DNA of 64,000 bases from Zootoca vivipara (GCF_963506605.1 NC_083283.1:9920001-9984000); one strand, 5' to 3'. Shown: positions 1 to 64,000, numbered from the stretch's first letter. Notes: a model not told the origin generated them from the letters alone. Program-made: numbers and translations.

Positions 1-11
1 CTGGCAGTGTC

Positions 12-56
<45 letters not shown>
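12..56. repeat. (TTA)n microsatellite
   Basis: Direct TTA tandem run. Confidence 0.95.
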
Positions 57-57
<1 letters not shown>

Positions 58-1412
58 ACAACGATTAAGGATTTCCACCCCCAAAGTAATCTGAATGTCA
101 CCGCATGTATTTGCATTAGGATATCACCCACTTTCTCCAACAGCAAAAAAAATAACGAAAGCGTTGCAGGCTAATTAATTTGGAAAAATCAAAGCAAACT
201 CCATTTTCGAACACGTAATTGTCTGCATCATATTTTTGTCCAAATAAACATAAAGGATAATTGTGTCAAAACAGACCTATCTATGTTTAACAAATACTAG
301 CATTTTAGGTTTGTAGTTACTTTCCCACATGGAGTTAAAAATGATTTTCCATCTGGTAGGCAAGATCACTGTGCAAGTAAAACCTTTCATCAAACCATAG
401 AAGAAATTTCAGATTATGCGTCACCGCTTTTGGTAAAAGCAAACAGACACACCACTCGAGAAGAGCCGCCACACTCCTAATATGCAAGAGCGTTCTCCAA
501 TTTTCAAACCTTTGTCTACGCAAGTAATGTAATTTGGGTATTGACTGCTTTCTCTTCCAGTGGTTCCGGACATTAAGAGTAAGAGAGGAGGAGTGGACAA
601 CTTCTAAACTGAGCCATTTTTGCCGGCCAGATAAATAGGCAAACCAGCCACCCAAGTGGATACAGGCATTTGTCAAAAGTGCAGTAAGATTAATGTTGCA
701 TTTGGCAGTAGAGATGAAAGACAGGACAGGGTGGGTCTGCAAACGAGTATAAAGTCCTTAAGTTGTCCACCACTCATGCTCTGACACTAAAAAGCCACAT
801 TGGAAGTACCACATAAGGGCCAGGTGGTGTGAAACGTCCCGTCCAGCTACCAATGAACCAGCAATTCATGCACATTGAGAGCATAATTTATTCATGTCCA
901 ACAAGGATTTGAAGAATTGCAGAACATATCTAGGCTGGTTGAGAAACTTATTTACCAAAAATTAATTAGAGCCGTAACTTGTAAATAAATGACTTTATTG
1001 TTTATCTTCACATGTGTGAAAGACATCACTACAGCAACCATTACTTTCAAAGTTACAAAATTATTTAAAACAAGGTTTTAAAACTTGTTCTAATAAGGTG
1101 CTTAACCTCTTAACAAGGACAAAATTAAACATTAGAAAAAACCTTAAACGAATGTTACTCGTTCATCTAAGCAGTTGTTGATCAAAAGGAAAGAAAACAT
1201 GGCCCAACCCTAATACAGTTAAATAGACTACTGTACCTGCTTCATGTAACCTGAGGGTTTAGAGTTAAAACAGTTGTAAACCAGAAAGCCATTGGGGGGG
1301 GGGACCAGCAGCCTAATAAGACTGCTGGCCTGAAATTCTCCTCTGTATTACACTTGGGGGGAAACTGAGCCATAATTTAACCATAAATGTTATCACTGTA
1401 AACAGCTTAGCC

Positions 1413-1665
1413 CAGGGGTCAGCAACCTTTTTCAGCCGTGGGCCAGTCCACCGTCCCTCAGACCATGTGGTGGGCCAGACTATTTTTTTGGGGGGGGGGG
1501 GATGAACAAAATCCTATGCCCCACAAATAACCCAGAGATGCATTTTAAATAAAAGGACACATTCTACTCATGTAAAAACATGCTGATTCCCGGACCGTCT
1601 GCGGACCGGATTGAGAAGGCGATTGGGCCACATCCGGCCCACGGGCCTTAGGTTGCCTACCCCTG
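1413..1665. mobile_element. Non-autonomous hAT-type DNA transposon (MITE)
   Basis: TIRs CAGGGGTCAGCAACCT...AGGTTGCCTACCCCTG; perfect 8-bp TSD GCTTAGCC (1405-1412, 1666-1673); same family at 9509-9745. Confidence 0.9.
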
Positions 1666-2978
1666 GCTTAGCCATTGCAGAGTCATTCTGGCCCGAGGCG
1701 GATTAATGCTGGCTCCCCTCAAAATACAAATTGGGAACCAGACTCATGAAAGAATGCTCTCCCTCCTCCATTCCTTTCCCTGAATTAACCATAGTTTAGA
1801 GTCATATATGCACTGATGCAGACCGTAACTAACATGTACTGGGGTCTCCCATAACCATGGTTTGAAAAGCCACTTAAAACCATGGTCACTTGGGTTCAAA
1901 AGGAACCGTGGTTTGCATTTATTTAGATGCAACTTTAAACCATGGCTAACACTAGGGCGAATAATTGCTCTGAGGTACTCATATGTCTGGCTTCCAATCT
2001 GCATGCCATTTTTTTTGCTGGGAGCCAGTGTTACATCTGCCCAAGACCTCTAAGGTTTCATTCCTCAGTCATCATTTGTTTCAACGGAGCTATTGACTAA
2101 CTTTAAAAAGGTGTGCAAATTCAGAATTTTCCCTACCAAAAAAAGGAGGAGTGCGGGAAGCAAAAAGCTCAAGTTTGGTTTCCCGCGAGAACATTTGCTA
2201 ATAACTAAACAATTTATAAAAGAGAGTCCACATAACCAAAGTGTTTGCAAAGACACATTTCATAGGCTGTTAATTTGAAATGCTGACAACAACCTGCAGA
2301 TACGTAATTGTAAACTTCCGACAGAAACAAAACCCAGCCATGTTTAGTTTAAAATACACAATGTGTTCTATATTTTGTTGCTACAGAACAAAGTCTGCAA
2401 AACTGAGATAGTTTCAATGGTGGCTCTGCTTGGTAAGTTAAGGTTAGTGCTGCACTGTTTGTGGAAGAGTCATCAGGTTGTCAATCATTCCATAACTTAT
2501 TTTAATTTTGGGGGGGGGGCATGTCTACATTGTAGAAGGAAACTGGCTGCAATGCCCCAAACCATTTCCTAGGGGGCAGATTCATTGGGATGCCACAGAA
2601 AAGACTGCTTTTCCATTATGTGTTGCCAGGCACATTTGGTGAGAAATAGTCTGTCTAACTCTCCTCCTCCCTGTTTCTTGCATACTGTGGTCTTGGAATA
2701 TGTGGCTTTCTCTGCACAATCAAATCCAAGCTTTGTAAGGACGTGGAGGATTTGGTGTGGCGTGGTTAAGCAGTGAGCAGGAGAAGAGGGCTTAAGGGGC
2801 AGGGTTTTCACATTTTGAGTGCCTTCCAGCACCTCTGCTTTTATGACGTCTGCAACTACTTCTGATCAGCTAGTTTGGGGGGCTGCAGCCTTTATCCTTA
2901 AAAGACTTGAGAAGAAAAAGGTAAGGGTGGAACTACATGTTACAAAAAGCACAGCGCTGCCACTGGAAAATACTAACT

Positions 2979-3114
2979 CAGGCATCCCCAAACTTCGGCC
3001 CTCCAGATGTTTTGGACTACAATTCCCATAATCCCCGACCACTGGTCCTCTTAGCTAGGGATCATGGGAGTTGTAGGCCAAAACATCTGGAGGGCCGAAG
3101 TTTGGGGATGCCTG
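2979..3114. mobile_element. Palindromic hAT-type MITE
   Basis: Long inverted arms CAGGCATCCCCAAACTTCGGCCCTCCAGATGTTTTGG.../...CCAAAACATCTGGAGGGCCGAAGTTTGGGGATGCCTG; 8-bp TSD TACTAACT (2971-2978, 3115-3122). Confidence 0.9.
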
Positions 3115-3783
3115 TACTAACTCCTGTGTGGAGTCTCGCCCCACACCCGCCAACACAAACATACATACCTTCTACAATGACAATGTATATTTCACTTACT
3201 GCATGTCCTGATGTCACTTGCAATGTGCTCCCCACCCCACCCCCGCTCTTGCAGGAAAAGTGCATGACATCAGGACAAGGGCTACACAATGGCATAGCCT
3301 TTAAATGGTGGGTCATGAGTCATGCTCTAAGTGCCACCACAATATTACTTTTTGCTTGTACAACTTTTTAAAAAAACAAAAACAAAAAACAAAAGTGGAA
3401 AAGGGGGATAGGGAGACAGAAAGTGAAAGAGGAAGAAGAGCGAGAACAGTAAAATAAATTAGAGCTGTGTCCATCTTGCAGACTGGAGCTAGACGAGAGT
3501 TCTGGGTTCAAACAGTTTGAAGGCCACTAGGCTAGATGTTATGGAGGTGGAAAGAGTGACTCAATAGAAGCCTGCCATTTTTAGTGGCAGGCGTGTGTTC
3601 TTTGAAACATGCAGAACTGCCCTAAGAAGCTGCAACACATAGCAACACATTCTCAGCTCTTAAGGAAAAGAAAAAATACATTATGGCAATGCATTGACAC
3701 CGCAGTGACTCAAAAAGGGCTGTTAAGACCCAGTCAGGACTCACAATTGAACCCTTGTTTAGGGATTGGGAGAAGTTGTGGGG

Positions 3784-3816
<33 letters not shown>

Positions 3817-4483
3817 TTTCCCCTCAAACATACAAAGTGAGTTAAGAAGAGTATTGGATCCATTTTCATCTGGTTTGGGAGTCACACAGCTCCAAAGCCA
3901 GTTACAGAAGGGCTGGGGGAAATTGACTCCCGGTTCCACAGTCCAATTCCTAAACCCAGGCTCGATGGTGAAATCTGCATTGGGCATGTGAAAGCTGCAC
4001 ATACCATAATCAATGCGCTACCAGAACCAGCACAGGTTTAATGAGGGGAAAGAGGGGGGAGGAAATGTAGTTGCCTGTATAGGTTACTTCCCTCAACCCA
4101 ATTATTTAACGCAATATAGAGGTATGTTTCAGGAAAGGGGTTTCTGGGGGGGGGGGAGTGGTAGATGAAAAGCACTCTACTTAAAAGGGGGATCTTTTAA
4201 AAAAAGAAACAAGAAACAAACTACCCACAAAAATCCACATTAAAAACTATATTAAGGCTCTGATCTGAATAAATTAAAAAGGTGTATAAATTTAGGGCTC
4301 TCTTTAGCTACCTTTCGGGCAGAATTAACTAACACAGAAACACTTCCTTGATTCATTCTTGCCTGAAATGTGCTGAACGTGGTAGTTTATGGGAAGGTGA
4401 ACAGGCATCCAGGGAACAACCCACAAGCACCTGTGACGTCATCCTGTGGGTGTCTCTACCCATCCACAAGGGAAGCTGCCAGC

Positions 4484-4486
<3 letters not shown>

Positions 4487-4534
<48 letters not shown>
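4487..4534. repeat. (GT)n microsatellite
   Basis: Direct GT tandem run. Confidence 0.95.
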
Positions 4535-4535
<1 letters not shown>

Positions 4536-5941
4536 GCAGCCTATGTGGCGAAAGTGAGCAGAACACCCATTCTTGTCCGCCTTCACTTCCTGTTTGATGC
4601 ACAGGCTTCAAAACAGAACAGGAAGTCACAGGCTCCATCATGCAATGGGTCTGTAAGTGACTCTAGTATGGCTTTTTGTTTACGGGTTCTGGCCAAGCAA
4701 TGGCACACGTGTATAAACCCCGGGTGGAATCACTGACCAGAGCTCTACTTGCAGGGGGGTGGGGGTGGGGTGTTGCAGGTAAAGTGACTTTAGAGGATCG
4801 CCCTCCTCTTCCAGAATGAGTGGGCAGGCTAGCTGAGCTACATGGGCTCTGTTGACTGGGAAGCACCCAGAGCTGCAATCTGGAAAGAGAATTCTCCCTG
4901 ACAATATGCCTACTCGTGAGTTAGGAGACTAGGTTGCAACCACATATGGCATGGCAGGCTACCTGCTTATGGATAGTAATTCTTCTTCTGTTTCTGCATC
5001 CAAATTGCAGACCATGAGAATGTTCTGAAGAAATGGAATTAATAAACATGTAGGGGCTTGGAAGAATAGTTTGTCCTTCTCAGTGTGCACATGCCTATAA
5101 ACTAACATATCTAGCACATTTTCAGATACAGGCTCATTCCTGGAAGTCATTCCTATGTGTCAACTAATAGCATAAAAGCAGCACCTACGACTGTGGTTAC
5201 TTATCAAGACTTGTTAATAGTAGGCACAGCCATGCACAAAATGCGCGACCGGAGAAAACTCAACTTAGTGGAACAGGCTGGAGACAATGTGGCCATCCTC
5301 CACTTTAGATGTGGACTCAAACCAGACCCCTAAGATATTTTTAATGTCTTCTTTTTTCCTCGTATTTATTAAAAAATATACATCCTAGCAAAAAAAGGTA
5401 TGGCTCATTGAACAGTTTCATAAAACACATACAAGTTTACAACACCAATTCTTACAATAGAAAGGAAACTTCTTACAAAAGAAGTTCAGGCAGATGTAAA
5501 AAAAAAACAACCCCAAAAAACCCTGTGTCGAAAAGCACAAACTGAATTTGTGTCAAGGGTCTTCTAAGCCACTTGTGGGCACAATTCCAGCTATATTGAA
5601 ATAGTACCTGGGGACAGACATCTCTGAGCTTTCGATTCTCGGGATGTTCGCTTATGAAAATAAAGGTAGCCACGATCTGGGACATCAAGCTGTCTGATCC
5701 AAAAGTGAATACCACAGAAGTCAAGCCCAGACTTAAATTTGAACCTGCTTCCATGCTATGCATCCTTAGGACTGCAGACTTACTTTCATTAACTCCATTT
5801 ATGCAGAGGTGTAAACATAATTCTCTAGTCCCCTATTTACTTTCTGTCTGGCAGAGCAACGTTAACATCATGGACCTGATATTTCCCATGGTACATTCCA
5901 GTAGGACCCTTGCAAAAGAATCAAACTCTACAATTTCATAC

Positions 5942-6024
5942 CTGCTCCAAGACTGGAGCTGCTTCTTTGTTGCCTTCCTTTTTTTCAGCACCATCAGCGC
6001 TGACAGCTTTGGATGCCAACAACC
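5942..6024 (-). CDS. PHF20L1: PHD finger protein 20-like 1, coding exon (GLLASKAVSADGAEKKEGNKEAAPVLEQ); last recognisable exon in the window
   Basis: ttgcag|GG acceptor and CAG|gtatga donor; phase 1 in, phase 0 out; matches recalled PHF20L1 GLLASKAVG.DGAEKKE..E.AP.LEQ. Confidence 0.93.
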
Positions 6025-6449
6025 CTGCAAAAGAAAAAGGAACACAGAGATAGGGTGGTTTTGAATTCACTTGACGACAAGTATAATCTTACGGGTGGAT
6101 CTGAGTAGACTCCATCTACATGCTTTATGGAAAAGCAAAGCTGACTGGTAGTACTCACTGACTGGTAGTTTTACGCTGTCCTGACATTGGCTTTGACAGA
6201 ACCCTTGGTGCCCAAAGCCTTCTCTATATTCAGGTAAATGCATGCAGGCTTCAAAGTGAGGAGGGGGCATTCACTCAAGCCCTGCCATCAACATCCCTGC
6301 ACCTGCCAACTCTGCTTCCAAGCTTCAGAAGTTGAGAGTCAAGATATGAAGGGAAATGCCAACTACATTCAGCTGAATAAGCTTAGAAGCGGCCTGTGAT
6401 TAGGAGCCTTGTTTTCCAGGACCCCTGCTGGACGTGAGAACATCTAAGA

Positions 6450-6903
6450 ACATGGGTAGGCAAACTAAGGCCCGCAGGCCGGATCAGGCCCAATTGCCTT
6501 CTGGATCTGGCCTGAGGATGGTCCAGGAATCGCCGAGTGGATCACCAGCACACACGTACTTTCCCTCTCCCTCACATGGTGGTGGTGCCTCCTCCCTCCC
6601 TCCTCATGGCTTCTCCCTGCCCTGCCTAGAGGAGGAAGGGGGCTGGGCATTGTTGGTGCCAGCAGCAGCAGCAGCAGCAGCAGCAGCACTCGAGCAGCTG
6701 CCATTTTAACCAGCCCCTCTCCGGAGCCCTTTTGCGCGCTGCTCATCGCCCCTCCGCCACCAGCCCCTGCCGCTCGCAAGACACAGGTAAGCAGCCACCG
6801 GAGCTCATGGTGCTCTTGCATCATTTCCCCCCCCCAAAAAAATATATAGTCCGCCCCCCCCACAAGATCTGAGGGACAGCGGACCAGCCCCCTGCTGAAA
6901 AAG
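6450..6903. mobile_element. Partial hAT-type non-autonomous element with internal (GCA)n
   Basis: 5' end CATGGGTAGGCAAACTAAGGCCCGCAGGCCGGATC resembles the termini of the MITEs at 1413 and 27265; right TIR appears truncated. Confidence 0.6.
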
Positions 6904-7494
6904 TGTAAGAAGAGTGTAAGAAGTGTAGGAAGAGCCTGCTGAATCAGGCCAGTGGCACATCTAGTCCTGGACCCTGTTCTCATAGAGTACATCTTCAGTG
7001 CAACCCATGTGCACTGGGATTCTGGGGTCAGGGCTTGCACACATGCCCTCAACCCAGTTCAAGCCTGCATGCATTCTGACAAACACACGCATAAGAGTTC
7101 AAGGATCTTACTAAAATCAGACTTAGTATGTTCTCCAGCAGCAAGACCTGTGTTTGACTAAGGCTGCAAGAACCCTCCCAGGCTGGTTTCTTTCTTTTTT
7201 TAAAAAAATTGTGACCCACAGAGGAAAGTCTTCTCTTCCCTATACACCTACTGCTAGTTAAGATGTGCTTTCATTGCACTGCAGCTGCAGTATGAGTAAG
7301 CACACGTTAATTCCTGAAGGGTGCCTGCCCAAGCAAATTTGTATTTGCACATTAGATATCACTGGGCCCTTCTCAGATCACTTGTTTTATATCCCTTTGT
7401 ACAGTGATGTAACAGGTAAGCAGCATCTAATTATAACTCTTGCAACAGCAAATCACAGGTAAAACAGTTGTTTTTATTCAGTGAGACAGAGATA

Positions 7495-7738
7495 GAGTGG
7501 AACCATGGGTTTTTTAACTTAATCTGTTCCGGAAAACCATTTGGTTTCCAAAACATTTGAAAACCGAGGATCAACAGGCTGGCTGCAAAGTCAATGGCAA
7601 AAAAAGAAAAAAAAATCTCCGGAAGCCGTTCGACTTCTGAAAATCATTGAAAAACAGAAGCATTCACTTCTGGGTTGTCAGTGTTTGGGTTCCAAACTGT
7701 TCAGCTTCCAAAGCGTTCGACAACCGAGGTTCCGCTGT
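7495..7738. mobile_element. Tc1/mariner (Tigger-like) MITE, degenerate
   Basis: Ends resemble TA-CAGTGGAACC...GGTTCCGCTG-TA, as in other Tigger-like copies in the window. Confidence 0.6.
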
Positions 7739-8376
7739 AACTGAGATGAATAATGATGTATTTCTTTATTGCTCATAAAATCTGTTAATCAGCAGTTAAT
7801 CAGAGTTTCAGTGGAATTATCAGGTTTGTAATAATAATAATTTATTATTTGTACCCTGCCCATCTGACTGGGTTATCCCAGCCACTCTGGACGGCTTCCA
7901 GCATATATAAAAACATAGTGGGAGTGTAGCTTTAATGCAGACTTGCAATTTGATGCTGTCATACTTATGCATGATACAAGTAAACTTTGACCTTGATTAA
8001 AAGTATAAGGTTAATAAAAGCAGAGAGAGCAGAGCACGTTTATACGCTGCTTTCCAAAATATATTTGGATGGCCATGAATTCAGTTTCTATTATAAAACA
8101 ACATGGATTATGTGGTTTTCATCTTGAATTAGAAGACCCAGCAGGCAAGATAACATTTTGGCCTCTTTTTGATGGAGAAAAGCAAGCCAGAAGCCCAAAG
8201 CAATTAAACATGCTTTTCAGCTGAGCTTGCTTGTAAGTTTCCCTAGGTTTCTTCTAATCAACAGAAATTTCTAGTCATGAAGAACAGCACTAATTGTTTA
8301 TTTGAAATAATTTCTACCTTGTTCTTTCTCCTTAAGGAGAATTGAGCGGTGTATATTGAAAACAGTAACCAAACAT

Positions 8377-8638
8377 GAAGAAGAAGAAAAAGAAGAAGAA
8401 GAGTAGTATTTTGGATTTGATATCCCACTTTATCACTACCCGAAGAAATCTCAAAGCGGCTAACATTCTCCATTCCCTTCCTCCCCCACAACAGACACTC
8501 TGTGAGGTGGGTGGGGCTGAGAGACTTCAGAGAAGTGTGACTAGCCCAAGGTCACCTAGCAGCTGCGTGTGGAGGAGCGGAGACGCGAACCCGGTTCCCC
8601 AGATTACAAGTCTACCGCTCTTAACCACTACACCACAC
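8377..8638 (-). mobile_element. tRNA-derived CORE-type SINE (Squam3-like)
   Basis: Minus strand reads GTGTGGTGTAGTGGTTAAGAGCGG (A box)...CCGGGTTCGCGTCTCC (B box), a CORE-like GTGACCTTGGGCTAGTCAC segment and a (TTC)n tail. Confidence 0.8.
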
Positions 8639-9508
8639 CTTGGTTGGTCATTTGGTTCTGTATTTTACTATTCTATATTTTAGTGTAAACAGCTGTGATA
8701 TTTTCCTTATGAGTTGGCGGCTGGCTTATAAAAACCCTTATAATCAAACAGGAACCAGAGCAAACAACAAACTGCACAGCCATCAAAATATCTGGGTTAT
8801 TAGATATTTAGATTAGAAAGAAAAGTTTTAGCTGCCCTCCTAAGTGCAAGCTGTGAAGGGGTGACACAGAGACAAGGAGACTCCAGAGGTGGGGAGGGGG
8901 GCTGCCACAGAAAAGGTCCTCTTGTATGTTGTCACCTTATGAATGGTCAGCAAGAGGAGCCTCTGTGGAAGATCTCAATTCTCAGGCAATCATATGTAGG
9001 AAGAGGACCCTGTAAGTAACCTGATCCCAAGCCATTTAAGGATTTATAGGTCAAAATCAGAATTTCGGATTGCGCCCACAAATGAATAGGCAGTCAGTGA
9101 AGTTGGGGTAACATGAACCCTTCTATATCCCAGCCCCATAGAAAGTCTGGCTGCAACATTCTGAACCAACTCAAGTTTCTAAATGGTTTTCAAACACAGG
9201 AGCCCCACAGAGCATGTTACAATAATCCAGGTGAGAGGCAACTTTAAGGCATGGATCACCATAAGGTAAAAAAAAGGGATGTAGGTGGCAAAAAACAAAA
9301 CAAAAAACCCTATTCTTAATTATGCAAAAGTGCTCCTGGTCACAGTCAAGGCCTGAAAAGCCAGGTCTAAGGCTGGGTTCAAGAGAGTCGGAGTATTTGG
9401 AGGGAGAGCAACCCCTTCTCACTGTCATTTCTTAAAACGTGGTCCCCAGAAATTTAACAGAGAGTAAGGATTAGACAAAGGAAACGGGCATGTCGGAAGT
9501 GACTAGGC

Positions 9509-9745
9509 CAGGGGTCAGCAACCTTTTTCAGCCGTGGACCGGTCCACTGTCCCTCAGACCATGTGGTGGGCCTGCCTATTTTTTTTGGGGGGGGGTGAAT
9601 GAATGCCTATGCCCCACAAATAACCCAGAGATGCATTTTAAATAAAAGGATGTAAAAACACGCTGATTCCCGCAGAGTTCGCGGGTTGTATTGAGAAAGC
9701 AATTGGGCCGCATCCGGCCCATGGGCCTTAGGTTGCCTACCCCTG
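9509..9745. mobile_element. hAT-type MITE (same family as 1413-1665)
   Basis: Same TIRs; TSD GACTAGGC/GACAAGGC (7/8 match). Confidence 0.88.
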
Positions 9746-10198
9746 GACAAGGCACTCCAAGTAATGGAATCCCCTCCACGGTTCAACATACTTCTAATGA
9801 CAGGATGTGGAGGGCAAATATCATTTTCATATCCTGGCTGCTACTGAGGGCAGAAAGCTGGACTTGATACACTTTTCATCTGATCCAGCAAGTCGGTTCT
9901 TTTCCATCTAAAGAACAGCTAATCAACATGGCAATATGACCAATGCCACAGTCATACAAAAGAACTCCACTCTCTCCTAATACACACTTGAAGAACACCT
10001 TATATGAATGATCCAAAAGCACCAAACCAATGAACAATTCATATTTCAAAGATTTAGAAAGCTCCCTGACAATGCAAAATAAGCACAGCACAGCACATGA
10101 GCATGCACACAATGCAGCAACTTAGAGTAGAAGTATGGATATTTGTAACAAACAAGGGCAAAAGCAGCCACAATGCTAAGTCTTAAAGGAGAGCTTAC

Positions 10199-10324
10199 CA
10201 GTGATCTTGTTAAGCCGAGCCCTCTTTGCCTGAAATGAGTTGCCTAGGTTATTTTTCCTCTTGTGCGCCAATGCATTCTCTGCCTGTGCAAAGGCAATCT
10301 TTGGGACGTCCACTAGAGGGAATC
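10199..10324 (-). CDS. PHF20L1: PHF20L1 coding exon ([42 protein letters not shown])
   Basis: acacag|GA acceptor and ACTG|gtaagc donor; 126 nt, phase 1-1; [21 protein letters not shown] motif of PHF20L1. Confidence 0.95.
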
Positions 10325-10476
10325 CTGTGTTTATAAGAGATGAAATAACAGAATAAAGTCATATTTCAAAAAACGTTGCCCAGACACAAATACTTAAGAA
10401 ATATATTGTGCAGCACAGTAAGACATCAGAAGATTTATTTACTGATTTCTGAAACAATATTCAGAAGTGTATGACA

Positions 10477-10566
10477 CATAGCTGCCAAGTTTTCCCTTTT
10501 CTCGCGAGGAAGCCTATTCAGCATAAGGGAAAATCCCTTAAAAAAAGGGATAACTTGGCAGCTATG
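10477..10566. mobile_element. 90-bp hAT-type micro-MITE
   Basis: TIRs CATAGCTGCCAAGTT...AACTTGGCAGCTATG; perfect 8-bp TSD GTATGACA (10469-10476, 10567-10574). Confidence 0.88.
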
Positions 10567-10735
10567 GTATGACAGCTTTATCTGATTTTTTAAACATGGC
10601 AGTTCTTTGCTTGCAGTTGCTGTTTCATAAATCTAAGCCACCCGGGGAGGTAATAGACAGATTGCTAACACCCACCCACACAGCCTACTTTTTTTGCGGC
10701 AGGGTGGGGAAGGATGTATAAAAATTTAGTTGTAC

Positions 10736-10943
10736 CAAGTGTCTCGCTGGATGTAGGCTGTTCTTCCTTCTTCTGAACTTCCTGGACAATTGCTGAGGTT
10801 GACGTTTCTTCCTTCTTTGAAGGAACTTTAAACCACTTTCTCTCCTCTTTGTCTTTATTGCTGTTCGCGCTGGTCCGAGGTTTAACTCCTCCTTTGTTTT
10901 TGGCAGCTGCCACCGCTGCAGCTTTAACCAGAGCGATCCAGTC
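10736..10943 (-). CDS. PHF20L1: PHF20L1 coding exon ([50 protein letters not shown]...SSETL)
   Basis: Pyrimidine tract...gcgaaag|GAC acceptor and CTTG|gtaca donor; near-identical to recalled PHF20L1 [17 protein letters not shown]...[15 protein letters not shown]. Confidence 0.96.
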
Positions 10944-12949
10944 CTTTCGCAGCAGAGGAGAAAAGAGGGAGAGAACAAGGGAATGAACTAGGCCAAAATG
11001 AAATCCAACTGTGACTAAAAGGGTCTTGGGAGAAAGGGAACATTTTTCCATGTTAAATGCATTTTATAGATATGTGCATTCAACAGAGTTCTCCATTTTC
11101 CATGCAAACTGAAAGGAAAAAATACGCGTCACATATTTTGTACAGGCTGCTACATAAAATATAGCATGTACACATGCATGCAAAAAAAAGAGAGAAGCAA
11201 TTTTTTTGCGGGGGGAGTTTTGTGGCAGCAGCACTTAAAGCCGAAAACACCAGTTTAGCTTAGCAGTTTTTTCTCCCTGGCACTCCAAGATGCTAATCAT
11301 ATTTCTTAAGCATCTATAAATTTTGGCACTATACAAATCAAGACATAGAAAAGATGCTTTATACTAGGTCAGACACTATGTGTCCAGCTAGCCTAGCTAT
11401 GTCTATTTTGACTGGCAGCAGCTCTGCAGGGTCTCAGGGAGCTTTCACATCACCAGTGTGCAGAATGAACCTAGAAGCTTCTGTATCAGTGATGTGCATT
11501 TTCAAGAAACTGTAAACTGGGGGGGGGGTCCTATTTCAGGGTAATTTGTGTTGGATAATATTCAGTTTGCTTTGAAAAATTTTCTTACGTCCTAATTTAG
11601 CATGTTTTCTCACGTTTTGTAAACAAAGCTATAACTTCTGAAACTGCCAAACTTGTGTAATATTGTATTTGCAAATGGCATATGTTTATTGTTAGCAATG
11701 AATTTAGGAAGAAGAAAATGTTCAGTGGAAAAATAAATTTAGAATTTAAATTCTGCCCCCCCCCCACTGAAACATCCCTGTCCTGCAAGCAAAACAACAT
11801 CTCTTACGATTCTATCGTCTCAATTATCTCCTCAATTTGCTAAGGTTAGTGCTCAAAAAAGGGAAACATACTATGATAATTTAGCTAGGTTTTCCCTTAA
11901 AGCAAGAGTACTGCATCCCACTGCAACATCAAGGCTTTATTTCTCCCCAGGCTTTTGAGCTGTTCTTTGAAGGGAAACATCTGGAGCAGTTAGTGATAAA
12001 CTAGCATCTCCTCTGTTCCCTGACCTACTGTTTTGCAAGCACCACAGAGATCTGAGAAACTTTAAAGGTGGAATCAAGCGCTTGATAAACATAGCCAGGT
12101 GTAGCCTGTACATGGATGTACCCATAGTACATGTAATCTGAACGCTCAAACACACCTTGCATGAAGAAAGAAAAGTTTTATGGGTGGGATTATTTCACAT
12201 GGAGTTTAATCTCTGACAAACTGCCTGCATGCTATTTTTCCAACACCACATCATGAGAGAGCTTCATTTTACAACTGCCACCTTCAAAAGACCAGCTTTG
12301 CAAAGAAAGTTTCAGATGCAAAGTAAGTCTGCTTTGCTCATAATGTTAAGCCATAATTTAGTTAAATATCTGAACCTAGCTCCAGCAAATCATGAATTTC
12401 TGGCAAAAAAAACATAACATGAAGTCATGGTTTCTTGTTGGCTCAAAAAACATGGCTTGTTTTTAGTTATGGTTTGGCACTACTTAACAGTGTTGCTTAA
12501 CCAGTTTGTTTGATTACCACACCTCAATATGCTTTCCAAGCTACTTTCCCAAGCTTTGAAGAAATAAGCTGTGGCTTGCATGCTTATCTGACAGAGCACC
12601 CAAGGTTTGCTGAACAAACCACGAGGAAAACAAACCACAACCAGTGATTCCATGCCTTCCAGACACTTATTCCCCAAACTAAAACTGTGTCACATGAGAG
12701 CTATTTTACAGAATGGCAGCATATGTATTTTGGTGCCATCTGAGCAACACTGAAGGCAGAGACTACATTACCATTTATGTTTATGGTCCTAAAGTCCATT
12801 AATTAACTATCTCTGAATAAAAGCAGCCAGGCTGAATCAGACTTGACAGCCCACTTCTAATAAACTACCCTGTCTCCTATAGCTGCCTGTCATATGTCTC
12901 ACAAGCAGGGCATGAAAGTGACAGCACGTTCCTACTTTTGCCCTCCAGT

Positions 12950-13048
12950 AACCAACATGAGTCTGACCAAACTGCGGGAGGCAGTGGAAGACAGGAGTGC
13001 CTGGCATGCTCTGGTCCATGGGATCATGAAAAGTTGGACTAAACAACT
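12950..13048 (+). mobile_element. RTE/BovB LINE 3' fragment
   Basis: ACCAAACTGCGGGAGGCAGTGGAAGACAGGAGTGCCTGG...CTGGTCCATGGG (LTKLREAVEDR.AW.A.VHG) and CTAAACAAC tail. Confidence 0.85.
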
Positions 13049-16000
13049 GATATTGAGTGGCAAACTAAGCAGAGACCATAGCATTCAAATTTCTTTTGAA
13101 TTCAATGTTTTGCTACACAGTCATCCTGAGACACAATTTTCCGAATGGGGAGCATGATACTGGAATGATGAGAAGAGGGGTAGGTTAGTAATGGAAAGGA
13201 AGACTGAAAACAATTGACTTGATGGGAAAACAGAAGTTTTTCTGGCAGGTGGGATGTGTGTATTATTTAGAACCACAGGTTTTAAGACCTGTGTGAGAGA
13301 CCTGCTCCTAGACTCTTATTTGGGAGCTACACACATTTAGCATATCTTTACCATTCTTCTTAAAAATCTGCTAACATATCCTCTTCCTGCAAATGTTTGC
13401 CTTTATCACATCTCCACTGTCTTTAAATAAAAAATGTGCATTTAAATGCAAGACCCAGAAAAAGGAGACAACTATTAAGACACCATAACAGCAAGTTTAA
13501 TCAGGAAATAGAGTTGGTGGCTGATAAAAGTCATCTAATAACCATTTCCCTACATGGCCAGCCGCAATAAGGTTTCATGGTGAATCTGCATACAAGAAAT
13601 CACTGTAATTAACCCTCAGATAAGAGTTATCACACTGTTTGAAGCTGCCACATGTTTCCTGTGGGATTATGTCAAAATCAATCCAGAGCTCGATAGTACC
13701 TGCATGTTAAATCTGCATGCAAACATCAGGATGCTATGGAACCAAAACCTTATCTCACCTTTTCATAGCGTTATTTCAAAAACCCACATATGTCACTAAG
13801 GCAGGGAACCTACAGCCAATCCTAGCCAATCCTAGCTCCATGACACATATACATATACAGCAACACATTTGTCACATTCACACTTTACATATTTAGGCAT
13901 ACATCTAAGAGTAATTGGAAAGCTGCCTATAACCGTCCATTGGCACAGGCTACTTAACTACTAGTTTGGCTTCCTATATTCATAAATTATCTCAAAGTCT
14001 AAGGGTATTTTAAGTATGGTCAAGCTATGACATGGCCTTTCAGGATAAACGTGAACTGAATTTTAAAATAAATAAATAAGATTTGTTTATGGGAGATCTG
14101 GTTTCACTTTGATTTTGTGAACTGAACTAAAATGTCCAACATTAATTTTCCATGCTGGATAAACCAATAGTTTTTCAAACTGCCAAAGTATTTGAACTGA
14201 AATTCATTTTTGGAAGGGGCGGGGGGAGCAAATAAAGCATACCTAATGTAGTTCACATTTTATATTTAAATAACTCGGCTTGCAACAATTTGCAACTTAT
14301 CTTGCAAATTATTTCCACTGGAAAACTTGTAAATATTTTAAAGACATGGCAAATCAATACAAACACTTCCTTACACTTTTTAAATTTTAAAGGCACTAAA
14401 GAGCTGTGCAATTACATTATATATGCATGCATTATTCCCAATGACAGCCACCTGAAAAAACATTACTTACACCTTTGGGGCTGTTGAATCCAGGCTAATT
14501 TATTTAGCTTCTGCTGAAATCAATGGAACAAGCCAATTAATGACTAACTTGACCAACTGATTTCAATGTGACCTGCAATCAGTAACTCGGTTTGGATACG
14601 ACCCATTCATTGTTATGAATGGATAAGGTTACAGCAAGACCACTGCTGGATCAGGTCAAAGGCCCAACTAGTACACCAACCAGTTCTCATAGTGGCCAGC
14701 CTCTGGGAAGTCCGCAAGCAGGACTGGAGGGCAGCTGCACACTCCCCACTTGTGATTCCTAGAAACAGGTATTCAGAGGCAGTATAGGAAACATGGCTGT
14801 CATGGCTAGTAAACATTGCTTTATCTTCCATGCCTTATCTTCCATGTATCTGTCTAATTCCCTTTTAAATTCATCTAAGCTGGTAGCCATCATCATATGG
14901 GAGGGAATTACCTTGTTTAACTATGCATTGTGGAGAGAACTCCGACATAATCCTATGAAACAATGTGTTTTCAAAGCAGTGGGAAAGTTTGTAGGACATT
15001 TTCACTGCATTATCACTTGCTACGGGAAAAGGTCAGGTCCTATACTGTATAACACTGTCCGGAATTCCAGCTGTTGGGTGATAGTGATCTTGTACGTGCT
15101 TTCCCCACTTATGTATTAAGAATCCGTGCTCCAAAATTAAATGTATTCAGAAATGCTCATAATGTAGATGCTCCCCCCCCCCCAAACTGTGAATTTTAAA
15201 AGAGCTGCATTATGCATGGCAAAGTTTCCCCTCTAAAAGCTGCAAGGAGCCACAAGCCAGACCTCTGGCACCTGTACCTTTATAATGCAAGCATCTGCAG
15301 AAATGTGCTTGCATATTAAAATATTTGCCTTCTGCACACACACACAAAAATATGTATGGCAGAGTAGCCAAAAAGTAGCATGAATTCACAACACTTCTCC
15401 TGAATGTTACAATGAGTTTGTGTGCTGCGTTGGAATGGGAGACCAACCACACAAAGAAAGGAAGGAGATAACTTTTGAAGAGCAAATCTCTGTAGAGAAT
15501 TGTGCAAACCTGCAAGCTTCCTGACTGTTATTTGCAAAGCCTGGATGATCTGACCACCCAAAACTGATCATCTGCTTCTCCAGATCATCTATTTCTCCAA
15601 CCACTTAGCATCTCTTTCCTACCTCTGCCATCCCAGACATCTCCAGTGACCCAAACAGCTAGCCAAGAGCTACATGTAATAATTTTGATTGTTTGCAAAA
15701 TCTGAAAGCTGCTACCGTGAGTCAAAGCGCAGGAAACTGCATAAGCAAAGCATAGAAACCATGAACACTATCCCAGAACCTCAGAGGCTGTACAAAATTC
15801 CTTCGTCTTAAGATAAAGCTACTACTATATTTCGTTTTCTTACGTTCCTAACCCACCTTTCTTCTACTACAGAGCACAAGGTGGCATGCATGCGGATCCA
15901 AGGTCCTCCACCCAGGCACTGACCAGGCCCAAACCTGTTTCACTTCAGCACTGTCGTGGTCTCAGCAAATTTTGCTAGAGGCACATTTCAGAACCACCTT

Positions 16001-19000
16001 TCAGCTTTACAAGTGAGAAAGCAAAACAGAGAGCAGCATTCCAACACCAAGAGTTTCATCAGTAACAGATAGCTACCTTATTTTCACCTTTCAGATGCTT
16101 GTCCTCTACAAGAAGCTTTCGTTCTCGCTGGAAACATGATGCCTACCTGAAACATCATCCATCCTGGGCACACCTGAACCAACACTGGACTGCTCGCTCT
16201 CACCTTCTGAGGATCTACACAGCTCTGCCCCACCTCTCTGACAGCTCTCCTTTTCCACCTACTGTCACCTCTTCTGCTGGTCCTGGCACAACCGGGTTTT
16301 CATGGCTTCTCCTCAGCTTCCGTTTCCTGTGTGCCAAGAGCCCTCCCTCTCCTTCAAGTCCCTCAAAACTCACTTCATGTGGATCGTTATCCGTCACTAA
16401 TCTCAGCTCCGGCGCTATCTGCTGCCACTCACGCGCCTAATTATATCGAAGATAAAACACAAACATGGAAACAGAAAGAGACAAGTTATCATAAACGTCT
16501 CTCCACCAGAAGACTCCGTGCACACATCTTTCATAATACCTCATATCCCTCCCTCAATAATATCTGCCTCCAAACACAACAGTTTAAATCCTTTTTCTAA
16601 ATAAGAACATAACCTGCAAAATCTATGCAGTTAATTCACTTTGCCGCACCCACCAGAGTCATGGTTTGGGGCCAACCAAAGTCAGAAAACCAACAATACC
16701 CCAATGCTAGAAAACTATTGGAAGAACAATATTTTCTTCTGCAAAATTAATACAAGGTATTACAACTTCTACATTAAGTGATACAGGGAGAGAAATTTTA
16801 GTAACACGTAGTATTTTTGTTAATTGGTGGCTTAGATATCTAAGTGCATATTGTTGTATCACTCGTACTATAGTTGCTCTCAATCAATGCAATAAAATTT
16901 CTGAGTTTGAAATGAGAGAAAATAGCTGAGGAATCCAAAAGTGAATACTGTACTGAAATGCATAAGCATGCAGTTTTAAAGGCTCAGACACTGCACCCAA
17001 CCAGGTTTGCTCACAAAAAACCCATTTCTGTTGGATACATACATATTGTTGGACACAAATGTATCTAGTGGTGTTACATTTGCCATTTCATTTCCATATT
17101 GCAACTAAATGATATGAAGCTGCAAGTTGAAAATAGTAGATCATACATGCATCTAAGATGGAGCACGTTCTCAAGAACAGAAAACCTTCTTCAACCACAC
17201 CTTCCGGCAGTCAATTTTTAAAAAACTACGAGTGGCTATTTTCCTACGTTACGCATTGCGTGCCCATGCAATTGTACCACACCAGTTTGCCAAGACAATG
17301 GTTCACAACCTACAACCGAGGAATGTAGCCAACATTACATTGCACAGATGCACGTGAAATACAAGGACCTATTATTTTGACATCCTGTGATGTTCAAGAG
17401 ATGTTCAAACAGATGTCCTGCCTCAAAATGGGTACTCCTCAACCCTGACCTCACCCCCCTGCTCAGTGCTGCTGCCTCTGCCACTATTCGCTCTGCTGGT
17501 TTGGGTGAACTTCTCCCAGAGCAGCAGCGACACTTTTGGATGGAAGCCAAGTAAGCTTCAATCTTTTTGCGGGAAAGTGCCATATTATGCTCCTAAAAAC
17601 GCAAGGCCTGACATCGACGTCAAGTGCTTCACTGCGGGGATCTAAGATGAGATCCGTCCACGGAATAAAGTAAGTCAGGGAGAGGGGGTGGGTGACTGGT
17701 GGGGGCAACATCTAAACTACTCCCAATATGGAGATGCAGTACAGTTGCTCCTCGAATTTCATCTAAAATGAAATTTGAAGGCTTCTCCGCAGACTAAACA
17801 GATCAAGAATGCCCTGGGAATCCAAGAGACTTTTGCTAAGTGTTAACAAAATTTCTCAGGGGCACTCTTCACACTTCTAAATAGCCATGAAGTTTTGCTT
17901 AAAGGATAACTCAAAGAACTTGTAAGTGGTTCCTCAGGCACAAACATATGAGAAAGACTCGGGGGAGACCGCACATCATGATGACTCATTCTATGCTAAG
18001 ATTTTAAAGTCAACCCAATCCTGATGAAACGGAAGCCCCTGCATCATGACTGCTGGCAACCATTTGACAATCCTGTGCTGTTATGCTTAAGAAGGGACCC
18101 CATTCTGCAAAGAAAGCATAGGTGGGAGGTACAAACCCTCTAGCTTTCCCCTTTCTTTCTTTCTTTTTTTAGCATGCATTAAAAAAACACTGTATCTGAA
18201 AGACACCTGGAAATTCCTTCTTTGCCCACTTTAGGTTTGCAGTTTGGCTGCATGGACATCATTCCATTAATCACGTCAGAGCAAAAAGTTGTACTAAAAA
18301 AAAATGGGTAGTGCCGAAGGGTGTTTATCTTTCTGTTTGTTACAAAGACATATTTTATTGGGAAGCTCACCCCGATAGCTCATTTTAGACAAAGTGAAAT
18401 TTCTAGGGTGTGCTTCTGAAACAAAATTAACCTAGTTTTGCTCATCTTAAAAATGCCACCAAGAAAATACTAAACAATAATAAAAAATTAAAAAACCCAG
18501 AATGGATATGCAAATTCTACCCTTCCCAATGAAGATTGGTCCTTATTTTCCAAGCAATGTCTACTTGGATGTTGTGTATCTACTGCTGTAGCTATGCAAC
18601 TGAGCAGGCAAAATTTCCACTTTCCTAGGGAAATACTCCACTGTGTCTTAAAGGCCCACATTAAAAAAACAAACCAAAAACCCAGTTCATTCTTAGTGTA
18701 CTGCATAAGTTCAAAACCTATATATGAAGATAAAAAGCTGCCTCATACCAAGTCATTTATCTATTTGTCACAATTTTTATTTACTGTTACGATATTTTAA
18801 CTGGGCATGACAGGGAAAGAAAAGGGACTGACCTCATGCAGAAAAGGATCTGCTCTATACCAGTGGGCTACAGCTAATCTAAACCTTGTTGTACTTTTGC
18901 ATGCCTGTGTAGACCTTCTGGTGCTGGCAGTGCTTGGCAAACTGTAGTTCTACATAGGTAAGCAAAACTTCAATATCCACAACTAGAACATATCCTAGTG

Positions 19001-19701
19001 TCTACATCTACCATGACAGGCAGTGGAAATCAAAGGAAAGAAAAGGAGAAATATATTGTGTGGATACTGTATCTGTGGACCAATGTCATGCACACTTCTA
19101 AACGAAGCAACAAATCAGATCCTCTTCAGGATTAGTATTCCCTAACAATCTCCAAGCAAAGGTGGCAGGCTGGAAGGCTTATGCTCCTTCCTTGACTCTT
19201 CTAGATAAAGAATTCTAGGTAGAACCATGGCAGAGATTTCCTCCCCATGTGTGAGAACCATCTGCCTGCTGAAAATGCCAGGGATAAGCAAGGAGAACCA
19301 AATGCCAGAAATTGCCTAGCAAGAAACAATGGCCTTCCACATGAAAACTGGGAACTTTTTTAAGGCACACAATGACAAGCAAGGAAAGAACCCTTCTAAT
19401 CAAAATGCTAAATTCTAAGGATCATTTGTTGTTAACCACCTTGCAGACTTCAACCAGAGTGGTTAATAGCTGGTTAGTGGGATAACATAGTTTCCTCACT
19501 TTCCATCTGTGGATGGCAAGCAAGTAACTGGAAATACAGAACCAGAAGTGTCTGATCACTCTGGATAGATTAATCAAGAGTGAAGGGGTGTGATTCATAT
19601 TTTCCGCAATTGGATTTATACCGCTTAGAAGGTGCTTTGGCAATTAAGCAGTATATGAATAAATAATATGTAGTGATAATCTAGCACGGACATTCACTTA
19701 C

Positions 19702-19790
19702 CTGACCTTTGGCATCTTCTGGCATAGATTTTACATGCATTCGTTTAAGACACCGAATCACTCCATCGTAAAACTGTACAGTAAAGGTTC
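19702..19790 (-). CDS. PHF20L1: PHF20L1 coding exon ([30 protein letters not shown]), end of second Tudor domain
   Basis: ttttctag|GA acceptor and CAG|gtaagt donor; translation matches PHF20L1. Confidence 0.97.
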
Positions 19791-19877
19791 CTAGAAAAAG
19801 AATGATATGGAGATAAGGAAGTAAAATTTAAGCTACATATTAGCACACCACCATGTCACATGGTGCTATACCAAAAC

Positions 19878-20267
19878 CAAAGGTAAAAGGAAAAGGTAAA
19901 GGACCCCTGGATGGTTAAGTCCAGTCAAACTATGGGGTTGTGGCACTCATCTTGCTTTCAGGCTGAGGGAGCCGGCGTTTGTCCACAGACAGCTTTCCGG
20001 GTCGTGTGGCCAGATGGACTAAACTGCTTCTGCCGCAACGGGACACCATGATGGAAGCTAGAGTACATGGAAATGCAATTTACCTTCCCGCCGCAGCGGT
20101 ACCTATTTATCTACTTGCACTGGTATGCTTTTGAACTGCTAGGCTGGCAGAAGCTGGGACAGAGCAACAGGAGTTCACCTTGTTGCGGGGATTTGAACCG
20201 CTGACCTTCCGATCAGCAAGCCCAAGAGGCTCAGTGGTTTAGACCGCAATGCTACCCGCGTCCCTCA
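19878..20267 (-). mobile_element. Sauria SINE, full length
   Basis: (AAAGGT)n tail, characteristic body, tRNA-like head; TSD TATACCAAAAC (19867-19877, 20268-20278). Confidence 0.92.
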
Positions 20268-20803
20268 TATACCAAAACTACAACAGCATTAAACAGGCAA
20301 GATCAGCGATGAAATGAAATTTTGGAGAAGGGAGCCATGGTTTAATTGTTTTTGGGATAAGCAAACCATGGTTTAGCATTATGCATGAACCAGTCCAGTG
20401 ACAAATCCAGAATTGTGAATTCTTGAACTTTTCAGACATGCAACCCAAATAAGATTTGCAGAGTGCAATCACAAATTTCCTGGATTTTACTTTCATTCAT
20501 GTAAAAAGATGAAAGTACATTTCTTTTATCGGGATTCTATCCTTAAATTCATTACAAATTTGGGGCTAGCAACTGCTAACAACAGTTACCTTCCATAAAT
20601 GGTGGGAAGGGTTAACTAAAGATGCACTCCATTCTCAGACTAAGTGTGATTGCTGCATGTATATCCGGTGTGGAAATAATGTCTGCAAATGAATACTGGA
20701 TGTAGTGACTTAAGTTAAAACAAAACAAAGCACTTGTGGAAATGGTACAGTAGACCAGATGAACTAACCTTTGGTTCAAGCCAGTAGGCTAAGTTATACA
20801 TAC

Positions 20804-20888
20804 CTTCTTTGTTAATTGCTTCAATCTTTGCAGGATAATATCGACAGTCTGTCCAACGAGCTAGAACCTCTTCTCCAGGTTGAAAATC
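20804..20888 (-). CDS. PHF20L1: PHF20L1 coding exon ([28 protein letters not shown])
   Basis: aaaag|GAT acceptor and AAG|gtatgt donor; Tudor motif [15 protein letters not shown]. Confidence 0.97.
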
Positions 20889-21088
20889 CTTTTTTAAAAG
20901 GTTTAAGAAAATAGTGTGTTAACATGACTGAAAATGTACTCAATGCTAGCATATAGAGAACTTAAATACCTGAACAAACTATATGGAGGATCTACTTATT
21001 TCTCTGCTTTCCATGAAAGCATGTTTATTATTATTACCCAAGACTTCCATATGAAGATATTCTCATAAGGGGAGAGATGAACACTTAC

Positions 21089-21260
21089 AATAAATTCATC
21101 ATCATCTTTCAGACCCTCTTTCCTCAGCGATGGCCGTTCTAGGGGTCGCAACCGATTGCTGTCCCAATAAATCCATTCATCGTAACGATGACTCCAGCGC
21201 TCAAAGTGGACAAGCATCTTCCCTTCTTCATAGTCTATCTTCTCAATGCGTGAAGGATAC
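21089..21260 (-). CDS. PHF20L1: PHF20L1 coding exon ([57 protein letters not shown]), first Tudor/MBT-like domain
   Basis: ttttgaag|G acceptor and ATT|gtaagt donor; ORF track 20996-21217 carries the same peptide. Confidence 0.97.
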
Positions 21261-21767
21261 CTTCAAAAAACAAAATGAAAGATGCTGTTTTGGCAGGCTA
21301 TAACCTCTGTATTTCAATGTACTAAAGACTCATAGGCCTGTTTGGCTATGCATATAATTTTCCATATGAATGGTTAAGAGAGTTCAGGCTGAAACTGCAG
21401 TAATTAAAAATGGAAGGCATAATACATCCCGGATCTACACAGCCAGTTGCACCCCCATCAAATGCACCCAACACAAATACTACTGGCAGCATAAATATTC
21501 AGAATATTTTTGTACAACCAGAAAGTTTATGAAATTACAGGTAGAAACATGCACTAGTGAGCTATTTGGGTTAGCTCTGTAAATGGTCGCAGGACAAATA
21601 CAGCCTATCTCTATCTCTTTTATTTCTCCACCCCAAAGAACTATCCAACTAAATTAAGCATGAAGACAGCCAGAGTAGCTGTTACACTGGTGACTGCAAT
21701 AGCTAAATATGTGCAGCCCATACAAAGCACAATCCTAATCATGTCTACTCATAAGTCAGTCCTGTTT

Positions 21768-22046
21768 TTTTAAAAATATTTTTTATTTAAATCACCAACC
21801 AAACACAGACAGTGAAACCCCCCAGGCGTCCGATATATTGGATGTACATAAACAATGAAACCATATTCAAATCAACCATGTGTACAATTCTATATATAGT
21901 AAGCTCCACACTCCACAAGATTTATTTAACTTTTAGCATTTTAATTACCCCAAATTGTTCAAACCTCCCCAAATAATTCAGTATCTTTTCAATCCAATCC
22001 TCCCCTTTCTCATTGACCTTCCGCCCTTTCATTTTACACATCTTCA
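21768..22046 (-). mobile_element. 5'-truncated LINE (L1/Tx1-like) 3' end
   Basis: T-rich tail on the left; flanked by a 15-bp TSD AAGTCAGTC(C/T)TGTTT (21753-21767, 22047-22061). Confidence 0.6.
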
Positions 22047-22255
22047 AAGTCAGTCTTGTTTTATTCAATGGGACTTGCTCTCAGGTAAGTGGGGTTAGGG
22101 CTATAGCCGTAGTCTCATAAATATGGCCATGGCTTGAATCAGAGATTCACAATACAGTGCTAACAGTGGGAAAATGCTACAATGGTTCAGTGGCATTATT
22201 AAGCCATGATATCAATGGATCTTTCCACTCTGCCCTCACTCACTGTAAATGAATA

Positions 22256-22417
22256 CAGTCATACCTTGGAAGTCAAACGGAAGCTCCTGCAGCCAATCGG
22301 AAGCTGCGTAAGCCCCATTGGACATTCGTGGTCTAAAGAACGTTCGCAAAGCAGAACATTCACTTCTGGGTTTGCGGCATGTGGGAGCCAGAACGTTCAT
22401 CAACCAAGGTAAGACTG
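22256..22417. mobile_element. Tc1/mariner (Tigger-like) MITE
   Basis: TA-CAGTCATACCTTGG...CCAAGGTAAGACTG-TA. Confidence 0.8.
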
Positions 22418-22629
22418 TACTTCAATTAAGCATAATGGTGGCTAGCCATGATGGTTAAGTGGTACCTCCACAGACGGAGGCAGTATGCCTCTGTACAGGC
22501 ACCTGTTGGTGGGAATCACTAGCTGGAAGAGTGCAGTTAAACTCAGTGTCTGATGAAAGGCTTCTGACAGATATCTGGTTGGCCATTGTGAGAACAGGAT
22601 GCTGGACTAAAAGGGCCTTAAATCTAATC

Positions 22630-22765
22630 CAGGCATCCCCAAACTGCGGCCCTCCAGATGTTTTGGCCTACAACTCCCATGATCCATAGCTAACAGGACC
22701 AGTGGTTGGGGAAGATGGGGATTGTAGTTCAAAACATCTGGAGGGCCAAAGTTTGGGGATGCCTG
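22630..22765. mobile_element. Palindromic hAT-type MITE (family of 2979-3114)
   Basis: Same TIRs; 8-bp TSD ATCTAATC (22622-22629, 22766-22773). Confidence 0.9.
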
Positions 22766-23023
22766 ATCTAATCCAATAGGGCTGTTCTTAGATAGTTTCC
22801 CATTACATTAGAACAGGGAAAAGACAGTTACCAGATTCAGAACCTGGCCCTAAAACCAATTCCAGACTCTGATTTCAGACCCTGATTTTTCAAAAACTAG
22901 TAGCCATAGTTTACCAGTTCAGACATAACAGAAAACTACGCTCAATTTACCCAATTAGGTATACAGTGCACTAAGAAAGGAGGATGGAAGGCGACGTAGG
23001 AAAACAGAGTGCAGGGTGTTGTT

Positions 23024-23557
23024 ACCGGCCAAATTAGCTAAAATATATAAAAAGGAGGCGGATACATGCTGGAAGTGCAATGTAAGAACAGGAGATTATT
23101 TCCACTGCTGGTGGAGCTGTAATAAAGTGAGCATATTTTGGAATGAGGTATATGAGAAAATGAAAAGAATGTTAAAGTGGACATTTGAAAAGAAACCAGA
23201 GATCTTCCTTCTAAGTTTAATACTGGAGAACACCCCTAAGGATAGGAGAAACATCCTCCTGTATGCATGTGCAGCGGCCAGAATGGTGCTAGCAAAAAAC
23301 TGGAAAGGAGACAAAGTTCCATCAGTCCAAGATTGGCACCTAAAATTGGTTTAGTATATGAATTTAGCTAGAATAACAGCAATAATTAGGAAAAAAATCC
23401 AAACAGAAAGAAAAAAGGGAATGGAATTATGTGGTAGATTATTTTCATAAAGAAGGAGTGAGTTCAAGATGGGCGATTTGTCTAGATTAGCACCAACAAG
23501 TTATTAGACAGATAATTAAAATCAAGGAAGATAGATGCTAATATATATATATATACC

Positions 23558-23617
<60 letters not shown>

Positions 23618-23902
23618 TATATATAAACATATCCGAGGAATATCTAAAAATAGTGAAGGAATATAATAAGAAAACATAAGGGTATAGGATTGGTGATAGG
23701 GAACCGATTTCATTATCTGGAAGTTCTTTTTATTTTATTGTACTGTCTTTTTACTGTAACTCTTTTTGTATTTTGTGTGTTTTGTATTTTATGTTCAGTT
23801 TTTGTTTTTGTTATCTTATGTACTGTTTCTGTTATTTTTTGTATTTATATGGATTTTCTTTTTTAAAAGAAGAAATAAAGATGTTTTTTTTTTAAAAAAA
23901 AA
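23024..23902 (+). mobile_element. L1-clade LINE 3' fragment (ORF2 C-terminal CCHC zinc knuckle, 3'UTR with (TA)n, A-rich tail)
   Basis: ORF PAKLAKIY...CWKC...GDYFHCWWSC; AATAAA at about 23874 followed by a T/A tail. Confidence 0.88.
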
Positions 23903-23991
23903 TTAGTCGCTTAGTTGTGTCTGACTCTTCATGACCCCATGGACCAGAGCACGCTGGCACTCCTGTCTTCCACTGCCTCCCGCAGTTTAGT
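23903..23991 (-). mobile_element. BovB LINE 3' fragment
   Basis: Reverse complement of the BovB 3' end seen at 12950; same family as 46432. Confidence 0.85.
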
Positions 23992-24204
23992 GAGTGCAGG
24001 GTAGAAAGTTTGTTTACATTTCAGCTTAATAAGCAAAGTAGGTATATACATAAAAAATGGGCCACACCATAGAAAGCCGTTAAAAAAACAAACACGCTTG
24101 GCAATAGATGGAAACAGAAATGTTGCAATAATATTGTGCAAGATTAACCTTGCTAAACAATCATGCTGTCTAGAAAGCATTAACATTTTAAGTAAAAATA
24201 TGTG

Positions 24205-24669
24205 TGTCGGGGGGCATCCACAGGGTCCGCAGGTGGAGGGAGGCAGGAGAGCAGGTTACAGGGATCCCCGGGCCCTGCTCTCCAGCAGCACGTCTAGCCA
24301 GGAGAGCAGTCCAACCTCCAGCAGGCAGGAGGTCAGCACCACGGAGAGGGGGCTCCAGGATGTTGGCTTGGAGCCCTTGCACCACCTTAGGCAAGAGGGC
24401 TCAGAGAGGGAGACACTACGGTACTTCCATCACCCTAATTGCGCAGGGGAATGAAACGCAAAGAGAGGAGGCGGAGGCTAGGGGTGTCCAAGTTCTTATG
24501 CTGGGGTAGAAACCGGAAGGGGGCACTCCCGGATTCTGCTAGTGACTAGGGCAGTCATGAAACTGTTTGCTTTTCACTGTATATAGTACAGTATGCAAAA
24601 TAAACCTGTAAATAACCAGGTTGGAGTCCTGCATGGTTACTCGTGAGCAATCACCCCGCAATCCTTACA
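24205..24669 (+). mobile_element. Solo LTR (about 465 bp)
   Basis: TG...CA termini, 5-bp TSD ATGTG (24200-24204, 24670-24674), internal AATAAA near 24599. Confidence 0.8.
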
Positions 24670-25981
24670 ATGTGGTTCAATGGTTTTACAGCAGTATTTT
24701 TCAATGGAGTGGGTTCAAACTTTTAGCTGCTAATTAGCAGATGAACATGGATGTGTGAACCAGCCCTTTGTATCTTGGGGAATTATGCAAATTCTGCTTT
24801 TTTGCCTATGCAAACTTTTAGGATTACACAAAGATGTGTTAGTATTTCCATAAAGCATCTCTTAAGCTACTAATTTCTGAAAAAAATTAATCACAGGTGC
24901 AAAAAAACCTTGAAGCAAAACACCCCTCTCAATAAAAAGGTGTTTCTCAACGATGTCTTGACACATACATATATTTGGGTAACTTCCTTCCATATTCATC
25001 GTGTATGTAGAACTAAAGACTACAACCAGGTCTAAAGTTCCTTAGTTTTAAAGAAAACTTTTGTATTTTACTTTTAGTTAGTAAGAATGTCATACAAATG
25101 TGTGTGAAATGTGTCTGCTATTGTTCCACAAGATAAAGTAGTTTACTTCATACTGAACATCAGCAGCAATAAACAATACAGACAATGCAATTCAAACAAT
25201 AACCAACAATTACAAATATCAATACTGTATTTATCAGCAGCAGCAACAGCCAGAAAAACATGATGTCATTAATTCAACACATACTATCAAGAAATCTCAA
25301 GCTACAACAAGAATAAAGCAATATAAAAATATTTATCAGATGAAAACTAATCAGGAGACAGAGGAAAAACCTATGGAATCAATCCCATACACACTGACCA
25401 AGGAGTAAGTCCCATGGAAGTGTATGGGGCTTTTTCTGAGTAAACATGTACAGGGCTGTGGTGTAACACAGAACTAAAATACAACACAAACAAGATCATA
25501 TACAAATTTATTTCACCAAGGAGGCTGTATCAAGTGGGGAGGAGGCTTCCTTCAAACCACCGGTCTTCCTTCAAATCACAACATGCATAGCCCCTTGATA
25601 CTGTATTCCTTTTGTCTCTCTCCTAGGGTTGCCAGACTCAATAGAGTACAGGACAGCATTTTAGGTTGCCTATTGAGATGTATGCATGCTGTAGTTAGGA
25701 TTCTTCTGAGCTATCAAACTAGCAAGGATGAGAAAAGACAAAGCAACTAAGATGTCACTTTGTAAAGATGAAGTTGTATGCCAGGATTTGTGCATAACTG
25801 TCACTGCCCCACAAGACTTTTACTGGTCAAGGTGCCGATACACCCTAATGTTAACTCTATGTGGCTTGCAAATGGAAGAAAATGAATTAAGTTTATCTTC
25901 CTGGCTACTCTGTGCTGAATCTTACAAACCATAAGCAATCAGGTGAGTAGCTATAAGCCTATCCTTATGTAAGATTGAATA

Positions 25982-26225
25982 CAGTGGTACCTCTACTTAT
26001 GAATTTAATGCGTTCCAAACACACATTCGTAAGTTGGAAAAAAAATGTAAGTCGAATCCCATAGGAATGCATTGGTAGAAAAAATTTGTGAGTCGAAGCA
26101 ACCCTATCTAAAAATTCGTAAGTAGAAAAAATCCTATCTAAACCGCATCTAAGATGGCAGACGGAGCTCCATTCATAAGTAGAAACATTCGTAAGTAGAG
26201 TTATTCATAAGTAGAGGTACCACTG
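25982..26225. mobile_element. Tc1/mariner (Tigger-like) MITE
   Basis: TA-CAGTGGTACCTCTACTTATGAAT...ATTCATAAGTAGAGGTACCACTG-TA. Confidence 0.9.
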
Positions 26226-26315
26226 TACAAGACTTTACACTATAGAACATTTCAGTTGTGCCTTCTTAAATTTTACAGTAAGCTAATTATTTATTTACTA
26301 TCTTCCTTTAACAGA

Positions 26316-26416
26316 AGATAGGCGTGTATCTGAAGAAGTGTGCATGCACACGAAAGCTCATACCAAAATAAAAACTTAGTTGGTCTTTAAGGTGCTACTG
26401 AAGGAATTTTTTAATT
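26316..26416 (+). mobile_element. Penelope-like element terminal-repeat fragment with minimal hammerhead ribozyme (26326-26363)
   Basis: GTAT-CTGAAGA-A-GTGTGCATGCACAC-GAAA-GC-TC-ATAC; 13-bp flanking duplication TTCCTTTAACAGA; same sequence ends the GIY-YIG-coding fragment at 62.2-62.7 kb. Confidence 0.82.
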
Positions 26417-27070
26417 TTCCTTTAACAGAGATATTTATTCAGACAACCACCCTTCTAGTGCATAAATCATTTTATCCCTTTTACAGGTGGGGTAACTAAG
26501 CACAATAACAATCTTGGCCAGAAAAAGTTACAACCAAACTGCGTCCTAACTTATCACAATTTAGAGATCCAAGAATCAGGTAAACAAATATATTAAATAA
26601 ATGATAACAAACACACCCTGCCTCAAAATCCAGTCATCCCAATTCCCTAGCATGGCATAGATTTCAATAACTCCCTGCTCCTTGTACAAATGTCATTCAA
26701 TCTTACTAGACCACATTCATTTAAACTAAAAAAAAAACCCTAACAACAACCCTCCATACTGCCATAGTCAGCTGCTGGAATACCATGAGAAACTATTTCT
26801 TTGCTGTTGAAACCCTCCCCCACCCCACCCCCGCGCCTAAAAATACTTAACAAACCAACTATATCCTACATATAGTTCCACCTGTGCATCCGAAGGGGCT
26901 GTTTTTTCACTCATCTTGTTAACATATTCAGTGGATGAGTGGGCACAGATACACGGCTTGGGGGATTTCTTTCAAATATGTGGTTTATGAATATCCAAGT
27001 AAATAAATAATATTGGGTCTAATAACGCTTCTTCACTGGAATTATGTAGAACAGAAGTAAATAATTCTAG

Positions 27071-27195
27071 TTACAGGTAGGTAGCCGTGTTGGTCTGAGT
27101 CGAAGCAAAATAAAAAAATTCCTTCAGTAGCACCTTAAAGACCAACTAAGTTTTTATTTTGGTATGAGCTTTCGTGTGCGTGCACACTTCTTCAG
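27071..27195 (-). mobile_element. Penelope terminal-repeat fragment, inverted; hammerhead lacks its 5' helix I strand
   Basis: Reverse complement of the 62629-62750 segment. Confidence 0.82.
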
Positions 27196-27264
27196 TTGGA
27201 ATTTAAGGTGCTACTGGAGGAAGTAAATAATGTGATGCCTGTTGGACTATAAATCATTCTAGAC

Positions 27265-27503
27265 TAGGGGTCGGCAACCTAAGGCCCATGGGCCACAAGC
27301 AGTCCATGGGGGTCGTTTAACCGGCCCATGGACCCCCACTGCCCGCTTGGTCGACTCCTGCAGCCAATGGGAAGCTGTGCACGCCTCCTCCGCGCCGGAA
27401 ATAGCGTTTGCGCATTAGTGCATGCACATGCACATACTCCCGGCCCACTGTGGCGTCTGTGGTGCCGTGAACCAGCCCAAGCCACAAAACCTTTGCCGAC
27501 CCA
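27265..27503. mobile_element. hAT-type MITE inserted into an older MITE
   Basis: TAGGGGTCGGCAA...TTGCCGACCCA; 8-bp TSD TTCTAGAC (27257-27264, 27504-27511). Confidence 0.85.
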
Positions 27504-27780
27504 TTCTAGACCAATGGTCGTGCTGGCTAGGCTGACAGGAGCTGTAGTTCAACAACATTTTGGGACACAGTGAGAATCCAGAATTATGTTACCTTTCCCC
27601 TTGTCCTTCACTTATTCCCAGAGACAGGGCAGGGCCTTCATGTATCAACAGTGCCCCATCCATTTCATCAACAACTTTATTTCTGCATGTATGAGCCTTG
27701 CTACACCCTGACTTCCTGTCATCAAAAGTGATCTAATGGCTGGAGTTTGGGGTAGCACTGCATTAAGGATGTGCTTCTCA

Positions 27781-29281
27781 ATAATAATAAAAGTAATAAT
27801 AATAATTTATTTATTTATACCCTGCCCAACTGGCTGGGTTTCCCCAGCCACTCTGGGCGGCTTACAACATATCTAAAGACATAATAAAAACATCAATCCT
27901 TAAAAACTTCCCTAAACAGGGCTGCCTTCAGAGGTCTTCTAAAAGTCTGGTAGTTGTTTATTTCCTTGACATCTGAAGGGAGGCCATTCCACAGGGAGGG
28001 CGCCAATACTGAGAAGGCCCTCTGTAATTTCACTTCTCGCAGTGAGGGAACCAGCAGACGACCCTTGAAGGAGGACCTCAGTGTCCAGGCTGAGCGATGC
28101 GGGTGGAGATGCTCCTTCAGGTATATTGGGGCCAAGGCCATTTAGGGCTTTAAAGGTCAGCACCAACACTTTGAATTATGCTTAGAAATGTCCTGAGAGC
28201 CAATGAAGATCATTCTAGACTAGGGGTCGGCATGTTATATGGTCCCAGCGGCCACTCCCAGTAACCAATCTAGCTGTTGCATTCTGGATTAGTTGTAGTT
28301 TCCAAGTCACCTTCAAATGTAGCCCCTCACAGAGCACATTAAAGTAGTCCAAGCAGGAGATAACCAGGGCACGCACCAATTGGGCGAGAGAGTCTGCGGG
28401 CAGGTAGGGTACCAGATGGAGCTAGCAGACAGCTGCCCTGGACACAAAATTGACCTGCGCCTCCATTGACAGCTGTGAGTCCAAAATGACACCCAGGCTG
28501 TGTACCTGGTCTTTCAGGGGCACAGTTACCCCGTTCAGGACCAGGGAGTCCCCAACACCCACCCTCCCCCTGTCCCCCACGAACAGTACTTCTGTCTTGT
28601 CAAGATTCAACCTCAATCTGTTAGCCACCATCCACCTGCCAACTGCCTCCAGACACTCACACAGGACCTTTAGTGCCCTCACTGGTTCTGATTTGAAGGA
28701 AAGGTAGAGCTAGGTATCATCTGCATACCGGTGGACACCCAGGCCAAACCCCTTAATGATTTCTCCCAGCAGCTCCATGTAGATGTTAAAAGGCATGGGG
28801 GAGAGGACGGAGCCTTAAGGCACCCCACAAGTGAGAGCCCAGGGGTCTGAACACTCATCCCCCAACACCACTTTCTGGACACGGCCCAGGAGGAAGGAGT
28901 GGAACCACTGCATAACAGTGCCCCCAGCTCCTCTAGACAGTTCAAAAGGATGTCATGGTCAACGGTATCAAAGGCCACTGAGAGATCCAGCAGAACTAGG
29001 CAACAGCTTATACCTCTGTCCCTAACCTGCCAGAGATCATCGACCAGGACAACCAAGGCAGTTTCAGTCCCATGATGAGGCCTGAATCCCGACTGGAAGG
29101 GATCCAAATGGTCCACATCCTCCAAGCGTGCCAGGGCTTGTTCAGCGACCACCCGCTCAATCACCTTGCCCAAGAATGGAAGATTTGAGACTGGGCGATA
29201 GTTGGCCATATTGGCCGGGTCTAAATATGTTTTTTTAGAAGCGGTTTAATAATCACCTCTTTCAGCAGGTCTGGGAAGGCT
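27781..29281 (-). mobile_element. L2-clade LINE, 5'-truncated, frameshifted RT
   Basis: NYRPVSNLPFLGKVIERVV...QSGFRPHHGTETAL...LLDLSVAFDTVDH; WMVANRLRLNLDKTE; C-terminal FRRPLKAALFREVF; (TAA) tail. Confidence 0.93.
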
Positions 29282-30837
29282 TCTAGTTTTAATCACAGTG
29301 CTGCTTCTACAAATTGTTTCCAAGATCAGAAAGTGTGGGGATGGAAAGGAGGCTTATACCTCCAGAGAATCTGATGGTGTTGGCTGAATCACTCAAACTA
29401 CATAACAAAGTTTAGCTGATGATAAACTTACTATAGGTAGTAGTAGTAAATAAAAAAATAGCAAGTAAAGTAGTAAATAAATTCTGAGAAAACAAAAGCA
29501 TGCAAGAGGCTTTGGGCCATTCACCTGATATATGACAAAAACCAGATTTTCTTTTTCTGGAAGCAATATGCAAATATCTATTCAAGATATTAACAGTACA
29601 GTATGAGCCATATTTACTCAAAAGTAAGTCCTATTGAATTCACTGGGATCTACTTCCAGCTAAGTGAGGTTAGGATGGCAACCTTAGTAAATAAGCAAGG
29701 ATTTATTTAAACTGAATTGTTTTAGGTTAATGTTTCCTTTTTAAACAAAATTTGCTATGTGGATTATAATAAAAGAAAAACAAACTGTAAAGATAAAAGA
29801 GACATCAAAAAGAACTGGCTCCTAGTCAAAGAATCACAAATTCAACACAGGGCATAACAGTTGGATTTTAATTTCAAAGCAAAGGAAATTCGTGACACCC
29901 CCCCCCCCCCGTTTTTACACAGTAGGAACTTCAGTGGGCTACACAGCAAACTCTTTTCCTTCTCATTCACAAGGTAGGGTGGAGGCACCTTTTTTTATAT
30001 AATAACTCTGGAGGCACCTTTGCATATATACATCTCACAAAGCTGTAGCGTAACAATGGAACAAATCTTGAAATAGACTGTAAAGGATGGGGGAGTACTT
30101 CTGTGATGATACACCAAGAGAAAAAGGTAGACACTTCCACCTGTCTAAGAATTTAAAAATGACACTGATCATAGCCTAAAACATAAAATTAGAACAGTAA
30201 AACACGCACAGCAAGGGGAAATTGACTGTCCCTAGATCTGGAAGATCCTTTGTCAGGAAAGTGTATGAGAATTTATCCAAAATTCTTTATAGTCATGGGT
30301 CCTTTCCTACCGAAAAATGCTCATGTCTAACAGATTTACTTTTAGTAGGATCTTCAACACAATAACCCTCTACTCTACAGAAACACTTCAAATTAACTGT
30401 GTAACAGCTACATTCCAGCCTGATGTGCTGAGCTAGATGGTGTGTCCACACATGCAGGGCAAAATTTATAAGACGCCCATTGGCATAAAACCCGCAGCTC
30501 CATGTACGTTTTAGAACATCAAAAACTAAGAGACATACAATAAAATCAATAAGAAATTGCAAAAGCATCAACTACAATCAATATAATCCATCAGAAACCA
30601 TAAAACAACTACAGTACATCTTTGAGTGCCTGGGAAATTAAAAGGCTTCAAACTGGTGCAAAAAATATATAATTATATAATAATTTTCTGATAGAGAACA
30701 CAGTAAAACTGTAACTTAATTCTGAAATAATCCAAAGGATTACCACTTTACCACTTTGCCTTGTGATGCAAGCGGCTGCAATTATCCATAGGTTTTTACG
30801 ACACTTTCTATAAAATTGTCACTCCTAATTCACTATA

Positions 30838-31264
30838 CAGTGGAACCTCAGTTTATGAACACCTCGGTTTACGAACTTTCGGTTTACGAACGCCACAGAC
30901 CCATCTGGAACGGATTAATTCACTTTCCATTACTTTCAATGGGAAAGTTCGCTTCAGTTTATGAACGCTTTAGTTTATGAACAGACTTCCGGAACCAATT
31001 ACACCCATGCTTCGGGTTAAGTACGCTTCAGGTTGAGTACTCCGCGGACCCGTCTGGAACGGATTAATCCACTTTCCATTACTTTCAACGGGAAAGTTCG
31101 CTTCAGTTTATGAACGCTTCAGTTTAAGTACTCCGCAGACCGTCTGGAACAGATTAATCCACTTTCCATTACTTTCAATGGGAAAGTTCGCTTCAGTTTA
31201 TGAACGCTTCAGTTTATGAACAGACTTCTGGAACCAATTGTGTTCATAAACCGAGGTACCACTG
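30838..31264. mobile_element. Tigger-like MITE with three internal repeats of about 75 bp
   Basis: TA-CAGTGGAACCTC...GAGGTACCACTG-TA; repeated CTGGAACGGATTAATCCACTTTCCATTACTTTCAATGGGAAAGTTCGCTTCAGTTTATGAACGC. Confidence 0.88.
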
Positions 31265-31280
31265 TATTACTACAGATAAT

Positions 31281-31436
31281 CAGGGCTGGTTCTAGGTATA
31301 GTCCCTGTGGCGCGGGGCCGGCAGGCGGGGCGCTGCGTGGCAAAGCCACGCGGAAGCCATGCTGCGCGCTGCGAGGGTGCCGGAGCGATCTCTGCGCCTC
31401 AGCGCCAGGGCGCCCGACCTGCTCGAGACTGCCCTG
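31281..31436. mobile_element. CpG-rich hAT-type MITE
   Basis: CAGGGC...GCCCTG termini; perfect 8-bp TSD CAGATAAT (31273-31280, 31437-31444). Confidence 0.85.
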
Positions 31437-32483
31437 CAGATAATTAACATAATGTGGTTACTTCTAAAGTCACACAGGGAGATGGAGAACAGGAATTTGC
31501 CTTATACAAAGTCAGGCCATTGCTCCAATTAGCCTAGTATTGTCCTTGGTGACTGGGACTAAATTTCCAGGGTTTCAGAGGAGTCTCTCCCAGCCCTCTC
31601 TGGAAATGTCAGGGATTGAATCTGGGACCTGGGAGGTGCTGTACCACTGAGCTTCAACCTTGTGGGTAGGAAGAGGAGAAAAGACGAGGTGTCATACGAG
31701 TGATTTGGGTCTCCCAAGAATAAGGCAGTCCAAGGGATGCACATCAGTAACGGTTTATTAAAACCAAAATAGCCCTCGTTTAACAGAGCCAATCTGCTAA
31801 GAAAGGGAGCACATGAGCTCTCCCCCATTGCCCTCTTACTTGGGAGGGTGAAGCTCTGAAGCAGGGAGATAGCTTCCCTCTAATCCCCCATATATATTAG
31901 AACACTGGAAACAGTGATGGGGCAGACCTACCATGCTTGTTTCCCTGACTGCATGCCGCCCCCCCTTTGATGTTAATGTAACACTGAAGAAAAAATCTAA
32001 AGGGCTAATATGCAACATATATGTAAGTAGATTTTATTAAAGACCTTTGTTTCCATACTCAACCCTACAAAAATCAACAAATCCTTCATACTATAAAAAT
32101 AAGAAAAGTCCCGCAACCCAGACCTTTCCTGCTGCTTAGTTCCAATATCTGATCTATTTAATTTCTGCCAATTTACAGCCACAGCTATTTTATTGCACTG
32201 TGGGGGTTTTTTATTAATGTGGGGGTTTTTTTGTACACTGCCTCAACAATGTTATGAGAAGCTATTTTAAAAGTATCTTAATAAATAAACAAACAACCCC
32301 CTCCTAAAGGCAGAAAGGGAAGGGAATTTGTCATGGGGTGAGGACACATCCCAAAGTCTCAGGGCAATCACTGTGGTTGACCTCAACTAAAACACTGAAG
32401 TAGAACCTGATTTGCAGGCTGCAGATGGCACAGAGAAACAAAATATCTGCGTTGTGAGCCTCAGGCTGTCTAGTTTTAAGAGT

Positions 32484-32835
32484 TAAAACCAGGCCCCGGT
32501 CCTGTACACCTGAAGGAGCATCTCCACCCCCATCATTCTGCCCGGACACTGAGGTCCAGTGCCGAGGGCCTTCTGCGGTTCCCTCGCTGTGACAAGTGAG
32601 GTTACAGGGAACCAGGCGGAGGGTCTTCTCAGTAGTGGTGCCTGCCCTGTGGAATGCCCTCCCATCAGATGTCAAGGCAATAAACAACTATTTTACTTTT
32701 AAAAGACAACTGAAGGCGGCCCTGTTTAGGGAAGTTTTTAATGTTTGATGCTGTATTGTTTTTACTATTCGGTTGGAAGCCTCCCAGAGTGGCTGGGGAA
32801 ACCCAGCCAGATGGGCAGGGTATAAATAAATAAAT
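32484..32835 (+). mobile_element. L2 LINE 3' fragment
   Basis: Same 3' end as 27781-28150 in opposite orientation, (TAAA)n tail. Confidence 0.88.
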
Positions 32836-33465
32836 AGACTACAAATTGGGCTAGGAAACAAGCAGAAAGCCAGTGCAACTGGTACAGCACAGGCTGACCA
32901 ACCACTCATCTCCCAAATTTCATTAGGAGACAGACAGCATTATTATTCACCAGCTGTAGTTTCTGAGTGATCATCAAAAGCAGCTCCTAATCTTCCAACA
33001 TGCCACCTTCAGTGCAACTCTAATAACTTCAGTCTACCAAGTTAATGATTCCCGCTACAACCCTATCAAATCTCATTGTTCATATCCATAAATATTGCCT
33101 ATTATCTAGTGTCAAGGTATAAAAGTGTTATTTGCTGAATTGCTAGTAAGGAATTTCTCATAGGAAAGGAAAAAAACACATTCATGTGACACCAGAATCC
33201 ACCAATGCACTTTAAAACAATCAACCAACACGTAAACCTGTGGCTTATTTTAGTTGTAAGAACTATTTTCTGAACAAGTTCTTTTCAAAAATTGTCCCAG
33301 TACCTTAACAACTCTTTTTGGAAGAAGTGATCATATTTTAAGTTAGTTTATGAACAAGGAATGAAAATGCATATAAATGAAAACAGAAGTTCAAGGCACA
33401 TCCATCATGCATCAAGTGTGAAATAATTTCTGATCTAAATCAGGCACTGACATCAACTTTCATAC

Positions 33466-33548
33466 CATTTTTGTAGGTAATCAAGTGCTTCCAAACGGGC
33501 ACCAATCTCAAATGTGATCCCAGGACGATTTGGAGGCTTTCTGCTCAT
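33466..33548 (-). CDS. PHF20L1: PHF20L1 first coding exon ([28 protein letters not shown]); whole exon 33466-33579
   Basis: ATG at 33548; ttctatag| acceptor at 33580 and TG|gtatga donor; N-terminus matches recalled [28 protein letters not shown]. Confidence 0.97.
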
Positions 33549-34114
33549 CTTGACAGCTTCTACTCCTCTCTCCTCTTAGCTATAGAAAGAAAAAGAAAGA
33601 AAAAGTGTTATTGCCACAGAAAATATTGTTTAAGATGATATTCCTGTATTTGTCCTGTAGACAGTTGGGCCACAGTCAAAAAAGCAGCAAATCGAACACT
33701 AAAAGCATATGCATGTTTACTCAAATGTCCTGATGAAGATAATGACGCTTACACTAAGGTGAGTGGGTGACAGATTGCAGTCTTAACCCAAAAACTGTAG
33801 TACTGATTAGTTCCTAAAGTCTGATGGTTAGTGATAGGGCAATCATGTAATTCTCACGTAACTAGTGTATTTCTTAAAGCAGGAAACCATGTGAGTTAAC
33901 ACTCTAGTGTTATTACGGTATCTTTATCAATTCAGAAAACTGAATGCAGAACACAAACCTCGCCTGCTTAGGGGGCCTCAGAACTGATACATGCAACTTT
34001 CCAATGCTTGCTATCTACTGCATATACAATCCCATACACATTAATCCAGCTTGCCACAGAAAGGGTTCCCGTGGCAGAAGGTTGCACTTAACTCAACAGA
34101 CCGGGCAAAATGTA

Positions 34115-34305
34115 CTGTATTTTCCAGCGACTGGGCGGAATAAGACGACTGGGCGTTTAAGACGACCCCCAACTTTTCCAGTTAAAATATAGAGTTTGGG
34201 ATTTACTCGCCGTATAAGAAATTTCACCCGGCGTATAAGACGACCCCCAACTTTTGAGAAGATTTTCCTGGGTTAAAAAGTAGTCTTATACGCAGGAAAA
34301 TACAG
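34115..34305. mobile_element. Tc1/mariner/pogo-type MITE
   Basis: TA-CTGTATTTTCC...GGAAAATACAG-TA. Confidence 0.82.
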
Positions 34306-35729
34306 TACAGTATGTATCTCTGAGCAAGATCTTTCACTGAACTGTTACTGTGTCAATGACTTAGGTGGAATGGTGCAAGCACTCAGAAGGTCGTAGTCCT
34401 CCGAGTCCACCACAGGAGATCCTGTAGGAACTTGGATTCAGAGGGTCCAGCATAACAATCAGCAGAACCCAGTTTTCCTGGGAACCCAAACTCCACCATG
34501 CATTACCTAAGGAGTCATGGCAATCGGTGATCTCCAGGTCACAGTTGATACTAAGGGCAAAGACTTCTAGACACAAGGAACATAGGAAGTTGTCTTATAC
34601 CAAATCAGAAATTTGCTCAATCTAGTTCACTATTGTATATATGGGCAGTGCTATCTAGGGTTTCAGAGAGGGAGCAGGAGCCAGGAATCGAACCTGGAAC
34701 TTTCTGCATGCAAGAAAAGTATCTTAACACTGAGCCATAATCCTTGTCCTCAAAAAAAGAAATAAAAGTCTACAGCCCCACTCTGTAGGGAATGTAACAT
34801 TCTCACCCTTGCCTTGGCCTAAGCACTACAACAATTAAAACCATAGTCCCTACCAACTTGAACTTAAGTCCCAAACGTGCTTTAGAAAAAAGCAGTGTGT
34901 TTATAAATAAGCCCATATTTCAGACAATAGCTTTCTACGTAAGTCAATTTGTGCAAAAATCATCCTAGCTAGAAAGGAAACTCCACTGGTAAAAACACTC
35001 TTTAGGGATAAGTGAGAATGCATGCTTTAATTTTAATTTTTTTAAATAGAGATCATCTTTCTAATAAACAACTCTTCCTTGTTTTACTCTGCCCAGTTTT
35101 TAATAACCCCCAATACCTCTCTGGCTGCAACCCCAATTGGATGTGACTAAATTCATGGCCACCTACACAGCCTCTGGCCAGATGAGATTTCCCACAAATA
35201 TATATTTATGGGGGGGGGGACAAAAACTTTTGGGGGTTCCAGAACTATCACAGCGACTTAACATTTATTTATTTTTTAAAAAACGAAAACCATCTTTAAG
35301 TTAAAAACGAAAAACAGCTTTTGACATAGTAGAACATGAGCGGTGCAGTGGGGCTTCCCTAAACAAAGAGTGGAATTCATTTAGGGCGAAAGGAGGGCAA
35401 AACTATCACATAAGGCACTTCGGGGCATGTGCAGAATGAAAGGGGGGACACACACACAAACGCAATTCTGTCTTTGCTCAGGGCGCTGTATTACCAAAGT
35501 ACTCTCCGGTTACAGTAACCCTGCAACTTGGGCTCGCTTAACTCATGTGCATTGTATTCTTTATTGAGAAACTGGAAAGGGTCTGAGGGTGTCTCAGGGG
35601 AAAACCCAGTGCATTTTGACTGTAGGCGGCTTTTGGCACGACCCCCCGGGGAGCACCTCATTGCCTGCACTGATATCATGCCGCCTTTCTCTCCCAAGGA
35701 ACTCAAGGCGGTCCTGCTCTCCGCTCCGT

Positions 35730-36790
35730 CCCCTCAACAACCCTGTGAGGTAGGCCGGGCTAAGCACCCGCCCTCCTTCTCCCTCCAGCGGAAATTGCGG
35801 GTTCGAATCCCTCCGCGAGCCCCGAAGAGGCCGCTCCGCTCCCCCACGGCCTCCCTTGAGAGGCGAGGGGGGGCCTAGAGCCCCCTCCGGGGCAGGTCCC
35901 TGGCGCGGGCGCGGGCGAGGGGGAGCCCCTTCGTGAGGCACCGGTGGGCCTCTCTTCCCCTCCACCGGAGGCCGCAGCTGAGGCGGCGCTCTAGGGCCTG
36001 TCCGCCTGCGGGGCGGCTCCGGTCTGTCCTTACCCGCGGGCCGCTACCAGGCCCCGTCGGGGCAGCGCGGCGTCCCTTCTCGCTTCCCCCGGAGGGAAGG
36101 CCCTCAGCAGCAGCAGCAGCGCCGCCGCCTCCGACCCGTTTCTTCCTCCTCAGCGGGACCCATCGCCAGTCTTCTCCCGGCCCCGCCTCTCGCGTCCCAG
36201 AGACGGCGCGTTCGCGTCACTGCTGCGCGACGCAAGGAGACGCCGTCTTCCCCTCCCCTTTCCGCCACCATCACGTGACGCCAACGCACCCACCCGACAG
36301 AGGGAGGGAAAGTGGTAAGAGCCAAAGCGGGCAGGTCACCGCACGCCGCGGAGGCGCTCTAGAACACTTCCGGCTGCCGATCGAAGGCAGGGTGGGCAAG
36401 TTTTGAAATGCGGGCATAGCCAGAGATGGCGTGGGGTTGCTGGTTTTGTTTTGTTTTGAATAAATGCCTGCGCAAGCGAACGGCACAAGGAGAGGGTGCC
36501 GGTGAGTGGCGGAGCTTTAGCCGCTCCACTCAAGTAGAGGCGGTCGAGAGGAAACCAGGAGTGGCGGCTGCCCGCGCCGCGTTTCTCCTCTGTCCACTTT
36601 GGCCGTGGCCTGGGAGCCCTCGTGCGGGGGCGTCGGATTACACGCCCTGGATGGGGTCCTACGTTGGACGCAGCCGAGGAGGGTTTGCAGGCAAGGGAGC
36701 TCCGCATTTGAAAGCGGCCGATTGCTTCTTTTCGCCTCTAAAAGTTTAAAGCGGCCAAAACACTTTCCCAAAGGTCCTGGAGCGCCTAAG
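35730..36790. promoter_or_regulatory. CpG-island promoter of PHF20L1, probably bidirectional
   Basis: High GC/CpG content; E-box/CLEAR-like ATCACGTGAC at 36270-36279, ETS ACTTCCGG at 36366-36373; strong splice donors pointing both ways (36033 minus, 36502 plus). Confidence 0.88.
36034..36300 (-). other. PHF20L1: PHF20L1 non-coding exon 1 (TSS approximate)
   Basis: CGCGG|gtaagg donor at 36033 inside the CpG island, upstream of the ATG-bearing exon. Confidence 0.7.
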
Positions 36791-37067
36791 CTTTAAAGAG
36801 GAGTTGTCATCATCGTTATTTTTATTATAGATTTGTTTATTGTTTATACCCCTTTTCCCAGGCAGGGATTCAAGATGGCTTGCAGGTAAAAATAAACTGC
36901 TGAAAACATTGATAGAACTATGAGCATGCACACAATTAAACACTTTTATAAACACACACATATAATCTATTAAAACCATACCAATAATTACAGTAAAAAC
37001 AATGGCACCAGCCCTTCCATTAGAACCACCCTGAGATCTCATGAATTGTGGATTTACAAACATAAAT

Positions 37068-37425
37068 AGGTAATAAAGGTAAAGGATACTTGGATGGTTG
37101 TGTCTGGTCAATGGTGAGTGTAAGGTGTGGTGCTCATCTCGCTTTTCAGGTCGAGGGAGCTGGCGTTTGTCCACAGGCAGCTTTCCAGGTCATGTGGCCA
37201 CCATGACTTTTGGTGCAGCGGAACACTGTGACTAGGGGCAGAGTGCACGGAAATGCTGTTTACCTTCCTACTGCGGCGGTACCTATTTACTATATGCACT
37301 GCCGTGCTTTCGAACTACTAGGTTGGTAGGAGCTAGGACAGAGCAACGAGCTCACCCCGTCGCGGGGATTCAAACCACTTGACCACCTGATCAGCAAGCC
37401 CAAGAGGGTCAGTGGTTTAGGAACC
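37068..37425 (-). mobile_element. Sauria SINE, diverged
   Basis: (AAAGGT) tail and body homologous to 19878-20267. Confidence 0.88.
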
Positions 37426-37762
37426 ACCCACATACCGTACAAACTTTAATAATAATAATTAGCAGCAGTCAGTTCCAGAAGCCAGCAGAAAGCCAGCAAG
37501 CAAGGAGCCAGTCTGGCCCCCACAAAAATATAGTCAACAGCTGATTTTGAGGTGGGTAAAACAGGTGAGAGATACTCTCTGTCAATTTGGTCCAACCTTG
37601 ATGTTGGAGCTGATAAAGCTATTGGTTGTAGCCAACTAAGTTTTACTCAAAGTAGATGTGCCAATATTAATGAACCCAAGCTAGTCATGCCCATTAAATT
37701 TCAATGTGTCTACTCTTAAGTAGGAGTCACACTGGCTACAGCCTTAACAGTTCCACCAGACT

Positions 37763-37990
37763 ACAGTGGTACCTTGGGTTACAGACACTTCAGGTTATAC
37801 TCTTAAGGTTACAGACGCTTCAGGTTACAGACTCCACTAACCCAGAAATAGTACCTCGGGTTAAGAACTTTGCTTCAGGATGAGAACAGAAATTGCGCAG
37901 CGGCGGCAGCAGGAGGCCCCATCAGCTAAAGTGGTACCTCAGGTTAAGAACAGCTTCAGGTTAAGAACGGACCTCCAGAACGAATTGTAT
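37763..37990. mobile_element. Tigger-like MITE, partial
   Basis: TA-CAGTGGTACCTTGGGTTAC start with internal CAGGTTA repeats. Confidence 0.7.
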
Positions 37991-39996
37991 TCTGACTTCA
38001 CTGCTAAGAAGAGCAATAGCTTTTAACAGTTTCACTTTCTGTTTAATGTGGTAGCAACAGTGGACAGGTGAAAATGCCACGGGTTGGTGAAGCAGGGTCC
38101 ACCCTAAGGCAATCGGACAACAGACAGTCTGCGCTGCAATTGTGCTTATTTTTATATTGCATTTAATCTGAAGTGGGGGAGATGACAATGTGGAAACCTT
38201 GAAAACGTAGCAGTTAGGGAGAATTTTGGCTGAATAAAACTCTGAGCAAATTGTGTCAATAGCAGAGAAGCAGGTTGATGTGGAAGCACCCAAAGAGAAT
38301 GACACTGTTCCTTTCCTCAGGACACTGTTTGCTTTTTGTTCATCTGCACGTTTTCTAATTGCCATATGCTTATGTTGAGAGCTGGCGTTTCTGGGGTCTC
38401 AGTAGGGCTTGAGGAGAAATTTGATTCAGTCCGAGGGTGAATCCACCTAAATCACACTTCTTGAAGGAATGCACCAACTGAAACATCTTTCAAAATGTGC
38501 ACATCTCTGGATTCTGCAATGCATTTTCCAACCACGTAACAGAAAATGCACAGGCTAGGCAAAATAGCATAGAAATGTACATATTGGAGTAGAATGCAAA
38601 AAACCACATTATAGTAGGGGAAATATGCTTGCAAAAATATGTAAATCAATAATTTTAGGAGAAACTGACATTAAAATGCCAGTGGATTTTTTTAAAAAAT
38701 AATTTGCAAATTGTGAAAAACCCAAATAAAGATTGAAAAACTGAAAAACTGAAATTGTCATTATTCACCCATCTCTGGGCAGCAATGATTTTTTTTCTTG
38801 ACAGGTGGAGGTGGGCATGAGGGAGTGGTATATGGATCAGGGCACCAGACAACAAATGCATGCACGTAGACTATCACTTTATTTCTCAGATAATCTCTCC
38901 CCTCACACCACTCTCACTGACACCTGTTTTGATAGTAACTCATCCAAACCATACCTTTCTCCTGGACCTGGTGAGCTCCTCATCTGCCACCTCCCATTGT
39001 CTCTGAAATTTGTTATTTCCAAGAACAATGCAACAAACAAGACCCTTCTATTTATAGCTGAAGGTACCTTAACATCTAAATTCTTCAGTGGGCTAATCTC
39101 TAATCTGCAACGGACTCTTCAGAAAGAATGCTTGTGATGCTAGACTTAGCAGGAAACATGACCTCATTCTGCTTCTGTGCTTCCTATTGCACAGTCTGTT
39201 TTCAAATAGAAACAAGCAAGCTCTTCAGTGCTGCTCCTGCACTTTCGAAAGACCCCAGTGCTCTTTCAGCTGCAGGAAGCAAGCGCTAGCAGGCACTCAA
39301 CAGTTACTGTACAGTCCACAGTCTCGCCTGTTGGGTGGATAAGCTGCTGGTGGAGTCTTACCAACTGGCAACATGGCTCTTCCAGGTCTGCAAGATTCTT
39401 ACTTTTGGTCAGATGCTTTCTTAATAGCAATATTGTAAGAAAGGGTTGCTTCAGAAGCCATTAAGATGGGAACTTTTCATCTGTAGAGAGAAAAGATTAA
39501 GCGGGATACACAAGTCGCATCAATTGCAATGCTGTACGAAAATATGTGCAAAGATGTGGCAGATGTGATCAGTATTTGAATAATGTGCATGTTTCTTGGG
39601 AAATAAGTCCAATTGTTTTCAGTGAGATTTACCGCCAGGAAAGTGCACCCCAAAGCAGTTTTATATGGTTAGCGGTGTTTTCTTCTTTGGTTTTTGTGTG
39701 TTTTTTTTAAAGAAAAAAACCCTCAGCTTTCCAAGATCAGACTTTTTATCTGTCACGGTAAACTAAAGATTTTGACATGCCAAGTTAGTTTTTCTCCCCA
39801 CCCCCAATCATATGACCTAGTTCCCATTGTAAATGCTTGCGGTGCAGAGTGTGCCATGTAAAGAAAGTAGCCTGGCTGCCAGTTGAGGGGTATTGTTGGT
39901 TTAGAAATCAGTTTGCTAAATCAGTAAGAAAGGTGATCAGAATAGGCGAAAGGGAAGCAGCTCCTGCACACTTAACAACTGTGCAGAAGAGTGAAC

Positions 39997-40121
39997 TGCT
40001 GAAGGCGGCCCTGTTTAGGGAAGCTTTTAATGTTTAAGAGATTATTGTATTTTAATGTCTGTTGGAAGCCGCCCAGAGTGGCTGGGGAAACCCAGCCAGA
40101 TGGGCAGGGTATAAATAATAA

Positions 40122-40169
<48 letters not shown>

Positions 40170-40170
40170 G
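39997..40170 (+). mobile_element. L2 3' tail with expanded (TTA)n
   Basis: CTGAAGGCGGCCCTGTTTAGGGAAG...CCCAGAGTGGCTGGGGAAACCCAGCC. Confidence 0.85.
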
Positions 40171-40666
40171 CTGATATTCCCATTTCTGCACTGCTTTTCA
40201 AGATGCAGGACAGGTCTCTTTTGCTTCTGCCCACCTTTTCAGAAATCGTGCCCTCCAATTTGGCTGTTTGCAGCTCAATACTATAGGTGTCTCCTCAGAA
40301 GTAAGGCCCACTGCAGTTTATGAGACTTACTTCCTGCTCTGTGTGCCTAGGGGTAAACAACCTTAATAGTTTGTGGCTTCAAGCTTATATATCTATCTGA
40401 TTTTATTATTTTTTAGAATAATCACAACCCACTTCAACCAGTACCATTTACCATTTAAATCTGTATACAAAATGCTGGCATGGATCTTAATATGAAAATT
40501 GGAAACGGGGGGCAGGGCGGGAAGGATTCCCCTCATTCTCTGCATGTTTGGTGTAAATGTGAAAAGCAAAGGGTTACTGGGCTTTGTCTAGCAATTTCTG
40601 GAGGGCTGCAGGTTCCCCGTGTCTGATGTATAATTAAAAACAAGAGGGAATCTTAGGGCACCTTAA

Positions 40667-41020
40667 GGTAAAGGTAAAGGGACCCCTGACCATTAGGTCC
40701 AGTCGTGACCGACTCTGGGGTTGCGCGATCATCTCGCATTATTGGCCGAGGGAGCCGGCGTATAGCTTCCAGGTCATGTGGCCAGCATGACAAAGCCACT
40801 TCTGGCAAACCAGAGCAGCACATGGAAACGCCGTTTACCTTCCCGCTGTAGCGGTTCCTATTTATCTACTTGCATTTTGACGTGCTTTCGAACTGCTAGG
40901 TTGGCAGGAGCTGGGACCAAGCAACGGGAGCTCACCCCCGTCACAGGGATTCGAACCGCTGACCTTCTGATCAGCAAGCCCTAGGCTCAGTGGTTTAACC
41001 ACAGCGCCACCTGGGTCCCT
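40667..41020 (-). mobile_element. Sauria SINE, full length
   Basis: 14-bp TSD TTAGGGCACCTTAA (40653-40666, 41021-41034). Confidence 0.93.
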
Positions 41021-42319
41021 TTAGGGCACCTTAAAGACTGGCAGATTTGTGATGGCATTAGTGTTTGCGAACTACCATCCCCTTCATTCATCCTGTATCT
41101 GTTGGATTGTGGTTTATAAAAGGTTATGCCATAATGCAGGGCTATCTGCCTCAGTGGCTCTCCTTTCGGCACCAGGTCCTTGAAAGGTGTGAGCATGTGA
41201 AATGCCACTTTGAGTGGAATTTCAGGCAGACCAGCTTTAGTTATCTTCCTCCACCACTTCTGGCTTTTCAAGGAAACAGTGCTGAAAAAGGTGTTGCACC
41301 AGGGGACTAAACACCAGCCTCCGCTATCTTCTCTATAACCTGGTAAGCTTAGTGGGGAGCTTGATAGAGGTAGGGTGGCCACCTGTCCTGTATAATGCAG
41401 GACCATCCTGTATTTCAATGTAAAATGCTATGTCCTGTATTGATGCAGTTTCGTCCTGAATTTCGGATCTTCTCTCCCTCCCTCCACCAAGTTAGGGGTC
41501 CTCTCCAAATGCATGTGCTTGAAAGCGTGTTTGAAAGGTCATGCATTTAAACTCCGGGTAGCCAAGCACAGAGAGATTTACAAATTCATGTTTATGTGTG
41601 TGCGCGCACATGTGGTGTGAGGGGCAAATTCCAGAGGAGCCATCCTGTTAGGCTGCAATAGATTGTAATGGATTGCTTTGAAGTCACTTCAACACCAGAT
41701 TTTTTTTTGGGGGGGGGGGTCCTGTCAACCTTCCAACTCTACCATTCTATGATTCTATTACCCTTTCGTAAACACTCCGCCTGCACAGGGGAGGGCTTCC
41801 CCTTGTATCAAACTGTATCAAAAATTAAATCAGAATACATGTCAGTGTGTTATTAATTCTAGAGAGCCCTCATAAGCAGATATATATGTGCCAGTGTTAG
41901 AAACTCAAGATATGTCAGCTAGGTGCCAAATGACTCTTTAAACCAGGGTTACAGTCACCAAAATGGAATGACTAGTTGCCATTTTGGAGCCAGACACCTC
42001 AAAGGTCGTATTTTTTCAAGGTGACTTTTTGGTTCTTGGAATTCATTCTGATTGTGCAGTGGGTAGAATTCTACAGGATGTGTTGCTAGTGTGTGAAAAC
42101 AGTCAAGATCCAAGAATCCCCAGCCATGAGCTGCCAGATTTCGGAGACGTCAGGTCACTTGGTCGCAGGTGCAAAATGCACCTGGTGGCTGGCGAATTTC
42201 TAACACTGCTTTGATCAAAATTCTCTCTTACAGACGGGCTTAATGCCCCACTTTGGCAAAGCAAAAGGAGAAAGAACATGAGGGCTTTCTCCAAAGTATT
42301 TATAAGGCAGCAGCTAGAC

Positions 42320-43141
42320 CTAGCCCCAGACCCCCATTCGCTGGTTTCCTCCTCCTCCAGCTTCAAAGAACATGAAATCGATAAGGAAGCAAGCGGCAAG
42401 CATGACAGCTTTGATTTTAACATCAAGGTCCAACGGGAACTGGATCCCAAAGTTGTCAGTATCAGTGAAGAGCTCTTTCACAAGGCCAGTCCAGTGCTTA
42501 GAAATCCTTCCAACAGCCGTCTGCTCATCCAGTGACAGCACATCAAAATGAACATCTTCACAACAGCTGCATGTTATACAGGGCCCGATGATTTTAATGA
42601 CATCCTCTTGGAGTTCATTTTGGATAGTGAACTTAGGCAGACAGGGATCCCATGTCTGCTTAATATACCCAATAGGCATGCCTGGAGGGGCCTGGACTTC
42701 AAGCTCTTGCAAGCAGCACGGGAAAAAGCAGCTGGAGCACCGCAGAGGTCTCTGGAGCTCAATCACTTCCTGGCCCATGTTGTCCATGATTTTTATTGTA
42801 AATGGCCGATCCATTCCACAGCAGAGTCGCGCGCAGCAGTCGGTCTCCTCGGCTGCAAAGTATATCCTTTGCCCCCAAGCATTTTTTACTTCATACCTGT
42901 TGCTGGTTTCAAAGCCAACTATGATTTCCACAAGCTCAACCTTTTGCTGAATTACGATCTGATCAATCTGGCTTAAATATTCCAATCCCGGTGGACAGTT
43001 GGGAGGCGGAATTGGAGCTGGCATCCACACGACGCCCTGAAGGTCCTGACCGTGAACGGGCTGAGCTCCTGGGGCATGTGGGACATATCCGTATGCTACC
43101 TGTGGTGTAGGACCATGCTGGGGGGGTTGTTTTGGTGGCAT
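42320..43141 (-). CDS. Phospholipid scramblase 1/2-like protein, intronless copy A (273 aa)
   Basis: Single uninterrupted ORF: Pro-rich N-terminus, [33 protein letters not shown]-like GRISKHWTG, Ca-site-like [13 protein letters not shown]-terminal helix [17 protein letters not shown]. Confidence 0.95.
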
Positions 43142-43341
43142 TTCCGTGGGTTCGCGTGCACCTGTTGTTTCTTGAGGAGCTAGGCCATGCTCTGAGTGTG
43201 CCTCTTTGCAGTTAGTGGGCTGCCCAAGGAGGAGGAGATTGTTTCATAAAGGATTATCTTCCAGGTGGTCTGAGCCACCACCTGGAGGCTGAAATAATGC
43301 AGCTCATAAGGAATTTTAACCACATACTACACATCAGTGGG

Positions 43342-43357
43342 CCTATTGTTGAGTCAC
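43342..43357 (-). promoter_or_regulatory. Conserved AP-1/SOX composite element upstream of scramblase copy A
   Basis: CCTATTGTTGAGTCAC, identical in all three copies while flanks diverge. Confidence 0.6.
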
Positions 43358-43599
43358 GATAGGACAATGGCAACTGCAACTATCAGTTCCGAAGCTGTAC
43401 CCATGCGGCAGCGGTGAGGAATCTTTCCTTCTTTTTAAAGGGTCATTGAGCTCCACAAGAAGAAAACAACAACAACAACAACACTTGTGGGCTGGGGCAG
43501 CCCCAACCAGGCCGGCCCAGTAATAAGATTCAAGAATCCCGGTTGTTGCGAGCTCAAAGTCATCTCCTGTTGTGATGTGGCATATGTATGTCTGTGTCC

Positions 43600-43720
43600 C
43601 TCAGATGAATCCAACCTGTGCTTAAACTGTCTGAACTATCAAGACAGTTCTTCCTGATGTTCAGTCAGAATAAACTCCTTTCTTGTAACTTGAATCCATT
43701 GGTTCAGATTCTACCCTCCT
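43600..43720 (-). mobile_element. CR1 LINE fragment
   Basis: TTCTTCCTGATGTTCAG...CTTGTAACTTGAATCCATTGGTTC is typical of the CR1 ORF2 3' region on the reverse strand. Confidence 0.6.
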
Positions 43721-44179
43721 GAACTTCCCCAATGGCCACTGAAATAGTAGAGGCACTCACACTCTCACCAAGCCCAACACTTCCTGGACACATATTGAAC
43801 ATAAAGTGGCACTCCACACACAGCTGGCTAGTCAATAATAAGCATACAGAAATACTAATAGATCTGACAATTGATGCCAAGTGACATCAGACTAGGAGGT
43901 ACCTTCTGCATAAATATGCCAGGTGTGACTCATACACAGAAAAATACATACATTTAATTGTATTTTTTTAAAAAAGTGTTTCCATTTCAATGCATTATGA
44001 ATTCTAGAGCAGCACCCATAAATTGGAATGTCCACCACTATAGGTGCAGCCGCAATTCAAAAATAAGTAGTTTTAACAAGAAGCCCTCTTATTAACCAGC
44101 TTAACGCTCCATCTTAGCAAAGGAAAAGTTGAAGTAGCAACATGAGGGCATTTCTTCGAAGCAGCTTCCAGATCTATTC

Positions 44180-45127
44180 TCAGACCATAATTTTCTGCTG
44201 CCCTCTTCCTGCACATTCAAAAAACATGAAATCCACCAAGAAGCAGGCCCCCAGCAGGACAGCTTTCATTCTAACATCAAGGTCCAATGAGAACTGGACT
44301 CCAAAGTTGTCAGTATCAGGGAAGGCCTCTTCCAGAAAGCCAGTCCAGTGCTTAGAAATCCTTCCAACCGTGGTCTCCTCGTCCAACGACATCACTTCAA
44401 AGTTCATATCTTGACACAAGCTGCACAGTACACAGGGCCCGACGATTTTAAGGACATCCTGTTGCGCTGCATTTTGGATTGCAAATGTAGGCAGAAAGGG
44501 GTGCCACGTCTGCCTAATATACCCCACAGGGGTGCCTGGAGGGACCTGGACTTCAAGCTCTTGCAAGCAGCAAGGATACCAACAGTGGGAGCACCGGAGA
44601 GGTTGCTGGAGCTCAATTACTTCCAGGCCCGCATGGTCCATGATTTTTACTGTAAATGGGCATGCCACTCCACAGCAGTTTCGCACACAGCAGCCCGTTT
44701 CCTCAGCTGCCAAGTATATCCTTTGCCCCCAGCCATTTTTTATTTCGTATTTGTTGCAATTCTCAAAGCCCATTATTATTTCCAGAAGATCAATCTGCTG
44801 GTGAATGACTATTTGATCCAAGTGACTTAAATATTCCAATCCGGGAGGACAGTTGGGAGCTGGAAGGGTTGCCCGCATCCAGGTTACAGCCTGGGGGACA
44901 TAAATGCCAGCCATTTTTAGCCTACAACAAGATGGGGAAGATCCATAAACTCCGGGATAACCTTGCTTCATGTTCATCAACTCTCCTGGACAAAGCAGCT
45001 CAGCGCTGTTCTGTTCACCGTGTCCATGCGGTCTCACTGGTATGGGGCCAGCTTTCCTATTTGCTGAGGGAGAATGTTTTCGTAGCATTTTTGTGAGTCT
45101 GTGTTTATCTGGTTCTTTGGGAGCCAT
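44180..45127 (-). CDS. Phospholipid scramblase 1/2-like protein, intronless copy B (315 aa, most divergent)
   Basis: Single ORF with a complete scramblase domain ([10 protein letters not shown]...GRISKHWTG...DTDNFGVQFSLD...DFMFFE). Confidence 0.9.
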   Translation of the reverse strand: MAPKEPDKHRLTKMLRKHSPSANRKAGPIPVRPHGHGEQNSAELLCPGELMNMKQGYPGVYGSSPSCCRLKMAGIYVPQAVTWMRATLPAPNCPPGLEYLSHLDQIVIHQQIDLLEIIMGFENCNKYEIKNGWGQRIYLAAEETGCCVRNCCGVACPFTVKIMDHAGLEVIELQQPLRCSHCWYPCCLQELEVQVPPGTPVGYIRQTWHPFLPTFAIQNAAQQDVLKIVGPCVLCSLCQDMNFEVMSLDEETTVGRISKHWTGFLEEAFPDTDNFGVQFSLDLDVRMKAVLLGACFLVDFMFFECAGRGQQKIMV

Positions 45128-45294
45128 GCCATGCTCTCAGTCTGCCTCTTCGCTGTTACTGGGCTCAGGTTGCTGCCCAAGGAGGTGGGATTTATTTATT
45201 TAGCAACAGAGGAGCATTCAAAGGATGCGAGTCTCCAACCAGGAGGCTGATTCTGCGCATATGCAAGTTGAACTAAGTTCTAAACATCCCTGGA

Positions 45295-45310
45295 CCTATT
45301 GTTGAGTCAC
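45295..45310 (-). promoter_or_regulatory. Conserved AP-1/SOX composite element upstream of scramblase copy B
   Basis: CCTATTGTTGAGTCAC. Confidence 0.6.
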
Positions 45311-45959
45311 AGAGGTTGTGTGGACATTGAACTCCCCCAGAAGTCTTAGGGTTCTCCAGAACCACACCAGAAATCACTGGGAAGCAGAGCGTACAGCACA
45401 CCACCACCCCCTTCCTAAATCTTTGCCTTGGGGTCTACTTCAGATGGAGGAGTCTCTGTGACGTTCCAGTGTTTGCATATAATAATGTATGTACCGTACA
45501 TTGAAAGCAAATAAGATGATACTGTAATAGAGGTAAGTATAAGAATATGATTAAGGTGATGTTAGATAGGGAAGGGGAGAGAGTGAGCTGGAATGGTGAA
45601 GGATGATTGGCTAAGAATCTGAATGCAAGGGAGGAGGCAGTTGAGAGTCTGTTGGAAGTTTAGCCAGTTGGGATATGAAGCAGGGTTGGCTAGAATAGAT
45701 GAGTATAGGAGCAGCAGTAATACAGCAACTGCTACACTGGAAATAAAGCAACAGATAACAGGGGTGTTAGATACCATAATGCTTATGTACACAAAGTCAC
45801 CATCATCATCTTATGTATGTATTTATACCCCACCTGACAGGGGTGCTTTTAGAAAAGAGTAAACCACTAAAAACATAGAACATTAAAAATTGTTTTAAAT
45901 GATAGCATTAAAACTATCCGTCCATCTATCTAGCTATCTCAAAACGTACAGTCCTTTCA

Positions 45960-46710
45960 TTAACAGCAGTCAGTTCCTAAAAGCCAGAGTTGGCACAAGA
46001 ATTGTCTTCACCTGTCGGCAGAAGGACAACAAGGAGGGAGGCAATTTAGCTCCTCTAGGGAGGGGTTCCAAATTTGTCTGGGAGGAGCCACCACCAAGAA
46101 GGCCCTCTCCCGCATCCCTGCCAAGCATGCCTGTGAGTGTGGTGGTACTGAGAGAAGGGCACCCTCCCCACAAAAATAATTCAAAACATGGGGAGGTTCA
46201 TATGTGGGAATACGGTCTTTCAGATAGCTTGGACATAAGACGTGTAGGGTTGCCTATGTCATAACCAGCATCTCAATTGTGCCCAGAAACAGACTGGTAG
46301 CTAGTGAAGCAGTTATAGCAAGAGTCATCTACTCCCTTTATCTAGCCCTGGTCAACAATCTGGGCTGCAGCTCTTTGAGCCAACTGAAGTTTCTGACCAC
46401 TTTTCAAAGACAGTTCCATGTAGAGCTCATTTGTTGTTGTTTAGTCGTTTAGTCATGTCCAACTCTTCGTGACCCCATAGACCAGAGCACGCCAGGCACT
46501 CCTGTCTTCCACTGCATCCCGCAGTTTGGTCAGACTCATGTTGGTAGCTTCGAGAACACTGTCCAGCCATCGCATCCTCTGTCGTCCCCTTCTCCTTGTG
46601 CCCTCAATCTTTCCCAACATCAGGGTCTTTTCAAGGGAGTCTTCTCTTCTCAGTAGAGCTCATTACAATAATCCAAATGGGGTGTAACTTAGCCATGTGT
46701 CACCATGGCC
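45960..46710 (-). mobile_element. Old L2 fragment interrupted by BovB
   Basis: Degenerate similarity to the L2 at 27.9-28.4 kb (AGAAGGCCCTCT, GTAGAGC.CATT...TCCAA). Confidence 0.55.
46432..46652 (-). mobile_element. BovB LINE 3' fragment
   Basis: (TTG)n/TTTAGTCG tail and BovB body; 12-bp TSD GTAGAGCTCATT (46420-46431, 46653-46664). Confidence 0.9.
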
Positions 46711-47777
46711 CATAATTTAGTGTAAGTTTAGTAAAACAGTTGTGCTCCTTCTTGGCTACGAGAGGGGTGAAGCATTCAGTTCAGAGTGATCTATGGTGGC
46801 AGCAGGAATAAAAAGAGGCATTTAGTACAACACCCAGTAAAGTCCCAGATCAAAGCTGTACATCTTTAATAAAGTGGAAAAGTGGTCCAGGGGTGTGTGG
46901 GCAGAGCCAGAGCATTTCAGAGTAATGGGGTAGGGGACAACAACATATGGCAGTCTAATGCCAAGGCAAGAAGATTTATGGAGCATTGCACCACCACCAC
47001 ATTATTGGCTTTCCCTTCTGTGTTGATACTGCACGGAGTACCTGGTTGGACAAAGCTGGACCACAGCCTCTGCTCCCAGCTCACCCACCTGGGTTTCAGT
47101 GATAAATGTCAGATCAGCTTCCCCTTGCATTATCAAATCATGGATGAGCGAGTTCTTATTATGCACTTAGGCTTGGAAAGTGGCTTGGTAGTAGAGCAAC
47201 CAGAAACTTGAGACTCCAGGGGAAAGCAAAATGGGGAACCATGCAGAAACCCCTGGCATCCTGTATTTCAAAGAAATCCTCTTTCCCCCTCTACCGTACC
47301 TTCCCCAATGGTTACTGAAATAGAACAGGCACCCACATTCTCACCAAGCCTGACACTGCCCAGACACTCAAAGGCACTCCACACACAACCAGGTGCTCCG
47401 TAAAACCCACACAGCAATACTAACAGGTCTTCCACTAATCCATAACATGGGGCATTGGGCTCAGAGGCATAACAATACCAGGCATGACTCCTCTCTCTCT
47501 CCTCCCCCCCATATTCACACACACGTCTTGCATTAAAAAAAATGACAATGCAATAAAAGCAGTCTGCATTTCAATGTGACATTCATTCTAGAGTAGGACC
47601 CACAAGTAGGAATATTCTGACTCTATAGATGCAAGAGCTGCAGCAACAATACAAGATACCTAGTTCCAACAAAAAAAAAACCCTCTTGTGAGCAGGCTTA
47701 AGACTCCATCTTAGCAAAGCAAAAACAGAAGAAACCAGTGGACTTTTTCGAAGGCATTTATAAGGCAGTAGTCTAAC

Positions 47778-48557
47778 CTAAGCCCAGACCCCCATTTGCT
47801 GCTGGCCTCCTCCCGCGGATTCAAAAAACATGAAATCCAGGAGGAAGCAGGCCCCCAACAGGACAGCTTTCATTCTAACATCAAGGTCCAATGGGAACTG
47901 GACTCCAAAGTTGTCAGCATCGGTGAAGGCCTCTTTCAGGAAGCCAGTCCAGTGCTTAGAAATCCTTCCAACCGCTGTCTGCTCATCCAGTGACAGCACC
48001 TCAAAATTAATATCTTGGCACAAGCTGCACACTATACAGGGCCCAGTGATTTTAAGGACATCCTGATGGAGTTCATTTTGGATAATGAATTTAGGCAGAA
48101 AGGGGTGCCACGTCTGCTTAATATACCCAATGGGTGTGCCTGGAGGGGCATGGACTTCAAGCTCTTGCAAACAGCAAGGATAAAAGCAGCTGGAGCACCG
48201 CAGAGGTCTCTGGAGCTCAATCACTTCCTGGCCCACGTTGTCCATAATTTTAATTGTAAATGGCCGCAATGTTCCACAGCAGTTTCGTGTGCAGCAGTCG
48301 GTATCCTCAATCACTGAGTAAACCATTTGCCCCCAAGCATTTTTTACTTTATACTTGTTGCTGGTTTCAAAGCCAATTAAGATTTCCAGAAGCTCAATCT
48401 GTTGCTGAATTATCATTTGATCAATCTGGCTTAAATATTCCAATCCTGGGGGACAGTTGGGAAGTGGAGGTGGAGCTGGCATCCAAGTTATAGGACGTTC
48501 ATTTCTTTGACCTGGGGGAGCTCCAGAAGCCCCTTGAGGACGCTGGGGTGTCTTCAT
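47778..48557 (-). CDS. Phospholipid scramblase 1/2-like protein, intronless copy C (259 aa)
   Basis: Single ORF; close to recalled PLSCR1 ([26 protein letters not shown]-terminus). Confidence 0.95.
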
Positions 48558-48865
48558 TAGCAGTCCTGGATGTGGCCCAGGGGCTTGTTGACTGTCCCAT
48601 CCTGCATTGCCTCTGGTGTAGGGCCAGCTTTTCTATGAACTTGCAGGGGAATTGTCTTGGTGGCATTTCTGTGAGTCTGTAAACATCTGTTTTATTGGGA
48701 GCTATGTTGTTCTCTCAATGCACTGTTTCGCAGTTACTGGGCTCAGGTTGCTGCTAAGCAAAGGGGGAATGGTTTTTTGAAGGAGGACCATTCAGAAGAT
48801 GAGAGCATCCACCTGCAGACTGAAATGGTATAGCCCATACACAAGTTGAACTAAACATCCATGGG

Positions 48866-48881
48866 CCTATTGTTGAGTCAC
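48866..48881 (-). promoter_or_regulatory. Conserved AP-1/SOX composite element upstream of scramblase copy C
   Basis: CCTATTGTTGAGTCAC, followed by a second ACAAT. Confidence 0.6.
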
Positions 48882-49674
48882 AATGGTTGCAACTGTCTTT
48901 GTCCTCTGTCAATCCTTAAGCTGGACCTATGAGGCATACCAAGGAACTTCTCTCTCTCTCTCTCTTACACTTACACACACACACTTGCATCCATTATAAA
49001 CATCAAGTAAACAAATAAAGGATTTGAATGAAACCCTGCATGTCAAATTAAGGGTACCTGATTTCCCTCAGGCTTGCAAATGAATAACTGATTTCCCTCT
49101 GGCTAGCAGGGCTACAACCATTAATCAGTAAACACTGTGTAAATGTTTGCAAAGTAATCATTTAGCACCGTAGTGTGGATCAACAATGCAACCCATCAGA
49201 TGATTCGCCCATAATATGACTGTTAATCTACATTTGGCATTGCTAATTAAACTGTTTGGGTTTTGCAGAAAGCAAGCCCCACTGGCACAGGAAAGAAGTA
49301 GCTGAGAAAAATCACAATTTATTGCAAATGGAAGCTGGAGATGTATATATGTGTGTGTGTTGTGTGCATTATGCCTATTTCTGGATTATGTAACGCCACT
49401 CATGCAAATGGGGTTTTACAGAGTAGAAAAGAGAGGCTGAACTATAACATGATATCCATTAATTTGCAAATAATTTTGTGGGTCAGCTTGGACCAGAAAC
49501 TAGTTACCCACAAACTTTACCCACAGGAAGCTGCCTTATACCATGTCAGACCATTGGTCCATGTAGCTCAGTATCCTCCATTGGTTCAATTGGTGGGTCA
49601 CCAGGATCCACTACTAGATTGCTACTTGATCTAAGGTGAAGCACAGCAGTAATACTGCTACCTTGCAAACATAC

Positions 49675-49676
<2 letters not shown>

Positions 49677-49722
<46 letters not shown>
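49677..49722. repeat. (TAA)n microsatellite
   Basis: Direct tandem run. Confidence 0.95.
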
Positions 49723-49723
<1 letters not shown>

Positions 49724-50152
49724 TTGTTTTGGCTAAAGGTGGGGGCCAGATATGAAAATGTTGAAGACTCTGTTGAAGACAGTGACTCTCCAGATTTTCC
49801 TATAGGTCTCCCTTTCCAGCTCCACCTGGAGATGCCAAGGATTGAACCTGGGACTTCCTGCAGATGAACCATGGCCCTACCTGTATCTACCTAACACCTC
49901 CTTTGCCATATTTTAGGCACAAGCCATCCCTACCCTGCTCTGGATGGCTGCTGGAGTACAATCCTAAACATGCCTACTCAATCAGAAGTGACCTTCATTG
50001 AATTGACCTTGTCTTATGAATGGGAGAGAGATGACGCATATACTTCATGTGCATAATATGTGTGAAAGGATATATGGCTTCAGCTATGCATCTTGTCCCT
50101 GAGGAACAAATCACAACTGACCATTTTGCTTATCTGCTCTCTGCTTTAGCAG

Positions 50153-50213
50153 GTTCTCCATTGCTTGAAAAGGAGCCCAAAAAGAAGGTGGCATCAGAAC
50201 TCGTCACACCCAG
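50153..50213 (+). CDS. TMEM71: TMEM71 coding exon (SPLLEKEPKKKVASELVTPR), probable
   Basis: Pyrimidine tract with NAGNAG acceptor tttag/cag; CCAG|gttacg donor; phase 1 in, phase 2 out, joining the next exon in frame; weak similarity to recalled SSRLERE...P. Confidence 0.7.
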
Positions 50214-50793
50214 GTTACGTATACATTTTTATCACCTGTCTACAACAGTATTAGAGATGGTATGCTAAATTCACATGTTGCCCTTCCTTATTTTCCCTGG
50301 GCCAGATCAAATGTCGCATTCTCCTGCTCATGGCTGCTACCAAAAAGCCATTTCCTTTGCTGGTCACTAACATGTTGTGGGGGGTGGGATGTAATGTTTA
50401 AATGTATGCATTGGGAGATGTAATGTTTCACTCATGCATATGCCAGCGCTGTGCATAGATAACATATACTGCATGGCAAAAAAACCTGTCTTTTGCAGTA
50501 GTGGAGCCTGAGCTTTGCAACTTCCTCCCATAGAGATCCACCTAGTACCACGTAAAGATCTGGGAATTCACCCGAGTCTTGGATATGGTAGGATGCCAGG
50601 TAGAATGCTTTTTGTGGCTGTGATTACTTGCCTAGTTTTATGCTGTTATCTTTTATGTTGTGTGTGTCTTATTGATGCCTACTTTTGAATTGTCGGTTGA
50701 AATGAAAGAGCAGGTCAGAAACATTTAAAATAAATAATAGATGCTATGGGGCTGGGGTATTTCTAGGTGGGTTGGACAATGTAGAACAAGTTA

Positions 50794-51142
50794 AAGGTAA
50801 AGGGACCCCTGACCATTAGGTCCAGTCGCGGACGACTCTGGGGTTGCGGTGCTCATCTCGCTTTACTGGCCGAGGGAGCCGGTGTACAGCTTCCGGGTCA
50901 TGTGGCCAGCATGACTAAGCCACTTCTGGCGAACCAGAGCAGCACACGGAAATGCCTTTTACCTTCCCGCTGGAGCTGTACCTATTTTATCAACTTGCAC
51001 TTCGTACTTTCGAACTGCTAGGTTGGCAGAAGCAGGCACAGAGCAACAGGAGCTCACCCCATCACAGGGATTCGAATTGCCGACCTTCTGATTGGCAAGC
51101 CCTAGGCTCTGTGGTTTAAACCACAGTGCTACCCGCGCCCCA
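50794..51142 (-). mobile_element. Sauria SINE, full length
   Basis: 12-bp TSD TAGAACAAGTTA (50782-50793, 51143-51154). Confidence 0.93.
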
Positions 51143-51526
51143 TAGAACAAGTTAGAGCCACTTGATTGCTCGAGGAAGCAGGGATGAATGGGTAGCTCCA
51201 TGTCTAGTCTGTGTCAATTTTACATGCGTTTATTCCTTCTATCCCATTTCTACATTAATACACAATTTTTAAAAACCTACATGAAAATCCATATTCATAT
51301 TTTTAACATGGCTGTTTCATTTTTTGATATATTTTATTTTTAAAAAATGCCCATTTTCATGCATTCTAGTACATTTTGAACCCATAACTATTTTGCTAAA
51401 TTTTGGGAAAGCATGTAGGATAATTTCGTTTGCCCTAGGCATTATAACCCCTTGGAAATATCATGTGTATGTTAGAATGTAATTACACATGCCTTAGCAT
51501 AGATACCAGATAAAAGCAAGGTCACT

Positions 51527-51597
51527 GTTTCCTGCTTGGCAGGGGGTTGGACTGGATGACCCTTGTGGTCTCTTCCAACTCTATGATTCTATGATTC
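51527..51597 (+). mobile_element. CR1 LINE 3' end
   Basis: GGGGGTTGGACTGGATGACC...TTCCAACTCTATGATTCTATGATTC tail. Confidence 0.85.
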
Positions 51598-51823
51598 ACG
51601 GATTCATTCAGCTCAGAACTCTCCACATCAGAGGTAGGGAACCTGTGGCCCTCCAGATGTTGCTAAATGTTTATATATTTTCTGTATAAATAACTAACTA
51701 TAAATCTGTTCACCATAAATGTTCTTGCACTAACTGCAACAGACCAACAGAACTACCCGCTTGGGAACTTGCTGTCTTCTGCCAGATGTCTGAGTAACAG
51801 GATTTTTGTTATTATTGTCGTAG

Positions 51824-52036
51824 ATGCACAGGTGCTTTTCTGGACCACGAGACCTCCTACGAGTGTTGTTCCACCAACCCCTGCACAGGCTGTGTCCTGG
51901 CTTGCCGCAGGAGCCCTCGGCTTCTTACTAACGGCTACTATTTACTCACAGAGGACAGTTTTCTGTCTGATGAAGACGGCAACGTCACGCTGAGTCTATC
52001 CCAAACAAGTGTTACCTATAAAGAGAAATTAGTTAG
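51824..52036 (+). CDS. TMEM71: TMEM71 coding exon (CTGAFLDHETSYECCSTNPCTGCVLACRRSPRLLTNGYYLLTEDSFLSDEDGNVTLSLSQTSVTYKEKLVR)
   Basis: cgtag|A acceptor and TTAG|gtaaat donor; diagnostic CRRSPRLLTNGYY..TEDSFL.D.DGN.TL..SQTSV.YKE.LVR motif. Confidence 0.95.
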
Positions 52037-52794
52037 GTAAATGTGACCTCCTGTATAAGTTCTATTGGAGAAGCAAGTGCCTTCCACACATTCTGCAAGA
52101 CTATTGTTACTGAGTCCTGTTCAGATATTTTCATGCACCATCTCCCTCCCTATAGAAGGCCTTATCAAAGGAACTAACTACTATACAAACCAGACTATTG
52201 AGTTTACTGTTTTGGTTTGCTGCCTCTGGTAGCTTGTTGAGAATCTATATTCTTTGCAAAGGTGCAGATTAGGAGTGGATAACCTTTTCAACCTGAGCAA
52301 CTTTCGCTCATAATTAGCCGTCTAGGGGTCACATGCCAGTGGCAGAAGAGGCCAGAGGAAAAAGTTGAGTGGTGCCCAGGGCAAAAGTGTGTGTGATTTC
52401 ATTGTACAACAAGCTACATTCCAGGCATACAAAAGTCAGAGGTTTCAACATACAGACATGCACATCTCTTAGATCCAGGCAAAAAAGAGATACAATCACA
52501 GCTCAGTGACAATTCAATACCGGTAACACTTGAAGAAGACCCAGGACAGGGGTTTGGGCTGAAGAGAAGTGGGCTTGGTGTGGGGATTGTGCCAAGGAGC
52601 ACAAAAAGAGCACTGGAGGGCTGCATTTGGCCACCACATCTGAGGTTCTCCATCCATGGTACAGATTACCAAGAGATAAATTTTGGTTCTCTGCTCTGAA
52701 TCATGTTGCTGTTGATAACAATGATAACTCACCATCAGTAAGACAGTGCTTTCCAAAAGCCATTAAAAATAGAGACCTCTCCCTTCTGGCAGGG

Positions 52795-53387
52795 AATAAT
52801 AATAATTTATTATTTGTACCCCGCCCATCTGGCTGGGTTTCCCCAGCCACTCTGAGTGGCTTCCAACAAAGATTAAAAATACATTAAAATGTCACACATT
52901 AAAAACGTCCCTAAACAGGGCTGCCTTCAGATGTCTTCTAAATGTCAGGTACTTGTTTATCTCTCTGACATCTGATGGGAGGGCATTCCACAGGGCGGGC
53001 GCCACTACCAAGAAGGCCCTCTGCCTGGTTCCCTGTAGCTTTGCTTCTCGCAGTGAGGGAACCGCCAGAAGGCCCTCAGTGTTCAATAAAGCACCAACAC
53101 TTTGAATTGTGCTCGGAAACATACTGGGAGACAATGTAGGACTTTCAGGACCGGTGTTATATGGTCTTGGCAGCCACTCCCAGTCACCAGTCTAGCTGCC
53201 ACATTCTGGATTAGTTGTAGTTTCCGGGTCACCTTCAAAGGTAGCCCCACGTAGAGCGCATTGCAGTAGTCCAAGCGAGAGATAACTAGAGCATGCACCA
53301 CTCTGGTGAGACAGTCCGCGGGCAGGTAGGGTCTCAGCCTGTGTACCAGATGGATCTGGTATACAGCTGCCCTGGATACAGAATTGA
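52795..53387 (-). mobile_element. L2 LINE 3' fragment with internal deletion
   Basis: VHALVISRLDYCNALYVGLP...; FRRHLKAALFRDVFNV. Confidence 0.9.
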
Positions 53388-53391
53388 AAAC

Positions 53392-53463
53392 AGGAAGGAA
53401 GGAAGGAAGGAAGGAAGGAAGGAAGGAAGGAAGGAAGGAAGGAAGGAAGGAAGGAAGGAAAGG
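53392..53463. repeat. (GGAA)n microsatellite
   Basis: Direct tandem run. Confidence 0.95.
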
Positions 53464-53617
53464 TGAGAGTAGCAGAAGAATATGCGTAAAACTTAGTTAC
53501 ATGTAAGTTAAGTACTTAGTTTCCGTTACAGATGAGAACTTAATGGGTTAAGTGCTTCATAGGCATTTGTAGAAGATCAGTTTTGTACTAATGTTCTGGT
53601 TTATTTTTTTGTGCCAG

Positions 53618-53781
53618 AATATTTCGGAGAAGAAAGAGAATCCGCCGATCCCTTGCTAGTTTGTTCAGTATTGGAGCCTCTAAATCATGGTTGAACAGTA
53701 CCACTATTGACTTACCTTATGTAGAGGATGCTTGGTTTGATGGAGACGTGAAAGGGGACACCAATGAATATTATGACACTG
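53618..53781 (+). CDS. TMEM71: TMEM71 coding exon (IFRRRKRIRRSLASLFSIGASKSWLNSTTIDLPYVEDAWFDGDVKGDTNEYYDT)
   Basis: gccag|A acceptor and CTG|gtgagc donor; matches recalled IFRKKKRI..S.SSLF....SKSWL...ED.W. Confidence 0.92.
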
Positions 53782-53904
53782 GTGAGCATTGACTTTGCTC
53801 ATGAAAGCTAGAAGCTACTCTAATAGGTATTGTACTTAAAGACCTGTGACAAGGCGCAGTACTTCTGTGCTTATATGTTTTTCAATGGTTTTTTTTTTTT
53901 ACAG

Positions 53905-54093
53905 GTACCGTTGATGCTGCTTTCAACCGCAAAGCCCGAAGGGCAGAGAGACACAGTCTGGTACAAAAGAAACCCTCTTCTTTGAAAGATGCAACTTGGA
54001 CAGAACCAAGAAAAGAGCACCATTATTCACCTACTTATATCTTTCCCCCAGCAGAAGAAGAGTACTTCTATGAAAAATCTTTGGACTGTTCAA
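53905..54093 (+). CDS. TMEM71: TMEM71 coding exon (TVDAAFNRKARRAERHSLVQKKPSSLKDATW...EEEYFYEKSLDCS)
   Basis: T-tract acag|GT acceptor and TCAA|gtgagt donor; open 189-nt phase 1-1 exon bridging its neighbours. Confidence 0.8.
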
Positions 54094-55473
54094 GTGAGTT
54101 AAACCCTTCTCTGTGTTACAGAGCTGTTTATGATATGCCTTTCCTTGTACGAACTATCCTGGATTTTAAGATTGGCATGGGAGGTTCTGCCTGTCATGCC
54201 TTTGATGACTGCAGCTCATGGGGCTGCCACATGAAACAGAACCTTGTCAGTGGTGGCACCTCAGCTATGGAACTCTCTCCCAGTAGAGATCTGGTTGTCC
54301 CATATGTTGGGCTCATTCTTGCAGACATTTGGTACATACTTGACATCTTGTTATCTACCTCTTATTGCTGACCATTATGGCGTATTTTGTGTTTGTGCTG
54401 GTATTTTAACCATTTTTTATTTGTGGTTTTTATGAAGGTTGTCAGCCACACTATGTTCTGTTGTGAGGAAGAGCAGGATAGAAGGGAAATAAATCCACAG
54501 TCCCACTGGTGATCATTAGAAAGAAAGAAAACAAGCGGAAGTTGCCAGGAAGATGCTCTTTCATTAAAAAACGCCCAAGAACATAGTAACAGTAGTTAAG
54601 ATGAATACTTTGAATACATTCTGTAACATCTGTCATCTTGTATTTGGTGGGCTTAAAACAAAATCAGGAAGATTAAATCAGCTTAATTATGGCCTGATTC
54701 TCCACTTATGTTATTACGGCTCCAGGAATGCCTCAGAGCTCTGCAATATGTAACGTCATTTATACAAACGTTTTGGTGCATTGTTCATTCCCTATCAGCC
54801 ATTCTTTACCGTGGCCTTGCCTGTACTAGGTGTTTTGTGCTGGTCAAGGTGTGATCTAGTGGGAACAGGTTTAAAGCTAGCAAGGCACTGGAAATTTATC
54901 CTTCATTCTTTCCAATCCTCCTTCATTGATTGAGAAAAAAGCTGCATTTAAAAATCACCAAAGGGGAGATAACATTTTGGGGAAATGCTTTTGAGGTGGC
55001 CAAAAGTTTCTTCTTTCATTCTACAAATCATCTCACCAACCGTCTGTGCTCTGCAGCTTTTTCACGGCTCCATGCTACAGTTAAAGCCCAGTGGAAGATA
55101 TAATGAAAACTCCTTGAGGAGAAGTGGTATTAAGGGGTGGAAGGGACCATGGCTTAATGGCAGAGCACATTTTCATACAATCCTAGGACTGTAACATTGA
55201 AAGGGATCCAGACAGTTACCTTAGTCCAACCCCATGCAATGCAGGAAGCAGAGTTTTGGATGCAGAAGCTCCTAGGTTCAGTCCCCGGCATCTCCAGGCA
55301 AAAGGGACAGGCATCATGAGATAGGAAACACTTCTTGCCCAAGACCCTGGAAGGCTGCTGCCAGTCAGAGTAGACAGCATTGGGTAGACAAATAACCTGA
55401 CCTGTGGCTTCCTGTTATTGGGAAGGTGACAACATTCTTGCAATAACTGTTTCTCTGTGTGTGTTCTAAATAG

Positions 55474-55549
55474 AGCCTTTTACAGTGAAGCACGACCTCT
55501 GCCCAGTTATAGTGCTCTCCATGTGTTTGATCATTTCTCTCTGCGTAAG
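55474..55549 (+). CDS. TMEM71: TMEM71 coding exon, first TM helix (KPFTVKHDLCPVIVLSMCLIISLCVR)
   Basis: aatag|AG acceptor and TAAG|gtaaat donor; resembles recalled ILLAVCLIISACAR. Confidence 0.85.
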
Positions 55550-56587
55550 GTAAATCTGAATGTCTTTTTATATATAGCAGCACTTTCATCTATAATGCAT
55601 TCAAAGAATTTTTCAAAGCAGCTATATAAACCTTCGGCAAATCATGTGACCAGATATGGGAGCTCAAGGGTCCTTTGGACTAACAGCAGCCTCTTGGATC
55701 TGTTGCACGGAAAATTCAGACAGGCTTCAAAATCAGTTTGTGAAATGATACTATAGTGTGTTGCTCTAGTTTAGGTTGAGCTTTTTAAAAAATAAATAAA
55801 TAAAATCGAATACTGTACTAATGAGTGGCGTATCCCAGATGAACACCCACTTCCTATTTAGCCATTTAACAGAAAACTGATCTCCAAGGAGAGCCAAATG
55901 AAAGCTATTTTGATGCCCACTTACGAACTAGTGACTAGGGTGAATTTCTGGGATTTGGAGAATGCCAAGCTGGTTGTTGCTTGGCTCCTGATGTGAAAAG
56001 CCACCAGCTTAGCCTGACCTTGTTGACAGGTGTTTGAGTTCATGGCTGGAGGATGAATGAAACACATAGCTGTCATTGCTCTGCAGATCTCCCTGCCTGA
56101 TTTAATATTGAGATGATGTGACTTTGACATACAAGGGAAATGAATTAATTATATTTGCATTGATTATTGACCATTTGATCCTTTCCTGCTTTGAGCCTTT
56201 TGATCCATCCTGTTTAATTAATATTCAATAAATATGTTTATAATAAAAGACTAAAATAAGGGGAGGTCTGTGGTGGGAATATAGTGGGAGGACACTATCT
56301 TTTTGAGTGGGTTTGCACTTAAGTGAATTAGATGAAACTGGAAGAGGCCTCTGGGTAGGGAGAGGACTCAGCCGTAGAGAAGCTGTGGCTTCCTTTAACA
56401 GAGACTCCTCATTTTGTAAGTACTTCATAAACTTTACCTTATGTATAGGGACATCTTGGATTCTGAAAATTATTAATGTAAGGACAACACACTAGGGAAT
56501 TGCTATCTGTTGGGTAGGACATCTCTGTTTCTGACAATGTGCAAGCCTTTGGGGGGGGGGCATCTCAAATTGGATTTTTGTCATATA

Positions 56588-56812
56588 CAGTAAGCCCACA
56601 ACTTACACAAAGATTGCATTCTGGGGGATCACACTTAAGGGCAAAATTGTGTATAGTCAAAACACATTGTGTGCCTAGCAGGTAGGACTGAGAAAGTCTT
56701 TTTTCGTTGGACGCCTGCCCCCATTCCCCCTTTTTAATTTTTCTATATTTTTCGCCAAGTGATTAAAGCTGAATACGCACAAGTTAAATGCACATAAGTT
56801 GTGGGCTTAGTG
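56588..56812. mobile_element. Tc1/mariner-type MITE
   Basis: TA-CAGTAAGCCCACAACTTA...TAAGTTGTGGGCTTAGTG-TA. Confidence 0.8.
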
Positions 56813-57165
56813 TAATACCAAAGTAAATGGAGGTGTGAATAAGGTGGGCTTGCAGGGTCCCATGCTCAAATCCAAATAGGGTTTGAGGTCAAAACTGTTT
56901 TGAATGTCAAGAAAAGCCTATGGAGAATTCATTTCAATTTGGGCACAGTTCCTTACCCCACAAAAAAATAGTCCCCATACAATCTTACTTTAATTTATAG
57001 TCCATTCTAATTCAATTACACTGTAGCTTAAATTTGAATTTTAGCAATGTTGTGCATTTTTTAAATGATTTGCAAACTGCTTAGAAGCCACCAGGGCATT
57101 TAACTGGAATATAAGCAAATAAATTATGCCCAAGATGTGATTTATGTTGATTCTTGTCATTTCAG

Positions 57166-57230
57166 ATTCTTTCTGGGAGGACTGTTTACAACTCTGCTGA
57201 GCTTCTTGCTGTTGATCATCGTTTTAATTT
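57166..57230 (+). CDS. TMEM71: TMEM71 coding exon, second TM helix (FFLGGLFTTLLSFLLLIIVLI)
   Basis: tttcag|A acceptor and ATTT|gtaagc donor; hydrophobic, in frame with the previous exon. Confidence 0.85.
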
Positions 57231-57274
57231 GTAAGCAAAAAAATAAATGTTTATCCTTGCTACATGTCAGATGA

Positions 57275-57335
57275 TTCTTGCATTGGAGGGGTTGGACTAG
57301 ATGACCCTTGGGGTCCCTTCCAACTCTACAATTCA
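57275..57335 (+). mobile_element. CR1 LINE 3' end
   Basis: GGGGGTTGGACTAGATGACCCTTGGGGTCCCTTCCAACTCTACAATTC. Confidence 0.85.
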
Positions 57336-58017
57336 ATAATTTGTGGGATTGAGGGTTCACCCAGACTTCTTTTTGGCCACATTTCTAGGCACAGGGCCAG
57401 GCTTTAAAGCTCTGTGCTGAGTGGTTTTCTTTTTGTCCCGATGCTTTCCCCAGGAAAGCCCCCATTTTACCGCTGAATTGGAGCAAATAACAAAGGGCTT
57501 CCCCAATGGATTGCCATTTGCCATTCAGTGGTAAAATGTGGGTTTTCCCAGGGAAAGCGCTGGGACAACAAACAAACAAACCGCTTGGGTATGGAGCTTT
57601 AAAGCACAGGCCCACACCTGGAAAGCGTGGTACAAGTCTGCATGAGTCCTGGCTTGAGGTACTGTACCTAAATCTTCTGAAAACAAGTGTGTGCTGTGCC
57701 CATTAAGCAATCATAATCATCTATATTTTATTTGATAAAACACCAAAAGTTAGAATAGGTTTTTGAACCTATTTTGCAGTGCTATTTCATACCTATTTCA
57801 CTGCTAATTTGGACTGCATAATAATTTCCTAACCAAGACATAAAACTTATCTAATCAAATTTACCAAGATGCTTATTTCCAACAACTTACAGACTGCTGC
57901 ATGACTAGGAGTCAACGTGCCTAAATGATTGTGCCTTAAGTTATATTGACAAATGTGAGAATGTTAGATGATCTTCAGCTGTGTAATACTTGTCATTTCC
58001 CCCCCTTCTTCCATCAG

Positions 58018-58040
58018 GTTCACTGGCACTTTTGTACTAG
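58018..58040 (+). CDS. TMEM71: TMEM71 candidate terminal coding exon (CSLALLY*)
   Basis: Strong acceptor tttcccccccttcttccatcag|GT in the correct phase; TAG at 58038-58040; no recognisable homology. Confidence 0.45.
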
Positions 58041-58309
58041 TCCCTTCGTGGGACCACCTGTCAGTTCATGTGATCTGCAGAGAATAATCATCCTTTCCCT
58101 TCAGAATCTTATGTGTTTCCTTGCCTAAGCTACCTGTAGGAACATCTGCAATGTTTTTTTTTAAAAAAAAACCACATGCCTTCAAGCTGCACCAAGGACA
58201 CAGATGAAAAAGCATTTGGAGGAATGAGGATTCTGAAAGCATCTCACAATTTTCAGGATTTAGGAACTGGTAAAAACCCAAGCTGGGCCAGGACATTGGG
58301 TTGGCAATT

Positions 58310-58385
58310 AAGGTAAAGGATAAAGGATCCCTGGACAGTTAAGTCCAGTCAAAGGCAAATATGGGGGTGCAGCGCTCATCTCACT
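58310..58385 (-). mobile_element. Sauria SINE 3' fragment
   Basis: AAGGTAAAGG...CCCTGGACAGTTAAGTCCAGTC...GCGCTCATCTC. Confidence 0.8.
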
Positions 58386-59179
58386 TACCTTGGCAGTTAT
58401 AACACATGATCAAACTGCTAATCCCAGAAAGGATGGGGTGCTAGCAAACTAGCCTCATCCTATAGCTATGTGTGCATTGCATAGGAAAGACCGTCAGTGG
58501 TAGGCAAGTGACCTTTAAGAAATGCTTGCCCACTATTTCTGATGTTCTTATTGGGGAACCCAGAGAGGCTTCCCCACACAACAGTTTGAAAACTGCTGCT
58601 CTCCCTTAATCCAGTGCAGGACTGTTCATTTTGTTTGCCATCTTATCAGTAGACAGGATACGTCCAAACTGATTTTATGAAAGGTTCATGTTTGATGACC
58701 TGCATCCAATTTTCCAAACTGGGTTGGGAGTAGATATGGGGAAACTCAAGTTCAGACTTCCCACGCAGGTTTGAAAGGTCTAGACGTACCATTGTCTCTC
58801 TCAGAATAAGCCTACCTTACAGGGCTGTTGTGAGGATAAAGCACCACTCTGAGTTATTGGAGGAAAGGCAGGCTGCAAATAACTAAGTAAATTAGAATAA
58901 ATGATGTCATGCATTCAGTCCAGCTGCACCACTCTGATTCCCTGTGCTATAAATTTCTTGGTCAGGAAAAGTTCAGAATTTTTGTATCATTTGTGCACCT
59001 TTCTTACTTGTAATACTGTATAAGCTATAATAAGAGCAAATCGCCACATTTCAGTGATACTTATCAAGGCGCCTAATCCTGAAACCTATACTTGTATTTG
59101 AATACATATTTTACAATAAAGTTTTTGATGCACAGTAGTGCAATTATCATTATTTTTATGTTGCAGATACACTTGTTAT

Positions 59180-59313
59180 TTAATAATAATAATAATTTAT
59201 ACCCCGCCAATCTGGCTAAGTTTCCCCAGCCACTCTGGGCAGCTCCCAATCAAGTGTTAAAAACAATACAACATTAAATATTAAAAACTTCCCTAAACAG
59301 GGCTGCCTTCAGA
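59180..59313 (-). mobile_element. L2 3' tail
   Basis: Same tail as 27790-27930. Confidence 0.85.
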
Positions 59314-59394
59314 TTTTGAATTCTGAAGTATTTGTTTGGGAAGATAGAAATTGCTTGGTTCCAAGTTTGTGGTGCAATGCAGAGCGCTACACAT

Positions 59395-59875
59395 TGTCAG
59401 GGACTGGGCAGAGGGGGAATGGTGGAGACAGTCTCCCCACCCTGACCCTTCCAGAGAAGAGGAAGGCAGTTTAGAATTGAAACAGGGGTTTGAGGGAGGG
59501 CACAGCTCAGAGGCAGATGAGGAGGAAAGCTGGGAAATAATGGGAGGAGGAAGAAGCACCACGAGGGCAAGAGCTGAGTTTTTTTTAGAAAGCATTCCAG
59601 CCCCCCTCCCAGAACCTGGCGAGCCTTGAAAGCAGGAGAGCAAAGAGATCAAAGGCAGAGGGCACTTGTCAGCACCTGTAGAGGTGATGAGGATGACGAA
59701 TGAGGAAGTGCGAGAGGAGGGGGTAGAGATTCACTCGGGACAATGCCATTATCCAAGAGGCTGGGTTCTAAAGCCTCTCTGTAAATACTGAATAAAAAGC
59801 GGATGGTAAGAACATTTCTTGTCTTTCTACGTTCCTGGGCAACTGGTTGTGGGAGTTGCTGGCAGCCGCCTGACA
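59395..59875 (+). mobile_element. Solo LTR (about 481 bp)
   Basis: TGTCAGG...CCTGACA termini, 5-bp TSD CACAT (59390-59394, 59876-59880), AATAAA at 59791. Confidence 0.85.
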
Positions 59876-60189
59876 CACATGTAATTTGGTGTGCAAAATT
59901 GTGGCAGGCAAAAAGGTTGCATCTGCAACTATCTATCTGTCCATCTGCTCTCCCCCATCTTCTATTATCCTATTACTCGTCAGCAGTGGGACCATAGTTC
60001 AGAGGCAGAACACATCCTTTGAACGCAGACGCCCTCAGGTTTGATCTTTGGCAAACACCAGTCCAAAAGCAGTCCCAGGGAGTAAGCGCTAGGAAGGTAT
60101 CCCTGCAAAAGACCATGAAGAAGCACTCCCTGCCAGACAGATGCTAGTGACTTGTGCACTGTTGTTGTGTGTGTGTGTGTGTTCAAGAA

Positions 60190-60825
60190 AATTTATTTTA
60201 AAAAAGTATATATACCATTCATACATCATTCTTTATAGAAAACAAAAATGGGGGGGGGGATTCCACCAGTGACTTCCCTCCACCTCAGCCTGACATCCTT
60301 TAAATATGCTCGTCAACATTGTTTTTATGCTAATAATCATTTATCCATTATTAATTTTTGTCATATTCTGATTCTACTTTACATATTTAATCCATACATA
60401 TCAACAATTTTTTCATATAATCTTCAAAACATTGCCATTCCTTCCTTAATTTCTGGTTTAACTGATGTCTTATAGCTACCGTTAATTTGGCCAATTCTAT
60501 GAATTCAGAGTTTACTTATCCAAACTTCTTTTGTGGGGATAATAACCCCTTTCCAGTTTTTAGCAATTAATAATCTGGCTGTGGCTGTGGCATATAAAAA
60601 TAACCTTTTCTTGTCCTGTGGATCTTTTTTCCTAAAATGCCCAATAAATATGCCTCTGGCTTTTTTTCTAGAGATTTTGAACATCTTTTAAAGCTCTTCA
60701 TGAATACACCCCCAAAATTTCTTGATTTTCTCACAACCCCACCATACATGAATCAATGATCTCTCTGCATTATTACATTTCCAGCATCTTGGCTAATTTG
60801 GAAGGTGTCAAATACCACATGTAGT
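60190..60825 (-). mobile_element. Degenerate L1-clade LINE 3' fragment
   Basis: Minus strand WYLTPSKLAK / CWKC / KKPEAYLLGILG remnants, homologous to 23016-23354. Confidence 0.75.
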
Positions 60826-61841
60826 GCACTCTATTTTTGTACTTCCAGTGCTTCCAGGCTGTGGCGCTTTATGGTTTACGTTTTTGGTTCTTTGTTTTAT
60901 GCTTGCACTTTTTGTTTTGTTAACATACACACACAGAGGCAGAAAGCATTGTAGAAGTTTGACCGATTCTCTTTATAAAAATTCTCTTTGATTCTCTCTT
61001 TGAGCCACCAGATGGTGCAATTTTACAGCTGAGTTTGTTGTCTTACCAGCAGGTATCCTCCATGCGAACCCAAAGGTGCTAACCCCTTCCCTCTCTGCCA
61101 CAACTTCCCCTTAATAGAGGTATGCTGCTTCTGGACCTGGAGGTTCTATTTAGCTGCCATGGCCAATAAGCCATAAAAGTCCCAAGGGCCTGAATCAGTC
61201 CAATCTTCTCAGGAAGATTTTAAAGCTGTGACTATGGGCAGTGAGTTCCTTAAGTTTAATTAAGTCCAGGGAGTTCCCTGTATGGATGAAGAACAACCTA
61301 GAAATTGAATAAAAAAATAAAATTGCACAGCTTCAGGCCCCTGCGAAAATGTTCCTATTCAACCAGGCCTTCTGTTGATCAACATCCTATGTCCTTTTAA
61401 GTGTGTGCGTGTGTGTTTGTGTTACTGTCCTGTTTTTAATCATGCATTTTGTTTTTCATTTTTATGCTGTGAAATTCCTCCTTGAAATCTTTGGGTGAAG
61501 GGGTGGCATACAAATTTTACAAACAACAATACTTCCCCTTTTCAAGCCGCAGTGGGGCGTTGTTTAGCATGTCTCCCAACACAAGCGAAGCCACTTTCGA
61601 GATTAAAACGTTTATTTCGCAAAGCGCAGGTGAGCTCGTGGCTTGATCCGTGCCGCATTCGTGTTCCTCTATTATGTTGGTGTTATCCATTGTTTTTCAA
61701 GCCGCTTTGATAGTCATCCGAATGAAAAGCGGCACAAAAATACTGGCAACGTGGGAGGGCTGTCCCCGCCGTGGGGGCGGCGAACTGGGGGACGCAAAAG
61801 ACAAAAGATCCTTCCCACCAAAGGGGTGAGAACCCAACGTA

Positions 61842-61962
61842 TCTGAAGAAGTGTGCATGCACACGAAAGCTTATACCCAGAAAAAACTTAGTTGGTCTCT
61901 AAGATGCTACTGGACACTTTTTTATTTCGACTGCGTCAGACCAACACGGCTACCTACCTGAA
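61842..61962 (+). mobile_element. Penelope terminal-repeat insertion with minimal hammerhead (61839-61876)
   Basis: GTAT-CTGAAGA-A-GTGTGCATGCACAC-GAAA-GC-TT-ATAC; flanking duplication CCAACGTA (61834-61841, 61963-61970). Confidence 0.82.
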
Positions 61963-62222
61963 CCAACGTAGTGTTGTCTGACACTTCTGGCACAAAACCG
62001 AACTGCCTCCCTGCTTTCTAACTCCTTCCCCAAGTCCAGATAGCGAGCCCGGGGATGACTAGGCATTTCGTTGGCCCTACAATGCACCCCCTCGCCCCTG
62101 CCGGCATGTCTCTACGTTCGTGTTGCTGGGAACCAGCTCTGGAAACACAAGCGTGGGCATAAAACCCCGCGAGAGAAGCCACTCGGCGTCGTCCGGTTCG
62201 GTGCCTGAATTGTACGGAGAGA

Positions 62223-62748
62223 TAAATGGATAAATGGACATAAATCTGACATCAGGAACCATAAGACTGAAAAACCAGTAGGAGAACACTTCAATCTCCC
62301 AGGACATTCTATACAAGATCTCAAAGCAGCTGTTTTATTACAGAGAAATTTCAGGAACAGACTGGAAAGGGAAGTTGCTGAATTGGAAATCATTACCAAG
62401 CTTAAAACCATGGAAGCACCTGGGATGAATAGAGACATCGGATTCTTATCTCATTATGCATGATCAAGCTTTCTTTAGCACCTCAGCCCAGGACTAATTG
62501 CAGCCATCAGCAGCCATTAACATCCATCTACAGGTTTACCACTCCCATCAGCCCATCTCCCATTCCCACCCACCCCCACCACCCTCTGTATATATATATA
62601 GGGTCTGACACTTCTGTTTCTAGTGTATCTGAAGAAGTGTGCATGCACACGAAAGCTCATACCAAAATATAAACTTAGTTGGTCTTTAAGGTGCTACTGA
62701 AGGAATTTTTTTATTTTGCTTCGACTCAGACCAACACGGCTACCTACC
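62223..62748 (+). mobile_element. 5'-truncated Penelope-like retroelement (GIY-YIG endonuclease C-terminus plus terminal repeat with hammerhead at 62625-62662)
   Basis: Frame 62227-62463 reads WINGHKSDIRNHKTEKPVGEHFNLPGHSIQDLK...RLEREVAELEIITKLKTMEAPGMNRDIGFLSHYA*; 12-bp duplication TGTACGGAGAGA (62211-62222, 62749-62760). Confidence 0.88.
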
Positions 62749-62864
62749 TGTACGGAGAGAGTTCCATTTCGCCTCCCCCTAAGCTCTTACCTCTTTAGCC
62801 GCCGCGAGGAAAGAGGAACATACTGTAAAATAAACCGCCGGCTGGGCCCCGCCTCCTGCGCTCG

Positions 62865-62878
62865 GTTGCCATGGCGAC
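62865..62878. promoter_or_regulatory. RFX X-box
   Basis: GTTGCCATGGCGAC, 13/14 match to palindromic GTTGCCATGGCAAC, 60 bp upstream of a ciliary-gene ATG. Confidence 0.8.
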
Positions 62879-62937
62879 GGCGTTGGCTGTTAGGAGGAGG
62901 CAGCCGCCGAAGCAAAGCGTAGGCCTCGCGAGCAGCC

Positions 62938-62947
62938 ATGGGGCGCA
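62938..62947 (+). CDS. DNAAF11: DNAAF11 (LRRC6) first coding exon (MGR-, phase 1); rest of gene beyond the window
   Basis: gcagccATGGGGCGCA|gtgagt: good Kozak and strong donor; recalled human start MGWITEDLIRR, synteny after TMEM71 on the same strand, and X-box. Only 3 codons are visible, so the identity rests mainly on synteny. Confidence 0.7.
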
Positions 62948-63359
62948 GTGAGTCCCGCTTTCCTCGCGTCTTCACCGGCGGGGTGGGGAAGGGGTGCGAA
63001 CCCCTTGGCGCCGAGCCTGAGGGAAAAATGGGGCGGAGGGTGTTTTTTGTGGGGGGGGGAGGGGGGAGCCCTGGAACCGGTTCCCCCTGAGAGAACAGCA
63101 GCAAAGCGTCTTCAGAGCAGGGCCGCGCGGCCAACCGTCGTTTGTACCGGTAACTGTCGCTCAAAGCACGCGACCCGGTCCAGGGCCCCGCCCCGCCCGC
63201 AATGCCTCCTGGGAAATGCAGTTCCCACGTCCTTTCCGGACACCCCCCTGCGCCTCTTTGCTCCAGGTGTTTTCTTCCACCTCCCGCCTGTCTCTGGAGC
63301 ATGTGCAGAAGTCAGGGAGCGTCCTTTCTCCCCACACCGTAGCTAAACAGCTGCATAAC

Positions 63360-63433
63360 TTTTAGAAGGCACCTGAAGGCAGCCCTCATAGGGAAGTTTC
63401 TTTTAATGTGTCATGTTACCTGGGCGGGGCCCA

Positions 63434-63496
<63 letters not shown>

Positions 63497-63535
63497 CAGA
63501 GTGACTGGGGCCACCCAGTCAGATGGACGGGGCAT
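63360..63535 (+). mobile_element. L2 3' tail interrupted by (TTA)n
   Basis: CTGAAGGCAGCCCT...GGGAAGTT; CCCAGAGTGACTGGGG...CCCAG.CAGATGG; long TTA run at about 63435-63493. Confidence 0.7.
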
Positions 63536-63545
63536 TATTATTATT

Positions 63546-63971
63546 CAGGGCCGGATTTAGGTTTGATGAGGCCCTAAGCTACTGAAGGTAATGGGTCTCT
63601 TTATAAGTCCTTTGTCACAACAAATTGTCACTGTTTTTTGTGTTGAATATATGCTACTGTATATGGTAATTTATGGACCTAATAGGTATCTAAAGCCATT
63701 TGCGCATAACAAAATATGTATTTTATCAAAGTAATTGTTGAACTGAAATACAATTAAGAAGAAGTATATTAATACTGAAATACAATTAAGAAGTATATTA
63801 ATAGTGAAATAATTATTAAGCTCTGACTTAAAACGATTTTATTTGTTTTTTAGCTTATATTTTGCAAATGTACATCCAGTTGTTGTTTTTCCTTTAATTA
63901 TTGGGGGGGGGCACCCAAGAGAGTGGGGCCCTAAGCTATAGCTTGTTTAGCTTATACGTAAATCCAGCACA
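63546..63971. mobile_element. hAT-type MITE
   Basis: CAGGGCCGGATTTA...TAAATCCAGCAC termini; 8-bp TTATTATT on both sides. Confidence 0.75.
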
Positions 63972-64000
63972 TTATTATTGAGGAGGCATTTCCCCCCAAG

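Follow-up and report, generated by a model that had tools for sequence, protein, structure and literature searches.

The 64,000-nt window of Zootoca vivipara DNA analysed here carries three single-exon phospholipid-scramblase ORFs, all on the minus strand: g1 (42320..43141, stop codon included), g2 (44180..45127) and g3 (47778..48557), encoding 273, 315 and 259 aa, respectively. All three matched the PF03803 Scramblase profile with E values of 1e-82 to 1e-92 and scores of 276-308 bits (cutoff 25.4), covered profile positions 1-220 or 6-220 of 221, and contained no stops and no frameshifts. A preliminary description had claimed three minus-strand single-ORF genes of these lengths, each with a complete scramblase domain free of introns, stops and frameshifts; the ORFs were recovered exactly, each matched nearly the entire 221-position profile, and all three were uninterrupted. 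Among themselves, they are 64-73% identical in protein and 73-84% in DNA. No extra scramblase copy or relic was found by tblastn within the 64-kb window.

The array sits at the locus already named for it, with Tudor exons of PHF20L1 type on one side and exons of TMEM71 on the other. Pfam profiles identified exons of both neighbours, which were searched singly. Two MBT/Tudor-like exons of PHF20L1 type on the minus strand (20718..21262) matched PF02820 (E 1e-4) and PF18104 (E 2e-8). They are assigned to PHF20L1 rather than PHF20 because TMEM71 adjoins. On the plus strand, a TMEM71 exon inside a stop-free stretch (51798..52037) matched positions 35-107 of PF15121 (E 7e-35) and the next exon (53592..53789) positions 106-151 (E 1e-10); the first coding exon of TMEM71 was looked for in the window and not located. 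A high-copy interspersed repeat (46300..46700; DNA read depth up to 2.5 million) is inserted between g2 and g3, outside the genes, and helps explain their wider spacing. RNA reads on this repeat were 95-99% alike and therefore come from other repeat copies. The 355-nt direct repeats that bracket the array (40665-41019 and 50788-51141) were considered as LTRs or duplication boundaries and turned out to be copies of a tRNA-derived SINE, which has further copies in the window; the left one (40665-41019) has its own TSD.

Homology between the array units extends beyond the ORFs by ~190-330 nt on the 5' side and by 85-480 nt on the 3' side, and these shared flanks around all three bear out the tandem arrangement proposed earlier. 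On the minus strand, the 5' flanks of g1 (43142..43360), g2 (45128..45318) and g3 (48558..48889) are homologous to one another, as are the 3' flanks of g2 (43724..44179) and g3 (47300..47777), and the 3' flank of g1 (42237..42319) can still be aligned to that of g3. Whereas g1 and g3 are 84% identical in coding DNA, their 5' flanks are only 67% identical. Each 5' flank contains a 17-nt block, TGACTCAACAATAGG, which lies ~180-230 nt before the ancestral ATG (at 43342-43358, 45295-45311 and 48866-48882 for g1, g2 and g3) and is exactly the same in g2 and g3 and one base different in g1, with a chance expectation of 0 matches. The g1 5' flank may be a promoter or a former 5' UTR. That the copies acquired a promoter, as had been claimed, is not demonstrated by this block, the one upstream feature that bears on it. 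As the unit homology is roughly mRNA-sized, flanking non-transcribed homology is not demonstrable, and the same size would fit three separate retrocopies of one parent that landed side by side with no tandem duplication. We regard such a coincidence as highly improbable, as all three genes lie in the same orientation within 6.3 kb, share the upstream block, and group with one another and with copies from the amphisbaenian Rhineura, the canonical PLSCR gene of lacertids falling outside (AU test, p 0.0024).

Each of g1, g2 and g3 has a 1:1 intact orthologue in Lacerta agilis, Podarcis raffonei, P. lilfordi and P. muralis. The g1 orthologues of L. agilis and Podarcis have 273 aa and are 90-91% identical to g1; those of g2 are 82-89% identical, and those of g3 91-93% (259 aa in P. 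raffonei and P. lilfordi). In P. lilfordi, the three orthologues bear consecutive accession numbers. Within the array, g3 is the best-conserved copy and g2 the fastest-evolving one, with a stem branch of 0.47 in the tree. The canonical lacertid PLSCR (320-322 aa) lies on another chromosome than the array orthologues, on chromosomes of 95.9-102.3 Mb as against 86.6-92.5 Mb for the array (95.9 versus 86.6 Mb for the L. agilis records, 102.3 versus 92.5 Mb in P. raffonei). Likewise, the array-type copies of Rhineura are on a 323.6-Mb record and its canonical gene is on one of 155.5 Mb.

In a phylogeny with other PLSCRs, the lacertid copies and three Rhineura copies formed one clade (support 96/87), nested inside squamate PLSCR1/2 (100/99). 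AU tests rejected a grouping of the new with the canonical genes both within Rhineura (p 0.0022) and within lacertids (p 0.0024), and on these trees independent origins of the lacertid and Rhineura copies are rejected. The array clade is thus common to lacertids and an amphisbaenian, in keeping with the earlier claim of an old event. The parent had been called PLSCR1-like: a PLSCR1/2-type parent is upheld, but within that type PLSCR1-like is indistinguishable from PLSCR2-like. For the skink copies (Tiliqua, 237 aa, and Lerista) and the teiid copy (Salvator, 267 aa), the p-AU values for an independent origin were 0.47 and 0.10, respectively, and a single origin that also takes in these copies is not secure. 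Among the best 120 hits of a profile built from the clade alignment, there was no subfamily member from geckos, snakes, iguanians, anguimorphs, turtles, birds or mammals, which is weak evidence that the subfamily is absent from these groups.

How the array reached its locus is indicated by its gene structure. Human PLSCR1 has nine exons, with coding sequence in exons 2-9 (PMC9158361), and a multi-exon parent is assumed from it; the single ORFs of the array run from a homologous start codon to the stop. No poly(A) tract or TSD relic was found at the array, as the preliminary description had said, and the only direct repeat flanking it is the ordinary SINE. As no such hallmark is left, we infer retroposition, rather than see it, from intronlessness and relocation: the lack of coding introns and the separate chromosome stand, and the process itself has left no relic. 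This absence is non-discriminating because paralogue dS is 0.24-0.42 and the copies are older than the split of Lacertidae and Amphisbaenia, so erasure is expected. It would also suit a DNA segmental duplicate of PLSCR that relocated and then lost all its coding introns, or an older intron-poor scramblase at this site. We consider either very unlikely, given that every coding intron is missing in comparison with the coding exons 2-9 of human PLSCR1 (PMC9158361), that the chromosome differs from that of the canonical gene, that the clade falls inside squamate PLSCR1/2 and not outside amniote PLSCRs, and that unit homology stops a few hundred nt from the ORF, at about mRNA size.

Omega among the paralogues was 0.47, significantly below 1 (2dlnL 19.3, p 1e-5), with pairwise dN/dS of 0.34-0.62. 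Under neutrality, 17.5 stop-creating substitutions would be expected, and the probability that all three ORFs stay open is 2.6e-8. Six of the eight variants inside the ORFs in one DNA run were synonymous. Protein divergence of the array genes is 1.3-3.3 times faster than that of the canonical gene; together with the omega value, this shows weak constraint. Selection is purifying but relaxed, and it has kept all three open. The earlier proposal of a subfamily kept by selection agrees with both this omega and the intact orthologues in four other lacertids.

In the RefSeq-type annotation of the Zootoca genome, g1 starts at an internal Met40 (234 aa) and g2 at Met72 (244 aa). The N-terminal 38 aa of g1 are 92-95% conserved among lacertid orthologues, and the g2 N-terminus is 71% identical to its orthologues; the start regions of g1 and g2 (MPPKQ and MAPKEPDKH) align with the canonical start MEPQDKS. 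In g3, the counterpart of the g1 and g2 start codons opens an out-of-frame upstream ORF of 55 codons (48499..48666, minus strand), which extends over the main ATG; this copy has lost its N-terminus through frameshift and re-initiation. The array proteins have 34-92 aa with 2-3 PxxP before CPPG versus ~95 aa with 10-12 PxxP in the canonical protein, and none of the three contains a PPxY or WW-binding motif. The proline-rich N-terminus is degenerate in all three, shortened in g1, proline-depleted in g2 and lost in g3. Such a domain is present in PLSCR1, 3 and 4, but not in PLSCR2, which does no scrambling in vitro unless the PLSCR1 domain is supplied (bioRxiv 10.1101/2020.06.22.165258). Because PLSCR2 lacks it, the domain is no defining feature of the family, but it is one of PLSCR1-type activity.

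The C-terminal motifs, as defined for the EF-hand-like Ca2+ loop and others (bioRxiv 10.1101/2020.06.22.165258), are retained in full or, for the Cys motif, in part. The Ca2+ loop D[TA]DNFG[IV]QF[PS]LD keeps six of six ligand positions (1, 3, 5, 7, 9 and 12) in g1-g3, and the non-classical NLS (GKISKHWTGI in the reference) reads GRISKHWTG[LF] in all three copies. The Cys motif, CCCPCC in human, is retained in part, as CSxC..PCC (CSSCFYPCC in one copy): four Cys remain, and of the central Cys in the lacertid canonical CSSCC[YC]PCC one or two are missing. The resulting form resembles CTSCYFPCC of elephant PLSCR1. The C-terminal helix motif KAV..ACFL.DFMFFE is intact. An AF2 model (mean pLDDT 69.5, pTM 0.74) has 12 strands followed by a C-terminal helix at 227-249. 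The best PDB matches in a fold search were At5g01750 (1zxu, prob 1.00) and Tubby/TULP1 (prob 0.99), with E about 1e-3; a search of the PDB by sequence gave no match, and the link to Tubby-like barrels came from the fold search only. With moderate confidence, the model would place a hydrophobic C-terminal helix inside a Tubby-like barrel. The products are thus predicted to be C-terminally membrane-anchored and Ca2+-binding, with an importin-type NLS, and are probably palmitoylated, features in which they would resemble PLSCR1.

Three RNA-seq runs labelled with the same species, from one study with tissues unstated, were sampled at ~7.5 million reads per run (6% of each). In this shallow sample, expression found no support: there were no reads on g1-g3, save one partial read at 48300-48499 (run X8). 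The lack of RNA reads bears on present function of the retrogenes, and not on the origin of the copies. The 1.6 kb that follow g1 and g3 contain no AATAAA, and the sole polyadenylation signal found was ATTAAA at 43953-43958, which follows a seven-A run 222 nt after the g2 stop. The regions upstream of g1-g3 are CpG-poor, and scans of 1 kb upstream of each for ISRE, GAS and TATA gave nothing convincing. GAAANNGAAA, at -847 of g1, was dismissed as a regulatory site, its position falling in the g2 3' flank. The interferon link suggested in the preliminary description is unsupported, with no ISRE within about 800 nt upstream of g1, g2 or g3.

Taken at face value, the empty RNA runs, the lack of a nearby canonical polyadenylation signal at g1 and g3, the overlapping upstream ORF of g3 and the CpG-poor upstream DNA would suit silent relics, that is, genes that were long functional, are now unexpressed here, and are ORF-intact pseudogenes in the making. 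This seems to us improbable: the ORFs are open in Zootoca and four other lacertid species, terminal-branch protein divergence is merely ~2x that of the canonical gene, polymorphisms are mostly synonymous, the 17-nt upstream block is conserved, and the RNA sample was a shallow 6% per run from a single study with tissues unstated.

Overall, these data favour, with a probability of about 0.75, a model in which g1-g3 are functional genes, or were so until very recently, of a lizard-specific PLSCR1/2 subfamily that arose by retrocopying and tandem duplication. Reverse transcription of a full-length PLSCR1/2-type mRNA, with its start codon, would have produced the copy that entered the PHF20L1-TMEM71 interval. 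The ancestor concerned would be one of Lacertidae and Amphisbaenia at least, and probably of all Lacertoidea. The retrocopy would then have been tandemly duplicated to three genes before Lacerta, Podarcis and Zootoca split, and relaxed purifying selection has held all three ORFs open. Their most likely role would be that of tissue- or condition-restricted membrane/nuclear adaptors, not bulk lipid scramblases. A more specific version, which we hold to be doubtful, makes them fast-evolving lacertoid-specific scramblase-derived factors without a proline-rich domain that serve innate defence or the male germ line. Only stimulated or specialised cells would then express them, and this would account for the empty RNA runs; the copies would have diversified chiefly in the N-terminus, changing partners, and their part in defence might be to decoy or restrict viral proteins directed at PLSCR1.

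The genes themselves are less novel than first stated, as 'phospholipid scramblase 1-like' models already exist in RefSeq for Lacerta, Podarcis and Rhineura; in our literature search, no relevant work turned up on retrogenes of scramblases, on PLSCR without introns, or on squamate or lizard scramblases. Knowledge of scramblases is unchanged, automatic annotation had already caught the genes, and squamate genomics gains one lineage-specific gene family. The array is a dated case in which a probable retrocopy of an interferon-linked membrane protein at a new locus has multiplied and survived for very long, at least since the lacertid-amphisbaenian ancestor, and has meanwhile shed the domain on which scrambling by PLSCR1 depends. 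Survival of the retrocopy and loss of the proline-rich domain therefore make it a natural experiment on how PLSCR functions are divided between the conserved C-terminal barrel and the proline-rich N-terminus.

The closest known relative is the canonical squamate PLSCR1/PLSCR2-like gene (320-322 aa in Zootoca, Lacerta agilis and Podarcis raffonei), which, like the array, matches PF03803, is 66-72% identical to it, and has a homologous Ca2+ loop, NLS, Cys-rich motif, C-terminal helix and start-codon region. It differs in its chromosome, its ~95-aa proline-rich N-terminus and its slower protein evolution (1.3-3.3 times), and by analogy with human PLSCR1 and its nine exons is presumably multi-exon. 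Human PLSCR2 is a tandem DNA duplicate in the 3q24 PLSCR cluster that arose independently in mammals. As a PLSCR1 paralogue without the proline-rich domain, it parallels the array proteins, in which that domain is degenerate; it is also testis-restricted (PMC9158361), and the lizard copies were likewise unseen in the RNA samples used. Unlike human PLSCR2, the lizard genes are intronless, at another locus and squamate-specific. With human PLSCR1, an interferon-stimulated antiviral protein, the array has in common the family, the fold and the C-terminal functional motifs, the Cys motif in part, but its copies have no nearby ISRE and no PPxY or WW-binding motif. Finally, although poly(A)/TSD hallmarks no longer remain at a paralogue dS of 0.24-0.42, the array resembles the retrogene-derived tandem families of vertebrates, which also combine an intronless copy at a new locus, local amplification and faster evolution than the parent.

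Three single-exon genes on the minus strand, g1 (42320–43141, 273 aa), g2 (44180–45127, 315 aa) and g3 (47778–48557, 259 aa), each consist of one open reading frame (ORF) without stops or frameshifts, exactly as the preliminary description had reported. A Pfam profile search showed that each covers the scramblase profile (PF03803) almost end to end (E = 4e-92, 3e-82 and 9e-92, respectively), and the proteins are 64–73% identical to one another. When the three proteins were compared with the window by tblastn, no fourth scramblase locus was found; N runs are absent from the window. Self-comparison of the DNA revealed three homologous units, each comprising one gene and its flanks: g1 matches g3 at 84.5% (42237–43027 and 47695–48485), g2 matches g3 at 73% (43983–45318 and 47567–48889) and g1 matches g2 at 77.6% (42225–43027 and 44086–44881), with weaker 5′ matches (∼67%). 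The homology, about as long as one mRNA, ends ∼190–330 nt 5′ of the start codons and 85–480 nt 3′ of the stops. The wider gap between g2 and g3 holds a high-copy interspersed repeat (46300–46700), and just upstream of the array lies a long trinucleotide microsatellite (49617–49864) that can be read, in several frames, as a run of Ile or Leu codons.

The 5′ flank of each copy carries a 17-nt minus-strand block, TGTGACTCAACAATAGG, at 43342–43358 (g1), 45295–45311 (g2) and 48866–48882 (g3), where the surrounding flank is just ∼60–67% alike among copies. Both g2 and g3 match the block exactly, and g1 differs from it at one position (0 matches expected by chance); the block includes an AP-1-type TGACTCA and may belong to a promoter or UTR. 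In g3, the codon homologous to the g1 and g2 start (48664–48666) opens an out-of-frame ORF of 55 codons (48499–48666, minus strand), which overlaps the main ATG at 48555–48557. As the ancestral start is out of frame, g3 has lost the original N-terminus, with re-initiation downstream, and as its Podarcis orthologues are also 259 aa long, this loss is old.

The array had been placed between PHF20L1 (minus strand) and the coding exons of TMEM71 (plus strand), which is borne out by profile matches of the exons, searched individually rather than as a joined spliced model. Two stop-free plus-strand stretches match consecutive parts of the PF15121 profile and represent TMEM71 exons (51798–52037, profile positions 35–107, E = 7e-35; 53592–53789, positions 106–151, E = 1e-10). 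On the minus strand, 20999–21262 and 20718–20918 match MBT and Tudor profiles, which fits the N-terminal exons of PHF20L1. A search for the first coding exon of TMEM71 did not find it, and the array is either intergenic or in a 5′ intron of TMEM71. Between the two neighbours, a GC- and CpG-rich stretch (∼35600–36800; GC 0.52 in the 36–38 kb bin) may be their shared divergent promoter, and the PHF20L1 region contains a LINE-type reverse-transcriptase fragment (28682–29245, minus strand; PF00078, E = 6e-13).

A search with the g3 protein retrieved PLSCR1/PLSCR2-type proteins of tetrapods, and cluster look-ups identified an intact orthologue of each of g1, g2 and g3 in Lacerta agilis, Podarcis raffonei, P. 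lilfordi and P. muralis, named 'phospholipid scramblase 1-like' or '2-like' in RefSeq. In P. lilfordi, the orthologue accessions are consecutive and in the order g1, g2, g3 (CAI5778987 to CAI5778990), from which we infer that the genes are neighbours there, with the order kept. The annotated models of Zootoca vivipara itself are exact suffixes of the ORFs, beginning at Met40 (g1), Met72 (g2) and Met1 or Met26 (g3). In every species compared, the new type of gene, formed by the array genes and their relatives, and the canonical squamate PLSCR1/PLSCR2-like gene (320–322 aa) lie on separate sequence records: 86.6 Mb versus 95.9 Mb in L. agilis, 92.5 Mb versus 102.3 Mb in P. raffonei and 323.6 Mb versus 155.5 Mb in Rhineura floridana. 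Rhineura, an amphisbaenian, has at least three new-type copies; those analysed (P0005, P0130 and P0131) are >90% identical to one another, which points to a separate recent duplication or gene conversion within the Rhineura array. Salvator (267 aa), Tiliqua (237 aa) and Lerista each have one short protein similar to the new type, and when the clade alignment was used for a profile search, the best 120 hits included no additional members from other groups.

In a maximum-likelihood tree of 43 proteins, the lacertid g1 and g2 groups, g3 and the Rhineura copies formed one clade (support 96/87); support was 94/91 for its union with the Salvator protein and 89/81 for that with the two skink proteins. 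The whole group is nested in squamate PLSCR1/2 (100/99) and is separate from the turtle, crocodile, bird, mammal and amphibian proteins. Grouping of the copies with the canonical gene of their own lineage was rejected by AU tests, both for Rhineura (p = 0.0022) and for the lacertids (p = 0.0024); the tests did not reject an independent origin of the skink copies (p = 0.47) or of the Salvator copy (p = 0.10). A single origin before the split of Lacertidae and Amphisbaenia, and after squamates parted from other reptiles, is secure. The triplication predates the split of Lacerta, Podarcis and Z. vivipara, and the tree does not settle the branching order of g1, g2, g3 and the Rhineura copies, nor the age of the triplication relative to Rhineura.

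How the ancestor reached this locus is best explained by retroposition, because the coding sequences are intronless, the canonical gene is on another chromosome and the homologous units are mRNA-sized. Of the nine exons of human PLSCR1, exons 2–9 carry coding sequence (PMC9158361). The start regions of g1 and g2 align with the canonical start, so the copied sequence spanned the whole coding sequence. We found no poly(A) tract and no target-site duplication at the array, relics that should be gone at this age. The 1.6 kb beyond the stop of g1 and of g3 hold no AATAAA, and the sole polyadenylation-like signal nearby is ATTAAA after g2 (43953–43958). The 355-nt repeats bracketing the array (40665–41019 and 50788–51141; 87% alike) were rejected as its boundaries: they are reverse-oriented copies of a tRNA-derived SINE with further copies in the window (19887–20265 and 37126–37427), and the left copy is flanked by a target-site duplication of its own, TTAGGGCACCTTAA.

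Pairwise dN/dS among g1, g2 and g3 in the domain was 0.34–0.62, at dS of 0.22–0.48. A custom three-taxon codon model (GY94-type, F3x4, 233 domain codons) gave an omega of 0.47 and rejected omega = 1 (2ΔlnL = 19.3, p = 1e-5). Under neutrality, branch lengths from dS predict 17.5 stop-creating substitutions over the three branches, and the probability of all three ORFs staying open is ∼3e-8, indels not yet counted. Orthologue identity between Z. vivipara and Lacerta and Podarcis was 90–91% for g1, 82–89% for g2 and 91–93% for g3, compared with 94.7% for the canonical gene in the same kind of species pair, indicating that the array genes evolve 1.3–3.3 times faster. These distances are in line with a lacertid, in the pattern of the Zootoca canonical gene. 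The g1 N-terminus is conserved like its domain (92–95%), and that of g2 far less than its domain (71% versus 86%). Six of eight variants within g2 and g3 in one DNA run were synonymous, although some may be paralogue mis-joins. Together, these data show that all three genes have long been under relaxed purifying selection.

We examined expression over 42900–48899 (6000 nt) in three RNA-seq runs labelled as the same species (∼7.5 million reads each, ∼6% of a run), which come from one study with tissues not given and without a positive-control gene. RNA depth was zero across the three ORFs as well as in their flanks, save one partial read at 48300–48499 in run X8, and a DNA run covered the whole stretch at ∼25–30x, as single-copy sequence. 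Real RNA coverage was confined to two interspersed repeats (46300–46700 and 43500–43900), both very high-copy, their DNA word depth reaching millions; as these reads are 95–99% alike and run on into unlike sequence, they represent transcripts of other copies. The array genes are silent or very low in the sampled RNA (one study, ∼6% of each run). The proposed interferon link found no support in the sequence, as an ISRE is absent from the ∼800 nt 5′ of each copy and the upstream DNA is poor in CpG.

The g3 protein was modelled with AlphaFold2 from a 13-sequence alignment (mean pLDDT 69.5, pTM 0.74); in the model, twelve strands are followed by a C-terminal helix (227–249). In the PDB, the model is closest to At5g01750 (1zxu) and the Tubby/TULP1 C-terminal domains (probability 0.99–1.00, E ∼1e-3); a Tubby-like fold has long been predicted for scramblases. 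We aligned g1, g2 and g3 with canonical lacertid, Rhineura, turtle and elephant proteins, using the motif definitions for human PLSCR1 (bioRxiv 10.1101/2020.06.22.165258). All three retain the Ca2+ loop with its six ligand positions, the GRISKHWTG NLS-type motif and the C-terminal hydrophobic helix including its Asp; the Cys-rich motif is reduced to CSxC..PCC. In contrast to canonical proteins, with ∼95 residues before CPPG and 10–12 PxxP, the array genes have a degenerate proline-rich domain (34–92 residues, 2–3 PxxP, no PPxY).

Overall, the earlier reading of an old, tandemly triplicated PLSCR1-like retrogene kept by selection is largely right, with retroposition and expression unproven. We found no paper describing these genes, and automatic RefSeq models of them are present in at least five lacertoid genomes; they are additional, already auto-annotated members of the known PLSCR family, and the significance of the array is moderate rather than high. 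Judged by sequence, g1, g2 and g3 belong to that family by every criterion but the proline-rich domain, which human PLSCR2 likewise lacks. PLSCR2 is testis-restricted (PMC9158361) and scrambles lipids only if given the PLSCR1 domain (bioRxiv 10.1101/2020.06.22.165258). By origin, the array fits the class of retrogene-derived tandem families.
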